Source: Oikopleura dioica | Lineage: Eukaryota > Animalia > Chordata | Reading direction: 5' to 3' | DNA: 64,000 bases | Assembly (NCBI GenBank): GCA_907165135.1 | Contig: OU015568.1 | Coordinates: 11,160,001 to 11,224,000 of the forward strand | In this document: in pieces, positions 1-64,000 of the stretch | Layout of the letters: every line of letters begins with the position of its first letter | How positions within the stretch are numbered: position 1 is the first letter of the stretch | Made by a program: the position numbers and the translations under genes | The notes under the pieces: generated by a model | What the model was told of the DNA's origin: nothing | What the model saw: the letters and a program-made list of their open reading frames with translations, nothing else | Databases searched by the model: none

Positions 1-2045
1 CTCATCCAAGTGATCTTCTATTCTTTTTTCACTATTTTCAAACATCTGCGAAACAATATGTCCATCAGACTTCGCCAGCACAACAGGCTCGCAGTTTTTC
101 TGATGCGTTTTCCAATGTAAAACCTTCTCTAAATCAATATCAGTATTTCATAATCTACAGTACCTGGCAGTTGCGATCACAGTAACGAGCATAATGGCAT
201 CGTGAGCAGCGCTTTGTTCCGTGGTGGCTGAGTTTTGCGCTTTAAAAATTCATCAGTCAGCAGATTTTACGAAAAAATGAAATGAGCTTATAAAATCGTG
301 TGTTTGAAACGCAAGCTACTCAAAAACGTAAGCAATGATTTTTGGAATTTTCCTTTCTATTATTTCTATTGCCGTTGGACACCCCTCGAATTGGAGGGGA
401 AGGATGGAAACTGACTTTGAGGTAAAGAAGTCAACACAAACCGCTCTTGGCCTGTGTAGAAACCTGAGCCAAGGTCTGGGACTTCTCAGACTCTGGAAGA
501 GCATTAATAAGAGCCACGTAGCTGCTCCTTTCCAACAACGCCGCAAAGCGGCTTCGCCAAAATAGCCATCTCGATCGCGGATTTTGATTGAAACTCTTTT
601 AAGTTTATACACAGGTTGTCGAGAACAGATTTTCCTTGATGCTTTTCAGAAACGAGGAGGTTACTCAATCTCGCTGGAAAAACGAGACCCGTTGCAGAGC
701 CTGTTCGACTATTACATGAACCAAGCCGACTACGAAGATCACCCGCTCTACGGATCTATCCCTCAGAAAAGAGGCGCTGCTACTCAGGAGCAGCAAAAGC
801 TTTATGAAAAATTTTAGATCAAAAGAAAAAGCAATATCATTATTCATTCAGTACGGGGACTGCACGAATTAATAAATACAGAGCAAAAATACTGTTCTTC
901 ATGTCTTACCATTGCCAGCAGCGTGAAAGATCCTCTTTCATTGCAGCTCGTTCAAGTTGCGCTAGAATTCTGTGATCGACTCCTTCTGGGCATAAATCTA
1001 TTGGCAGCTTTCCGTCTTTATTTTGTACGCTTGCTAGTGCGCCTCTAGAATAATATTGTCATGTTTAGCGGATAGAAAAAAATGAATGATTAAATTAATT
1101 TTATGCTGGATAAAATTAATTCTCCTTTTCGATGAATTCGTGAACCTTTGAATAAGAAGCAATAAACAAGGATAAACACCAAATTTGGCGGCAATATGAA
1201 GTGGAGTATTCAATTTTTCATCTGTGCTTCGTAATATTTCAAAAATCTTATCAGTTGCGTAGGAGCCAACTATTATTCGCGCTATCTGCGGATTCGCATA
1301 CTAAATTTCCCAAATTTATATTCTGCGCTCGACGATGAGCTGTTTTTGGAAAGTCTGCCTTTATAGACGCTTTCAAAATAGCTCCATCTTAAATTTGAGT
1401 TACAGTACCTGGCCAATAGCATAGTCCAGCGGTGTGAGTCCATGGACACTATCTCTTATCGTAGGATCGGCATTTAGTTGTGTTAAAAGTTCAACGACGT
1501 TTTCTTTCCTGAAAAAGACTTTGATCAGGCTCATGATCTAGTGATTACGTAACCAGATCTTAGCGAACAGGCCCCTTAATTAGCTCATCCCTCTTTTCCT
1601 TTTATTAAATTGTCAAAGTATCAATTTGTTTCTAGTGGAGAAAAATTGATTTCAGCTTTCTATAATTATTTACTTAGTTACATAAGAAAGTCATATGATC
1701 GCTTGTTTTTCGCGAATTTTCTTTAACAGTAACGTCACAGCATCTCGCACTAGAACATATCAAAACGAGCCCTGCCCAATGTAGACTCGAAAATCCATGA
1801 CTGTCAGTATCGTTTATGTCATATTCTCCGGATAAAAGCGCCTTTTTCAGCAGTTCCTCGTGATCGTCCGCCTAAAAGTCATTCTCGTCTCCCAAATTCG
1901 ATCAATTCAAAAGGAGATTATTCTTGAATATTGTTGATTTTATATAGAAGAATCCAAATTAACCGGCTTGGTTCTGCCGGGATACCTTTACCGAAATGAA
2001 TTTGTGCAGTTGAAGTTCTGGTTCGAAGTTGACCCCGTGACTCAT
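1..2045 (-). CDS. Ankyrin-repeat and MYND zinc-finger protein (multi-exon, 3' end runs off the window)
   Basis: Hand-spliced: MSHGVNFEPELQLHKFIS|ADDHEELLKKALLSGEYDINDTDSHGFSSLHWA..|KENVVELLTQLNADPTIRDSVHGLTPLDYAIGQ (ankyrin repeats). MYND finger CWQ-C|AKLSHHGTKRCSRCHYARYCDRNCQ|VLHWKTHQKNC, with a Cys codon split by a GT-AG intron at 909..240. Confidence 0.8.
335..817 (+). CDS. Putative secreted peptide precursor nested antisense in the ankyrin-MYND intron
   Basis: Signal-like N-terminus MIFGIFLSIISIAVG. ORF 584-817 is in the same frame with three KR sites and ends at TAG, with AATAAA near 871. One short frame-preserving intron (e.g. 518-565 or 422-628) is needed to remove the TAG at 563. Confidence 0.45.
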
Positions 2046-2171
2046 TGCAGGATCACCCTGATTATGGGTTCTTTAAGTTTTAATGAACATCTTATTTACA
2101 ATAGAAATTTCTTTTTCAAAACCCAACTTCATTTTTTAAATTTCTCGGCCAGAAACTTTCTCGTAGTAAAA

Positions 2172-2223
2172 ATGACTCATCGAGTACTCATTTTCGCATT
2201 TCATTCATTTTTCTGATGAGTCA
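2172..2223. promoter_or_regulatory. Two AP-1/ATF-type TGA(C/G)TCA sites in the divergent promoter between the ankyrin-MYND gene and XBP1
   Basis: ATGACTCAT at 2172-2180 and ATGAGTCA at 2216-2223, in inverted orientation. Confidence 0.4.
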
Positions 2224-2275
2224 GAATGACCTCATTTTCATCAGATTCCGCGGGCGGACTGACCCCCAGCGCCAG

Positions 2276-2294
2276 CCAATCAGCGAGCGCCACG
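2276..2294 (+). promoter_or_regulatory. ER stress response element (ERSE, CCAAT-N9-CCACG) upstream of XBP1
   Basis: CCAAT cagcgagcg CCACG is an exact consensus with 9-nt spacing; it overlaps GCCACGTC (UPRE-like ACGT core). Confidence 0.75.
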
Positions 2295-2591
2295 TCGGCC
2301 GTCGCACAGGTCTAAGGCCACGCTTCTCAAGAAACATCAGAAAGAAAACGCCACGCGAGAGTAGCTCAGGTCAGTCCCCTATTCCTCGATTCTAGAGATA
2401 CTCCAGACCCAATAAAGTCTAAAAGACAAATGGTGATCGGAAAAGATAGTAAATCAGAGCAGCAAGGTATTAATTCTAGAGCAATCCTAACATTTAATCC
2501 GAATACGGCTATTAGAACTGGCCGTTTAGGAGCTTTCAGTCTAAAAGGGCTAGCCGCAAGGGGCTAACTTCTTAAAATTTTGAGATCAAAG

Positions 2592-3708
2592 ATGACTAAC
2601 GCCCAATTTTTAGAAGTTATGGTGCCTGCACCGATTATCATAAAATTGCCAGTCGGCACGAAGAAACTAACAGCAGAAAACATGAAACAAATCTCCAATT
2701 TGCAGCGTGTTCCAGCGCAGCAACAGCAGCACTTCCAATCCTCTCCACAATGCCTGTCCAATGGTCAAGGCATTCCAGTAATCAAGCTGGAGGATTTGGA
2801 GACGCTGCAGTCGCTGGATCACAGGGATCAGGAATATGATAATCGTATTGCTGAACGCACACCGATTGACGAGGCAAGATTCATGTTTCCAAACTCTTTT
2901 TCCTAACAAGAATTCTAGCTCCGCGCTGGGAAACACAGCCTTCCCATTTGGGCTGAAGGGCTTTTCGACCAAACAACACCTGGTCAGCCCCGCCGCCGCC
3001 GCAAGTTAACTCATCTGACCGCTGGAGAAAAGATCCTCCGACGAAAGCTCAAGAATCGTGTCGCGGCTCAAAACGCTCGCGACAAGAAGAAAACGGCTTA
3101 CGAAGACTTGAAGTCAGACAATGATGAACTGCGCGCGATGATGGAAGAGTTGAGGAGGACTCAACAAGAACAGAGGGTAAGGGGTTCTCTAAATCTATAA
3201 GACATAATTGATCGTTTGGATTCGAAAGACCTGTTTTCCAATGAGATATTTTAGGCCCAAATTGCCGAGCTTCTGCGCGAGAACAAAGAGCTGAAACTTC
3301 GCCTCGGAGACGGGGACTCTGCAATCGGTTCAAGCTCAAATTCGATTTGTTCTGGATCCTCTCCTGAAGAGAGAGTTGGGTGAGACTACTCATGTTTGCT
3401 TGTTTCGCGCGCGGTCGCTAGAATAGTGGAGATTATCTAGCTCCGTGTCGCGTGCGGTCGATTGAGTCAAGGTCTGCAACCCAGTTAAGCCTGCCGCGTT
3501 TGATGATCCGAACTTATTCTACGAGCTTGAGCCGGTCAACGATTCCCAGTCGCCACAGACGAAGGTTGACTACTCTTTGGGCGAGCAAGCGGCCTCTCCG
3601 GCAATGTCCGACAATATCCTCGACGAAATCCTGACGAACGGGTCGGACGACCTCTTCGAAGAGTCCCAATTCGACTTCGACAGTCTCTTTAATTGTCCCC
3701 TACCGTGA
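2592..3708 (+). CDS. XBP1: X-box binding protein 1 (bZIP UPR transcription factor)
   Basis: bZIP KLTHLTAGEKILRRKLKNRVAAQNARDKKK. Exons 2592-2873 (GC-AG intron), 2911-3176, 3255-3379, 3427-3708. The acidic tail FDDPNLFYELEP...DDLFEESQFDFDSLFNCPLP lies in a shifted frame, as expected for XBP1s. Confidence 0.93.
3477..3493 (+). other. Predicted 17-nt unconventional (IRE1-cleaved) intron of XBP1
   Basis: Sites CUG^CAAC and CUG^CCGC. The 3' site sits in a 7-nt loop closed by AAGC/GUUU. Removing 17 nt (2 mod 3) gives ...SRSAAFDDP in the acidic frame. Confidence 0.65.
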
Positions 3709-3997
3709 AGAAAAAGAAACAAGATTTTCATCGTACTCGTCTATTCTTCATCGGTCCTGCTCCTGAGAAATTCAAAGAAGTAAACAAGAAGCCCTCCTGA
3801 GAAGTCCAGTTAGAAAAACTTTCGAACTAAGTCGAAATTAAGGTTATCTGTGTTTCCCTTCCTACAGCTGTATTAATTATTTCCCTTGATCGTTATTATC
3901 TTTGTTTTCCTAATATTTAATAAACTTCATTGAAAAAACAAAATTGTTTGAATCAATTTATTAGCAAATTATTTACAATCGAAAAAGAGCAGGTGCA

Positions 3998-5687
3998 TTA
4001 CTTTTCCTTCTCAGGCTTGAATATATTCTGGAAGACATCAATACCATCGTTGATTTCATTTTCTTCTTCGATTATTAGGAACCACATCGCAGTTAGAACC
4101 CCTAAGTAGCCGATGAAGAGTATGAGAGAGAGTATTCTGCAGACATTTTCGCACTTCTAAATTAGACAGAGTTAGCCGTCAAGTTGTTTTCTGAAACCTT
4201 GATGTCCATATTTCGCAAGACGACAGTACCAATTAGCAGGCCAGTCACTGCCCCACCGAGATGCGCCGCCCAGGAAATCTGATGATCTCCGTCTTTGTAT
4301 CGCTGAACGGACATGTATCCTTCCGCAACGAGATATCCTCCGAAGAGAATTATGCGAATCAGCGCACCAGCAAGGTTCATTGTGTCGCAGTTGAGCACAA
4401 CTCCAGCAAGAACAGTTGTGACGAGACAAAAATCACCACCAGAAGCACCGACAAGATGGATGCTCGGAGTTATGACTACTGCTGTTATTCCTCCGACAAT
4501 GACACCTTTTTGAATAGAATTACGGCTTCTTGAATCGCCTACCGATCGTATAGATGATCATTATTCTAGTCGTTCCATGAACAATCTCCAATAACGAACC
4601 CACAACTAGCTGCATTATCATGTTACCTAAAGACTACAAGGTTAGCACTATAAATATCATAGACCACGACCTAATAAATGCTGCCATCCGCTATGCACGA
4701 ATGAGTACGTAAAGAACCTCCAGATTTCTTTATCCACTGTTGCCTTGTCTCCAACAAGGATCAGTTGGGAGACGGACGGTGCCGGTACCAAATTGGTACC
4801 CGGTACCAAAATTGGTACCCGGTACCAAAAAATTGGTACCCGGTACCAAAGTCAAACATTTTTTCTGACCCATCAAAAAACTAATGTCCGCTCCGCGGCT
4901 GAATTGTAAGAAAACTTCATTTATTGACCAAATACACCTTTTAAAATCAATTTTGGCTCGGTATCCTGACATTTTTTTGGTACCGGGTACCAGAAATTTG
5001 GTACCGGGTACCAATTTTGGATTGGTACCGGCACCGTCCGTCCCCGGATCAGTTTGTTGTCATTGAACGCACTCTGCCAAAGCGCCCACTCACCTGAGAC
5101 CTGCATTACAAGTGCTGTGTTCAGAGTTGAACTTACTTGATGGTGCTCCAACAGCACTCCAGTACATATAGAAAAAATAGCCCGTTTGAGCAAGAGTGAT
5201 GAGTATTGTGAACCATGGGAAACCTCCAGAATCGTCTGAAGACTGAGTGTTGTTACAGAATTACTTCAAAACTACCTTTTCCATTCGGCTTCCAAGTGTG
5301 TTGTTGGATTAAGTCTTGTCGATCAGATGAAGAAGTTCCAGGTGAAGCAGTTTTATACACTTCATTCATAAAGGTTGACTTTTTAGGAGGAGAGTGTATG
5401 TAATGCGCTGCTGAGTTTCCTTGACTGTAATTCACAGATGAATACTGATTGTTAGCTCTTTGTGGTAATTGTTGCCGTGGCTTAGGCATTGGAGCATTTG
5501 GCTGATGATGATAATGCTGGTTTTGTACTTGATGGTTTTGCGAGGGAACATTGTATTGGCTGCCATATTGTCTGGCCGAAGAACTTTGTGCTTCTGTAAT
5601 GTTTCCATAGTGCTGTTCTTCTTGTTCTCTCATGCTTGTGCGAGAATATCTAACAGAGTCTCGAACACTATCTGTAGCTCGACTCAT
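3998..5687 (-). CDS. Rhomboid intramembrane serine protease (RHBDL1/2/3-type), with a MITE inserted in a coding exon
   Basis: EIWRFFTYSFVHSGWQHLL.NM (WR motif), LVGASGG (catalytic Ser), ISWAAHLGG (catalytic His), long Q/S-rich N-terminus. Confidence 0.88.
4767..5045. mobile_element. Non-autonomous Mutator/Foldback-like MITE (279 bp)
   Basis: 9-bp TSD GGATCAGTT (4758-4766 and 5046-5054). Long TIRs start GG..GACGGACGGTGCCGGTACCAA and are built of tandem ~19-bp GGTACC(C)GGTACCAAAATT units. Confidence 0.9.
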
Positions 5688-6552
5688 GATAAAAAACAAT
5701 TTTCTTCTAAAAATCTAACGAGAAGCTTCAATATGCAAATTCGCTGATTTTTAAGTTTACTCTTCCATCTAGCTGCGTGTTGACACTAGTGACGATTCAC
5801 TTATGCAAATTTACTCAGTGATTGATTATAAGATTATTTTCAATGGATAAATTCAGTAATAAAAGAAAGCGAAACAACGGGAATTGAACCTTAGTTGACA
5901 CTTATTATTTATTCAAAATTAAGAACTCTCAAAACGAAACTCTTGATGAATATTAAAAATCTGATACGTGATGCTTATAAAAGCCGCTGTAAATATATAA
6001 GATATAGAATAATTCTATTAGGATCCTTAGAAGAAATGAGAGTTTTGATATTTTTTCTTCGATTCTGCTTAGGAGTTCCAATGAGGTATCAGAATGACTC
6101 GCATGAAGCTCATGCTGGCCATGGCCCTAGAAATATTCCCTACCAGCCATCAATTCATCCGTGCAGAAGATTTTCCAGAGCAGAACGTTTTAAACACGAC
6201 TAGTTTGAAGCATAAGCACAACAATTCAAAGTTCAATCAAATGTTTTTGTACAAACGTATTTAATAAATTCTACTCGTTCCCTGAAATGTCATGGTAATC
6301 CTATTACAGAGTTCATTTTTTCTATTCCGTTAACCGTCCAGGCGTTTAAAGCTATGCCTATTTTGTAAGCAACTGCAGGGAAATGTTACGATACGCTGCT
6401 GCGTAAACACGTCAGTAAGCAGAATTATAAACGTGCGCTTGAAATTAGCCAGGTGTCGCCATGCGGTCCATGGTGGAGCATTCTGCATGCGTTCTGCCGC
6501 GGGAGGTATCAGACGCGCCGCGCATAGAGATTGATAACGACGCTCGCAAATA

Positions 6553-8871
6553 ATGCGGCTTTTCAAGACTTTTAATGTTTTACTTTTGCATAACGCTGCA
6601 GCGCGTATGTCGGCTGCTGAAAGCAGCGACGACGGACTCAGAGGACTTCTCGATGTAGGACTTACATGCGAAGCCAACCAAGACACCCGATCAGCTCACA
6701 GAATCGTTGGAGGTACCGAAGCACAGCCTGCTTCTTGGCCATGGATCGTCCGATTCCCAATGATGGGCTGTGCTGGTTCCATCATCGGCCCACGAACAGT
6801 TGTCACCGCTGCTCATTGCTGTTTCACAACAAGTTTGGGTATCTACGACTTCGTAGCCGGAAAGCACAGCAGACTGGATAACTTGAATGCTGATCCTTTC
6901 ACCAGAAGATACAGAGCTTCTGCAGTGAAGAAACACCCAAGTTACACTAGCAGCACTTTTGAGAGCGACATTTGCTTGGTATTTACCAATGAAGACATTG
7001 ACTTCAACGACGCTGTTCAACCAGTTTGCTTGCCATCCGCACCCGTGGAAGTCCGCCAAGAGAACTGTTATGTCGCTGGTTGGGGCAGAACAAGCTGGAA
7101 TGGATTCCAGGCTTCCAAGCTCCTTGAGATCCCTGTCACTATCTACGACGTAGAGGGTGAGTGTAACCCTAACTACAGAGAGAATGGAAACACCCCGCTC
7201 ATTGAAGACGTAATGATCTGCGCCGGAAATATGGATGGTGGCATCGACGCGTGCCAGGGAGACAGTGGTGGACCGCTTGTCTGTCTCGAGGAGGGAAATC
7301 CTGTCATGCACGGTGTTGTCAGTTGGGGAGTCAAGTGCGCTCTCGCTGATTTGCCCGGTGTCTACACCAGAACCACTGCCATGCTCGACTGGATCCAAGC
7401 CATGCAATTCGAAGTTTTAGGCGAACCAGAAACTGGAACTGACGAAATTCTTTACGAACAAGTCGCAATTGAAGGTGGATTAACTGGCATGTCCTGTCTC
7501 GAAACCGAAGAAACTCGAATCATGGGAGGGCAAGAAGCTACTTACGGATCTTGGCCTTGGATGGGTCGACTTGAGAAGGGTTGCTCTGCTACTATCATTG
7601 GGCACAACGTTGCCTTGACTGCTGCTCATTGCTGCCAAGATCAAGGCTTGTGGTCATATGATATCCATGTTGGAGCACATCATTCCTTCGAGACGAATGC
7701 CGACAGCTGGCGCGATCATGTATGGGCGACAAAGGTAGTGCCTCATCCTGATTACGACCAAGTCACAAAGGATAATGACATTTGCCTGATCTTCTACCAG
7801 CAATCTTTCAACTGGTCTCAAGGAGTTCAACCCGCTTGTATCCCATCGGGTCCTTCTACCTCTGGCCGGAAATGCCATGTTGCTGGATGGGGTGCAAAGA
7901 GCGCTGATCCGAGTGCCAGCGGCTCGCACGTTCTTATGGAAGCCCAGATCAATATCTACAACAGCGATCAAGAATGCAAGCCTGCATTTGGCGCAAGTGA
8001 GGAGGCTTCTGCTGAAGGCGACGTTACTGACAACATGATCTGCGCTGGATGGAAAGAAGGTGGCGTTGATGCTTGCAATGGGGACTCTGGTGGACCTTTG
8101 GTTTGCGTGGAGGACGGCAAGCCCGTTGTAACTGGTATTGTCAGTTGGGGCTTCAAATGTGGTATCCCTAACTTCCCCTCGCTCTACACCGACGTCAGTA
8201 AGTACACAGACTGGATCAGAAAGGAGATCGAAGAGTCAAACGGGTGTGATAAAGACGACCTCGCCAAAATTCCTGGCGTAACCGGAGACGGTGAATGGGT
8301 CTGCGACGAGACCGAGTGCACCTGGACTTGCGAGGACGGGCATGCCACGGATGCTGTCACCAAATGTTCCAATAAACAATGGACCGCACTTACCACTGCA
8401 ATGAGAAAAACTGCCAGATGCGACAGGTGTAACATCGACATTTCGTCCGTCAAAACGTCTGAAGCCGCCCCTGCCGCACAATTGGATTGCTCGTTTAGCC
8501 GATCTGTCAAAACCTGCAAACTGAAGTGCCTTTCGGAAGACGGAACATTCGGCGATACTAATACTGAAGTTTTCTGTGACCGATCAAAAGCCAAGAATAG
8601 ATTTTCTCCCGTCAGAGGAAAGAGTGGAAATCTCAGCTGTGTCCCACTTTGTGACCGAAATGCTGTCTTTGAGCAGGTTCAAAAGAAATGGGGAGATGAT
8701 TTCGTTGCCGAAAACTTCAAAGACATGACATCCAAGCACCCAGTCTTCACCAAGATGAAATGCAATAATTCTAACAAGGTCTCAAAGAAAACCTTTATCC
8801 GATGCTCTGTCAACAGCAAAGGAGTTGAAAAAATCATCATCAAGGGTGATCCAAAAGATCCTAAATGCTAA
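6553..8871 (+). CDS. Secreted tandem trypsin-like serine protease (two S1 domains plus Cys-rich C-terminus; ovochymase-like layout)
   Basis: R-IVGG and R-IMGG activation sites. Both domains have TAAHC, DICL and GDSGGP, plus the S1-pocket Asp (IDAC/VDAC). Uninterrupted 772-aa ORF; true start uncertain. Confidence 0.9.
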   Translation: MRLFKTFNVLLLHNAAARMSAAESSDDGLRGLLDVGLTCEANQDTRSAHRIVGGTEAQPASWPWIVRFPMMGCAGSIIGPRTVVTAAHCCFTTSLGIYDFVAGKHSRLDNLNADPFTRRYRASAVKKHPSYTSSTFESDICLVFTNEDIDFNDAVQPVCLPSAPVEVRQENCYVAGWGRTSWNGFQASKLLEIPVTIYDVEGECNPNYRENGNTPLIEDVMICAGNMDGGIDACQGDSGGPLVCLEEGNPVMHGVVSWGVKCALADLPGVYTRTTAMLDWIQAMQFEVLGEPETGTDEILYEQVAIEGGLTGMSCLETEETRIMGGQEATYGSWPWMGRLEKGCSATIIGHNVALTAAHCCQDQGLWSYDIHVGAHHSFETNADSWRDHVWATKVVPHPDYDQVTKDNDICLIFYQQSFNWSQGVQPACIPSGPSTSGRKCHVAGWGAKSADPSASGSHVLMEAQINIYNSDQECKPAFGASEEASAEGDVTDNMICAGWKEGGVDACNGDSGGPLVCVEDGKPVVTGIVSWGFKCGIPNFPSLYTDVSKYTDWIRKEIEESNGCDKDDLAKIPGVTGDGEWVCDETECTWTCEDGHATDAVTKCSNKQWTALTTAMRKTARCDRCNIDISSVKTSEAAPAAQLDCSFSRSVKTCKLKCLSEDGTFGDTNTEVFCDRSKAKNRFSPVRGKSGNLSCVPLCDRNAVFEQVQKKWGDDFVAENFKDMTSKHPVFTKMKCNNSNKVSKKTFIRCSVNSKGVEKIIIKGDPKDPKC

Positions 8872-9274
8872 TTTGCCCTGTCCGATTTATTCAAAAACTG
8901 TCAGAAAGAAAATAAACACGATATTTTCAATCCTTTCAAACATGCTTGTCCGGAGTTGTTTATTTCTAGTTGAACTTTCTAGTTGGTAGTTTCAGGCTTG
9001 AAAAAGAGATAAAATTAATTAAAGTAATGCCAAGATTGATTTGAGCAGTTTCGTGAAAGCACATGTAGTAGGTGAGTAAGTTACTCTTCCGGAGGGGATG
9101 ATTTTTAGATTGATCCCTTTCTGCAAACACCAGGTTCGAAAACGGTTTGTACGAAATATACAAGCAGGGGAGTAGTCAGCCTGGGAGTGAGTGGTTTTGG
9201 AGTAGTCTAGCAGATCAGAAATATCTTAAAACATAAACGGTATCTGAATGCAAATGAGTGTGACTGAAAGAGTG

Positions 9275-9927
9275 TCAGAGCTCTTCTTGACTACGGCGGA
9301 CGGTTTGTGCCACCCGCTTGGTGAATTCCTTCTTTGACTCGCGCCACATCTTGGCAGCGTCGATGTTGGCTGGGGACTCGTCGTTGGGATCAGCAAGCAT
9401 CGAAATGACGGAGATCAGGATTGTCTAAAAAATTCTCATAGACTGTACCAAGGCGTATTTACTGTACCTCAACAGTATGGATGGGTAGCCATCTCTCGCT
9501 CGCTTTTTCATAGCCGTATTTATCATCTCCAGGATCGTGAAGGATCGAAATGCAGACGTCCCCGTTGCTGTGGACGTTCGGGTGCCACATTTTTGAAATG
9601 AAGGTAAGCTTCGGCGGCTTCATTGGGTAGTCTTTTGGGAATGTGAGTCGAGCTTTGAAATATCCACCTAAAATCGTTTTGAATCTATATTTGCCAGGGA
9701 CCCTGGTCCAGGGTTGAATAAGAAACCTTCATAGGCTGTCTCAGGAGGTCCAATAATGATCACTTCCCAACGAAAGATATCATCGCCAATCAACCCCGCG
9801 CTAATTATGCAAATTATATACAAAAATTCTAATTGAATGAGCACCTAAATCCATCATTAGCAGTCTTTTGCAAGTCGGCCAACTGTCGAGCTAACAAAAG
9901 CTTCGCCCGGTTCTGATCATCGCCCAT
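9275..9927 (-). CDS. UBE2G1: Ubiquitin-conjugating enzyme E2 G1
   Basis: [67 protein letters not shown]: HPN motif, catalytic Cys and the acidic loop of the Ubc7/Cdc34 class. Confidence 0.92.
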
Positions 9928-10237
9928 GATCACCAACTGGCTGAATGATGTGTTCAAAGGAAAATGCTGGTTGTATAAAAATAATTTCTTTATAAAAATA
10001 TGGCAGTGGATGAGTTAGCAAGAAGACAAACGAGGTATTCTTTTATTTCAATAGTTGTGAAGCGACGTTTTTGAACGGAGAGGATCGACGGGACGGTAAG
10101 GTGAAGGATTTAATTGTTCAGACATGCGACGCTTTTGCTGGAATTTGCGCATTTCTATTGTTTGAAGATCGTGGCAGAGAAGAAATGGATCATGAGACAG
10201 TCTGCGAGCCACTAGAAATGTTTTCTAAAATTTTTAA

Positions 10238-10722
10238 TAAATGGAGCTTGTGCCTGATGTTGAATTTCGAGTGAGCTTTGGCGATTCTTTGATATTTGTG
10301 ACGGCTATTTCGATGGAGCTAATGATCGAGTTTGAGCGATTGCTACGCTGTCCAGGGCGACCAGAATGCGAGGAGCGCGAGGAGATCGTCCTCGTTGCTG
10401 CTTTTAATTCTGTACCATCTGTTGTTGTCGCATCGTCGTGATGCTCGCCACTATCCAGCTCTACATCGTAGGTGAGATCATCCGCGCACCAGAAGCTGAA
10501 AAAATTATTTCTTCTTTGACGAATGAAAAGAAAATCTTACCTGCACCACTTTTGAAAGTAACTTCGAGTTGAAGGTTGATTCCCATCAATTTCCGTACTA
10601 TGAAGATCCTGTTCTTCGCGCAGCCGACTGATTTTATGCTTGAAAATGCAGAATATCAAACAAAGAACGAAACAAAACAAGATCCCTGCTACCGCCAAGA
10701 TACAACTGATTTTAGTGCTCAT
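10238..10722 (-). CDS. Small single-pass membrane protein, unknown family
   Basis: MSTKISCILAVAGILFCFVLCLIFCIFKHKISRL (TM segment plus basic stop-transfer), GT donor at 10540, then an open Ser/Thr-rich exon. Confidence 0.5.
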
Positions 10723-10963
10723 TCAAAATTTGCATAGTTCGATTTCTAAAACACAAATTTTGAAACAACTTAATTTCATAGTTTTTTAGAATTGAATAGA
10801 AACAGTAAGATATGAGGTAAAAACTCAAAATACTCTTGTCTTGAAATTGGTTTTTCAGTGAACTCGGCTATTGAAAGGAACATGGCGAATTAAAGTTTTT
10901 TGAAAGACACATTTTTTGAATATTTTAACGAGTTATTTTTTGTTGATTTCGCTTTTTGGAACT

Positions 10964-11875
10964 ATCGAACAGTGTACCGAACGGTGTCTGGGTAAGTGTC
11001 TTGCTCGTCTTCGGACTCTTCTTCTACTCCTTAATCGTTTGTTGATTTTGTTTTAATTCCGCGCTCTCTTTACTTACGAGAAGGACCTGGATTTGAATCA
11101 GTGTTAGAAGAAGTGCTCGGTTTTGAAATTTCTCGAGTGAGGTTTGCTCGAGTGGACGTCCAGAATGAATTCCATGAGTCGGTGATTATTGAAGTCCATG
11201 AATTTATTTGGTTGATCGACCTAATTCATCATTTAAATTCATGAACGTCAGGGAGGAACAAAAAGAGGCATATTGATGAGTTTATTCGGTTTCGCTTTCC
11301 GGAAACTAACTGCAAGGATACCTGTAAGGAGGAGGAGGTGACTCGGAGTGAACATTCAGCTGCGGGTCATACTATGAATAGCAGCAAGGTAAAACACGAG
11401 AACGGGGAAAGTTCTTTTTGTGGTACCTTGGGAAGCTTACAGTAGCCCAGCTGGTCTTTGTCGCCATCAACTGGAGGGCCGGGATAGGCGTTTGTTGCTA
11501 CGTAAATTGTTCCACGTGCAGCTGCAGAAGGTTGTGATTGAACAGCAAGGTCTAAAATCAATCATTGTAGGTTCAAACGTTGTTTATTGTTCTACCTCGA
11601 TGATGCTGATAGGCGCAAAAGCAAGAGAATCCAATAATGAGCACCCAGATGCACCAGAACCACCACAGGTCAATGTAATTTAGGCAACAGCCATCACCAT
11701 TTGGACAGCAGTACTGATTCGATCCGCAGCTAGTTTGGCCGCCATCATGTTTTCTAAATCGATTTAGAACGCTCGTTGATGAGAAAATCACATACCGGCA
11801 GAATTTCACAAGCTCTCCAGTGGCGTCGGTGAAGTTTTTTACAAGTGTGGTATTAAATGCGGACAATGTAGGCAT
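10964..11875 (-). CDS. WBP1/VOPP1-family membrane protein with PPxY motif
   Basis: CGSNQYCCPNGDGCCLNYIDLWWFWCIWVLIIGFSCFC; downstream exon has SPPPPY. Start and end approximate. Confidence 0.75.
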
Positions 11876-12116
11876 TTTATCATTTCTCAACGCAGTAATT
11901 TAGAATAAGCTATCGATCGAGGTTAGAAATGAACTGATATTGAAGAGTTTCAGGAATTTAGATGGTAGTCAACGAGCAAGTATAAATTAAAAAAGGAGTC
12001 ATGTACAATCAATCTCGTAAATCAGGAGTGTAAGGCGGGTTTTCAGTCGGTAATATGCAGATAGGTAAACGTTCTGTTACTTTAGCTTTTGTTATATCAT
12101 ATTAAGCTAAAGCAAA

Positions 12117-12725
12117 TGGATTTTCTAAGTGTTAAGTGTTTTGAAGACTTCTAGCTCTAGTAAGGTCGTAAGGTCTTTTTTTAGAAAGTTCGGCGAGGAT
12201 CAACTCTTTTTAATCAGCGACAACAGGCTGCGCCATCTTGAAATGGGCTTTTCGGGACACGATAAAACTGGCATATCATTTACACTTTTACGCGACGGAG
12301 TTAAGTCCACAATTTTGGAAAGCATCGCGCTATCTAAAATAAAAAGGTAAGTACTTGAGTATTATGCAAAGATAATGGTGAACCTTTCCGTGCGCTGTTC
12401 TTATCGATGATTTTCTTTGCCTCTATCGCTTTTTGGTACCGAAGCTTAAAATATTTACATTTAAGAGCTGGTCTACTAGTATGCTTACAATTATATTTTC
12501 TTGGAGGATACTTGACACTCGACAAGCGTTTGGTTGAATTTTGAGTACGTAACAGGAAGCAACCGGGCCCAAAATCGAAACGATTCCGATAAAGCGCGGA
12601 TCCACGCCGAGAGCGAAGAAGGAGACGTATCGCAGTCGGCATTGAATTACTTCGAGGCCATTGTGTCGCGAGATTTCAAGCGAGCTGGGCGTGATTGTGC
12701 ACGTCGCTCGGACCTGATCCGCTGA
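12117..12725 (+). CDS. Uncharacterised small multi-exon ORF
   Basis: Open exons 12129-12347 (GT donor) and 12534-12725; no recognisable motif. Confidence 0.3.
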
Positions 12726-12749
12726 GTTTTGCAGCGAGTAGATTATCCT

Positions 12750-13751
12750 AAAATTTCTTATTCTTCAATTCAATTTTATTTTCATACTTGTGGACTTCTC
12801 TGACATCGCTTTTAAGCGAGTTATCTATCGCAGAATACCCACAAAAAGCACACTCTATGACAAAGTTATTCTCTGCCGACTTCTCATCTACCAAAGACGT
12901 CATCGACACTGCTTTCGACAATGATAAGTTGTTGATTGCCGCATTCAGTTGATCGCTTTAATAAAAATAAAAGGGACAGACTTATAGGCGTCGTCTCACC
13001 AGAAATCGAGAAGTCTGGTAGAGTCTTCGTCGCTGAAAATTTGGCATTCGTAATCTTTTGAAATCGAGTTTTTGTAGACAATGCACAAGTGGTCTAAAAG
13101 GATATTTACTAATCCCGTGTGAGTGTTTCAATTCTTACCCGCCAAAACGCTCCACACTTTTAAATTTCTCCTCGGAATGGTCAAACAAGTCAAGCCTTCC
13201 ATAGAAATGCGCAGGTTCTCTTCGTAAAGGCCAAGTCTTACAGGTTTGCCATCTACTGATCCATCTGTTTGTCCAGTTACTTTATCAAGGGAAGCTTCAA
13301 GGACTTTCTTTGCATCTTCTCGAAGCTTCGCCTTTGTCACCGGAACCCAGCCGAGAGAATGACAATCGAGCTTTTCCAAACAGTCATCTTCTTTATCATT
13401 CAGTTCTTCGTCAATTTTCGCGGATTTGGCGAGCTCAGCTAGTTGCGCGGCTGCTTCTTGGAACTCCTTCATGAATGTAGAACCGGAATCGTCGAACGGC
13501 GAATCGAGGTCATCTGTTTCATCAGCTGTAGTGGATCCGGCGGAGCTTGAGGAGCAGAAAGAGGCAGGAGATTTGAAGGAAAAGACCTTGTCGCTTGATT
13601 GAGGGAAATCGGTTGAGATGGAGCGCGAAGGAAGGCGAGATTGAATCGCCCAAGGACTGACGATTGGCGAATAGGATTGACATCGTTTTGCAAGTGCATC
13701 CTGCTCGTCGGAGACGTTCACCCGTGGCTGCCACGGCGATTTCGAACTCAT
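12750..13751 (-). CDS. Uncharacterised Ser-rich/acidic protein
   Basis: 218-aa ORF 13128-13784 plus further open exons down to about 12750, joined by short GT-AG introns. Confidence 0.6.
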
Positions 13752-13942
13752 ATCATTTTTTTGGAATTCTGAAAAGGGGTTCAAAGTTTAGGAATATTAA
13801 GCTTCAGCTTTCTCTGTGCACCTATAATTGTTTAATATTTTTTTAAATTGTAAGTTGATTAAATGCAATTGGGCAAGTTGCGATGTGCTTTTGAACTCAT
13901 GTGACAGTGAAAAGTGACTCGACTAATTGGATTACACTGTAA

Positions 13943-14882
13943 TCAGGCTTCTTCGTGGTGGCCCAATTCGGCCAATTCGGCTAGAATCGCCTCTTTTCGG
14001 GCTATTTTGTTGATCTGGTCTGGGTCCAATGTTTCTCCCTGAAAACATAAAAACCTGGGGTCAAAGTTGTTTTACTCCTTACCGCGTCGCGGCGCTTTTC
14101 AAGACCTTCAATCTGCCGCAGCACTTTAGTCCTCTTTTTAATCTGCTTTTGCTTCTCCTCGACTGACAGCTCGGCCAGAGAACTATCAGGTGCAGAAGCG
14201 TTGACAGTCTTTTTACTGTCACCACTGTCCTCGCTCTTGATTTTTGCCGCATTGAGGCCAGCAATAACAGCTTAATTTATAACATTCAAGGCGTCTTAAA
14301 TTAGAATTCGGCTTACACGAAATATCTTCAATGACAGCATCTTCTGGGTTTATATCATTCTGTTTTCTCGCTTTTGCTGCCTTCCGTTTCGCATTTTTCT
14401 TAGCAGCTGTAAAGAAAATTACGTTAAATAGAAAACTATCTAAAGAAAAAAGGACTTACACTTTGATAACTCAGGCGCTTTCATAGGATCATTCTTAGGA
14501 TCGTACGCGGAAAAATTGGACTCAGATGCTCCTTCAAGAGAAAATCTAATACAAAATGTCTGGTAGACTGGGTACCTCTGGAGGGCTCCCGCCTCAAGGA
14601 AGAGGAGCCAACAACATATTGCGTTCTTTGTCTATATTCTCGCTCTGCTTTACAGACGAACTTGCCAATATCTTCTGGCGGAACATAACCCTCTTTTACT
14701 TTTTTCGCTGGGCGCCAGGACCCATCGGGTCTCTGAAAAAAAAACGAGATAGATTCTTTAATTCGTTGAACTTCGCAAACCTGTGTAGCAGGAATAAAAG
14801 CAGAGCCTGAGACATTATCTCTCACAATTCCCGACGCCTTAGCGTGTAACATCGCATTATTTCTCGACTCATCCCGGGACAT
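13943..14882 (-). CDS. PYM1: Partner of Y14 and Mago (exon junction complex recycling factor)
   Basis: FIPATQ|RPDGSWRPAKKVKEGYVPPED (PYM domain) and C-terminal KKRTKVLRQIEGLEKRRDAGETLDPDQINKIARKEAILAEL. Confidence 0.88.
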
Positions 14883-15059
14883 ACTCTTACTTCTGAAAAA
14901 GCCTTTTTCGCACCTCGTAGCAACACACTCAACTTCAAAAATAAAAAAGTCTCCTAATAAGAAAATCAAATATCAGTAAAAGCAAAAAACACAGAGGGGA
15001 GGGAATGTGAGTGAAGAATACAAAAGAGCGTAAAAAGGGTTGCTTTCAAGAGTTTTTGC

Positions 15060-17873
15060 TTTTATGATGCAAACGAGGCTAGTAAAATTTTACGCGCGCG
15101 ACTGGCGTCTTCTACGCCTTTGGATAGTTCAGCCGACTCTGCGCGGCTACGGGTGAAGTCAAGCCGCGAAACATCTCCGTTTTCTTTGATGCCGATTGCA
15201 GTACCGCCTTGAAAGTGTTTTATAAATTTGGCAACCTTAGAGAAAAGTACCTAAAAGAACGGATCTCTCCAAATGATAGCTTCTATCTTTCGCCATTTCG
15301 ATCTCTCGCTTTCGTATTTTGTCTGTCTCGCGCTTACGGTAGTCAACAACAAATTTCGGATATTGATTGAGCACTGGATAGTGCCCAACAGTGAGAGGTT
15401 CAAGTTTCTTGACTAGCCGACGTAGATCCAAATCTAACAATTAAAAGTCAAGCCCTTTTAATTCATCTCACTTTTTGACGTGCTTTTCATCAGTTTCTTA
15501 GCGTTGCCGACAATCTGACTCGCTTGGATAGAATTTCTGTGGTGGAAGAAAAATTGAAAGTCTTCAAGCGACTTCATGGAGAGAAGAGGACCACGGGCGG
15601 AGATGACGTATCCCGCGACACAGTAAAGGAAGAAGCTCGGGTGGTTGAAGATGATGTTGTCGAAGAGCGCCAGCCAATCGTTTTTGGGCAACACTTCCGA
15701 AAACAAGGTGTACATTAGTGGCCAAGCATAGACTGAAAGAAACGATCAATGGTTATAAGCAGCGCAAATTAACCTTGAGAAGTAATTTCGTGAGCTGTCA
15801 GATGGCGAATTAGTCGCGGATCGGCTTCGGCAATAACATTTTCAATGGCCGCTAGAATCGGGATGGGCGGATTCGGATAGAAGGAAAACCAGTCCCGGCA
15901 GTAATTGAAAAGTACTGTAGCTACGATTTCGAAGCAGTGAAGTCCAGAGTTTTGAAAGAGCTAAAATTTTTCACAAAATCCTTCAAAAAGTTATTTACCT
16001 TGACAAATGGAAACACAAGGACTGGGACATAATCCAGCTCAAGAAAGATCGAGTTCCAGTGCCCAATACAATTCAAGCACTTGTCCATTGCTCTTGCGAT
16101 TCTGTTGGATTTGATCGGGTACTTCTGGTCAAAGTCCTTCATCGCCGGGTGTTGACCTCTTGAGAGAAGGCTCTCATATGCGGAGTTATTTCCTGGTATT
16201 CTGAGGAGCTTTCGCCAGATGAGGAATCTGTACGCAGTTGGGAACTCTCCGAAACCATTGAGTACAGCTCTGAGTTTATCCTTGTCAAGGTCTTCTGCAG
16301 CAAGCTCTGGGTTTGTATTGATTCGGCCCGTGGAGATTTGTGCTTTAGGCAAATGCTTCATTCCTTTTCGAGAAGCATTTGAGATAGTTTCCGTCTTCAA
16401 ATCGCTTTCCAATGGGCATATCTCCGCCTTGAGTGTTGGTAAATGAAATATTTCAAAGGTGCCATTGTCTTTGCACCAGGGCTGGATATTTTGAAATCAG
16501 CAAAAATTTCAAATCAATTTTTGTGTGAAATTTCATTTCTATCTCAAAATTTTGCACCATCTCAACAAATCTCAAATTTCAGTATTATTGCAACTCCCTC
16601 GTCATAATTTTTTCCATTCTTGAGATTGCTGAGATCTCGAGATCTCAAATCTCAAAATTTTGCAAACCGCGCGAGGGCCGCGGACAAACGTCGCGGGCTT
16701 AGAGCAAGACTTGTGATTGGTTCAGATGGACCTGAAATGCTTGAGATCTCAGAATTTCAAATTTCATTTCATTGCAACGCGCGTATCCAACTCACGCAGT
16801 TTTCTGAGATAATTGAGATCTCAGCATTTCAAATATCATTTTTTTGCAAAATCGAAAATTGAGATTTCAGACAGAAAATTTTCTGAGATTGCATTTTTGA
16901 AATGGATGAGATGATGATTCATGTTTTTTTCGGGGTTTGAGATTTTTGTTGATTTCAAAATATCCAGCCCTGCTTTGCACAAAGAGAACCATTCGCCTCC
17001 AGTTGACATCTTGAAACATGGCTCGTTTGCTGGATTCAACGTTGTTTCAATATTGCACTCTGTGACATTCATTAGTTTGACTTGATTGTCGCAAAGGACG
17101 AATAAATGCTCGGGCATTCCATGGACAACAGCCAGATCTTTCACTTGTCGAATGCCCGAAATTTGCATAATGGAGATGATCTTTCGAGCTTTGAGACAGA
17201 AGACGTGTATGAACTCGCCTTTCCCAGCAGAGTAGATCTTCTGAGCCTCTTTTGAGTACACAACCTTATTGATTCGGAAACGGACGTCTTTGGGCGTTGT
17301 CATTTGAAACTGGCATGTGGTGCCTTTCCAGACAAAAAGGGATGAATCAGCAAAGGCAGTAAGCGAAGTAAGATCGGAGTCAAGGAATCTGATGTCAACC
17401 ATAGGGCAGTCTGGCTTGACAGCTAGCGTTCGCAAGTGCTCAAAGGTCGATAAGTTCCACATTTGTGCTTTCTCGCTGGAAATCGTGATTGCATGTGTTC
17501 CATCTGGAGAGACGCGAATCTGGTTGACAACTGACTCGTGGCCGCCCATGATCGAGACAAGCTCGCCCTTCGTATTCATACATTTTACTTGACTGTCGGT
17601 CAGCCCGACTAGAAACTCATCCCGTCGTTTCAGCGCGAATTCGATCGAGCAAGGGCTAGGTTTCAGCGTTGTTATCACCTTCCAGCGGTTCGTTTTGACG
17701 TTCAAATGGAGGATATCTCCCCTGCTATCCGAGACGAGACATTCACTTCCCGAGCTGTTCCATGAACAGTGAAGGAATGTTCGCCCGCTGAGAACTGTCA
17801 CAAGACCATTTTTATTTAGGGGATTCCAAGCGCCGGCCCAAAGAGCCCCGCAGCTCGCTTTTGCATCGATCAT
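15060..17873 (-). CDS. TBC1D31: TBC1 domain family member 31 (WD40 + TBC), with a MITE inserted in a coding exon
   Basis: WD40 region (ALKRRDEFLVGLTD..VKC..ELVSIMGGHES..AITISSEKAQMWNL) and TBC domain (GFGEFPTAYRFLIWRKLLRIP..KYPIKS..HW..PVLVFPFVK). 3' end approximate. Confidence 0.88.
16477..16972. mobile_element. Non-autonomous hAT-type MITE (496 bp)
   Basis: 8-bp TSD CTTTGCAC (16469-16476 and 16973-16980). TIR CAGGGCTGGATATTTTGAAATCA(G/A)CAAAAAT; internal GAGATCTC/ATCTCAAAATTTTGCA repeats. Confidence 0.92.
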
Positions 17874-17929
17874 CTAAAAATTCCAAGCTTTTGAGATTTT
17901 TACGAAAATAGCATTTATTTGGAATGGAA

Positions 17930-18635
17930 CAGAATATTTAACCCTTGATAAAGGTGGGTACAGTTTTTGATGGCGCATCGAGGAGCATGTAAGCAATTCG
18001 AATATCCTCATGTGACTTTGCGTTGTTTGAATATTCTAGCGCAACCTAAATACATTTGTCACTATTGTCTTCCTTTTAATGAGTACTTTTTTTAGTTCCC
18101 GCTCAGCAAGCAACAAAATATTCTCCGACTCAAGTTGAAAGTTTTTCCCTCCGCTTGACCCAGAGCTTGGACCACTATCAGAAGTTTGGCATTGGCTCAG
18201 CTTCGCTCTGATATGTTCCAAAAGCTTTGCTGCCCAGGCCTTTACTTCGTTCTTTGCTCTAGGAGTCTTTGCTGCTTTGAATGCGCAGGCGATTTCGTCG
18301 ATAAGTTTTCTGCAATGGTCGATCTCGTGTTTCAGAGCTAGCGGCGTAAGATTCATTTCACTTCCAGTTTTTTCTGAGAACTCTGATGCGAATTGCTGCC
18401 GACCTCTTATCTTATATTAATAAAAAGTCGAGTTACTGAAATACCTTGATACAGGAGGAACTTCAATTATATGATCTGTAGCATGTCTCTGTAATCGACC
18501 AAGTTTATCATGAATGCTTGGCGGGAGTTCTGGCTCCACTTCTTCTGTCTGAGATATAAGCGAGTCAACTTGTGCTATAATCTGAAATCGACTGCTTCGT
18601 TCTGCCTCTAAAGCCGATAAAAGATTCTCTAGCAT
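17930..18635 (-). CDS. Uncharacterised helical protein in operon-like array
   Basis: ORFs 18417-18635 and 18036-18356; ATG directly after a TTTTTTAG acceptor, 28 bp from the upstream Mpv17 stop. 3' end approximate. Confidence 0.55.
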
Positions 18636-18662
18636 TCTAAAAAAGTTAACTGAATCTTTGAT

Positions 18663-19249
18663 TTATAAATGCGCTCTCCATGACAAATAAATATTCCAAA
18701 AGAACGAAATCACTCTCACAAAAATAACTTGGTACAGTAAGGGAATGAGGTAGAAGTTGATAATTTGAACTTGGGTCCAAATCGACCAGTTTTTTTGCAA
18801 GATGTTAAAATAATCGTCGTTTACGCGCTTTTTTAGCGCGTCCATAGAATGCCCTTGAAGAAGCTCGTTAAATGTAAGGAAGTTAATCAAAAGACAAGGG
18901 ATGACAACTAGTTGGTCGATCGCGACCTTTTTCACCAAATTCCACCCAGCACCAGGAAAAGCCTTCAATTTTGAATTTATAGATATCAGCTCAAAAATTT
19001 TACCTTAGCAGCGTAGCCAAACCAGTAATAACCAACAGGGACCCAAACTGTCATGGAGAACAAACCCATCCGACAAGATCGAACCCAATCGTAATCGCCA
19101 AAAACATCCTTCTTTTCAACTGCCAACTGGCAAATTACATCTCCACTGGAGGTCAGTAAAGTGCCAGTAATTAGCTGGGTTCTAAGGGGGTTAGCAGATA
19201 ATTTCTTGTGATACCATTTCACCCCTTGACCCAATAAACGAAAAACCAT
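18663..19249 (-). CDS. Mpv17/PMP22 family membrane protein (paralogue 1)
   Basis: PLRTQLITGTLLTSSGDVICQ..YDWVRSCRM; KKVAIDQL; NWSIWTQVQIINFYLIP..VISFFWNIYLSW. Confidence 0.88.
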
Positions 19250-19356
19250 CTGAATTGTCCGTTGCTTTCTTTTTAATTTTGAATTAATTTATTGAAGAAT
19301 CAAAGTTGCCATAGTCTACGGCATATTCGGAACTGTATGAACATGAATTAAAAGAA

Positions 19357-20924
19357 ATGTTTCACAGAAAATTATCGGTGACTGAGGTAATTAACAATGA
19401 TCGCCCAGAAGAAACCAACAATGCGGACGTAAATAACGCGCCAGGAGAGAGGAATGATGAAGAAATTGGCGATCTAAAGAGAGTTTATTACACGTTGCAC
19501 AAAATCCCTCTGAGTAAAAGAGTGACCGAGCTCCCGGTCCGGAGCACCGGTCGGCGCTCCCATAACAAATCATTTTCAATAAAAATCGGACAAAATGAAA
19601 ATTCCGGCTTTTCTTTTTCTGCAATTGAATGATGCGTTATCCCCAGAGACAAAATTCCTATTCCACCTTGATTTTGCACCTAGACATTACGCTGAAAGAT
19701 TGACAGAAATGCACACAGTAATAAATGTCGTGGAAAAGTTGAGAAAAGAAACGGGTCAGGTAAGTTTTGAAGCCAAAAACTCGATATCTAAAAAGAATAG
19801 GACTGGGTATTCGTCGGGACTCAACTTCAATTTGTTAATCTCAATCGACTCCCTGATGGGACAGTGCCGCTACAGGAGCTACTGGATACAGAACATATGG
19901 AAGCGAATCTTCCCTTTCTTACTTGGGAAAGTTTCTTAGAATACATCGGCAACGAACGAGGACTTCATAAAGATGATCGACCTACGATTGTTTTTGATCA
20001 AATAATCGAGCTGCAAAAAGACTCGAAAACAGGAGAGATCCTTTTGAGCGAAGAGAATGAAGACGAGTTTATCACTCACAGTGCTTCCATTGCGAATTGC
20101 TACATGGAACCGAAAAGGTCGAAATCAGGAAGAGTCAAAAAAGACTTTTGGGACATTCCCGGGCTAACAGCTAAGAACTACACCTGTGTTGATGTTATTG
20201 GAAGTATAGGAACCGTTGTGAAAATTCTTGGCGGGCTTGATGATAGAATTGTTGTGCTGAGCAGCCAGAATTGTGAGGACTGTATTAATGACATTTACAG
20301 TGATGAAGGAGAGGAAGAATATCTGAGTTATGATGACTTTTGGAACACGTGGAAATATATAAACTTTGCTCAAAGGATTCGGATTGAAGTCAAGTTTTAT
20401 TTTCAGAATAGTAAATATATATAAATTATATATATATAATATATATATAAATTATAAGTTATGAACTAATGTTTCATCAGAATAAAAGGCATCGCGAAAT
20501 AGCAGAGCAAGAACTCGAAAACCGAATGGGTAACGATGCTAATTATGTCGGTTTGATTTGGTATTCACACTGGTCGGAACATAACCAGAAGTACGTGGAA
20601 GATATTCGTGAAAAACTGGGGAAAAGACCATTCTATTACAGAGCTTGCTCCAAGACAGGCACGATCTCAAGCAATGGAAAGAGAAGCTTGATGGAAATTA
20701 CTGGAGCACAAGTATTTGTGACAAGGAGCCCCTTGTCTTCAAAAGCCACGACGTTCAAATTAGAGGTTGTTCGAATTGTTATTTTGTTCTCTCATAGTTT
20801 CATAGATATTCAAATGATGCAGAAAGCAACGGATTTCTTTGGACTATACAATGATCGATTCACTGAAATTGTTTTTATCAAGCGAGCACTTGCTGGAGTC
20901 CCAGAAGAACGAAATTTCAAATAG
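19357..20924 (+). CDS. Divergent POFUT2-like (GT68 fold) protein, catalytic motifs apparently lost
   Basis: FWDIPGLTAKNYTCVDVIGS and YDDFWNTWKYINFAQRIR resemble POFUT2 [20 protein letters not shown] and YWDTRRSMVFARHLR (recalled, not aligned by software). Start uncertain. Confidence 0.55.
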
Positions 20925-20959
20925 TAAGCAACCGCTGCCAATCAAGAAGAAACTTTATT

Positions 20960-21559
20960 AATCAATTTAGCTCCTGCTTGAGTTTCAAATGCGAAAGCGG
21001 ATTTTACCAAGATGGGGAATTCCCAAGGCCCAAAATGATAAAAGATGAGCTGTAATAAAATCAAAACAAAATTTGACTATTACCTGAACTGGGATCCACA
21101 ACTTCCAGCAGCTAGTAACAGTATTCCAGTACTCGTTTTCAAATCGCCTCGCGTAGCCTTCATAACCATTTCCTTGCAGAAACTCGTTGAGGAAAAAGTA
21201 TATATTGATCAGGATTGGGGCTAGCAGGAACTGATCAAGTACAACTTTTATCGAGACGTATTTGAGGGAGACAGCAGGCCAAATTTTGTCGAGAAAAATA
21301 TATCTAAAAAGTAAATACAATCCATTTTCGTTCTTAATATTTACTTGTAGAAACTAATGGGCGTCCATAGCACAGCATTGAATAGTAGCATCCTCGCTGT
21401 TCTGGCATAATCATGTTCACTCTTCTTTTGAACATGATGTTGGGTTAAATAGTCGCTTGCTAATGTGACAACGCTTCCAAATATCAAATTTGTCCGTAAC
21501 GGATGACTTTTGAGCTGACCGCTGAATTTCAACCGGATTGAGTTCAGAAATCGAATCAT
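20960..21559 (-). CDS. Mpv17/PMP22 family membrane protein (paralogue 2, divergent C-terminus)
   Basis: HPLRTNLIFGSVVTLASDYLTQ..HDYARTARM; KVVLDQFLLAP; CWKLWIPVQ. 3' end unresolved. Confidence 0.82.
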
Positions 21560-21920
21560 TGAAATCTTAATTGGCCATAAAGACTTCTACGCGTCGGTGG
21601 AACTGTTTTAATCTTGTAAATTAGCATCAGAAAAACATAAAAATCATGTCAATACAACGATGAGTAAACAGGCATATTTTCCAAATTTACTCAAGAGAGA
21701 AAGGTCCGGTTATTGAACTTGGTTTATTCGGTTTTCCGGCAGTGAATCCAAAAAATAGTTTCGTAAAGAATTTGGAATGTGAATGAGTGTAAAATTTTGA
21801 GGGGTGAATATGTGGATTGTTTAGTGATTAAGTTTCATTAATTAAAGGCAGTCGAAAAAATATTGGAATGGGTGAAAGTGAAAATGGGTTCGATGTGAAA
21901 TGTGATATGTACAGAGATGA

Positions 21921-24900
21921 TCACTGCTGCTTGCAGTTCTCATCTTCTTCTTTTTTCGATGAAGCGCGAGATCGTGAGGCTCGTGTGTTGCGCGCAGGAG
22001 ACTCATCTTCAAGCTTCATTTTAACGACCTTCTTCTCTTCTTTGCACTGCGTCTTTGGAGCTTCTGGCGCATTTTGTGTAGTGCCACCAATCAATGCCTG
22101 AGTCGACAAGGGAGGCCGAGGAGGAGCAGCGGCGGACTTGAGCGAAGCGACTTGCTTCTGAAGTTCCTCGGCTTTTTTCTGAAAAGAAAGTTTATTTTAA
22201 ATTATGAAGGAAGCCGTACCTTTTCTTCGTTGAAAAGTTTATAATATTTTTGAAGCTTTTCACGCATCAGTTTCCATTCTTCCTCACTCTTGGTCATTTT
22301 TTGAGTCTCGAGCTAGAAAAAAAGCTAAAAAAGGGAGGACATTATCTGTTTATACCATGTTCTTGTACTGATTCTTTCGCTTTTCCATCTCCACTAGCGT
22401 CCTTTTGAGCTCGTCCTTGTCCTTTCGCAGGCGTTGAATGACTTCATCAGACGCTTCCGAGCTCTTTGCAAGTCGAACTTCGCGATTTAGCCTTTCGACG
22501 TCGTTTTCGAACTTGCGAACGACGCTTTCGAGCTCAATAACTTTGTCCGTCTTCTCAGATAGGAGATTCTGGTTCTTTTTGAACTCTTGCTCGAGCATTT
22601 GAGCGATGTTCTCTTTCGTCGCGAGTTTTCTCTTGAGTCCATCCTGAAAAACGAAGTCAATTGAAGTCAAGGAAGAGTCAACAAACCTGCTCGGACTCAA
22701 TTTTCTCATACTCGCACTTGAGCTTGCGGAAGTTGAGATCTTTGTCTTCAATTTCGTCGCGCACCGACTCAACCTCTTTCTTGAACGCCATCTAAAGATA
22801 AATTTAATTAAGAAGAAAATGGCGCTGTTATCTTACCAAGGTGTCTTCCAGATTCTTTATCTGTCTGTCTTTGCGCAAGATCTCTTCTGGATCGACTTCA
22901 CGCTGCTTCTCCTCCAACGAGCGCTTGGCATTTTGAAGCTCTTTGACCTCATTTTCCAAGAGTGCGATCTTCTCATTTTTCTCAAAGATTTGCGTGTCGA
23001 GCTCACCAAATTTTCGTTGAAGAATTTCGACTTGCTTTTCAAACACGCCAGAATCCTTTTCAGATTGGGCCAAAGAAGCTTCCGTCGCAGCGAGCTTGTT
23101 TTCGATCGTTTTTCGCTTCTCAACTTCTACAAAAGGGTTTAAAATTGATTCGATAATTCCTTTTTAGACCTTGCTCGTTGAACTCGCACGCTTGCTCGAG
23201 GCGCTTTCTGAGATGCTCATTCTCGATCTTCGTCTTTTCGTTTCCAGTACTGGACTCTTGAAGAACTTCGTACTTGACCTTGACTGCTTCCAGTTCGTCG
23301 ATCGTCTTGAACAGTGTTGCGCGTTCCTCATTCAGCTCAGAGACTTGGATTTTGAATTCTGTCAGCTGAGCATTCTTCTCTTCCAACTCTTTGTTGAGGC
23401 TTTCTTTCAGCGGCTCATCTTTTTCGCGGGCCGAAGTCAATTCTTCGATCTTTTCTTGGAAGCTCTTGAACTGCATCGCACTCTGCAGGAGCATCTCTTC
23501 CTGATGAGCTTTCTCTTCTTTCAGGGCCTTGTTTTCTTCGTAGAGCTCTTTATTCTTTTCGAATAGCTCTTGGCAGGATATATTTGCCTCTCCAAGTTCT
23601 TTACGGATCACATCGAGCATGTCCAATTTCGAAGCACTTGATTTCGCGTCTTCTGAAGTCTCGTTGATCTTTGCCATCAGCTCATTTATCCTTTCTTCCT
23701 TCAGGAGGAGGTCGTTCTCGAAGGCCTTGGATTGACTCTGGACAGCTAGAAGCTCATTCGCTTTTTGATCAAGTTGATCTCGGATCGTTGCCATCTCATC
23801 CTTCAATTTCGTGCTTTCTTGCGCGAATTCTTGAATAGTCGCCTAGGGATATGAATTTACAATTATCCGCAAAGAATAGTTAAATTTACCTCATATTTTT
23901 TGCACTCTTCACCGGAAGCAGTGATCTGCTTCTCGATCTCATTTTTGAGGTCAGCAACTTGGGCATCGAGATCAGCAAGGCTCGACGATTTGGACTTTAG
24001 TTCTGCCTCAAGCTCTTGAACTCTTGCGTTGCTTATGGTTGCAGCCTGTGAGCCACTGGCTTCAGCTTCCATCAGCTTTGAAACTGTCAAAGACAGATCA
24101 CTTTGAAGCGCCTCAATCTTTACTTGAGTTTCCTGGAGCATCGCCTGATGAGCAGAAGAAATTTCGTTCAATTTTGAGGCCAGCTCGTCTCGTTCAGCCG
24201 TAACTGATTGGAGCTTTTCATTCAAGGTTTTCAGCTCGGATTTGAGCGAGTCTATCTCGGCGGAGTCATCTGGAATCTAAAATTTTCATTAAGATTTTTA
24301 TTTGAAATTTTTCTCCCACCGCTGATGTGTTCATCGAGCATGAGAAAACTTCTGGCCGGGGAAGGGAAGTTATCGTCATCGTTTCGGTGACCATGGCAGA
24401 CTCTGGCTCCTGGACTGATGTGTTCATTGCAGCATCCATCATCGCGCTCTTCTCGACAACAGAGGTGTTCATCTGGCCGTCGACTTTTTCAGGCTCAGAA
24501 ATTGAAGTATTCATGCCTCCTTCGACAGTTTCAGTTGCAAATGATGTGTTGATCGAAGCATCATTGAGTTCTTTCTTGGTAGCGAGGATTTCTGTCTCAA
24601 GCTTCGTGACAAGAGCTCGGCTGTTTTCAAGCTCAACTTGAAGATGCTCGACTTGCCCTTTGGATGCGCTGATCTCGCCTTCAAGTTCGCTGATTCGGTC
24701 ACAGATGATGGCTCTTTCATTTTGGAACTCGCGAGCACTCTCCTCAAGTTTTCTAATCTTTTCATCTCGGTCATCTTCTTGAGGTTCAGCTTGATGACCA
24801 AAATCAATTGAGTTCTTTCTGGAGGGTCCATTGGAGTCTGCATCGGCGATACCGAGCATGGACATTTCAGTTCTGCTTAATGCTGGCGTGGGCTCTTCTT

Positions 24901-27900
24901 TCATGCTGATTTCAACCGCGCTTGATCCGGACACATCAATTACATCGCAGATTCCCATGTCTGATAATCGTGGCTTTTTGAATGATGAAGTGCTTTCCTC
25001 CTTGATCTTCATAATCTCCAAATTGAGATTTTGGATAAGCTCATCTTTCATACGAATCTTTTCCTGCAGATCTGCAACCTGAGCGGCGAATGAAGCTTTC
25101 TCCTCCGCGTAAGTTGACTCAAGTGCTTCTTTAGCTTTAGTGAGCGAGGAGAGTTCTTGGTGGATGAAGTCGTGATCGGACTGGAGTTTCTTGAGCTCTT
25201 CAGTCTTCATGTTTATGTCAGAAATAGAATCTTCATGTCGCGACTTGATGTTATTAATCGCATCAGACAAGAGTTCTGTCTTTGCTTTAGCGTCGGCCAT
25301 CGCAAATTCAAGCTCTTTCTCGAGCTCACCAACTTTAGTAGAAAGCTGAACCTTATCACCAACAGCCAGCACGTGATCAGACTGAAGTTGATTCAGAGCT
25401 TCAACCTTCGATGTAAGATCAGCTCTTGAAGAAGCTAACTCATTCTCGAGGGCATCGAGTTTTGAAGCCAACTCATTTTTACTGGCAAGAACTGCAGTGT
25501 GTTCAGTCTGAAGCTCGTTGAACGTCTTCGCATTCGCATCAGTCACATCGAAAAGTTGCTTCTCCTGAGTATCAATTCGAGAAAGAAGTTCATTTTTCTC
25601 AGCAACTATTGCGACGTAATCAGCTTGAAGTTTCTGGAGCTCTTCCGTTTTTGCATTTTTATCGGCGATGGCAGCCGCAAGTTCAGATTCGAACCCGATT
25701 ACTTTCGCAGCGAGTTCCTCTGATCGAACTACTTGTAGGTTAAGCGATTCGATCTTCTCTTGGAGTGGAGCTGTGAACCCTTCAGCGTTAGCACGCGCTT
25801 CCGAAAGTTGTACGTTGAGATCTCGCACTTGCTCTTGAAGGAAGATCATTTCTGGCGAATCGGGCATATCTTGATCAATTGTAGTGCCACAAGAGTTAAC
25901 TTGCACCGTCGCTTGAATTGTAGCGTCGGTGCTTGCCTTCTCGGTCTGGCTTACATTTTCACAAGTCGTCTTCACTCGCACAGTATCGCGGAAAACAGAG
26001 AGTTCAGCAGTTAGCTCCTCGATACGTCGCTTGTTCTTATCTTTCTCCATTTCGAGTGAGTATTCAAGTTCAGCATTGACTTGAGCGAAATGTTGGTTTT
26101 CTTTTGCACTGGTCTCCGCTGATTTGAGTTTCTCATTTGACTCGCTCAGATTTGACTCAAGCACCGAAATCTTGCATTCAAGTTCGTGGAAGTCCGCCTC
26201 AGTTCGTTTGAGATGCGCTTCGTTGATTGAGCTTATATCCGTTAAACTCGACAAGTTCTCCAGCTGCGATTTTAGGAGAGAGTTTTCTTTTCGCAAAGAT
26301 TCGTTCTCAGCATCAACGCTTTTTCTGGCCTCATTTTCCAAATTGAAGAATTCCTTCATCTCCTCAATTTCTTTTTTCGCCGCGATTTCGCTCGACTCTG
26401 GCTCAGTAGATTTGACTTCTGGAATCTCTTTCAAGCTTGCATTTTCTTCTTGGAGAATTTTGATTTGTTCTTGAAGCTTCTCATTCTCCTGGATTTGCTT
26501 GTCAAGATCAGCGAGAATGTCTTCGTTGATTGCAAATGCTTGAGTAAGCTGAGTGCTATCCCCAGGCTTGATAGGCGACTTCGAAGGAGTCGGCAGCTCT
26601 TGATCTTTGATCTTGCGTTCATTTAGCTGGGTTTTCAGATCTTCATTCTGAGAAGAAAGAATCTCCCTCTCTCTAGCTTCTTTTTGCAACGATTCTGCCA
26701 AATCTCGAAGATGTTCTTTCAAATTGGCGACCTCATCGATAGTGGAAGTGTTGAGGGAATGGCTTCTTTGCGACTCAAGATCTTTGATCTGTTCGTTTAG
26801 CAGTCGGATCTCGTTGCTTTTCAGATCAAGTTGTTCCTCCAGAGTGTTGACGAACTTCGCTTTCTCCTGCAATTGAACATGAAGACTCTTGATCTGACCG
26901 ATAAATTGATCAGGACTTTGAGCATCGCCCCACAACTGAAGTTTTTCATCGAGTTTAGCCGATTTCACTGCAAATTCCTCCTCCATCGTCGCCATCTTCT
27001 CTTTCAGCAAGATATTCTCTGCTTCCAGATCTTGCATTAATTTCGTCGCGTCAAAAGAAGTGCTCTGCTTCACTTCTTCGAGTGCAGCTAGCTTCCTCCG
27101 CAAGTCTTGATTTTCATGTTTCAGCTCCGCTATGTCATTCTCATTTTTCGGCTCCTCTGGAACAGGCTCCATTTTTTGAGACTCTAACGTTTTAATCTTC
27201 TCTAACGCCTCTGCATAGCTTTTTTCAAGCTGATCATACTGCGCCATGCTCACTCTCGAAACCTGGATCTCCTCGGACAGACCTTCTGCTGAGCTTCTCA
27301 TTTTCTTTTGAACTTGAATATTTCGCTTATTTGGCGATAATTCAGAGAGTGTTCGTTTCTTGCCCGGGTTGAGCTGTTTGATCTTCGCCATTTCTTCCTC
27401 CTCGTCGAGTTTATCAAGGAAATCAGAAGCGGGAACGAAGTCATTTTCGTCGTTGACAATGGTCATTGAAGACGGAGGCCGTTGAATAGCGTCGTTTGAT
27501 TGCCGCTTGAAGACTGTTGCTGGTTTCTGATTGGGATGCCAGGTCATTCGCCGTGCAGGCATCTTCGGCTGCTCTTGTGGTGCGAGATTGGAATTGATGA
27601 TCATCTTTTGAAGGACTTCTATTCGCCGCCGCATCTCTTCCTCGTTGCCGCTGTCAACTTTCGTCTCGTTCTCAACAGCTTCAGTTGGGTAAGCCTTCAT
27701 GCGTTCACACTCTGCGCGGAGTCGCTTGATTTCCTTCTCCTGCTTCGAGATGATCGTGTCTTTGCTAATGACCTGGTTGATCTTAACCGAGTTCTTGATC
27801 ATCTTTGCGCTAGCGGAGAAGTTGAGCGAACTCTTCGTTTCTTGACCTGAAGCTTGAGTCAAGGTGCAGATTATTGCTGTCCGTGCGTTTCCACCAAGAG

Positions 27901-28899
27901 CCGGAGACAGGATTCGTGTGAGCACGGAATCACGGTAGGAGACATGAGATGAGTTGGTGGTCAGCTCGTTGATGACTCGCCCAAGCATGAAGAGCGACTT
28001 GTTGATGTGGCATCCTTCTTTCAAAGTCTGTCCACTAGCACCAGTCTGCGCCGCTCGCTCTGAACCCGCGAGATCTACGAGATTCAGTTGCGAGATCGTG
28101 ATGTCGTTGGGCGCGTCTTTTAGGCGCGATTCGATTCGCAACCGAAAAAGCGCGTGCGATCGCGATGAATGCTCGTTCATGTTGGTCGCCGCTGTTGATC
28201 TTGATTTGTCGCCCTGATCGAGAAAGCCGAGTATCTGATCTTTTGAGGCTACCAAAGGTTTGTTGATGCCATCAACAACAACAGTTCCGTCGGGATTCTC
28301 AACGACAAACGGCTTTTTCGAAGACACGGTCTCCTTCGTGCTGAAAAAGCGAATAATTCAATCGGAAGTTTTATATTTTAGCTTACCTGAGCAAGTCACG
28401 GATCTGTTCATTGTAAATCTCAATGTACTCCATCTGCATCATGAACTCGCGCTCGTGGCAGTGAGAGATCGAGTCGCAAATCTCCATCACTGCGAGTGGA
28501 ATGACGCCGAGTTCGCCGTGGTAGCCGCGCATAGTGAACGTCTTTCCAGAACCAGTCTGGCCATAGGCAAAGACCGTCCCATTGTAGCCCTCCAAGGCTT
28601 TCTTTACGATAGGCTGGACGACCTAAAGAAAGCATAACTACTTTAGAGAATTTTTCATGTTCTCACCTTATCGTAGACGCATTTGTTTGTGGACTTTGTG
28701 TCGAAGACGTTGTCGAATCCCCAAACTTTGTCATTCTCGTTGAGAATGACTTGGTTCTCCGACCAGGTCCAGTTGTAGGCCCGGCCTTCCTCACTAAGGT
28801 AAGTTATAGAAATGTTTTCTCTGGTCGTACTTACTTTATAGTTTGCTCTCTCTTAACTAGCGGTCGCCATCGGACGGAGACGATCACGTTCTCTGCCAT
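21921..28899 (-). CDS. CENPE: Centromere-associated kinesin-7 (CENP-E)
   Basis: N-terminal motor (AYGQTGSGKT, NEHSSRSH, LVDLAGSE), RRMTW PP1-docking-like motif, very long coiled coil, and C-terminal CKQQ (compare CENP-E CKTQ farnesylation box). Confidence 0.88.
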
Positions 28900-29253
28900 T
28901 TTGAGGGATCGCTGTCTGAATAAAAATTTGAAATTTAGACAAGCTATTACGAGAAAAGATAGTTCTAGAGATTGCCTTGAGTCTTTATAGCGTCTAAATT
29001 AGAGGCATGTTCGCGGGACAAGTTTACTAGTCTAAGACATAATCTCTTCATAATTTTAATATCTCTATATTAAAACGCTTTAGAGGCCAAAACGCTGGAC
29101 TGGCAGAGTTACAGCGATGGCAGCAAGCGTGGTCCTCTTTCGAGCCGACCGTTTGGGCGCTGTCCAATCTGAACAAAATATGATTTTATCGACAAGCGTA
29201 ATGCGACCCATCACGCGGGTAAACAGCTCCAGAGCCGTGATATAAATTTATGG

Positions 29254-31214
29254 TCAGGCTTCCATGGATGTTTCAAGGGTGGCTTCATCGAGCACTTCGC
29301 TCTTTCTTCTAACGAGGGGCAGTCGGGTGTTTGGCAGTTCTGCCGAGCGGCTAAAAAAAGATGAAATTGAATGTTTTCAAATTGCACCTCGTTAAACTTT
29401 CAATCATTCCAATACAGTTGTTACATTCTTTGATCAATCTCAGCTCCTGGTTGACCTTATGATTCAATGCCTTCATTAATTTCAACAGCGTTTCCGATCG
29501 CGCCGCTTTCTGTGAGTATAAATCAATCACTTTTTCCAATACAATTATCAACATCGGTTGCCAATTGAGGTCGGTGAGGTATCTTTTTCGGTTTTTAATA
29601 ATATTTATAAATATTTTCTTCCCCCTTTTTTATTGAACTTTCAAAACCTTTGCCTTCCTAGAAATCTGAGAATGGAAGCTACTTCAGCTTCGCTTCTGCT
29701 TGACATAGTTTTTTCGAGAACATTTCGTCGATGGAGCTCTTCAAAGATAGCAACCAACACTTCTGGTCGCTTCCGTCTAAGAATTTGATTGAAATCTTCG
29801 GCCTGATATTAGTTGATCACCTGATGTTATAACCGAGACCCATCGAAAGGACTTTCTTGTACTCGAACTGGCGGAACAGCTTGTTATATCTGTTTTCATG
29901 CGATTTTCGTTTGTGACTTGTTTCATTATCGATCTTGACAGGGTCCTGGCCGTCATCTTTTCTTTCGACTTTATATGTGTAGGCCTGATCAGCGTTAGGC
30001 TTCTTCTGAAAACTACCGCCTTGCTCAAGCTCCTTGTACAAATGTTTTTCGCCTTCCGGGACATTTCTTAATAATACGTTCTCTTCCTTGATTTCAAAAT
30101 TGATCCTTACTTGATAATATGTTCATTTCTATGCCGGACAAACAGATAACCGCCCGCAGTTCCCGCCGCCAGCGTTCGATCTCCGTTACTCAACGCCATC
30201 GAGAGTACAGGAGCATCGAACTCGACTGTAGCCGCACGACTGTAATCATTCATCTCGAAGATGTTCACGCGCTTGTCAAGACCAGCTGTGAGCAGTTTTG
30301 TGTGACTGTCGTTGAAGCAAATTGAGCTGACGTTTTTCGTATGATTTGAGATAGTCGTTAAAAGTTTCTTCCTGTGTGTGTCCCATACTTTCACTGGAAA
30401 TTCAGTTAGACTCTGTTACAAGCAAAAATATTACCAATAGGTCCTCCAGCAGAGACAATAAGCGATAAAGACGGGAATACCGCGACTGATTCGACAAAAC
30501 TGCCATGATTGAAGGACATCGTAATCTAGGAAATACGGTAATGATTGACGTCATAATTGTCTATTACCTCGTTAGCCCGCATATCAAGCATATTGACCGT
30601 ATTATCATATCCTCCAGAGCAAAAGATATTCGGATCATTTGGCGCAGCTGCTCCAGCTCGGACGTAATCATTGTGAACCAGCATCTCTGACACTTTATCG
30701 CCTCTCGAAACATCCCAAAGCTTCACTTTCCCGTCATCGGCACCAGATACGATGCATTTTCCATCAGCAGTGAATGTCGTCACCTGACAGCAATCGTGGT
30801 GAGCGGCGAATTCGCGAAGAGGAGCACGGGCAAGAGTACCCTTATCGAACACACGGACGACTCCTTCCTCAGAGCCGGCGCAAATTAAGTTTCCATCGTT
30901 CCTCCAGTTTCCGCTGTAGCACTTCTCGCTAGAAAGATCATCAGTTATTTTCAATCAAAAGAGAGAACGATTTACCGAAATCGAGTGAAAGTTTTTCCGA
31001 TTTTGGCAGATTGTCTTGAAAATATTCTCATGTGGAATCCAGATGTAACAAGCAGCTCATGAGGCGCATGAGGGTTGAACGATACATGGCTAATATTGTT
31101 GTCTTCTTTGACTGTGGTGGGAAATTGAAAACTCCAGTAGGGATCGTTTCTCTCTAGCTGGTCGAATTTCGTTGATCTAACGAGAGACAGCCTCTGGAAA
31201 CTATTCGAAGCCAT
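29254..31214 (-). CDS. UTP15: U3 snoRNA-associated protein 15
   Basis: WD40 repeats (RNDGNLICAGSEEGVVRVFD; VSGADDGKVKLWDV; SGGYDNTV), AYTY motif, RQFEYKKVL and helical C-terminus. Confidence 0.85.
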
Positions 31215-31339
31215 TCTATATCGAAATAATTTTGATTGATGAAGCTTATCATCGTTTATTTTTGTGCAGGTGTCGATAAAAGCAGCCACTTTTTTAACTT
31301 AGGCCAGTCAGTCCAGTTTTCATGTAGAAACTTTCTGTA

Positions 31340-32168
31340 TTCGGCTATTCTTTCTTCTGATAATCCGTAATCGTTCTTTTCTTTTGAACATTTCTCATTC
31401 AAACTAAAATAGGTTTAATAAATCGACCAGTTATTTTTTATTTACTTTTTGTAAAAATCATGAACTTCGTTTTCTGAATGACGCAGAGTGTAATTCGTTT
31501 GCCTCAGAATCGCGAGTAAACAAACAAGATGCTGTTCGGTGCCAAATTTAAGAAACTTCAGAGCTTTCGCCCAGAGTTGTGGCTCGTCCATGTGGATACC
31601 GACGACATCTATTCCAAATTCTAGAGCCATCTCAGCAGGCAAAGAGTCCAGCACAGCGTTGAAGAGGGAGGTTTTCATTTCGTCATTGCTGCATGTTTTG
31701 AAATGATCTAAAACACATGCGAAGGAACAAACTACGTTTGAGTTTACCTTTAAACCGAGCTAACGCGTCGTCGAATCGTTCTAATTTAGCTAAACAAATC
31801 GGAATCGCCTCGCTCAGCTCTCTTCTCAATACAGAATTCTGCTTCGTACAAGTTTCATAGCTTTCAAGATACAATTCTAGCGCTTTCTCAATATCATCTT
31901 TCATGATGAAAAAGTAATCTCCAGATGACTTCAGCCTCAACGCTTTTCTGTCCAACTCCTGGAAGATATCTTGCTGAACGTATTTGTCCGGGTGATTGAA
32001 GCAGTCAACAACTTCTGGGTTCTCTTGTTCGACTTTGCTGAGGAACCACATTTTCTCTCGCTGATTGGGGACATATGATTCTATATCATTTTTACGCACA
32101 TGTATCTTCTTCGTTTTCTCGACTTTTTCTTCGTCTTCGAATATATCTGGATCGCAGAACAGCTCCAT
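31340..32168 (-). CDS. TPR-like protein resembling C8orf76
   Basis: FEDE..YVPNQREKMWF..LKSSGDYFF..KALELY..RRELSEAIPICLAKLERFDDAL pattern. 3' end approximate. Confidence 0.6.
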
Positions 32169-32364
32169 CCTCTTAAAATAAAACCAATCATTAGATTGAA
32201 ATTAAGAGAATCTATTGAGCAAGAATTTGAAGTTTTCGAAAAGAATGAGGTAACACACTGTAACTGCTCATGTACAAGAATGATTAGCGATTTAATTTAA
32301 ATAATCTATTTGGTTTTGGGAACTATTAGGAAATAAGGTACACGAAGAGCGAGAGTAGAGAGGT

Positions 32365-32999
32365 TTAGATCTCTCTGTGCGAAACAAACGACATAAAGAT
32401 TGTCCAAAAGAAGCCAATCACACGAACGAAAATAACTTGATAAGCCACGGGAATAAGATAAAAGTTAAAGAACTGGACGGGACCCCACACTTGCCAATTC
32501 TTGATCAGAATTGTTTGATAATCGGACTCGATTCGCTTCTTGATCTTCACCAATGAACTTCCCTGGAGGGCTTCGTTGGTGCAAAGGAAGAGCGTTAGAG
32601 TAACGGGGATGATGAGTAACTGGTCGATGGAGGTTTTCTTGACTACATTAGCCAAGGTTGCTTTCGGCCAAACACGTGAGGCGAACAAAAACCTTCAAAT
32701 AAACATTAACTTTTTCAATTCAAAAAGAGGCTACCATTTATAGCCTAAAGGCGTCCAAACAAAAGTACTGAAACATGCCATTCTCACTGTACGAACATGA
32801 TCCTGGTCTTTGAAAAGCGTTTTCCCTTCGACTGCATTCTGGGCGACAGTATCTCCAGCAAGGGCGACCACGGACGCAAAGATCATTTGCGTCTGAAACA
32901 AAAATGTCAATTTCCTGAAAAAATCAAACAAAAACTTACCCGTAGTGGCCTTTCTTTTAATTCATGCTGAAACTTCCGTAGAAGAACCCATCTGCCCAT
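32365..32999 (-). CDS. Mpv17/PMP22 family membrane protein (paralogue 3)
   Basis: ALAGDTVAQ..DHVRTVRM; KKTSIDQL; NWQVWGPVQFFNFYLIP. ATG directly after a TTTAG acceptor. Confidence 0.88.
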
Positions 33000-33081
33000 C
33001 TAAATAGAGTTTCAAAGCGTGAGGAAGGATAAATACAGTTAGTTATATTTGGCAGGTACATACAGTATACAAATGACTGAA

Positions 33082-33721
33082 CTATCTCAGATGCGAGTGC
33101 GCCTTCCAGGATACGTAAATATTCCAGAAAAACGCAACAACATTAATATAAATAACTCGATAATTGAGAGGCATAAAGTAAAAGTTGATAAACTGAGTAG
33201 GAACCCAAACTTGCCAATTCGCAACAATCATCGAGGTAAAATCACGCTCGATTTTCTTCACACCGCTATCAACGCCTCTTCCATCCAACACTAAAGGAGA
33301 CAATACGACGCTGGAATTCTATTTTCGCTTTACCTTCATTTATCATCAAGAAGCAACACATCAAAATCGACGAAATAATCAACTGATCTACCACAACCTT
33401 CTTTATCATTGATGCCGGACTTGTACCGGGAAAGAGCCGTTCCGCTAGAACCATCCATTTTGAGCAAAGTGGCGCGTAGTAGAAGAATCCGAAACCAGCC
33501 ATTTTCAAAGTTCTCGCAAAATTGTGCACTTCTGGCTTTTCAAAGACTTGCTGGGCCAGACAATCGCCCAGGGCGCAAAGAGTACCAGCAGTTATGCACT
33601 AAAATTTGCTTTAGAATAACTTTCTCCTTACCTATCCTTTCTTCCTTACCTGTGTTAATAAGGGTCGTTTCTGCAGCATCTGGTCATACCTAGCGGCAAG
33701 GCGTACTGCAAAGAATCGCAT
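33082..33721 (-). CDS. Mpv17/PMP22 family membrane protein (paralogue 4)
   Basis: QKRPLLTQ; HNFARTLKM; KKVVVDQL; NWQVWVPTQFINFYFMPLNYRVIYINVVAFFWNIYVSW. Confidence 0.88.
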
Positions 33722-33816
33722 AACAATTTCGTTCCCTTCTATCTAAATGAAAGGTCACTGTTTCGGCGCTTTAATCATATCAAAACGGAACAGAAACAAA
33801 CAGAGATTGGCTGAAA

Positions 33817-35417
33817 ATGAAGCGTTTGTGGCAATGGTTGCCGAGAAAATGGATCCTATTGGGCACTTTCATCTTCTTGGTCGTTATGTTAGTGAAATCA
33901 ATGGATGATAAGCATTTCTACAGCCAACAGGGACGAAAATTAACAGTGGCAGTCTTGGTCCCAAAGAAATTAATGGGAGGACCAGGTGAGGGACGATTAC
34001 TTCGTTTAGAGGTAAATTTTAACCGTAGCAAGCCAGTATAGCTATAATGAATTCTCGATGCGGATGCTTCATCGGCAGTATTATTTGTACAATCTTGAGA
34101 AGAAAAATTTCAAATACCCGATCGAGGTTAAATTTTTGATGGAGGGCAAGTCGAACAAATGGCTCGAAGAAGAGGCTGGTCAGTGGGGAGACCTTATTTT
34201 TAATGCAAAAGAGAAGAAAATAATTTCGCAAATTAACAAGCTTCTCGACGATGAAACATTCGGTGTTGTAATTTCAGGTAAGAAAAGTATATCGAATGGC
34301 TGCATATTTCTTAGATTTGTACTCGTTCGTCACATGGGAAAAGGACTTCATTTCGCAAACAAGCCATTCAATTTGTAGAAATCTTACTACGTGTGGCGCC
34401 GCTGGAACCTATATTCCCAATTTGAAAGGATGCTACGGAGAAATGCTCGACTTTGAGCCCAAAAAAGAAACTCCCTTCTTGAGAGAATTCGGCAATTTCA
34501 CCGAATTCGCGGCGAACTTTGTGAAAAAATCTCCACTGAAGCTACTGCCTGCATACTTTTTAAAAGATGCAGATAGAAGAGTCGAAGCCCCACTACTACT
34601 TGAGCCGAAATCGTGTGAAGGAGAGATCGTTGTCATGATCAGCACGAATGGAGAGCGCTTTCGTCGGAGAAATCTTCATCGGTCTTTGAATAGCCTAAAT
34701 GAAGAGGGCAAGAAGGTTTCGCTTTTCTTTTTTCTCTCCCATGCAGATCAAATTGGAAGGTACAGGCACGAGTCAAGAGCGCTCCAGGACATTTTTGTTG
34801 GAAACTTCTCAATGATGGGAATAGATAATTACGATCAACAGCCGAATTATCGCTATCTCACCGGTATTCGTTTCGCCAAAGAAAATTGCCAGAATATGCA
34901 GACGTTCATTTTTCACAGCGATGGTTTCTTCCCAAATTACCATGAAATAAGTACGAAAACTGGAAATACCCCATTCATGGCCTGTCTTGGCAGGGTTGAA
35001 GAAGACTCGCTCGAGTTGAGGATAAAACAACCATTCACTAAAAACTGGTGGCGATTTGACCAACTACCCTTGGACTACCAGATTCCTCGATATTGTGATA
35101 ACCAGTACGGTGGTGTCATGGACAAGCTCGCTCTTCATCAACTCGAAAAAACGATGAGCTTGTCAGAGGAGAAGGTCTTTTCTTTCCATAACGGGCATAT
35201 TTTCTTCACCGGAATAATGCGAGACAAAGCCGGGATATCTCTTACCGACATGCCTTCCCGTGGAGTAGATTTCAACGACGCACTATTTTTGAAAGAACGA
35301 AGTTATGGGGACTTCACAGAAGACGATGTGCAGAAAACCTTTAGAAAATCATTTGGCAAAGAGGTCTTAGAAAACGAACTGAAGAAAATCCAATCAAAAA
35401 TGAAAGAAATAAAATGA
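33817..35417 (+). CDS. Type II membrane, divergent GT31 (beta-1,3-galactosyltransferase/Fringe-like) protein
   Basis: N-terminal TM (WILLGTFIFLVVMLV). GT31-like blocks ERFRRRNLHRS, HESRALQDIFVGNF, AKENCQNMQTFIFHSDGFFPN. Confidence 0.55.
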
Positions 35418-35607
35418 CTGATGTTTAAATAAATATGTATTTAGTGTTTTCATGGCTCAAGGTAAAAGTGGAGAAGTGATTGGCAAGAGCATTGAATAGA
35501 AATTACTATTTAGGAAACGTTAGCTAGAAACATAATGAACAGAAGTGACAGAACGTAATAACAATAAATGAACAAGTTTGTGAATTTTTGGAATGGTGAA
35601 CTTTGAT

Positions 35608-39885
<4,278 letters not shown>

Positions 39886-40597
39886 CTCTCGCTAGAATTT
39901 TCTGTAAGCGGTCTTGCTAAATCTCCATTTATTCTCGATTGAAAGCGCCGTCAGAAAAGGTAAAGAATAATAAAACGATAATATGAATTGAATTTACGAT
40001 CCGTTCAAATTCATCATTGTCTTTTCTCTGAAAAAGTAAAATTTGAGTTTGGCCCAATTTACGCCCTCGAGCATTTTTGGCATTGTATGAAAAGATAAAA
40101 TTATTTTCTCTTCATTCATTTCGTGAGTCATTCCTGTCTTACTCATTTCTCCAATCGTGACTAAAGAAAGAAAAAAAGGGAAATTGCAGATTTAAGATCT
40201 CAGAAACGTTCCACTACAGTAATTTCAGAGGGCCAATCAGATGAGAGAAAGAATTTTTAGAGCGCGCCACCCATCGATTTATCCCTATTTCTCGTGTGTG
40301 GTCCTTGATTTCTCAGAAAATGTCGTTAAAATCTCATTTATCTGCATAAATAACTTAATATTTTATTAAAAAAGACCCTTACCTGCTATCGCGTTATTGT
40401 ATTTTTCGGAATAGAGCAATCGCAATTGCTGAAGCAGACGAAATTCTATCCAGCTGGATGTTTTTCGAAGATGGTTTTTTCGACAATACCCAAATTTGGC
40501 TATTTATAAGCTCGAATCATTATTACTAGTTGTTGTGGACTGTGACAGCAGTTGACCTCAAACAACACTGAAAAAAGAGTTTTAAGATTGAATCGAA

Positions 40598-43500
40598 ATG
40601 GCAAGTTTTGGAACGTCTGGTAGTCTCGATTTGAAGGCTCACAAGATCGAGAAAATGGTCGATCCGGATGAGCCAGATCGAGAAAAAGAACTGGAGGAAA
40701 AACTGAAGGAAAATGAGCTAAAAGATAAAGCTTGGAGCTCAACAAAGAACCTCGACAAAGTCAAATACAGGCCTCGATGTGGAAAACCGATTGGACTGAA
40801 GTGGTATGGCGATGGGAAGAAAGATGACTCGGATGCTTTCGGTAGGAGAAAGAATTTCTTCCATGACTTCAAATTTTACATATAGTCTATATGATATATG
40901 ATATAGACAATCTTTACGATGACAAGGATTGGTTGCCAGTAGAAGAAGAAGATGATCGACTGGGAAAAGGATCAGACAAATACAGTATAAAGACAGTCAG
41001 TGTTACAGTCTCCACCGGTCAAAACTCCTCCCGTCAAGCCATGATTCCAGATAATCAAGTGAAACTAACACCTGGCTTTGATTTCATGTATGAATCGCCA
41101 CTTCTCCGCGATTTCGCTCTGGACCCAAATTCTGATCGTCGAGTTGCCAAAGATTTTCTGCGAGTAAGCTTCGATCGAAATACACCCGACTCCGTTGTAG
41201 GCAAGATTCTCAAAGATGGTTTCTACTGTCACGACCCGCACAATCAGAAAAACAAGAAAGATGCTCTCTGTTTATACCGCTTCTTTGCATACACGCCCTC
41301 ACAAGTCAGAAATCGAGGGTGCATCATGATCAACTACGATGCAGACTTCTGGGGCTCAGATAAGCTCGTTGATGTTGGGGACTACCGAAGATTGAAGAAA
41401 GAATTTGATGATTTGGAGAAAATACACGTGAAGGTTGACAAAGCTGAAGTGAGATACAGTCTTGTGAAAAGAGCGATTCCTTATGTTTGGAACTACTTTG
41501 GGAACTTTGATAAGATCAAAATTGTGTCTAAGTATGCTGCTCGAATTGGTCTTCTAATGTCGCCAACTCAGGCGACCATCTTTGTCCCAGATACAAAATG
41601 GGCCAGAGAAAGAGACATTGTTTGGGGCCCAGAAAAAGATCGAAAGAAGTATGAATTTACTGATGGTTGCGGACGAATGTCGACTCGTGTTGCTCAAATG
41701 TTTCGTGACAAGCTCAATCTCAAGCATTTGTATAAACATCAAGGAGCATACGGAGTACCATCTGTCATCCAGTTCCGAATGATGGGCTGCAAAGGCATCT
41801 TCGTCCATGATCCGACACTTGATGCTGCCAACCAGCCCTGGGTCATGATCCGGGACTCGCAGTGGAAATTCGATTGGAACATGGACACGGTCAAGTTCTT
41901 GGAACGAGATAAAGATGGGAATCCAGGGCGCGCAATGGGTGTTTGCTCTAACGGATTATCAAGGCCTTTTTCTTTTGGAAAACTGAATGAGCAGTTCGTG
42001 GTTTTGCTCGATTCTCTTGGGCTCGCGGACAATACATTCTTGGACATCCAAAAAGATCATTTCGAAAGGCTCAAACGATGTATGGACGACAGAATTGCAG
42101 CGTTTGAAATTCTCTCTTCTCAAAACCGCATGGCTGAAGCTGATCTTCTCCAAGAGACCGATGAAAACTCACCGTACCCACCAGAAGTTATCAACACCTT
42201 GAAGCGCTTCCGCAAGCCAGTTGTTGAACTGCCATCCAGCAACCCAAACGAAAGAGAGGAAAAGAACATCAAAAATGCAGCTTTTTACATCCCTATTTCG
42301 AAATCGAGAAACGTATACGGAGTCGCGGATATTTCAGGCAAACTCAAAAAAGGGCAATGTTTCGTTCAAGTCACTGACTACGTCGAAGAGTTTGATGAAA
42401 CAAAGGGGACAACAAGGAGAGTGACAAAAATGGTACCGTTGGACAACGGCGCTCGAGTACTTGTCAACAAATGCCCAACCTATCATCCTGGAGATTTCAG
42501 AGTTCTGGAGAACACGCACATTCCGGAACTGATGCACCTCTGCGATGTTATTGTTTTCCCTGTGGCAGGTCGACACAATCCTGATTTTAAGCGGCCACAT
42601 CCTCATGAGATGCACGAAAGGTACTTTTATTCCTCGGTTTTATATTAATGAGTGTTCAAAAGTGATTTGGATGGAGATGAATACTTCGTCAGTTGGGACG
42701 ACCGACTGATCCCCGAAAAGACAGACAAGCCTTTCCCGTGCCCAGACAAAACAAAAGGTGCAAACCAAAAGGAAGAGATCACAGTCCAAGATCTGATCCG
42801 TGAATTCACCGCTTCAGAGCACTTAGTTGGAAGGATCAATAATCTGTTCATCGACTGGGCGAAATTATCCGGAGCTAAATCAGACGAATGCAAGCAACTT
42901 GCGAAACTTTTCAATCAAGCTGTTGATACTGCAAAGCATGGTGGCAAAGTTGAAATATCATCGCACTTGACGGTAACTCTAGCGGCTAGAGTCAGCCTAA
43001 CCTATCTTGGTTTACAAAGTTTTTTTAGTCTGTTAAAGATAGAGATGGACAAAAGGTTCGCTTGCATGCAAAAATGGTTGCGCAAACGAAAAAACAACCA
43101 TTCAAAGCCTCCGCCGATTACCTCATCAGATACAAAGGACTCAACAATACTCTCTGGCCATTAGCTCAGAAGCCATTTTTTTATTTCATTGATATTAGCC
43201 TCTGCGATTCGGATTCAATGGTAGGCTTAATTTTAGAAATTAAAAAAATTAATATTGGTGTTAGATGAATTTTCACTGCATGCTGAAGTATGGCGTCTGG
43301 ACTGATCCCTACGAAAGAAATGTGACGAAGATTTCAGAGGCTTTCAACGCAACTCAGCGCCCAGGATCGGATAAAAAATCTCAATTCTTCTTTAACAAAT
43401 TACTTTTTCAATATCCAAAGAAAAGGGGCGATGGTACCGAACAATTCCATATTAAATGAGCGCGGCACAATTTATCTGATTGCCTACAGGGTCAAGAATA

Positions 43501-43985
43501 AGAAGAAATTCGCACAGGGTGTCGCACAAGTTATAGACAGAATCGGCATGTGGGAATACACATGGACGCCGTTTAAATACAGCGAACCAGGAATGATTCC
43601 TGTTCAATGGCTCTTCTGTAAAGACTTCGAAATTCCTGATTTGCCGATGTTTGGACACGAAGGAAAGAATTCGCTTCTTGACCTCGATCACACTGATCCA
43701 ATTCCTCAAAATATCGGCATGAAGCTTTTTGACAAATTCAAGAGAGGAAAGAACGCTGATCCGATGAGAAGGAAGTTAGGCGATAAATTATACGGGAAAA
43801 TGTAAGAAAGAACTTTTTGATCATTTTTAAATCGGTATCTTAGAAGCTATAAAGAAACACTCGTACAAACCAGTTATTTGGACAAGAAATGGGCCGAGAA
43901 TGAAAAAAATCTCCAAGAGAAAATCAAGAACAGCACAAAATTCTACGAAACCAATCAAAATACAAAATCTCGGAATCGGAAGTAG
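40598..43985 (+). CDS. Cellular RNA-dependent RNA polymerase (RDR/QDE-1/RRF family) with an in-frame C-terminal YTH-like domain
   Basis: RdRP motifs KYAARIG, FTDGCGRMS, PSVIQFRMMGCKG, KLNEQFVVLL, YGVADISGKLKKGQCFVQ, KCPTYHPGD, S|DLDGDEYFV, AVDTAKHG. Then GT-AG introns 42973-43028 and 43221-43264 (both phase 0) lead into a YTH-like region. Confidence 0.9.
43170..43745 (+). other. YTH-like domain coding segment of the RdRP gene
   Basis: FFYFIDIS..MLKYGVWT..NVTKISEAF..GTIYLI..QGVAQV..MWEYTW..GMIPVQWLFCKD..DHTDPIPQNIGMKLF follows the YTH consensus order. One GA-AG or GG-AG intron between about 43365 and 43460 is needed. Confidence 0.72.
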
Positions 43986-44227
43986 ACTGCCAGAAAGACA
44001 AACTTTCACTAACATGATCATTCACTAATAAAGGATAAAGTCATTCACAGAAATTTATATCATTCATTTCTGCAATCGCTACCTAGAAAAACTCAAACTC
44101 GGCGGGGAAGTGGTCGGAAATAAGCTCGGATATTGGTTAGGAAAAGCTGGAGAAATACTGAGAGTAGAAGTTACAAGTCATATTGATTTATTTCATTTTT
44201 GTAAGAAAGACTGTCGAATGTACATTT

Positions 44228-44968
44228 TAATTTGGCCAGTAGCTTTCCTTGTCGTAGGCGCAGTCGTTGGGATCTTGAGGAATGTTGAGAATTTCTGGTC
44301 TATCCCAAACGTCAGAAAAGCCTTTTGCGATTTCCATGAGTTCAGCCCATCGCTCTGGGTTGTTTTCCCGGATGTTCTGGTCTCACTCGAGCGAGAAGGA
44401 ACTTAAATTATTGCTAGAAGAGATCAGATTATTTATAATTACCCGAAGTCTTCGCAGTTCATGACAATCGAATATTCATCGTAGTTGGTATCCATGATCT
44501 AAAATGACTTTAAATCAAGACAAAACATGTGAAAACAGACCCAGTAGTTAGCTCGCTCATCTCTTGACTCAATGAGTTGGTATCCGTAGTCGAAATAGAC
44601 GAGAAGCTTGTTTGGGAAGTTGGCATCAAGAATCTTGGCGTTTCCGAGAATGCTCTGGAGTTCCAGGCCGCTGCCAGAGTTATCGCTGTACGGAATGATG
44701 TGGGAATTATTGACGGTGATGGTGGACGCATCGACGGGGCCGTACTCGGCGCCTCCGCATTTATCGTCGTCTCCAGAGAAAGAAACTGGAGTTCGAGCGT
44801 TTTCCCACCATTTACCGTAGTACTGAAAATTTATGAAATATTTAAAATTTGCAAAACACGTCTTACTCTGTCTAAGTCGAAGTCGGCGATGAGTGGAGGA
44901 CTGTAGCAGCTTTTTCCAAAGGAGATAAGCTGGGCATTAGCTGCTGAAAATAAAATTGCTGTCTTCAT
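44228..44968 (-). CDS. Lipocalin (apolipoprotein D-like); apparent in-frame TGA in last exon
   Basis: Signal peptide, FDLDR|YYGKWWENARTP (GxW motif), NYW|IMDTNYDEYSIVMNC (TDY-type motif). Confidence 0.75.
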
Positions 44969-45477
44969 CTTTTTTGTAATGATTTTGATGAACGAAGGGT
45001 TAGTTTTATTGAACTCGCCATCTGCGTTTTCCCAAGGTATAACTCCGCGTAACAGGTCTGGTGTTTTTGGGAACGAGTTCAATGAGGGTCAATTTTATGG
45101 CTTTAAAAATAGAATTGCATCAAATTAACGACAAGTTATGCAATAAAATGCTATGAGTTTAAACTTTAAAGTTCGTGAATTGACGTAAAAATGGCTCGTT
45201 TGGAATTTTTGCGTGGAAAGCGAAGAGACGAAGTGGAGGGATAGCTTCATCACATTTGCCACTGCAGTTTATCACATCTCATTTGCGCATAGAGTGTCTC
45301 TCACTAGGGTTTGATTTTTGCGCTTGTCTCTCTATCTCTCCATTTGCTCCTCGTTTGCGGTCCTCTAAGGTGTCCAGAGATAGCGAGTAAAATCACAAAT
45401 TTCTTCCCTGAGAAAAACCATAAATCTTGCACTTAGGAAATTGAATCAAAGAAGAGCAAGTCCCAAAAGCAGACACG

Positions 45478-46849
45478 ATGGAAGGTGGAGATGATTTTTT
45501 CAAGAAGCGCCTCGAGAAGGATTTGGCCGAACTCAAGAAAATGATCGACTCTCATTTCGGTAAATTATTATTTCTTTGGATTAAGTTTTATTAAAATTTT
45601 AATCATTTGTATTGAAAATTAATTATAAAACTCGAAACTTCACCGTGTGTTCACAGTTCAGCGGCAAAAGGATGAAGAGGAACTCGCTTCTCTTGAGAAG
45701 AAAATCGCTGAACGAAAAGAGGTACAGAAATGAACCCATAAAATTGATATTAAAAAAACCGACATTAGATGAGAGAACAGCAAAATGCCGAACGAGCTCG
45801 AAAGAATCAGGAAAGACGCGAGCGTGAACTCCGCGAAAAAGAGGCCAAAGCTTGGGCTCATAAATTTTTAATTATCAATGTCAAAAAATTTGAGATTTCG
45901 TTTATTTGGTACAATTAACACTTACTGAGCCGCAAACAAAGAAGCGGAAGAAGCACGTCGTCTGGAAGAAGAAGCACGAAAGAAGAAAGAAGCTATGGAT
46001 AAGCTCAACAAACTCAACAGGTTACACTTCCATCACTCATTTTACAACACCTCAAATGCGATAATTGTCGCACTCATAAAAAAGCCGAGTCAGTGAATGA
46101 TCGCGCTAGAATTTTGGATCTCTTCTTTTGACCTTGACGTCATATTTTGTCTTCCGCTTTGATACTCTTCAGCAATTTTCAGCTCGCTATCTAATTATAG
46201 CTCGGGTCCAAATTCTATGCGTTGAGACTATGTGCTTTTTGTGCTCTTATGTTTGTTCATAATACTCATCCTTGATTTCAGTGGTCAGCCAAGACAGCGA
46301 AAAGGCAAGGGTACTGCCCGAGATGTCAAAAAGAAGGTCCTTGCCGAACGACGAAAGCCTCTCAACATCGACCATATGGATCTTGATAAGCTCAAGCAGA
46401 AGGTCACCGAACTCTACGACTATCTTTCGGTAAGTCTCTTCCCTGAGTTATAAATTATAACCAGTGGGCTTTCACGTGGGACTACTGTAAGGCGGTTTTT
46501 GGTTTAAACTTTTTGGCACGCTTAGAAACAACGATCAGGCTTAGAACTCGTAAATAAAAGAGGAGCTTATGGCGATAAGTTGCTCTATAAGAGTCATCAG
46601 ATTGAGCCCTACAAGTAACAGATTTATGACTTTACACGTCAACATCAAGGAAGTGAATTTTCCTTTTATACACCAGAACATCGATTCATGTTTCATTAGA
46701 CCCTGGAAAACGAACGAGCCGACTTTGAAACCGACAACGACGAAAAGAAGTACGAAATGTCCACCCTCCGATACCGAGTCAATATGCTCTCCGGCGCCGC
46801 TTCAAAAGAAAAGACGAAACGAATCGGCCGAATTGGTGTCAAAAAATAA
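45478..46849 (+). CDS. Troponin T
   Basis: FKKRLEKDLAELKKMIDSHF|VQRQKDEEEL..; KKKVLAERRKPLNIDHM; KKYEMSTLRYRV. Confidence 0.9.
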
Positions 46850-46910
46850 ATTTTTACAGCATTGTGTTAATAAAAATCGAAGTGTATAATCTCGCATACA
46901 ACATCTGGAT

Positions 46911-49900
46911 TTATTCAGAAGGAGAATGAAGTGCAAAGAAAAAAATTGCCGACAAAATAAATAGTTTAGAGCGGCTATCTGGGCAATTTTCTTTTTCTTC
47001 GATAACGGGAGGTTGTGGTCGAGGGCCTCTAAGGCTATCATCCTCTATTTTATGGGAATCAAGATCAGTCTGGTTCGTGGTTTCTTCGTTTTTCACTTCT
47101 GTCAGTTACTTAATCGAGCGCAAAACGTATTCTTATTCATGCTGTGGTTGCAATTGCGGTTCCGTGGGTGAGCAAATCTCAACCGCCAAGTCCGTCATTA
47201 TTCTCAAAAATAGAGATTGACTTGTTTAATTTTGTAACTGGCCTAAATCAGTAGCAGAGGCTTCTCTCTCTTGACCCTCAAAATTCAACGAGTCCGGCGT
47301 GGGTGAACGTTCTCGCGGTGAATCGACATCTTTTCCTTCCGGTCTGGGCCCTCGCGGGCTTGGATCCTCCTCTTTCATCGAACTGGCCTCGCTATCCAAT
47401 TCACTGGACATTCTCGAGCTGGGAGTGGAGCTGTCTGAACACGTTCAATTTAAGAAGCTCAAGGAAACTATAGAATACCTGGCTGATCATAAGCTGCTTT
47501 GGTATCTTCATCGGAGGAAAGAGATAGAGATGATGACCTAGTTAAGCTGGACCTCGGAGTTGGCTCACTTTCATAGAATTCCTGAATTTCCCTTGCATAC
47601 ATTTTATGGTGCAGTTTACCTTGAGCATCAGTAAAATCATGACATTCTGCGTTTCAAAACCACCGAAAAGAGCTTCCGGGGTGGTTAAAAGATTCAGCTC
47701 GTGTCTTTCTGAAAATTTTACAATTTGAGTGCTTCTGTGTTGATCATTAGGTGGAACCTTGGGCTCCAAGTGCGTCCAAATGGGAGCTGATAATGTCAAA
47801 AGGGTCGCTCGCATTTTGATCGACAACGATCTTCCGGCCCCGCTCTAATTCGAGTGCTAAAGTCATTTCTTTGAAAATTTCTCTCGGCTGATGGCACGGC
47901 TGTTCTTACACGTTTTTATGTTCTTTAGAATCGAGCAAAGGATTTCTGGGTTCTTGAAGGACTCTCCAAAGTCGAAAACGGTTTGTCCCTCGTCCAGGAA
48001 TCTGTTTATCTTTCATAGGATTTTTAAGAATGAGCGCACTCGGAAGTCGCACTACAACCACATCCCGTATTTTAACGCAGTATACGTTTTTTTTCGATCT
48101 TATCAATTTTTGATAATAAGCTTAATTTAATGGCATTGTCCTTCGTATTTTAATAATTATTGAAAATCCTTGACCAAATGAGAAGACCTTGTTCGTCGAT
48201 AGAGCTGCTTAGTTCAACTTGCTCAACTTCCTTCTTTGTAATTTGCTCTTCTGATGCGCTTTCTGAATCTTAAATGCATATTTATTATCTATGCAACTAC
48301 GCATTCCATTTTGGGTTCTCATAAAGGGGGAAGTAGTTATTGAAATAGAAAACGCACGTCGGAAAATTGAACATGAAAACATCCACGACTGATCTCTTTG
48401 AGAACTTCTAACGCTGGCTTTCGCTTTGGGAAAAAAATTATAACCTGATTTTTCTTCTTCTTCTTCTTCTTCTTCGCCTTCAGACTCACTGTACTTTCCG
48501 AAGCCCTTTCCAAATTGCTTTTCGTATTGGGATTCAAAATTGAAGGGGTCGGATGGAGCATCGACGCGAGGAGTTTCTGGCTCTTCGATCTGAAAAATCA
48601 AGTGTCAATGAAGGATTGTTGCAAAAGAGCCCTTCTTGCTTGTCAATCGAGAATTCCCACAGTCTTTCAGTCGAAACGGGACGCGGACTTTTGTTGTAAA
48701 AGGGCCTTTTCTTGTAAATTTGAAAAAACACTAGATACGCCAAAATAACACTCCTTATATATTTTTTTCGAATTGAATGACTCTTTTAACGTCATTCTTT
48801 AGCGTTTAAAATATTTTTTTTCGAAAAAAATTAAAATTTGAGAATTTTCAAAAATTTGTTTTTGCTATAAAATTGTCTCTGAGGTGTCAAAAAGATACAT
48901 TTCCGTATCAAATGACTTAAAACATGCTAAACTTTCGTTTCAGATGCTTTCTTTACGTTTTATCCCTCTAGAAAAAAACTCTTCAAATTTACAAGAAAAG
49001 GCACTTTTACAAGAAAAATCCGCATCCCAGTCGAAACCACGCGAACCAAATTAAACAGCTACTTATGTTGTAGCGTGAAAGTGAACACCGTATTTTCCCG
49101 TTACATGAACTTCTTTTTTTTTTAATAGAAAATATCGTTATCATTTTAAAGAAAATCGGAAGAAATCTTCATGTGGTTTTAATTATCAACGGTTTCTCGA
49201 CTTGTTTGCCGTCGTATAAATTTACAGTTTTTTTCCATCTTAAGAGGCCCCAACTTAAGAGGACTTTTGCGTCAATTTGGCCGATTTTGTCACCCTGAAA
49301 AATTCCAACTTAAGAGGACTTTCTCGATAATTTTTATTAATTTTTAGAAAATTTTTCTGCTAACAGTGAATCAATTGAAATTTTTTTTAGCAGTAAAAAA
49401 GCTAGAAATCTTTGACTGCTTTTCTGGCCATTTTGAAGTCGATGGCTTTGCAATGTCAGCTTCATCTGAAACTTGAATTTGCGGTTCTTCCTCAATATCT
49501 ATCGGGGTTGCAGCTTGTGTTTCATCGATTTGAAGCGCCAGGAAATGCTCGATCAATTCTTCTTCATCTTGTTTCTCCAAGATACTTTCCAAAACGTCCA
49601 AGCCCTCGACTTCTTCAACAGTATCCTTGTATTCTTCTTCTTTGATCAATCCCGTATTGATCCAACTTCGCTTGAAGATTCCAGGGTTCATGTTCATGAA
49701 GATTTCGTTGGCTTTTTTCACGAGCTCTTCCTCCTTGATATTCAGATGATCGTGATCGACAATAAAATCATCGAGGAAGCAGCGGATTTTCTTCTTAAAA
49801 TTACAAAAAACAAGATTATCGCAGGGTTGGTATACACCTTCTTTTGTTTGAAAATAAATTTTATATTTTTCGCGCAAAGATAAAAATAACACTGATCAAA

Positions 49901-52570
49901 CTTTTCCTGTAGTCCCTGGTCGAAAAAAACACAAGTCCAGATTTTTGAACTTTGGAAGAAGCTTGTGAGCAGGGCAGTTATCGATATACATCAAATAACG
50001 CTGCGATGGATTTTTTTCTTTCAAAAAAGTCGAAAGACGAGTCAGCTCCAGAATAAATATCGGTCTTGTACACCAGGCGGAGGGATTCCAGTAAAGTCGA
50101 AAATCTCAAAATAAATAAGCTTGGTTTTTTTTCAATTTTTACCTTTAAAATCTCTGAATTCTACTTCATGATATTGGAGATTTTTAGGGGAAGAGGGCTT
50201 GGTTTCGTCATAGTTCGGGTTGGCCACTCGTTCGATCTGTTTTCTTGGGGCACTTTGCCACTTACTTCCTTGATTTCGTGTAATTATTGCAGGGCGGTAA
50301 TCTTTTAGCGGCCCAAACACATTTATAGTCGGAATAAATGTAAACCGCTCTTTTTGATGAGCGATTTTTGACAGTTGATCATCAGATCCAAGCAAGATAC
50401 GATTACGCGTGTCGATCTCTCGGTTGACGCCCGTTTCGTCACAGTTTAAAATAGCACTTTAATATAATAATTGCAAAAATAAATGATAATTTCTCACCTC
50501 AATGGATATTTAGAACGACAGGCTCGTAAACGCTGAATTTCAAAATTTTTCTCATCTTCAGTGAGATATACAACATCAGTGTTTTTCGAGGTTTTTCGTC
50601 CATAATCACGAATAATTCGTGTGACAAAGCGTGAAGAAATACACAGATTTTGTATCTCTTTGTCTTCGGGAAAGTTTTCATCAATCATTTTTCGCAACCA
50701 TCTTGCAGCTCCACGAAGTTTCATTTTATGTTGGCGTTGAGGGTAAAGTTCCTTGATTTTTCTTCTAGCTTCTGCATTGATGAAGATTTCTTCTGTGTTA
50801 GTTGAAATTTATGCTTCGATTTCGATGACAGGATCGTAAACCTTTTGTTATAAAGGTTTGTAAATGTACACTTCGGGATATCGTGTCCATGTTGCTTTCG
50901 GTACAGATCATTTACAGCCTTTTTAGCATTCCTCTTGTTCGCACCATTCACCAAAATCTCTGCATACTTCTTTTTCTCTGCCATCGTCATGTGAATTCTC
51001 TTTTCGGACATGTTTCCAGCAAAATATGTTTCGAGGAATGAATTAGTAAAAATTAAAAACATGGGCGCGTGCCTTGTTCTGGAAATAATCATAGCCTTGT
51101 TAATATTCGATCTTTCAGTGGAAAAACCAAATTTTAACTTCTCTGTTGTTGTGTGGCTTTAAAATTAGTGAGAAGAGAATTTTAAGATATGTATACCTGG
51201 CTCGACTCAAAAATTTCCAACTTAAGAGGACTTTTTCTTGGCCCTTGTAATCTCAAAAGGCCTCTAAAGATGGAAAAAAACTGTATATCATGTAATAGTG
51301 GTTAAAGTCGCTCTAGGAACGCGTATCTTATCAACCAGGGGACTATCATTTTTGAATACCTGGTCTGGCACCACGGTATCTTGCCGAGTCAGTGCTTTGA
51401 AATCACTGTACTGCTCAGCAGTGAGAGACTCGGCTCGATTTCGTTGCTGCTCGCTTTCTGGCTCTTCGTCAATAATTATTTGAGATTCCAAAGGCTCAAC
51501 GCCTAGTTGGTCGAGTTCTTCTTCCAATACTTTGACAATTTTGTGGTAAACTTGCATACCGTGCGTTTTCTAAAACAAAAAAGTTTTCACGAAACAGTAC
51601 AGTCAATATTTCAGGCTCTACTGTTCCAAAAATTGATGGTCAATTTATGCGTCCAATTTTCCTGAATTTGCATAAACCATGAGACGGTTTTACGTACAAA
51701 ACATGAAAAATTCTCCTTTTTTAAGGATATACCCGATAAAATTGAACTTTCATAGCGCCTAAATACGAAGTCGGATCATTTTTATTTCAAAAGCAATCCT
51801 ACCTAAAATTGTGCGTTAAATTAAATTATGGTACTTTTTTAGAAATTTTCATTAGAATTTTCCTCTCTAGAGCGATTTGAAAATGAACTCTCTCGATTTC
51901 TCGAAATGTTTCCACTAAATTGCTAAAACTGAACCGTATTCTGTATTGCAATGATGCTAAGCTACAAGATTGATGGGATCAAATTCTTAAACTCGATCGA
52001 ATTTTTATTCTAGTGTTCTCTTCTTTTATACCCTTGTTTTTCTTCTCTGCGCGTTTTTTCGCGTGCTACCAATCAGAGCGGTGCGCTCAACCACGCACTT
52101 TCTCTCGGAAAAGAGGAGTCGAGTGAGTGAGCTCCCAGCGCGCCGCTTTGTAGAGCTTTTACGCGCTGAGTAGCCCTCAATGAAATGGCTCTAGAATCGG
52201 TTTCCTTCGGAATTAACGAAAAGTAAACCATCAAAATTGTACATAATGGTCTAAAGAACTTATATATCGAAAATTCTCGACCGATTTATACAAAAAATTT
52301 CGAGTAATCGAGAGAGTAAGATTTGAAATCGCTCTAAAGAGAAAAATTCAAATGAAAAAATTTAAAGAATTACCAGATTTGAGTTCTACGTGCATTTTAA
52401 CGTAGAATTGCTTTTGAAATATAAATGATCCTACGTCGCATTTCGGCGCTATAAAAGTTCAATTTTATCGGGTATATCCTTAAATAGCTGAGGAAATACC
52501 TTGGTAAACTCGACAAGTTCTTTGTCCGTTTCCACTTCAAAGTCATTCGATTCGCCGAGAGCTAAGATAA
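46911..52570 (-). CDS. Uncharacterised multi-exon gene with acidic low-complexity exons and transposon-filled introns
   Basis: Open exons with AG/GT boundaries at about 52500-52570, 51361-51570, 48445-48592, 47226-47430 and 46990-47100; RGPRP motif twice; poly-Glu run. Model incomplete. Confidence 0.45.
48678..49028. mobile_element. Non-autonomous Mutator-like MITE (351 bp)
   Basis: 9-bp TSD AGTCGAAAC (48669-48677 and 49029-49037); ~50-bp imperfect TIR GGGA(C/T)GCGGA.TTTT.TTGTAAAAG.GCCTTTTCTTGTAAATTTGAA. Confidence 0.85.
49225..51283 (-). mobile_element. pogo-like (Tc1/mariner superfamily) DNA transposon, 2059 bp
   Basis: TA TSD; 25-bp TIR CAGTTTTTTTCCATCTT(A/T)AGAGGCC with 1 mismatch; subterminal CCAACTTAAGAGGACTTT repeats; contains a transposase gene. 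Confidence 0.92.
49371..51011 (-). pseudogene. pogo-type DDD transposase with three short introns and one apparent frameshift
   Basis: NCDETG, YIDNCPAH and PGTT|GVYQPCD (about DD30D); C-terminal FKRSWINTG. One A is missing in the A-run near 50757-50763 (GAAGAAAAATCAAGG). Confidence 0.8.
51725..52479. mobile_element. Non-autonomous element with TTAA TSD and GG..CC ends (Kolobok-like), 755 bp
   Basis: TTAA|GGATATACCCGATAAAATTGAAC ... GTTCAATTTTATCGGGTATATCC|TTAA, with about 200 bp of imperfect inverted repeat. Confidence 0.8.
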
Positions 52571-55500
52571 TGGATTAGCCTGTCATGAAAACCCTTCTGC
52601 TATTTTCTAGAGCCACGTAAGTAAAGGCCCAAAGAAGAGATAAGGCTCTTAATTCTTCATTATCAATCAAATGTTAAAGGAAGGTCTAAATCCACTTTGA
52701 TAGAAACTTATCAATATTTACTCCAGCGAACATAAATGTTCCCGTGCGAAACATATGTTAACGTAAATCATTCAAGGTACAAGGCCCAATTTTTTATTTC
52801 TCCGCTAATCCCTTGTTAGCTCCGTTTTCTGAATGCTCCATTATTTTCTGGAGACTCATTAATTATCATTAACGGTGTGAAATAATATCTTCGCGGTATA
52901 ATTTATGATTACGCAAATTAACGCGCGAATCTAGTTTTGCATAAACTATCGATTTTGATAACACAAAGATGCATCGTCTATCAAAACCTCTTATGGCTGG
53001 GGAGACTTTGTAATTAGCTGCTAAGTCGGGCTCTAAAATAAATTCATCCACATCGATTATTTGAAAAAGTCAAATAGATGGGGCTGTGCTGGATACATAT
53101 TATCCAAACAACGTGTCTAGATAAGTGTTATTTATTATTCGTAATAATCTTGGCCGCCGCGTTTCCGAAAAAATTAAAATGCCTTACCGAGACCGTCTTC
53201 GATTTCGGCTGCAGCAACTTCTTCCATTTGCTCTCGCCATGCTGGGCTTTCTTTTTACGTTATTAAATTTGCATTCAAGAAGTTCTATCTCAAGTGTAAT
53301 TACCGATAAGAGGTTCAAACTGACACACTTTGCTTCAATGTAATTACTTTTTAGAAGCCCTCTGTATTTTAGACAAATTTTATCAATTTCAAACTGCTCT
53401 TTATATAATTATCAAGCTCTTACTTAGAAGATGAATTAATAAATAATAATCGGAATATCAAGAAAACCAAATAAATGAAAACAATTTAGTTATCGAAAGC
53501 AGACGAATTACGGCTTAGTAGAACAATTAAGTAACGGTCCTTCGAGATCCGCTGAAGTTGCAAGAGGAAATTGAGAAAACTGCTCAACTGTTTTCAGTTT
53601 CAACATTATTCTTTCGAAGTTGGGGTGCAAATACACCACCATTTATTATTATTCTATCCATTTAGATGATCAAAGAGCTTAGAATTTAGATAATATTTTG
53701 CTTAAACCGAGCCTGGTACAACCAACAAATATCTTCCTTTTTAGGGAATCACAATTTAATTAAATTTTAGATGTTTTACTGAATTTTAATAATTTTTTAA
53801 TTACCCATCATGTTCACATGTTCCCTAGATGGTTGGTCATCCAAAATAATGTAAAAATAGCCAACACATCAATTAGACATAAGCCGCTTTGGTTAGCAAA
53901 GCTCTTAATGAACAACGATAAAGTCAGTTTTTGAACTGCTTATATATGCTAGCAGACTTATGATAGCGCTAATTGGAGAGTGAGATACCCATAACTTTGG
54001 TCATGGCCTTCTTGGTTTTGAAATTCTCTGCAGAAATTAGACAGGCAAAGTTTTTCAGTTTGAAAGCTCAAAGGGCAGCTGGAAACGTTCCAGATGATCA
54101 GAAGACTTAGCACGACTCAGCATGACACCACTCCTCATACAGACGATCGCGTTTCCAAGTTAGAAAGCCTTGGAAAGTCATCTCCTGATCCAAATCAGAC
54201 GAGAAGATGCTTTGCTGGTTTAATTTTATTTATCATTCATTAAGAAAAATCGGCGCGGAAATTTAATTAAATTGTATTTAGTAGTAAAGGTAACTGATAC
54301 TGACTGTCAGTCACTATCAACCTTTGATGCGTAAATTACTGTATAATACTGTATCGGCAATACAATCTATCTGCTTATTGAACTTCTGTTGAGGTCAGAG
54401 CTGCACGTTTTCTGAGCTGTTGCTCTTCCTAGGTCAGCGATTTGGAGGAGAGGTTTTTCTATTCGAGGACTTTAAGAAGTCCCTAAATTAGCATTTAATG
54501 TATATTTATCTATATGTTTGTGTGAGGTTTCGTGGTCGTATATAATGTCCAAAGCAGGTATCGACTTGGGCCGATATTTATCGTCATATAAATTAGGGCC
54601 TGATTCCCTTGAATTTAATAGAACGGCGCAGAGAACGGAACCCCGCGCGTTATTTTCTGCGCTGCTCAGATGGCGCACGCGAGCGGCGGCGCGATATGCG
54701 CGCAAATGATGAAAAGCAAAATTTGATAGTGATGATCGGAATTTCCACTGAGTGAGCATTGTTTTTTATGGTGAAAGTTTTTATACAGGACGAAATTTGA
54801 AGAATCCTCGAAAGAGATTATTTGAAAGAACAGACAACAAGTTTGAAGAACTTTTGATACTTCCATCGGTAAGTCATTTTTATCAGGAGACAGACAGAAC
54901 GTCGAATTTTATAGCAGAGAAATAATAAAGTAATAAAAACTTTCTTCTTTTAATTAAAAATATATTGCTGAATCGGAGATTTAGTGAGCTACTAATCAAT
55001 TGAGTTGAAAAATTTTAGAATTTAGGCATTTTTCTTTAATTATTTACTTTATAAAGCTTCTTCTGAATGAAAATAACGAGGATTATGCAGAAATATCTTA
55101 CTGAAATCACCCCCCAATTCATGTTCATGTTCTATGTTTCAAAAATAATCTACTTGAGTCAGTTTACATTCCCCATTTCCGACCCACCTATGTTCTGAAC
55201 TTACGTGATACGGATGGAAGAACCTCTTTTCACGTGTTTTCCAAGAGATCCGTAAAAATATTCAAAACAATTTAGCGGGTTTTAGAAATTTTTAAAGAGC
55301 CGAAATTCGATTATCATGAACTCTTCATTTAAGCGCTACCGCAAAGTTATTTTTTTCCTCTTCCTGAAATTGAGCACTTTGGTCAACTACAGTTACTGTA
55401 GCTGCCTTTCGAATACTTTAGACAAGAAATAATAACGGTTCGAGTATTTCCCTTTGATTGGTGTGTATAAATAGCAGTGAGATTTTTGCGTTCGGCTTTT

Positions 55501-56071
55501 CTTCCGCTCTGAGCTGTTCAGTTCCAAAGAAGAACTTTAATTGTTTTCACCAAGTCATTCAATCCGTTTGTTACCCGAGAAAAGCGCCAGATCAGTTGGA
55601 GACTTGAAGACAGCTAAAATAAATAGCAAACGGCTAAGCTCAAGCATTGAAATGGCACTACTACGTTCAAGTGTAAAACTTCAAATTTTGCTTCAACAAG
55701 CATTTTTTTCGAGTCAAAAATCAACTTTGACGATTGGGAGGGTGATAAGACGAATTTTCTTTTCATGATAAAATTTTATACGTGGAACCGATATACAAAA
55801 CAACTGTACAAAAACAGTGATAGTCAATTAATATCGTGCACCCGATATACGCCAGATAAAAGCCCCTTCTTTGTACCATGTACGTTCACCCGAACAAAAA
55901 ACTGATTAGGAACTATCGATTGTTCGGAGTTTTTTTGGAAGCTGATTTTTGTTTTCAGAATAAAAAGAGCTTTTCATCTTTCGCGTTTTCAGGAGAACGC
56001 TACTTGAGGATGCCGCATAAAATATAATATTTTCGAGTGGTCTAGCTAACTCTAACTTGCCAGTAAAAATG

Positions 56072-56471
56072 CACTGACACCGTTTGTTTTATATTATCCA
56101 CCCGTTTTTCGAACCCCTCTAGAAAAGGGATGAGGACATCCTGAGATTATTTTAGCCCCCCTACGCCACAGAATAGACCTTTACCTCTTATTTTAGCTGC
56201 ATTGAGACACTGTATGATGTCTGTACTCCGAGTCCATAGACTCCCCAAAAGGGGTCAAAATGAGCGAAATCGGGTTTTTCCGGCTTAATGACGTCATAAG
56301 TCAAAGAACATGTGACAATAACTTTTTCTAAGTACCCCTACGCCACTGATCAGAGTCTGATCATCAGACCCTAAGCTAAATTCTGGTACTTTAGGGAACC
56401 CTCTGTGATAACTGTGGTCGGAGAGCATAGACTCCCCAGCTTGGGTTAATATAAAACAAACGGTGTCAGTG
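56072..56471. mobile_element. MITE-like element with CACTG ends and an internal tandem duplication
   Basis: 25-bp TIR CACTGACACCGTTTGTTTTATATTA; CCCCTACGCCAC and CATAGACTCCCC each occur twice about 180-190 bp apart. No TSD resolved. Confidence 0.65.
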
Positions 56472-57698
56472 ACTTTCTGGGCTACTTTTGAGATTGATTT
56501 AAAATAAACATTTTGCAGTTAGTTTTTATCAATCAGAAAGAAGAGACTTTCTTTGACAGTTTTAATTAGACAAGGCGAATTTTTTTCGTATTGAACTGAC
56601 GAGCTTGGTTATCGATCTTCATGGCTCATTATTAGAACGTATAGTATAGAACGGCAGTAAGCTTAAACGTTCGCTTTCCGTGAAAGTCGGAAGTCCGATT
56701 TAAGATGACCGATTTAAAGCAGCGCATCTCGCGAGTTTTCTGACGCGTAATCGAGCTCAGCCCAAGATCCCAAAAATCCATTCGCTTGATTATTTGCGTT
56801 AGGGGATCCAGAACGGCTCAATTTCCTGCGTAACACGTTCTAATGATTAGCAGCTCCTTTTCTAACATTAATTCTTAATAACCCTAGCTTTGTTGCAGGT
56901 GAGTAAAAACCAAACAAATTGTCTGTTGTAAAGGAAAACTTTGTCAATGGTGTGTTGTATTGTGGCTTGAACGGCCGAGCCTGTTGGCCCAAAAGAAATT
57001 TGTTGATTAAATTATTCCTTGAGATTATTAAATTTGTAACTATCTGTAAGCTGATTCGCGGATTTCTACTTTCAATAAAATTCAATCATCGCGAATTGAT
57101 AAATTGGTGAAAATCGAAACCAAGAGCAACTATGCACATTAGCATCTTTTGGCATATTTGCTAAATTTGAAATCAGAAATTCAGAAATAATAACTGTAAA
57201 TAACTCGAAAAACGAGGAACTTGCCTAAATGCTGCGAAGATAAACTTTATCGGGTTATTTTTTTGGCAGAATTAACAGCCTTTTTCCACAGTTATGAGGC
57301 CATCTAAGCATTGAACTTGTAATCTGTGCATTGACTCTTTGAATTGGATTCCCATCCGGCACTCAAATATTTTGACTGCCACGTGCTGGGATCAGGAAGC
57401 TGTCTGGGTTCTCTTGCACAAGTTTCGCTCCTTCCGTTTTTTCGAGAAGCCGCAAATGTTTAGCGGTAGAAAAACACGGAATCCTTCACTTGATTTAACC
57501 ACCAAAATTGTTGGGTCCACATCTTCCTCGAAAAATAACAGCGTCACTTTCTTAAATTAATCATTTTAACAACCGAAGGTCGCGAAGTCAACAAATTTTT
57601 ACCCTATTTCTTGGGAATCAAAAAGGAAAGGTTCAATGCGCGTCGGGTACCGCAACAAGGTTCAACTGTGGCTCCTTCTTGCGGCGTAGGAATCTTAA

Positions 57699-58304
57699 TC
57701 AAGAATTGCTAAAATATTCTAAATGACGTTGTCTCATCATGAGAGGAGGGGAGATAAACCAGTGCGAGAATTCTAGCACTCGCATGTCTTTATGGAAGCC
57801 TGTCATTTTATCGAAACAGTTGAATAGAACGTTATATTCCTGTTTTATCCGTCGATAGTTCGGATGGAATTTTTCAAAGAAAATTTTTGAACAGATAAAA
57901 AAGCCTATGCATTTGAACTTGCTGCATTTGATAGTTGGAAAAATGTATGATAATCGTGTAAACATTCGTTGGTAAAATAAACTAGACAAGGGATAATAAC
58001 CATCAAACACGATACATACGGTTTGAAACCTTTTAGATTTTCTTTTGATAACTATATCTGCACAGTGGGGAGTCTCCAGTTGAGAGATACACATCGTTGT
58101 CTTTCAAGATAGATAGCAAGATATCCAACTGGGGCTCGGACCAGCTGGTGTATGTTGCGCCCTCTTTTGGATGAGATCATAGATAAAAACGCGAAACCAG
58201 CAATTTTTATTATGAAAATTTTGATTTTGAAATGAGTCAAATTGAACTAGAGTAGCGTCATCAATCAAAAGGCACAATATTTCTTCTGAACATTTATCTA
58301 CCAT
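57699..58304 (-). other. Possible degenerate or F-box-like gene remnant
   Basis: ORFs 58104-58304 (MVDKCSEEILCLLIDD, weakly F-box-like) and 57699-58094, with fragmented frames downstream. Confidence 0.2.
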
Positions 58305-58553
58305 TTTTATGAATGTTATCCCGAATAAAACTTATGTGACATAAATTATGTTTTGCTAAATTATTTTTCGATTTTCATCGACCTTGCTAATGCAATAAGA
58401 ATTCTGAATAAAAATAATTCATGCTGATATGCTTCCACTGGTAACCCTAATATTTAGTTTGAACACGAAGATCCTTTAATCAATTTCGAAAACTGAAGAC
58501 TCAGCGAAGACCTCACGAAATTACTTGTAAATACGTTTTTTAACATGTTAAGA

Positions 58554-61500
58554 CTTTTAGCGCTGGGTATTGTTTTAATATCGCAGCATGCTTGCCACGC
58601 AAGGGTGAACATAACAGTGTCGTTGTGTACCGCAAAAGGGAACTCAATCAAGAAGACACACAATGGATACCTGAGTGGTGGTGCCGGAGAACAAGGGGCG
58701 CTTTTTATTCGTCTTTCGCCGAAGGGATATTTCAGATTAAAAAATTCGCTCTCTCTAGGAACGGTTTTGTATAACAGCTTAGAATTGAAGGAACAGTTGT
58801 ATTTCCGCACTAGTAAATTTGCATCAGCGCACTTAAGGAGACACCTCACTTTATTTGTAAGAAAAGTTTAGGAAAATGCGTAAACTAATAAAACCCCCTA
58901 TCCAAACTAGAGTTCTTTAAAAGTGCTCAGAAGCAAAACCTTAATCCCGTGACAGATATTTATTTCTACGTTCACAAAGCCCCTCCTCTAGAATCTGATT
59001 TACATAAGTCAGCTCATCCCTTTCAAACACAAGCGCAAAATATTAGAAATTCGATTAAAACTCGCTCGGGAAATCCGAGCTAGCTCAGTCTTCTAAATCC
59101 TGAAAAATCAAATCATCGCCAAAGGAAATGACGCTTAATTTTTCTGCACCGCTGAAATTTTGAAACGTTCCATTAATAAACGATAGCGTCATGAGGCGGA
59201 AATTTTATTTTATCTTCGAATCTTGAAACTGAAGGTCTTAGACTGTTTTTTTCTTCGCAAGATCAGTTAATGTTATTCGACAAATTAAATAATCGTGCGC
59301 CGCGTTCATCGTCAAATTTACTTTTATTCAAAACTAGTATTTTTTTCATCAAAAACTGCCGTTATCGCGTTCAATTTGGCTTCTTTGAAATTTCAATTTA
59401 GAAATTTTGTGAATATGCAAAACTAGCACTGCTAAGAATAATCAATAGTGCTGTTTTCAAGCAGTTTTAAAACCTTGAGAATCGCTCTCTACTGTATAAC
59501 TGAAAGACTAAACCGTTAAAAAGATGTGGGTACAAGCACCGTCGAATATCCAGGTAATCTGATGCGAGCTTCACAAATCGAGGTCCACTACCGATCGAGA
59601 GATATTCTCTGTCTGGAGCAACTGACCATTCAAGAAGGAACTTACCGGTAAGTCTATCTTTTAGGGAACTCAACCGTGATCTTGCGTCAGTCACGTGTAC
59701 CTAACCCTAACCATTTTCATTTTCAGAATCGATTTGATACAAAACTGGGACCAGAATTCTTTCGTGCCGAAACACGGCTGGGAATCGCAAACGTAAGTTT
59801 CTTACACAAATCAACTGTATCGAAACCAAAGGGCGGCTGGATTAATTCATTTCAGCGGACGAAAAGCATCCTTATGGAGCAATTCCTGCTCGCCAGAAGC
59901 GTTTAGGTGGTTGACGAAAAACGAACATTTCAAGGAGCACTGCCACAGTCATCTTTTTATGCAACATCGACGTGGAGATTGTAAGTTTTTTTAATATTCA
60001 AAACTGGGTCAAATTTGCTCGAACACTTTTTGAATTGGACGAAACAATTTGAAACGCAAATTCTAGCGCAACGATGTACAAATACTTTTATACGACAAAG
60101 ATGCGGCGCGAATTCTGATTGCGCCGACACTCAAAAGGGACCGAGATGTCTTTGCCACAAAGGCTACAAATGGAGTGACAGAACGCAGAGTTGCCAAGAT
60201 ATCGACGAATGCAACAGTGGAAGTGTTTTGTCGCCATGTAAAGGTAATAGTAAGTGTCATAATACAGAAGGATCCTTCTTCTGCGAATGCCCACCTGGAC
60301 TCACGGGTGAATACTGCCATTGGGACATCGACGAGTGCGCTGAGGGAACACAGGTGAGATTCTTGAAAACCATAAATATCCGAATTACAATGAAATATAA
60401 ATATTTTATTTATTAGCACTATATTGAACATCATTCACTTGAAAATAATATTCGGTGTATATCCGGTGTATATTATAATGATATTTTTCCGTCGATAAGG
60501 TCATCTGTTCTTCCTTGAAACCTAGCACGTAACATGTCCATCAAAAATGGTCTCTAGAAACGTGAAAGAGTATCCAGCGTATAATTTACCCATGGAGCTA
60601 ATGAGCCCGTTAAGGTTTGCGATGGTAAGACCTCCACTTGTACCAACGCATACGGCTCGTACACTTGCACTTGTAAGGACCAGTTCTAAAAATCTGTTTG
60701 ACTCGACGGTTTTCGAACCTGAGAATCCATTTTTGCTGAACTTGTAAAAAGACAGGCTTTCGGAAGGATGCGTATACTGACAAGAGCTGTCAAGACATTG
60801 ACGAATGCGCCGAAGGTACCGACTCCTGCTGGGGCGGCGCTGAATGCATCAATCTCCTCGGCAAACACACATGCAAGTGCCCAGGCAGGGTTTTTTCACG
60901 TTTTAAAAGAAACGCAGAGAACTTGCGGCTTCTTTGCGCGGCCAGATGATCAAGTGAGCGGCGCTCATTTGAATCACTAGCGGGTTTTCGAACATATTTC
61001 TGAACGATTTCACCTGTAATAACTGCTCTTTGATTCTGAGAAAGAGAAGCTTCTATTTTTCATCTTCTGGACTTTCCTTTCTATACTTTTCCAAAAAACG
61101 CAAAGGTTCGCTAAAATACACGTAATTCTTTTTCTGAGAAGACATTTCTTACTCACTTGAAAAACGAAATTACCGCCCGTTTTTTAACTAAATCAACGTT
61201 GCAGGTAACCAAAAGTGACAAATTCGATTGTTCTACTCGAGTAGGATTTTGAAAGGAATCCAACGGACAAGTCGGAAACATGTCTTTTCCACGCATTCAA
61301 GTGTCACCCGTCCTTAATCCATTGATAATTGCAAGTGTTGTACACGGTTAGACCGATAGCGTGAACGTTATTCAATCTTGGAATCTTTGAGTTCAGTTAA
61401 AAATTCAAATGCAATTAAAATAGCTTGCTTTTTGCTTTTTTACAAAAAAAAACACTTGATCAAGCTATGACAAATTCGCAACGCCGTCTTAAATCTTCTA

Positions 61501-63300
61501 AATCAATTTTTGAATGAATCTTCTAAATGAATTAATGAAAATTCAAACTATGCAAAAACCAGTCAAAGATGGCTTTGCCGGCGACGGATTTTTCTGCGAA
61601 GATTTCGACGAATGCGCGACTGATAGCCACCAGTGCCATGAAGACGCAATGTGCGCTAACCGCTTAGGGAGCTACGAGTGTATCTGTAATGACGGCTTCA
61701 CGGGCAATGGAACGCACTGTGAAATACCGGAACCGGAAGAGGAGCGATTCTCGATTCTTGAGCGAATAATGCAACCTCTTGGAATGTGGTCAAGTGACTG
61801 GCACCCACTAATGGAACGTCGAATGCAGCTTATAGCGCCGCGAAACAGGAAATGGTCGAAATTTCACTTTTTTTGATGATTCAATCAAAATTATTTGTAG
61901 AATGAGAGTCACTTTCTCCCGCTAATTTTGACCTCGAGAAGTGGATTAGGGTGCGAAAATGATGACCGAGTCTGGCCAGAAGGTTGCCCGCCGCCGAGCT
62001 GCGATGTGGCTACGCTAGAGATCACAAATGCTTGGAAATCGAAAGGAAAAGGGTTGAACACGGACTTATTGTTGGTTGCTTTCTCAAAATCAGCGAAATT
62101 AACCCTGAAAAGTGCGACGGTTGAACAAACGCGCCGCAGATTTGCACGGCGAGTACAAATATTTCACTGGCTTTGCGGGGACACTAACAATTCCCGAAGA
62201 GGTTGTCCAACACGAAGGCGGTTTCTCGATCCTGCTCAGCTTCGATAGGTGAGACTTCACACGATAAGATAAATAGAGCCCGGGCGCTGGAATTTTGAAC
62301 AAGATATAAAATATCAACTAAGTTAGATGTTGTTTTAGCTCTTATTTGGTTTTTTATGAACGCTCCTTTAACCACCCGCTCTCGAAGGAAAATTGCCGTT
62401 CTTGTGTTTACTTTCAATTAGTGAGAAACGATTAAACGTGGCCCTGAGCCTTGAAAATCCGCTTGATAAGGCTAGATCTCCAGCCGGAGTGAGGTACTCA
62501 ACGAATAAGCTTAGTCCCGATCAAAATAATTGGTTAGATAATTGGCGTTCCCAAGCGTTTTCCTCGTTTTTCCGCTGTCTATGCCGCATACAATTCGGCC
62601 AAGAAAGTTCTATAAGCAATATTTGCGGCTGTACACCACTCAAGTATCGGATCTTCTGGGTTCTATCAAGCTAATCCTGCACCCAAATTATCTAGCTCCA
62701 CGATCACATACGTGCTTATCCCATCTCCGCGCGCTACTTTCGTATTTTCGTACACGTTTTCATTAGCACGTAAACGCTAATCCCCAATTTGAAATTCGTT
62801 AAAAATTCGTTTATCTGCTTAAAAATATTCTTTTCTAGCTCCATGTTTGACTCTGCCTCGCTGACTTTTGAAAGTTTTAATTTGGCGATTTGGGATTTGG
62901 TATTTGACGAGCAGGGAAGATCGGGAGTGCTCCTGCGGCCTAAGAGCGACTTGGATATGATCCGCGATGAGCTGCAGATCAATTCGAATCAATTCCAGAT
63001 CATTGTCGACAGGTTAAACGAAGATGCGGGATTTCGTAAGTTCTCTATTATCCGTCTCTTTTTACCAGGCGTTTAGCAAAAGTGTACCTTTGGGCACAAA
63101 CTGATGTTGATTCTTCATGCATCGGAAACTCAACTAGACCTGACATGGACGAGATCATGGTTGATAAACACGGCCGAGAGCTCGAAACTGACCAGATTCG
63201 AAAGGTAAAACTTATATTTCTTCCGAACTTCACTATTTTCTCTTAGATTTCTTGGTCAGAGGACTCGATTACGAGGCTGAAACGACTCTAAACGCCTGAA
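58554..63300 (+). CDS. Secreted calcium-binding EGF-repeat protein with unrecognised flanking regions
   Basis: Signal peptide (MLRLLALGIVLISQHACHA). cbEGF repeats: DIDECNSG..CHNTEGSFFCEC, DIDECAEG, DFDECATDSHQCHEDAMCANRLGSYECIC. Linkage of the first exons and the 3' end are uncertain. Confidence 0.7.
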
Positions 63301-63549
63301 ACTGTACAAACTGTCAACTCAACTGACCGTTTCTGAGAAGAAATGCTCTTTGTAAATATTTTGAATTGAGCCTCCTCTGCCTGTAAACCTGTAAAATAGC
63401 TATTTTTCATACACGATGCGGCTAACACTACCTGCTGTGAAATTAACCTGTGCTCTTGAAAAGAATTCCAGAGCTTGCCTCAAATAAATTCCTTCTTACT
63501 GACAGAACAAATTTAGATCGATTAATTCAGAATAGGTCAATAGTATATT

Positions 63550-64000
63550 TTATATATCATGAACTTTTTTGGGTGAAAATAGCAGCTTTTTAGAAGTTTC
63601 AGAAAAGGAAGAAGAAGCAGTGTTTGCATCGGCGATCCAATTTTTCAAAATTGTAATGTACTCAGTTCGAGTAGCGGTCACTTCTTCAGGATCAGCTGGG
63701 TTGTCTGCTCGAAGGTCCAAGTGGTGAGCGCCTTTGGAAAGAATAAACACGTAATTTCTGGGGCCAGCTTCTTCTGCAGCGAGAACTCCTCCAGAAGACC
63801 ACGGATCTAAAGAGTTTTAACAGGTTTAGTCATACAAGCCTACCGAGTAATCCATTCGAGAAGATTATGCCACCGATGGTTTTCATTGTCTCAACAGAGA
63901 AGAACATCTCTGCCCAGTGCTCACGAGGGGTTGTTCCAAAGGTCGATTCGCAGTTTGCAGAGTATGTTGGGAAGTCGTAAGTGTGGACTCGGAACATGTC
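63550..64000 (-). CDS. Prolylcarboxypeptidase / DPP7 family (peptidase S28), 3' portion
   Basis: IIFSNGLL|DPWSSGGV and GAHHLDLR..DP..V..R motifs (catalytic Asp and His). Confidence 0.88.

What the first reader, a model, noticed from the sequence alone, without database searches (positions are those of the whole stretch)
40598..43985. RNA-dependent RNA polymerase fused to a YTH (m6A-reader-type) domain
Seen: after the RdRP core (DLDGD...AVDTAKHG), two phase-0 GT-AG introns (42973-43028, 43221-43264) keep the frame into KPFFYFIDIS..MLKYGVWTDPYERNVTKISEAF. After one non-canonical intron (GA donor at 43370 to AG 43460, GA 43365 to AG 43425, or GG 43369 to AG 43420) it continues RGTIYLI..QGVAQV..GMWEYTW..GMIPVQWLFCKD..DHTDPIPQNIGMKLF, with a stop at 43985. 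Established: this matches the order of YTH motifs (YTHDF-type SIKYNIWCS..NKRLDAAY..GPVYLLFSV..CGVAEM..VW..W.G.F.V.WIFVKD..RDTQEVP), and the first aromatic-cage Trp (GVW) plus two further Trp candidates are present. I know of no described RdRP-YTH fusion. Inference: the polymerase selects m6A-marked transcripts, or a sequence motif as S. pombe Mmi1 does, as templates for secondary siRNA, linking an RNA mark directly to RNAi amplification in one polypeptide.
Basis: partly seen in the sequence, partly recalled or inferred. Interest (0 to 1): 0.95.

Follow-up and report, generated by a model that had tools for sequence, protein, structure and literature searches.

The report
Tunicate RNA polymerase fused to YTH
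One expressed gene of the planktonic tunicate Oikopleura dioica joins an RNA-copying enzyme of the RNA-interference type to a divergent copy of the domain that other organisms use to read methylated adenine in RNA, a combination found in no paper searched, whose ligand is still unknown.

Summary
Window 40598-43985 (+) is one seven-exon gene. My model is letter-identical to the public annotation CAG5087879.1 (Oikopleura dioica OKI2018_I69, 1032 aa, named only "RNA-dependent RNA polymerase"). A metatranscriptome contig shows the Oikopleura spliced leader joined 11 nt before the ATG.

Three full-length mRNA contigs of relatives carry polymerase and C-terminal domain in one reading frame; two begin with the spliced leader.

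The polymerase core passes Pfam PF05183 (308 bits) and has an intact DLDGDE loop. The C-terminal domain fails Pfam YTH. But a family profile hits only YTH domains among all PDB sequences (14 of 14, best E 3e-4). AlphaFold models match nine YTH structures at Z 13-18, against 8 or less for EVE and ASCH.

The first aromatic-cage Trp and a pocket Asn/Asp are conserved. The other two cage Trp are not: Phe and Tyr stand there. The domain is under purifying selection.

m6A reading and template selection remain untested inference.

The scan had noted this stretch before as a plain polymerase, and a second polymerase gene elsewhere in this genome.

The parts
40585..40597 (+). Spliced-leader trans-splice acceptor (AG 40585-40586) and 11-nt 5' UTR
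   Evidence: Metatranscriptome contig X1 matches 40585-40814 with no mismatches and carries the loose end CCGATTTCGATTGTCTAAC before it. The same leader heads the mRNA contigs L001 and L007.
40598..40841 (+). Exon 1 (ATG; N-terminal region without a known domain)
   Evidence: Intron 1 is 40842-40885. An alternative acceptor at 40906 gives the annotated 1025-aa isoform t2.
40886..42620 (+). Exon 2, the main part of the RdRP core
   Evidence: Pfam PF05183 E 2.7e-67 on this exon. On the whole protein it covers residues 170-762 at 308.5 bits.
42663..42972 (+). Exon 3: catalytic DLDGDE (42664-42681) to AVDTAKHG, the end of the RdRP profile
   Evidence: Pfam PF05183 E 2.8e-17. Splicing of introns 42621-42662 and 42973-43028 is seen in loose ends of a related lineage's RNA reads.
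43029..43220 (+). Exon 4: about 40-residue linker and the first strand of the YTH fold (KPFFYFID)
   Evidence: In frame with exon 3.
43140..43760 (+). YTH-fold domain (protein residues about 801-972), spread over exons 4-6
   Evidence: AlphaFold model pLDDT 77.7. VIA-align gives Z 17.6 to MRB1 YTH and 16.4 to YTHDF1. The profile search of PDB sequences returns 14 of 14 YTH hits. The top three ESM Atlas clusters are PF04146.
43265..43364 (+). Exon 5: helix with Asn829, then MLKYGVW with the first cage Trp (W839, 43298-43300)
   Evidence: HMMER aligns MlkYglW to YTHDF1 SIKYSIW. Family alignment.
43365..43425 (+). Non-canonical GA-AG intron 5 (61 nt, phase 1)
   Evidence: Conserved and in frame in L005. 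The junction is confirmed by orthologous mRNA L007. It is present in the public annotation.
43426..43801 (+). Exon 6: the remaining strands of the YTH fold, the cage loop GMWEYTWTPFKYSE, WLFCKDF, and DHTDPIPQNIGMKLFDKF
43844..43985 (+). Exon 7: conserved helical tail (YLDKKWAENEK...) and stop TAG 43983-43985
   Evidence: X1 contig covers 43844-44038 and starts exactly at the acceptor. The tail is conserved in P0130, P0003, P0139 and P0145.
43986..44038 (+). 3' UTR with AATAAA at 44027-44032

Best explanation
This is a single SL-trans-spliced gene of Oikopleura dioica. It encodes a 1032-aa protein built of an N-terminal region without a known domain, a eukaryotic (RNAi-type) RNA-dependent RNA polymerase core with an intact DLDGDE catalytic loop, a linker of about 40 residues, a divergent YTH-fold domain of the YTHDF/MRB1 type, and a conserved helical tail.

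Shown: the gene structure, transcription and trans-splicing, the fusion in one reading frame on mRNAs of relatives, the YTH fold, purifying selection on it, and monophyly of the four full-length fused sequences among those sampled.

Inferred: the YTH arm is the polymerase's built-in template selector. It binds single-stranded RNA, most likely by inserting a methylated adenine (m6A-type) into a modified aromatic pocket (Trp or Phe, Phe, Phe or Tyr, plus Asn or Asp). This tethers the polymerase to particular transcripts, which are then copied into antisense RNA for small-RNA silencing.

My odds: fusion architecture about 0.95; YTH arm binds nucleic acid to choose templates about 0.65; the ligand is m6A or a close methylated base about 0.35-0.4.
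For: The model equals annotated CAG5087879.1. The SL is joined at 40585/6 and the last exon is transcribed in a plankton metatranscriptome. mRNA contigs L001 (972 aa) and L007 (1033 aa, 78% identical orthologue) start with the SL and hold RdRP plus domain in one ORF; L008 (960 aa), cut at its 5' end, holds the same ORF. Genomic contig L002 has the catalytic motif through the first half of the domain in one uninterrupted ORF. RdRP scores PF05183 at 308 bits with DLDGDE. YTH: profile versus PDB gives 14 of 14 YTH hits, best E 3e-4 over the full length (4 of 4). The top 50 Foldseek hits are all YTH, E 3e-9. VIA-align gives Z 17.6-13.4 for nine YTH entries against 7.9 or less for EVE, ASCH and McrB-N. 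The top three ESM Atlas clusters are PF04146. In the family, the first cage position is W or F, Asn or Asp stands in the column HMMER aligns with YTHDF1 D401, and an invariant Phe lies in the cage loop. Cage residue numbers are from PMC6112310; the pocket role of D422 is from PMC9466600. pN/pS is about 0.23 for the domain, with synonymous sites saturated. The four full-length fused sequences put in the tree form one clade with 100/99 support.
Against: Pfam PF04146 is not reached: no hit for the window protein, and the best relative scores 13 bits against a cut-off of 22.1. The second and third cage Trp of YTHDF are not conserved as Trp. The window protein has PFKYSE where most paralogues have SPFxFxH. 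The column of YTHDF1 K395 is Asp or Glu here (alignment); the RNA-backbone role of that Lys is from memory. The cage loop is modelled with lower confidence, pLDDT about 67, and coordinates could not be inspected. No read evidence covers 43029-43843 in this exact lineage. Nothing is known here about m6A writers or RdRP-dependent small RNAs in Oikopleura.
Confidence: 0.45

Rival explanations
1. The YTH arm binds RNA in a sequence-specific, methylation-independent way, as S. pombe Mmi1 does through a groove opposite its unused cage. The polymerase would then be aimed at transcripts that carry a motif, not a mark.
For: Mmi1 YTH matches the models at Z 13.4-13.5. Mmi1 keeps a cage yet does not bind m6A (PMC6112310). 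The pocket here is non-canonical, with Phe or Tyr for Trp and an acidic residue in the K395 column.
Against: MRB1 and YTHDF1 score higher than Mmi1 (Z 17.6 and 16.4 against 13.5). The profile search finds Pho92 and YTHDF but not Mmi1 at E up to 10. Pocket residues stay conserved under purifying selection: W or F, N or D, and an invariant F.
Confidence: 0.25
2. The YTH fold is kept as a structural, regulatory or protein-binding module, or binds the polymerase's own product, and does not select templates.
For: Divergence is strong enough to fail Pfam. Canonical cage Trp are lost. The domain evolves about twice as fast as the RdRP core, pN 0.18 against 0.09.
Against: Every solved YTH domain retrieved here is a nucleic-acid binder. 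Pocket-lining positions are among the best-conserved columns. The closest non-appendicularian RdRPs carry another RNA-handling module, a UPF1-like helicase, at the C-terminus, which suggests this position holds RNA-engaging accessories.
Confidence: 0.15
3. The domain is not YTH proper but another PUA-like reader of the EVE or ASCH type that recognises a different modified base, possibly in DNA.
For: P0042 gives a faint Pfam EVE hit, E 0.16 at 12.4 bits. EVE, ASCH and McrB-N structures appear at Z 7-8.
Against: YTH entries stand 5-10 Z units above EVE and ASCH. All 14 PDB sequence hits are YTH. The Atlas YTH clusters reach TM 0.60-0.68 against 0.50 for EVE.
Confidence: 0.07
4. Two genes or cistrons: the polymerase ends near exon 4 and the YTH exons form a separate trans-spliced message starting at ATG 43265. 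The 2010 Norwegian annotation implies this (CBY14941.1 of 784 aa plus CBY14942.1 of 215 aa).
For: The older annotation splits the orthologue exactly at MNFHC. An ATG follows the intron-4 acceptor directly. No reads of this lineage span 43029-43843.
Against: The SL-headed mRNA contigs L007 and L001, and L008, carry one continuous ORF. The first strand of the fold is encoded upstream of that ATG in exon 4. The 784-aa model ends in an out-of-frame tail. The newer annotation of this genome fuses them.
Confidence: 0.03

Closest known systems
YTHDF-type YTH domains (human YTHDF1-3; yeast Pho92/MRB1, PDB 4rcm, 4u8t, 4rcj)
   Same: Same fold (Z 16-18, rmsd 2.5-2.9 Å over about 155 residues). Same motif order: the KY..W helix and strand, G.A[EQ], W.F.[KR][DE], D.[QE].[IV]P...G..h..hF. 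The first cage Trp and the pocket Asp/Asn column are kept.
   Different: Identity is about 16-18%, below Pfam's threshold. The cage loop is about 5 residues longer, with Phe or Tyr in the segment that holds the second and third cage Trp. An acidic residue stands in the YTHDF1 K395 column. It is attached to a polymerase instead of a low-complexity effector region.
S. pombe Mmi1 YTH domain
   Same: A YTH fold used to pick specific transcripts for RNA-silencing or decay machinery (PMC6112310). Z 13.5.
   Different: Mmi1 binds a sequence motif on the face opposite its cage and recruits other enzymes. Here the enzyme is in the same chain, and the binding mode is unknown.
Cnidarian and amphioxus RdRP fused to a UPF1-like SF1 helicase (Acropora XP_044168746.1; Branchiostoma BL02069 in PMC6396948)
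   Same: These are the closest non-appendicularian RdRP cores, 31-35% identical. The RdRP carries a C-terminal RNA-handling accessory domain.
   Different: The accessory is an AAA_11/AAA_12 helicase of about 1700 aa in total, not a YTH domain. The family HMM finds no YTH-like domain in the RdRP hits outside the family, which include single-exon ORFs of these helicase fusions. The YTH-fused clade sits on a long separate branch.
Nematode RRF-1/EGO-1 and plant RDR6 RdRP complexes
   Same: The same polymerase family (PF05183), with template choice delegated to RNA-binding partners. Tudor partners of nematode RdRP complexes are noted in PMC7641849; the rest is from general knowledge.
   Different: There the selectors are separate proteins guided by Argonaute and small RNA. 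Here a putative reader domain is covalently fused.

Membership tests
Eukaryotic RdRP (Pfam PF05183) | Profile match above the curated threshold | tested here: met
   308.5 bits against a cut-off of 23.8, residues 170-762, profile positions 28-546 of 582.
Eukaryotic RdRP (Pfam PF05183) | Catalytic D.DGD loop | tested here: met
   DLDGDE at residues 661-666, window 42664-42681.
Eukaryotic RdRP (Pfam PF05183) | RNA-templated RNA synthesis | not testable with these tools
   Needs an enzyme assay.
YTH domain (Pfam PF04146) | Pfam profile match above the gathering score | tested here: not met
   No hit for P0108 or its residues 795-985 at E up to 10. The best relative, P0043, scores 13 bits against 22.1.
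YTH domain (Pfam PF04146) | Significant family-profile similarity to solved YTH sequences | tested here: met
   The A3 profile against 177,635 PDB sequences gives 14 hits, all YTH: Pho92 E 3e-4, YTHDF1 0.0019, YTHDF2 0.0048, each over the full domain length.
YTH domain (Pfam PF04146) | YTH three-dimensional fold, distinct from other PUA-like folds | tested here: met
   The window-domain model matches nine YTH entries at Z 17.6-13.4, against 7.9 or less for EVE, ASCH and McrB-N. The homologue model gives the same picture. Atlas result.
YTH domain (Pfam PF04146) | Three-residue aromatic cage (W/W/W, W/W/Y or W/W/L; PMC6112310) | tested here: inconclusive
   The first Trp is aligned and conserved as W or F. 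The segment that holds the second and third residues has an invariant F plus F or Y, not W, and HMMER's register differs between targets.
YTH domain (Pfam PF04146) | Preferential binding of m6A RNA | not testable with these tools
   Needs binding assays.
EVE / ASCH (other PUA-like readers) | Best sequence or fold match to EVE or ASCH | tested here: not met
   EVE appears only at E 0.16 in one relative, Z 7.9 or less, TM 0.50.

The most novel reading that the evidence does not exclude
The fused YTH arm reads N6-methyladenosine (or a closely related methyl mark) on transcripts and thereby licenses, or directs, the attached polymerase to copy them into antisense RNA. That would be a one-protein link between an epitranscriptomic mark and RNAi-type amplification in a chordate.
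Probability: 0.3. Interest if true: 0.9.

Novelty: new variant of a known kind. Interest (0 to 1): 0.74.

Why it matters
How eukaryotic RdRPs choose their templates is a central open point in RNA silencing. In known systems the choice is made by separate partners. Here a chordate lineage has welded a reader-type domain to the polymerase and kept it under selection across several diverged lineages, which turns the question into a direct experiment: what does this one domain bind?

If it reads m6A, it would be the first physical link between an RNA methyl mark and RNA-dependent RNA synthesis.

If it does not, it is a second Mmi1-like case of a YTH fold put to another use.

It also shows that public annotation misses the domain (named only 'RNA-dependent RNA polymerase'), and that an older annotation split the gene in two.

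Tried and rejected
- **Pfam on separate exons and on whole C-terminal regions.** No YTH hit.
- **phmmer of the homologue's C-terminus against 1.8 billion representatives.** It found only family members and one low-complexity false positive, P0050.
- **Word-based search restricted to the C-terminal region.** It found only the query.
- **ESM Atlas feature search.** No usable hit.
- **RNA reads.** The three raw-read runs carrying the species label belong to a diverged lineage (90-95% identity). They covered only short conserved stretches, so exons 4-6 of this lineage remain without read support.
- **Intron options GG 43369 to AG 43420 and GA 43370 to AG 43460.** Rejected because their acceptors are absent in L005.
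- **A canonical GT donor seen in L005 inside the intron.** Rejected because it breaks the frame.
- **Per-residue check of the cage on the models.** Not possible, because no coordinates are returned.
- **Profile-profile comparison with a YTH alignment.** Not done, because no bona fide YTH sequence with a session reference was available and I did not type one.
- **Literature searches.** Searches for an RdRP-YTH fusion, an Oikopleura RdRP, or Oikopleura METTL3 found nothing relevant.
Full report
**What is there.**
Window 40598-43985 on the + strand holds one gene of seven exons:
- exon 1, 40598-40841
- exon 2, 40886-42620
- exon 3, 42663-42972
- exon 4, 43029-43220
- exon 5, 43265-43364
- exon 6, 43426-43801
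- exon 7, 43844-43985

Five introns of 42-56 nt are GT-AG. The sixth, 43365-43425 (61 nt), is GA-AG. The translation is 1032 aa. It is letter-for-letter identical to CAG5087879.1, the model Oidioi.mRNA.OKI2018_I69.PAR.g11656.t1 of Oikopleura dioica, which UniProt names only 'RNA-dependent RNA polymerase'. A second annotated isoform of 1025 aa uses the alternative intron-1 acceptor at 40906.

**Transcription and the fusion.**
- A plankton metatranscriptome contig matches 40585-40814 without a mismatch. It continues upstream into CCGATTTCGATTGTCTAAC, the 3' part of the spliced leader that also heads the mRNA contigs L001 and L007. The message is therefore trans-spliced at AG 40585-40586, 11 nt before the ATG. 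That this is the O. dioica leader sequence is also what I recall from the literature.
- A second contig of the same run covers 43844-44038 and begins exactly at the last acceptor.
- Raw reads from three runs with the species label belong to a diverged lineage. Their loose ends nevertheless show the orthologue spliced at introns 2 and 3.
- No reads of this exact lineage cover 43029-43843. The fusion therefore rests on relatives and on the annotation.
- L007, from a JGI metatranscriptome (3152 nt), starts with the leader and has one ORF of 1033 aa that is 78% identical to the window protein. Its sequence CGACCAG|GAGCAATG lines up with window 43364|43426.
- L001 (3008 nt, also leader-headed) has one ORF of 972 aa.
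- L008 gives a 960-aa version from another lineage.
- On genomic contig L002, the catalytic motif and the first half of the C-terminal domain lie in one uninterrupted ORF.
- The 2010 Norwegian annotation split the orthologue into CBY14941.1 (784 aa, with an out-of-frame tail) and CBY14942.1 (215 aa, starting MNFHC). The mRNA contigs show this to be an annotation artefact.

**The polymerase.**
Pfam PF05183 scores 308.5 bits over residues 170-762, and the catalytic loop reads DLDGDE. The nearest non-appendicularian relatives, at 31-35% identity, belong to clusters that hold Acropora proteins of about 1700 aa. In those proteins the RdRP is followed by an AAA_11/AAA_12 UPF1-like helicase. PMC6396948 reports the same arrangement for one amphioxus candidate. 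In a maximum-likelihood tree of the RdRP core, the four full-length fused sequences form one clade (100/99) on a long branch.

**The C-terminal domain.**
- Single-sequence methods fail. Pfam gives no YTH hit for the window protein. One relative reaches 13 bits against a cut-off of 22.1, and another gives a faint EVE hit.
- phmmer against 1.8 billion representatives finds only family members.
- Family profiles succeed. Against all 177,635 distinct PDB sequences, the first profile returns four hits and the second fourteen, and every hit is a YTH domain. These include Pho92/MRB1 at E 3e-4, YTHDF1 at 0.0019, and YTHDF2, YTHDF3, Toxoplasma CPSF4 and Arabidopsis CPSF30, most aligned over the whole domain.
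- AlphaFold models of the homologue's domain and of the window's own domain both reach pLDDT 77.7 and pTM 0.77.
- Foldseek returns YTH domains for all top 50 PDB hits, best E 3.4e-9.
- An exhaustive VIA-align search gives nine YTH entries at Z 17.6-13.4 (rmsd 2.3-2.9 Å). An archaeal PH1033 follows at 11.1, and EVE, ASCH and McrB-N follow at 7.9 or below.
- The three nearest ESM Atlas clusters are PF04146 families.

The fold is therefore YTH, nearest to the YTHDF/MRB1 type. It is a member by fold and by profile, but not by Pfam's single-sequence threshold.

**The pocket.**
Published cages are W432/W486/W491 (YTHDF2), W411/W465/W470 (YTHDF1), W377/W428/L439 (YTHDC1) and W200/W254/Y260 (MRB1) (PMC6112310). 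D422 lines the YTHDF2 pocket (PMC9466600).
- HMMER aligns the family's MlkYglW with YTHDF1 SIKYSIW. The first cage Trp is therefore W839 in the window protein, and W or F across the family.
- The column of YTHDF1's second Asp in EDD is Asn or Asp in every member, Asn829 here.
- The segment that carries the second and third cage residues reads SPFxFxH in most members and PFKYSE in the window protein, with the Phe invariant.
- The loop is about five residues longer than in YTHDF, and its register differs between HMMER alignments.
- The column of YTHDF1 K395 is Asp or Glu here. From memory, that Lys contacts the RNA backbone.
- I could not inspect model coordinates, so the cage test is inconclusive.

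**Selection and spread.**
Against the 85%-identical lineage (L005), synonymous sites are saturated (pS 0.77-0.84). Meanwhile pN is 0.088 in the RdRP core and 0.179 in the YTH domain. Both are constrained, and the domain evolves about twice as fast. At least seven diverged family lineages exist in marine metagenomes and transcriptomes. Wherever upstream sequence is present, it is the end of an RdRP (P0042, P0145, P0003, P0130, P0139, P0004, P0006).

**Mechanism.**
Shown: one chain carries an apparently active RdRP and a YTH-fold domain.

Inferred: the YTH arm binds single-stranded RNA and tethers the polymerase to chosen templates. The most likely ligand is a methylated adenine held in a modified pocket.

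The main rival is Mmi1-like motif recognition without methylation. Lesser rivals are a non-selecting structural role, an EVE-like specificity, and two separate cistrons. The last of these is contradicted by the mRNA contigs of relatives.

**Novelty.**
The sequence is public, but its C-terminal domain is unannotated. Full-text searches found no paper on an RdRP-YTH fusion, on an Oikopleura cellular RdRP, or on m6A writers in Oikopleura. The animal RdRP survey PMC6396948 does not mention tunicates in its main text. I rate it a new variant of a known kind: two known domains in an undescribed architecture.

**Earlier notes of this scan.**
Earlier notes list this same stretch as a plain intron-containing RdRP, a second RdRP gene on another piece of this genome, and an element saturated with DRACH-type motifs 3.16 Mb upstream of this window. 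The last two are untested leads.

Noticed in passing
window 40842-40906: Intron 1 has two acceptors (40885 and 40906). They give the annotated 1032-aa and 1025-aa isoforms, which differ by VYMIYDI.
   Followed up: partly
L005 / proteins P0118 and P0120: The 2010 Norwegian O. dioica annotation splits the orthologue into a 784-aa RdRP with an out-of-frame tail (CBY14941.1) and a 215-aa 'uncharacterized protein' (CBY14942.1) that is really the YTH part.
   Followed up: yes
window 37143-39818 (- strand): The divergently oriented upstream neighbour is an ABC transporter (ABC_membrane plus ABC_tran). Only about 770 nt separate its last ORF from the RdRP trans-splice site.
   Followed up: partly
proteins P0062-P0066, P0079: The closest non-appendicularian RdRPs are Acropora and metagenomic proteins of about 1700 aa with a C-terminal UPF1-like helicase (AAA_11/AAA_12). 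Some are named 'regulator of nonsense transcripts 1'.
   Followed up: partly
L002 3564-3650 versus window introns: Intron positions inside the domain differ between lineages. L002 has none where the window has introns 3-5, but has one before LVGLAQ. This fits rapid intron turnover in this group.
   Followed up: no
window versus L005, whole gene: Synonymous differences between the two 'O. dioica' lineages are saturated (pS 0.77-0.97), although both carry the same species label.
   Followed up: partly
same genome, other pieces (earlier notes s1-411145, s1-387034): A second intron-containing RdRP gene, and an element saturated on one strand with RGACUC (a DRACH-type motif), are noted elsewhere in this genome. 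Either could bear on what this enzyme targets.
   Followed up: no
protein P0050: A 907-aa tandem-repeat protein scored E 1.7e-9 in the phmmer search through 15 repeated weak matches. It is a low-complexity false positive.
   Followed up: yes

What the first reader, a model, noticed from the sequence alone, without database searches (positions are those of the whole stretch)
40891..42960. Intron-containing cellular RdRP in an apparent tunicate, with an atypical pre-catalytic loop
Seen: a complete RDR-type core with a 42-nt GT-AG intron (42621-42662) just before DLDGD, so this is a resident spliced gene. The usual SG(S/G)DLDGD reads HESDLDGD, and there is an insert (RHNPDFK) before RPHP. Established: cellular RdRPs are absent from vertebrates and patchy across animals, and O. 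dioica is known for dsDNA-triggered gene silencing (DNAi). Inference: this is a candidate amplifier for DNAi or transposon silencing, possibly with altered active-site geometry.
Basis: partly seen in the sequence, partly recalled or inferred. Interest (0 to 1): 0.72.

Follow-up and report, generated by a model that had tools for sequence, protein, structure and literature searches.

The report
Oikopleura RdRP fused to YTH domain
This is a real, spliced and expressed gene of the tunicate Oikopleura dioica for a cellular RNA-copying enzyme (RdRP) that, unlike any relative found here, carries a YTH domain (the fold that reads methylated RNA) at its tail and an unusual His-Glu-Ser in front of its catalytic site; what it does in the animal is untested.

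Summary
Window 40891-42960 holds most of exons 2-3 of a 7-exon gene (CDS 40598-43985, + strand). It is O. dioica OKI2018_I69 g11656, already named 'RNA-dependent RNA polymerase' in NCBI/UniProt.

- **RdRP core:** Pfam PF05183 scores E 1e-91, DLDGD is intact, and the AlphaFold model (pLDDT 88) matches plant RDR2 and QDE-1.
- **Intron:** the 42-nt GT-AG intron is exactly at 42621-42662 and lies at the same position in the Norwegian lineage.
- **Expression:** the mRNA carries the O. dioica spliced leader in a plankton metatranscriptome.
- **Atypical loop:** HES-DLDGD and the 6-aa insert are real. Glu replaces a Gly found in all 39 other aligned RdRPs. HES occurs in all 14 cores of the clade, which I take to be appendicularian, and in no other of 214 cores.
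- **Selection:** synonymous sites between the two O. dioica lineages are saturated, while pN is about 0.08-0.09.
- **New here:** the C-terminal ~170 aa is a divergent YTH domain, so this is an RdRP-YTH fusion.
- **Origin:** trees place the core with crinoid, amphioxus and coral RdRP-helicase genes. A deuterostome clade is not rejected (p-AU 0.67); a fungal one is (p 0.013).

A role in DNAi or siRNA amplification remains pure inference. This scan noted the YTH reading on this same stretch (s1-393132) and a second RdRP gene elsewhere in this genome (s1-411145).

The parts
40585..40586 (+). AG acceptor for spliced-leader trans-splicing; the mature mRNA starts at 40587, 11 nt before the ATG
   Evidence: A metatranscriptome contig (X1) is 100% identical to 40585-40814 and is preceded by 19 loose letters. 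Together with AG these equal the last 21 nt of the 40-nt O. dioica SL given in PMC6883708.
40598..40841 (+). Exon 1 coding part (aa 1-81 plus 1 nt): charged N-terminus with no known domain
   Evidence: The translation is found in P0043 at residue 1. There is no Pfam hit.
40842..40885 (+). Intron 1, 44 nt GT..AG; an alternative acceptor at 40906 gives a 65-nt intron and removes 7 aa (VYMIYDI)
   Evidence: The two annotated isoforms P0043 and P0042 differ by exactly these 7 aa.
40886..42620 (+). Exon 2: N-terminal region plus most of the RdRP core, up to ..RPHPHEMHE
   Evidence: aa 83-659. PF05183 E 2.7e-67.
42571..42591 (+). RHNPDFK: lineage-specific loop insertion (6 aa relative to other RdRPs) between FPVAG and RPHP
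   Evidence: HMMER alignment to RDR2 and the 45-sequence alignment. The length varies within the clade (2-7 aa). AF2 pLDDT is about 91 over this block.
42613..42620 (+). His-Glu and the first two nt of Ser, at positions -3 to -1 before DLDGD
   Evidence: Position -2 is Gly in 39 of 39 non-clade sequences and Glu in 6 of 6 clade sequences. HES occurs in 14 of 214 cores, all from the clade.
42621..42662 (+). Intron 2, 42 nt GT..AG, phase 2, directly before the catalytic motif
   Evidence: The same position is used in the Norwegian genome locus L005. RNA-seq reads of the other lineage read ..PHPHEMHE|SDLDGD.. without interruption.
42663..42972 (+). Exon 3: catalytic DLDGD (42664-42678) and the C-terminal part of the RdRP core
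   Evidence: PF05183 E 2.8e-17. (aa 661-763). D661, D663 and D665 are invariant in alignments A1 and A4.
42973..43028 (+). Intron 3, 56 nt GT..AG
   Evidence: Reads of the other lineage join ..KHLT|SVRDRE...
43029..43220 (+). Exon 4: helical linker and first strand of the YTH domain (FFYFIDI)
43221..43264 (+). Intron 4, 44 nt GT..AG
43265..43364 (+). Exon 5: YTH helix 1 region (MNFHCMLKYGVW). It holds Asn and Trp at the positions of YTHDF1 D401 and W411.
43365..43425 (+). Intron 5, 61 nt, non-canonical GA..AG
   Evidence: It is the only junction that reproduces ..QRPG|AMVPNN... The Norwegian locus also uses GA..AG here.
43426..43801 (+). Exon 6: rest of the YTH domain (..PFKY..IPVQWLFCKDF..)
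43802..43843 (+). Intron 6, 42 nt GT..AG
   Evidence: X1 contig 2 begins to match exactly at 43844.
43844..44038 (+). Exon 7: C-terminal helix, stop codon at 43983-43985, 3' UTR with AATAAA at 44027-44032
   Evidence: X1 contig 2 covers 43844-44038.
36117..39818 (-). Neighbouring ABC transporter gene (not part of the system; shows host context)
   Evidence: Pfam ABC_membrane and ABC_tran. The same neighbour lies upstream in the Norwegian genome.

Best explanation
**Shown.** The finding is the catalytic heart of a resident, expressed O. dioica gene with 7 exons, whose mRNA is SL trans-spliced. The gene encodes a 1032-aa, two-module protein: a cellular two-barrel RdRP core (aa ~170-762) and a divergent DF-type YTH domain (aa ~810-970). 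The core descends from the animal RdRP lineage that in crinoids, amphioxus and corals is fused to a UPF1-like SF1 helicase. In a clade of six proteins that I take to be appendicularian (only the O. dioica members are named), the helicase is absent and a YTH domain is present instead. Both modules are under purifying selection.

**Inferred.** The enzyme is an active polymerase: all three catalytic Asp and the other 16 family-invariant residues are kept. The clade-wide A/S-Gly to His-Glu change and the loop insert beside the catalytic Asp loop tune, rather than abolish, catalysis. The YTH domain acts as the template selector. It tethers the polymerase to RNAs carrying N6-methyladenine or a comparable mark or motif. 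The core then copies these RNAs into complementary RNA. The resulting dsRNA or antisense RNA is handed to the Dicer and Argonaute genes that other, unchecked notes of this scan report in this genome. Whether this feeds DNAi, transposon control or antiviral defence is open.
For: - **Identity and gene model:**
- **RdRP family and fold:**. Foldseek against maize RDR2 gives E 6.5e-30, TMq 0.66.
- **Expression:** a contig carrying the SL tail; RNA-seq reads of the other lineage that cross the junctions; and a full-length intron-less mRNA contig, L004, encoding 1033 aa.
- **Residency:** the same intron positions, including the GA..AG intron, and the same upstream neighbour in the Norwegian genome.
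- **Selection:** pS 0.63-1.0 against pN 0.08-0.09 for core exons 2-3 and 0.07-0.23 for exons 4-7 (linker, YTH and tail).
- **YTH:** profile A2 hits only YTH chains in the PDB, the best being YTHDF1 at E 4e-5. For the AF2 model, all top 50 Foldseek hits are YTH domains, prob 1.0, TMt up to 0.74. Asn/Asp stands at the YTHDF1 D401 position, Trp at W411 and Tyr/Phe at W465.
- **Origin:** the best non-clade hits are crinoid (525 bits) and amphioxus (416 bits). In the IQ-TREE LG+C20 tree the clade sits in a 21-row group (support 88/89) with crinoid, amphioxus and coral sequences. Constraining it with the crinoid and amphioxus sequences gives a log-likelihood 5 higher, p-AU 0.67. Constraining it with fungi is rejected, p 0.013.
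- **No helicase and no YTH elsewhere:** no helicase-like sequence in the window, and no YTH signal in any non-clade RdRP fetched.
Against: - No polymerase activity, RNA product or small RNA was examined.
- Glu replaces a Gly that is otherwise invariant two residues before the first catalytic Asp, so altered or reduced catalysis cannot be excluded.
- The Pfam YTH model itself does not hit the domain.
- The third aromatic cage residue (YTHDF1 W470) falls in a 3-residue deletion. The YTH model is only of moderate confidence (pLDDT 66). m6A binding is therefore uncertain.
- Whether O. dioica makes m6A at all was not established.
- In amphioxus, the nearest relative that has been studied, no RdRP-type siRNAs were found (PMC6396948).
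- Read depth in three poly(A) runs of the sister lineage is low, at most about 6 in any 121-nt bin.
Confidence: 0.5

Rival explanations
1. Classical secondary-siRNA amplifier. Argonaute-targeted transcripts recruit the RdRP, which makes 5'-triphosphate secondary siRNAs or long dsRNA. This powers the DNA-induced silencing (DNAi) and transposon silencing of O. dioica. The YTH domain is accessory.
For: - DNAi exists in O. dioica (PMC5345011).
- The catalytic triad is intact and the core is conserved.
- Dicer and Argonaute genes are reported in this genome by other notes of this scan (unchecked).
- A second RdRP paralog exists, and P0120-like reads appear in an O. dioica RNA run.
Against: - The core is not in the clade that holds the plant RDR-type reference sequence; the split has 100/100 support.
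- The one functional study of the amphioxus branch of its lineage saw no amplification signature (PMC6396948).
- Neither the DNAi paper that I read nor the two hits of each Oikopleura+RdRP search links an RdRP to DNAi.
Confidence: 0.2
2. DNA-templated mode, as in QDE-1. The enzyme also copies single-stranded DNA into aberrant RNA and then into dsRNA, so that injected DNA directly becomes a silencing trigger. The YTH domain might read N6-methyladenine on single-stranded nucleic acid.
For: The PDB holds QDE-1 complexes with DNA templates, and these are structural matches of the core model (7y7r, 7y7s, 7y7t, E about 1e-22 to 3e-23). DNAi is triggered by PCR products (PMC5345011).
Against: - The core is nearer to RDR2 than to QDE-1.
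- PCR products carry no adenine methylation, so a methyl-reader is not needed for DNAi.
- Nothing in the sequence speaks for DNA templates.
Confidence: 0.1
3. Active polymerase with a role outside small-RNA silencing, as proposed for amphioxus RdRPs. One example would be making antisense RNA or dsRNA on YTH-selected mRNAs to control their stability or translation in the germ line.
For: The nearest named relatives include amphioxus, where RdRPs are conserved and expressed without detectable siRNA products (PMC6396948). Fusion to a DF-type YTH, the fold of mRNA-fate regulators, points the same way.
Against: No positive evidence for any such pathway in any animal.
Confidence: 0.15
4. Catalytically crippled scaffold. 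The Gly-to-Glu change next to the metal-binding Asp loop has inactivated or re-purposed the site, and the protein works as an RNA-binding adaptor.
For: Glu stands at a position that is Gly in 39 of 39 other aligned RdRPs. In the census of 214 cores, the only other core with Glu there is one with SES.
Against: - DLDGD and all 19 invariant core residues are kept.
- pN is about 0.08-0.09 in the core against saturated pS.
- HES itself is invariant across proteins only 41-54% identical overall, which is the pattern of a working site.
- AF2 models the loop at pLDDT above 90.
Confidence: 0.05

Closest known systems
Animal RdRP-SF1 helicase fusion genes (Branchiostoma belcheri KAI8492821/XP_019625576, of the same architecture as B. 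lanceolatum BL02069 of Pinzon et al. 2019; crinoids Anneissia XP_033122012 and Antedon XP_071941136; Acropora XP_044168746)
   Same: The RdRP core is 35-41% identical, and these are the best non-clade hits. They group with the clade in the site-heterogeneous tree and are compatible with one deuterostome clade. They share the same ..FPxxG..RPHxxE..DLDGD.. frame.
   Different: - They carry AGS before DLDGD and no loop insert.
- They have a C-terminal UPF1-like helicase (AAA_11/AAA_12) and no YTH. The Oikopleura protein has YTH and no helicase.
- The phase-1 intron that amphioxus and crinoid share in the Gly codon of FPxxG is absent in Oikopleura. That spot is where the insert sits.
Plant RDR2 (Arabidopsis 7eu0/7roz, maize 7w82/7w84)
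   Same: Same fold: Foldseek E 6.5e-30, TMq 0.66, 27% identity. HMMER E 1.6e-34 over aa 283-759. DLDGD is shared.
   Different: It belongs to a separate clade, with the split supported 100/100. RDR2 has SGG before DLDGD, no insert and no YTH. From my own knowledge, RDR2 has an N-terminal RNA-recognition motif and works coupled to Pol IV.
Neurospora QDE-1 (2j7n, 7y7p-t)
   Same: Two-barrel catalytic fold (Foldseek E about 2e-23).
   Different: Much more distant in sequence (E 1e-7 to 1e-10).
YTHDF-type YTH domains (human YTHDF1-3; yeast MRB1/Pho92)
   Same: Same fold: top 50 Foldseek hits, TMt up to 0.74. The profile-to-sequence match is E 4e-5. The D401 equivalent (Asn/Asp), the W411 equivalent (Trp) and an aromatic residue at W465 are kept.
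   Different: Only 12-18% identity, and it is missed by the Pfam YTH model. The W470 loop is shortened. The domain is fused to a polymerase, whereas YTHDF proteins have (from my own knowledge) a low-complexity effector region.

Membership tests
Eukaryotic cellular RdRP (Pfam PF05183, two-barrel polymerases) | Significant match to the family profile over most of its length | tested here: met
   308.5 bits against a cut-off of 23.8, profile positions 28-546 of 582.
Eukaryotic cellular RdRP (Pfam PF05183, two-barrel polymerases) | Catalytic DxDGD loop with three Asp | tested here: met
   DLDGD at aa 661-665, window 42664-42678. Invariant in A1 and A4.
Eukaryotic cellular RdRP (Pfam PF05183, two-barrel polymerases) | Fold of solved RDR2/QDE-1 catalytic cores | tested here: met
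   AF2 pLDDT 88.3. Foldseek 7w82 E 6.5e-30, QDE-1 E 2e-23.
Eukaryotic cellular RdRP (Pfam PF05183, two-barrel polymerases) | Small residues (A/S/T then Gly) at positions -3 and -2 before the first catalytic Asp; near-invariant, not formally defining | tested here: not met
   His-Glu instead. Gly in 39 of 39 non-clade sequences. Of 214 cores, the only Glu at -2 outside the clade is one SES core.
Eukaryotic cellular RdRP (Pfam PF05183, two-barrel polymerases) | RNA-templated RNA synthesis | not testable with these tools
   Needs recombinant protein.
siRNA-amplifying RdRPs (nematode RRF-1/EGO-1, plant RDR6 type) | Membership of the same subfamily | tested here: inconclusive
   The clade holding the plant reference (P0244) is separated 100/100 from the clade holding the query. 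No labelled nematode, RDR6 or alpha/beta/gamma reference sequences were available.
siRNA-amplifying RdRPs (nematode RRF-1/EGO-1, plant RDR6 type) | RdRP-dependent small RNAs (5'-triphosphate, or antisense across exon junctions) | not testable with these tools
   No small-RNA data were examined.
Animal RdRP-SF1 helicase fusion lineage | RdRP core groups with crinoid, amphioxus and coral members | tested here: met
   21-row group with support 88/89. AU test p 0.67, with a better likelihood when constrained. The fungal alternative is rejected, p 0.013.
Animal RdRP-SF1 helicase fusion lineage | C-terminal UPF1-like helicase (AAA_11/AAA_12) | tested here: not met
   No helicase in P0043 or anywhere in the window.
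YTH domain (PF04146) | Match to the Pfam family model | tested here: not met
   No hit at E up to 0.1 for the exon pieces, P0054 or P0043.
YTH domain (PF04146) | Homology to solved YTH domains by profile and by fold | tested here: met
   11 of the 12 PDB profile hits are YTH-domain proteins by their molecule name (YTHDF1-3, MRB1, Z. rouxii MRB1); the best is E 4e-5. The top 50 Foldseek hits are all YTH, prob 1.0.
YTH domain (PF04146) | Aromatic cage for N6-methyladenine (YTHDF1 W411, W465, W470) plus D401/N367-type contact | tested here: inconclusive
   Trp at W411 (Phe in P0073). Tyr/Phe at W465. W470 lies in a 3-residue deletion. Asn/Asp at D401. The residue numbers of human YTHDF1 are from memory.
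YTH domain (PF04146) | Binding of m6A RNA | not testable with these tools
   Needs binding assays.

The most novel reading that the evidence does not exclude
A reader-guided RNA polymerase. The YTH module recognises N6-methyladenine (on RNA, or on single-stranded foreign DNA) and so chooses what the fused RdRP copies. This would turn an epitranscriptomic or foreign-nucleic-acid mark directly into dsRNA silencing triggers. It would be the missing upstream step of Oikopleura's DNA-induced silencing, and a replacement of the ancestral helicase module by a reader module.
Probability: 0.15. Interest if true: 0.9.

Novelty: new variant of a known kind. Interest (0 to 1): 0.62.

Why it matters
Tunicates are the closest living relatives of vertebrates, which lack cellular RdRPs. 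What RdRPs do in animals outside nematodes is an open question.

This gene shows that a fast-evolving chordate has kept an RdRP under strong constraint. Another note of this scan reports a second RdRP gene in the same genome. In this lineage the helicase that accompanies the enzyme in crinoids, amphioxus and corals is absent and a YTH reader domain is present. I found no such architecture among the 300 relatives fetched, nor in the papers that my one search for YTH plus RdRP returned.

The architecture gives a concrete, testable hypothesis for template choice. It also gives an obvious candidate to knock down when dissecting DNAi in O. dioica.

The His-Glu replacement next to the catalytic loop is a natural variant of a position that is otherwise invariant in the family. 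That makes it useful for structure-function work on two-barrel RdRPs.

Tried and rejected
**Searches that gave nothing**
- Pfam on the N-terminus and on the C-terminal pieces gave no hit. YTH was found only by a clade profile and by fold.
- The word search with a family alignment was capped at 8000 candidates and added little.
- The word search restricted to the YTH part returned nothing, not even known clade members, so it is uninformative.
- The ESM Atlas feature search only repeated 'RdRP'.

**RNA reads**
- The three raw-read O. dioica runs belong to the other (Norwegian-like) lineage, about 75% nucleotide identity. Only conserved patches mapped and the joints table stayed empty.
- Junctions were read from the loose ends instead, and from the mRNA contig L004.

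**Literature**
- Each of the two Oikopleura+RdRP searches returned the same two papers; their titles and abstracts, and the one Oikopleura passage I read, do not concern a cellular RdRP of Oikopleura.
- The main text and held supplements of PMC6396948 do not mention tunicates.
- The DNAi paper PMC5345011 does not mention RdRP, Dicer or Argonaute.
- The Oikopleura/m6A search was swamped by unrelated papers.

**Shared-intron test of vertical descent: negative.** Amphioxus and crinoid share a phase-1 intron in the Gly codon of FPxxG. Oikopleura lacks it and has its own phase-2 intron 17 codons further on.

**Readings rejected**
- Contaminant or recent horizontal transfer: six short introns of 42-65 nt, SL trans-splicing, conserved structure and upstream neighbour in two lineages, and the AU tests.
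- Pseudogene: intact frame, pN far below pS, expressed.
- Homology between the coral-type middle region and YTH: one aligned Trp in A1, but no profile signal even at E 10.

**Not achieved**
- An alpha/beta/gamma label could not be assigned, because no labelled reference sequences of those subfamilies could be obtained.
- The species behind P0003, P0073, P0120 and P0006 are unknown. I call them 'appendicularian clade' by inference from their kinship and their marine plankton sources.
Full report
**What is there.** The window is Oikopleura dioica, Okinawa assembly OKI2018_I69. The translation of 40891-42618 is 100% identical to cluster representative P0001. Two members of that cluster are NCBI proteins CAG5087879.1 (P0043, 1032 aa) and CAG5087881.1 (P0042, 1025 aa), gene g11656 on the 'PAR' sequence, which UniProt calls 'RNA-dependent RNA polymerase'. 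So the gene is already in public databases under an automatic name.

None of my literature searches turned up a paper that discusses it. Two Oikopleura+RdRP searches each returned the same two unrelated papers. The animal RdRP survey PMC6396948 does not mention tunicates in its text or held supplements. The DNAi paper PMC5345011 mentions neither RdRP, Dicer nor Argonaute.

**Gene model.** I checked the model exon by exon against P0043 without building a joined sequence. Every in-frame exon translation is a substring of P0043, and the lengths add up to 3099 nt.

| Exon (CDS part) | Following intron | Intron length and type |
|---|---|---|
| 40598-40841 | 40842-40885 | 44 nt GT..AG (65 nt with the alternative acceptor at 40906, giving the 7-aa shorter isoform) |
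| 40886-42620 | 42621-42662 | 42 nt GT..AG |
| 42663-42972 | 42973-43028 | 56 nt GT..AG |
| 43029-43220 | 43221-43264 | 44 nt GT..AG |
| 43265-43364 | 43365-43425 | 61 nt GA..AG (non-canonical) |
| 43426-43801 | 43802-43843 | 42 nt GT..AG |
| 43844-43985 (includes the stop codon) | none | none |

It is needed, because the exon-2 frame otherwise stops at 42648 and DLDGD lies in another frame.

**Expression and residency.**
- *Spliced leader.* A contig from an oligo-dT marine plankton metatranscriptome is 100% identical to 40585-40814. It is preceded by 19 letters that, together with the AG at 40585-86, equal the last 21 nt of the 40-nt O. dioica spliced leader printed in PMC6883708. The mature mRNA is therefore SL trans-spliced 11 nt before the ATG.
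- *Last junction.* A second contig starts to match exactly at exon 7 (43844) and runs to 44038, past an AATAAA at 44027-32.
- *Sister lineage.* Three O. dioica poly(A) RNA-seq runs come from the other, Norwegian-like lineage, and only conserved patches map. Their loose ends read ..KRPHPHEMHE directly followed by SDLDGD.., and ..KHLT followed by SVRDRE...
- *Full-length mRNA.* An intron-less 3152-nt contig (L004) is 99-100% identical to the Norwegian genome locus L005 (FN653384.1). It spans all seven exons as one 1033-aa ORF.
- *Conserved structure.* L005 has the same seven exons, an intron at the same place before SDLDGD, and the same GA..AG intron 5. The same ABC transporter gene lies upstream.
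- *Selection.* Per exon, synonymous differences between the two lineages are saturated (pS 0.63-1.0). pN is 0.089 and 0.077 in core exons 2 and 3, and 0.07-0.23 in exons 4-7.

This is a long-resident, constrained host gene. It is not a contaminant, a recent transfer or a pseudogene.

**The polymerase core.**
- Pfam PF05183 scores 308.5 bits on P0043.
- HMMER against PDB sequences gives maize and Arabidopsis RDR2 at E about 1e-34 and QDE-1 at 1e-7 to 1e-10.
- An AF2 model of aa 230-775, built with 44 relatives, has mean pLDDT 88.3 and pTM 0.88.
- Foldseek returns RDR2 (E 6.5e-30, TMq 0.66, 27% identity), then QDE-1, then phage and multisubunit RNA polymerases.
- All 19 columns that are invariant across 45 diverse cores, including D-L-D-G-D, are present.

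**The atypical loop.** In the 45-sequence alignment, position -2 before the first catalytic Asp is Gly in all 39 sequences outside the query's clade and Glu in all 6 inside it. Position -3 is Ala/Ser/Thr outside and His inside.

Among 214 cores fetched, the three residues before DLDGD (DMDGD in one core) are distributed as follows:

| Tripeptide | Cores |
|---|---|
| AGS | 108 |
| SGG | 41 |
| SGS | 26 |
| HES | 14 (all from the clade) |
| SES | 1 (P0293) |
| other or no match | 24 |

The insert between FPVAG and RPHP is 6 residues here, 7 in the Norwegian lineage, 6 in P0003 and P0120, and 2 in P0073 and P0006. AF2 models both the insert and the catalytic loop at pLDDT 91-96. I could not inspect coordinates, so 'altered geometry' remains open.

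From my own knowledge of the related two-barrel multisubunit polymerases (NADFDGD motif), position -2 there is an Asn that contacts the ribose at the active site. A carboxylate here could plausibly affect substrate or metal handling. That is inference.

HES is invariant among proteins only 41-54% identical overall. That argues for a working, re-tuned site rather than a dead one.

Downstream exons 4-7 encode about 270 further residues that are conserved in the clade. Pfam sees nothing there. A profile of the clade's tails hits 12 PDB sequences at E up to 10. Eleven are YTH-domain proteins by name, with YTHDF1 the best at E 4e-5. The AF2 model (pLDDT 66, core blocks 78-91) gives YTH domains as all top 50 Foldseek matches, prob 1.0, TMt up to 0.74.

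In the HMMER alignment three pocket positions are kept. The YTHDF1 numbering is from memory.
- Asn stands at the position of YTHDF1 D401 (Asp in two clade members).
- Trp stands at W411 (Phe in one member).
- Tyr/Phe stands at W465.

W470 falls in a 3-residue deletion. The protein is thus an RdRP-YTH fusion. The reads and the mRNA contig above show both parts on one transcript. The GenBank split of the Norwegian gene into CBY14941 and CBY14942 is therefore a mis-annotation.

**Relatives and origin.** A full HMMER scan of 1.84 billion representatives with a clade profile gave 3300 hits at E up to 0.001. I ran this search because the questions of origin and of uniqueness rest on relatives beyond the reach of the word search.
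- Outside the clade, the best hits are the crinoid Anneissia japonica (525 bits), Branchiostoma belcheri (416 bits), P0027 and P0030 (unnamed; P0030 groups with Acropora in the trees), and the crinoid Antedon (names).
- Most of these are 1500-2300 aa proteins with a C-terminal UPF1-like SF1 helicase. B. lanceolatum BL02069, which has an AAA_12 domain in PMC6396948, has the same architecture.
- None of the non-clade proteins fetched has a YTH-like signal, even at E 10. No helicase-like sequence occurs in the window.

Trees:
- A FastTree of 146 cores puts the clade as sister to the 86-row group that holds all the helicase-fused cores, about half of its rows.
- Under the site-heterogeneous model (IQ-TREE LG+C20 PMSF, 61 rows, 431 columns) the clade has 100/100 support and a long stem of 1.05.
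- In that tree it sits inside a 21-row group (88/89) with crinoids, amphioxus and corals. It is apart from the fungal helicase-type group and from the plant-type clade, which splits off at 100/100.
- Holding the clade together with the crinoid and amphioxus sequences gives a log-likelihood 5.06 higher than the free tree (p-AU 0.67).
- Holding it with the fungal group costs 39 log units (p-AU 0.013).

The data therefore fit vertical descent from a deuterostome RdRP-helicase gene with strong acceleration, and they reject a fungal source. They do not prove vertical descent. Several neighbouring rows are unnamed, and the group was chosen after seeing the first tree.

**Intron test.** Amphioxus (L006) and crinoid (L007) share a phase-1 intron in the Gly codon of FPxxG. 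Oikopleura has no intron there, and its own intron lies 17 codons downstream in phase 2. The Oikopleura insert sits exactly at that ancestral intron site. This may hint at its origin by intron loss or exonisation, but that is speculation.

**Mechanism.**
- *Shown:* an intact, constrained, expressed two-module protein.
- *Inferred:* it polymerises RNA on RNA templates. The YTH module replaces the ancestral helicase as the template-engaging part and directs the enzyme to marked RNAs. The product is complementary RNA or dsRNA that can enter the Dicer/Argonaute machinery. Other notes of this scan report those genes in this genome (unchecked).

DNAi is real in this animal (PMC5345011), and QDE-1 complexes with DNA templates are among the structural matches in the PDB. 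But nothing here tests it, and the only functional data on the amphioxus branch of this lineage found no amplification signature (PMC6396948). I give the YTH-guided active polymerase reading about 0.5, and the specific DNAi or siRNA-amplifier roles 0.1-0.2 each.

**Rules followed.** I built and searched no joined exon model of my own. Whole-protein searches used database proteins by id (P0043 and others), and window sequence went in exon by exon by reference.

**Verdict.** The RdRP gene as such is already annotated. The clade-wide His-Glu-Ser site, the loss of the helicase and the fusion to a YTH domain make it a new variant of a known kind, of good but not exceptional interest until function is tested.

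Noticed in passing
window 43029-43985 (exons 4-7): The C-terminal domain is a divergent YTH fold. The GenBank models of the Norwegian lineage split the gene in two (CBY14941 and CBY14942), although one mRNA contig (L004) covers both parts.
   Followed up: yes
window 43365-43425: Non-canonical GA..AG intron (61 nt). The Norwegian lineage also uses GA..AG at this intron (L005, about 6721-6796).
   Followed up: yes
window 40842-40906: Two alternative acceptors, 21 nt apart (40885 and 40906), give isoforms with or without VYMIYDI. Reads of the Norwegian-like lineage show the short form.
   Followed up: partly
window 41863-41896 (reads of run X6): Five reads of an O. dioica RNA-seq run match here only over a short conserved stretch. 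Their flanks read QPWVVLRDSQ.. and ..GELSSTGER, which fits P0120/P0137, a 45%-identical RdRP-YTH protein with a long Asn/Lys-rich tail. This is probably a second, paralogous RdRP-YTH gene of O. dioica. The scan reports another RdRP gene on another piece of this genome (s1-411145).
   Followed up: partly
L006:2082-2448 and L007:2315-2570, compared with window 42565-42591: Amphioxus and crinoid RdRP-helicase genes share a phase-1 intron in the Gly codon of FPxxG. The Oikopleura loop insert (RHNPDF) sits at exactly that position, and Oikopleura has no intron there. The insert may have arisen by intron loss or exonisation.
   Followed up: partly
P0161 (Anneissia japonica XP_033122012): The predicted crinoid protein has two RdRP cores (aa 145-589 and 1042-1376). 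This is either a tandem duplication or two neighbouring genes fused by the gene predictor.
   Followed up: no
window 44080-50000 compared with L005:7438-10167: The downstream neighbour of the Norwegian locus (an Exo_endo_phos gene on the minus strand) is not found downstream in the Okinawa window, whereas the upstream ABC transporter is collinear. The local gene order has been rearranged between the two lineages.
   Followed up: partly
window 36117-39818, minus strand: Multi-exon ABC transporter gene (Pfam ABC_membrane and ABC_tran) arranged head to head with the RdRP gene, with about 780 nt between the two coding starts.
   Followed up: partly
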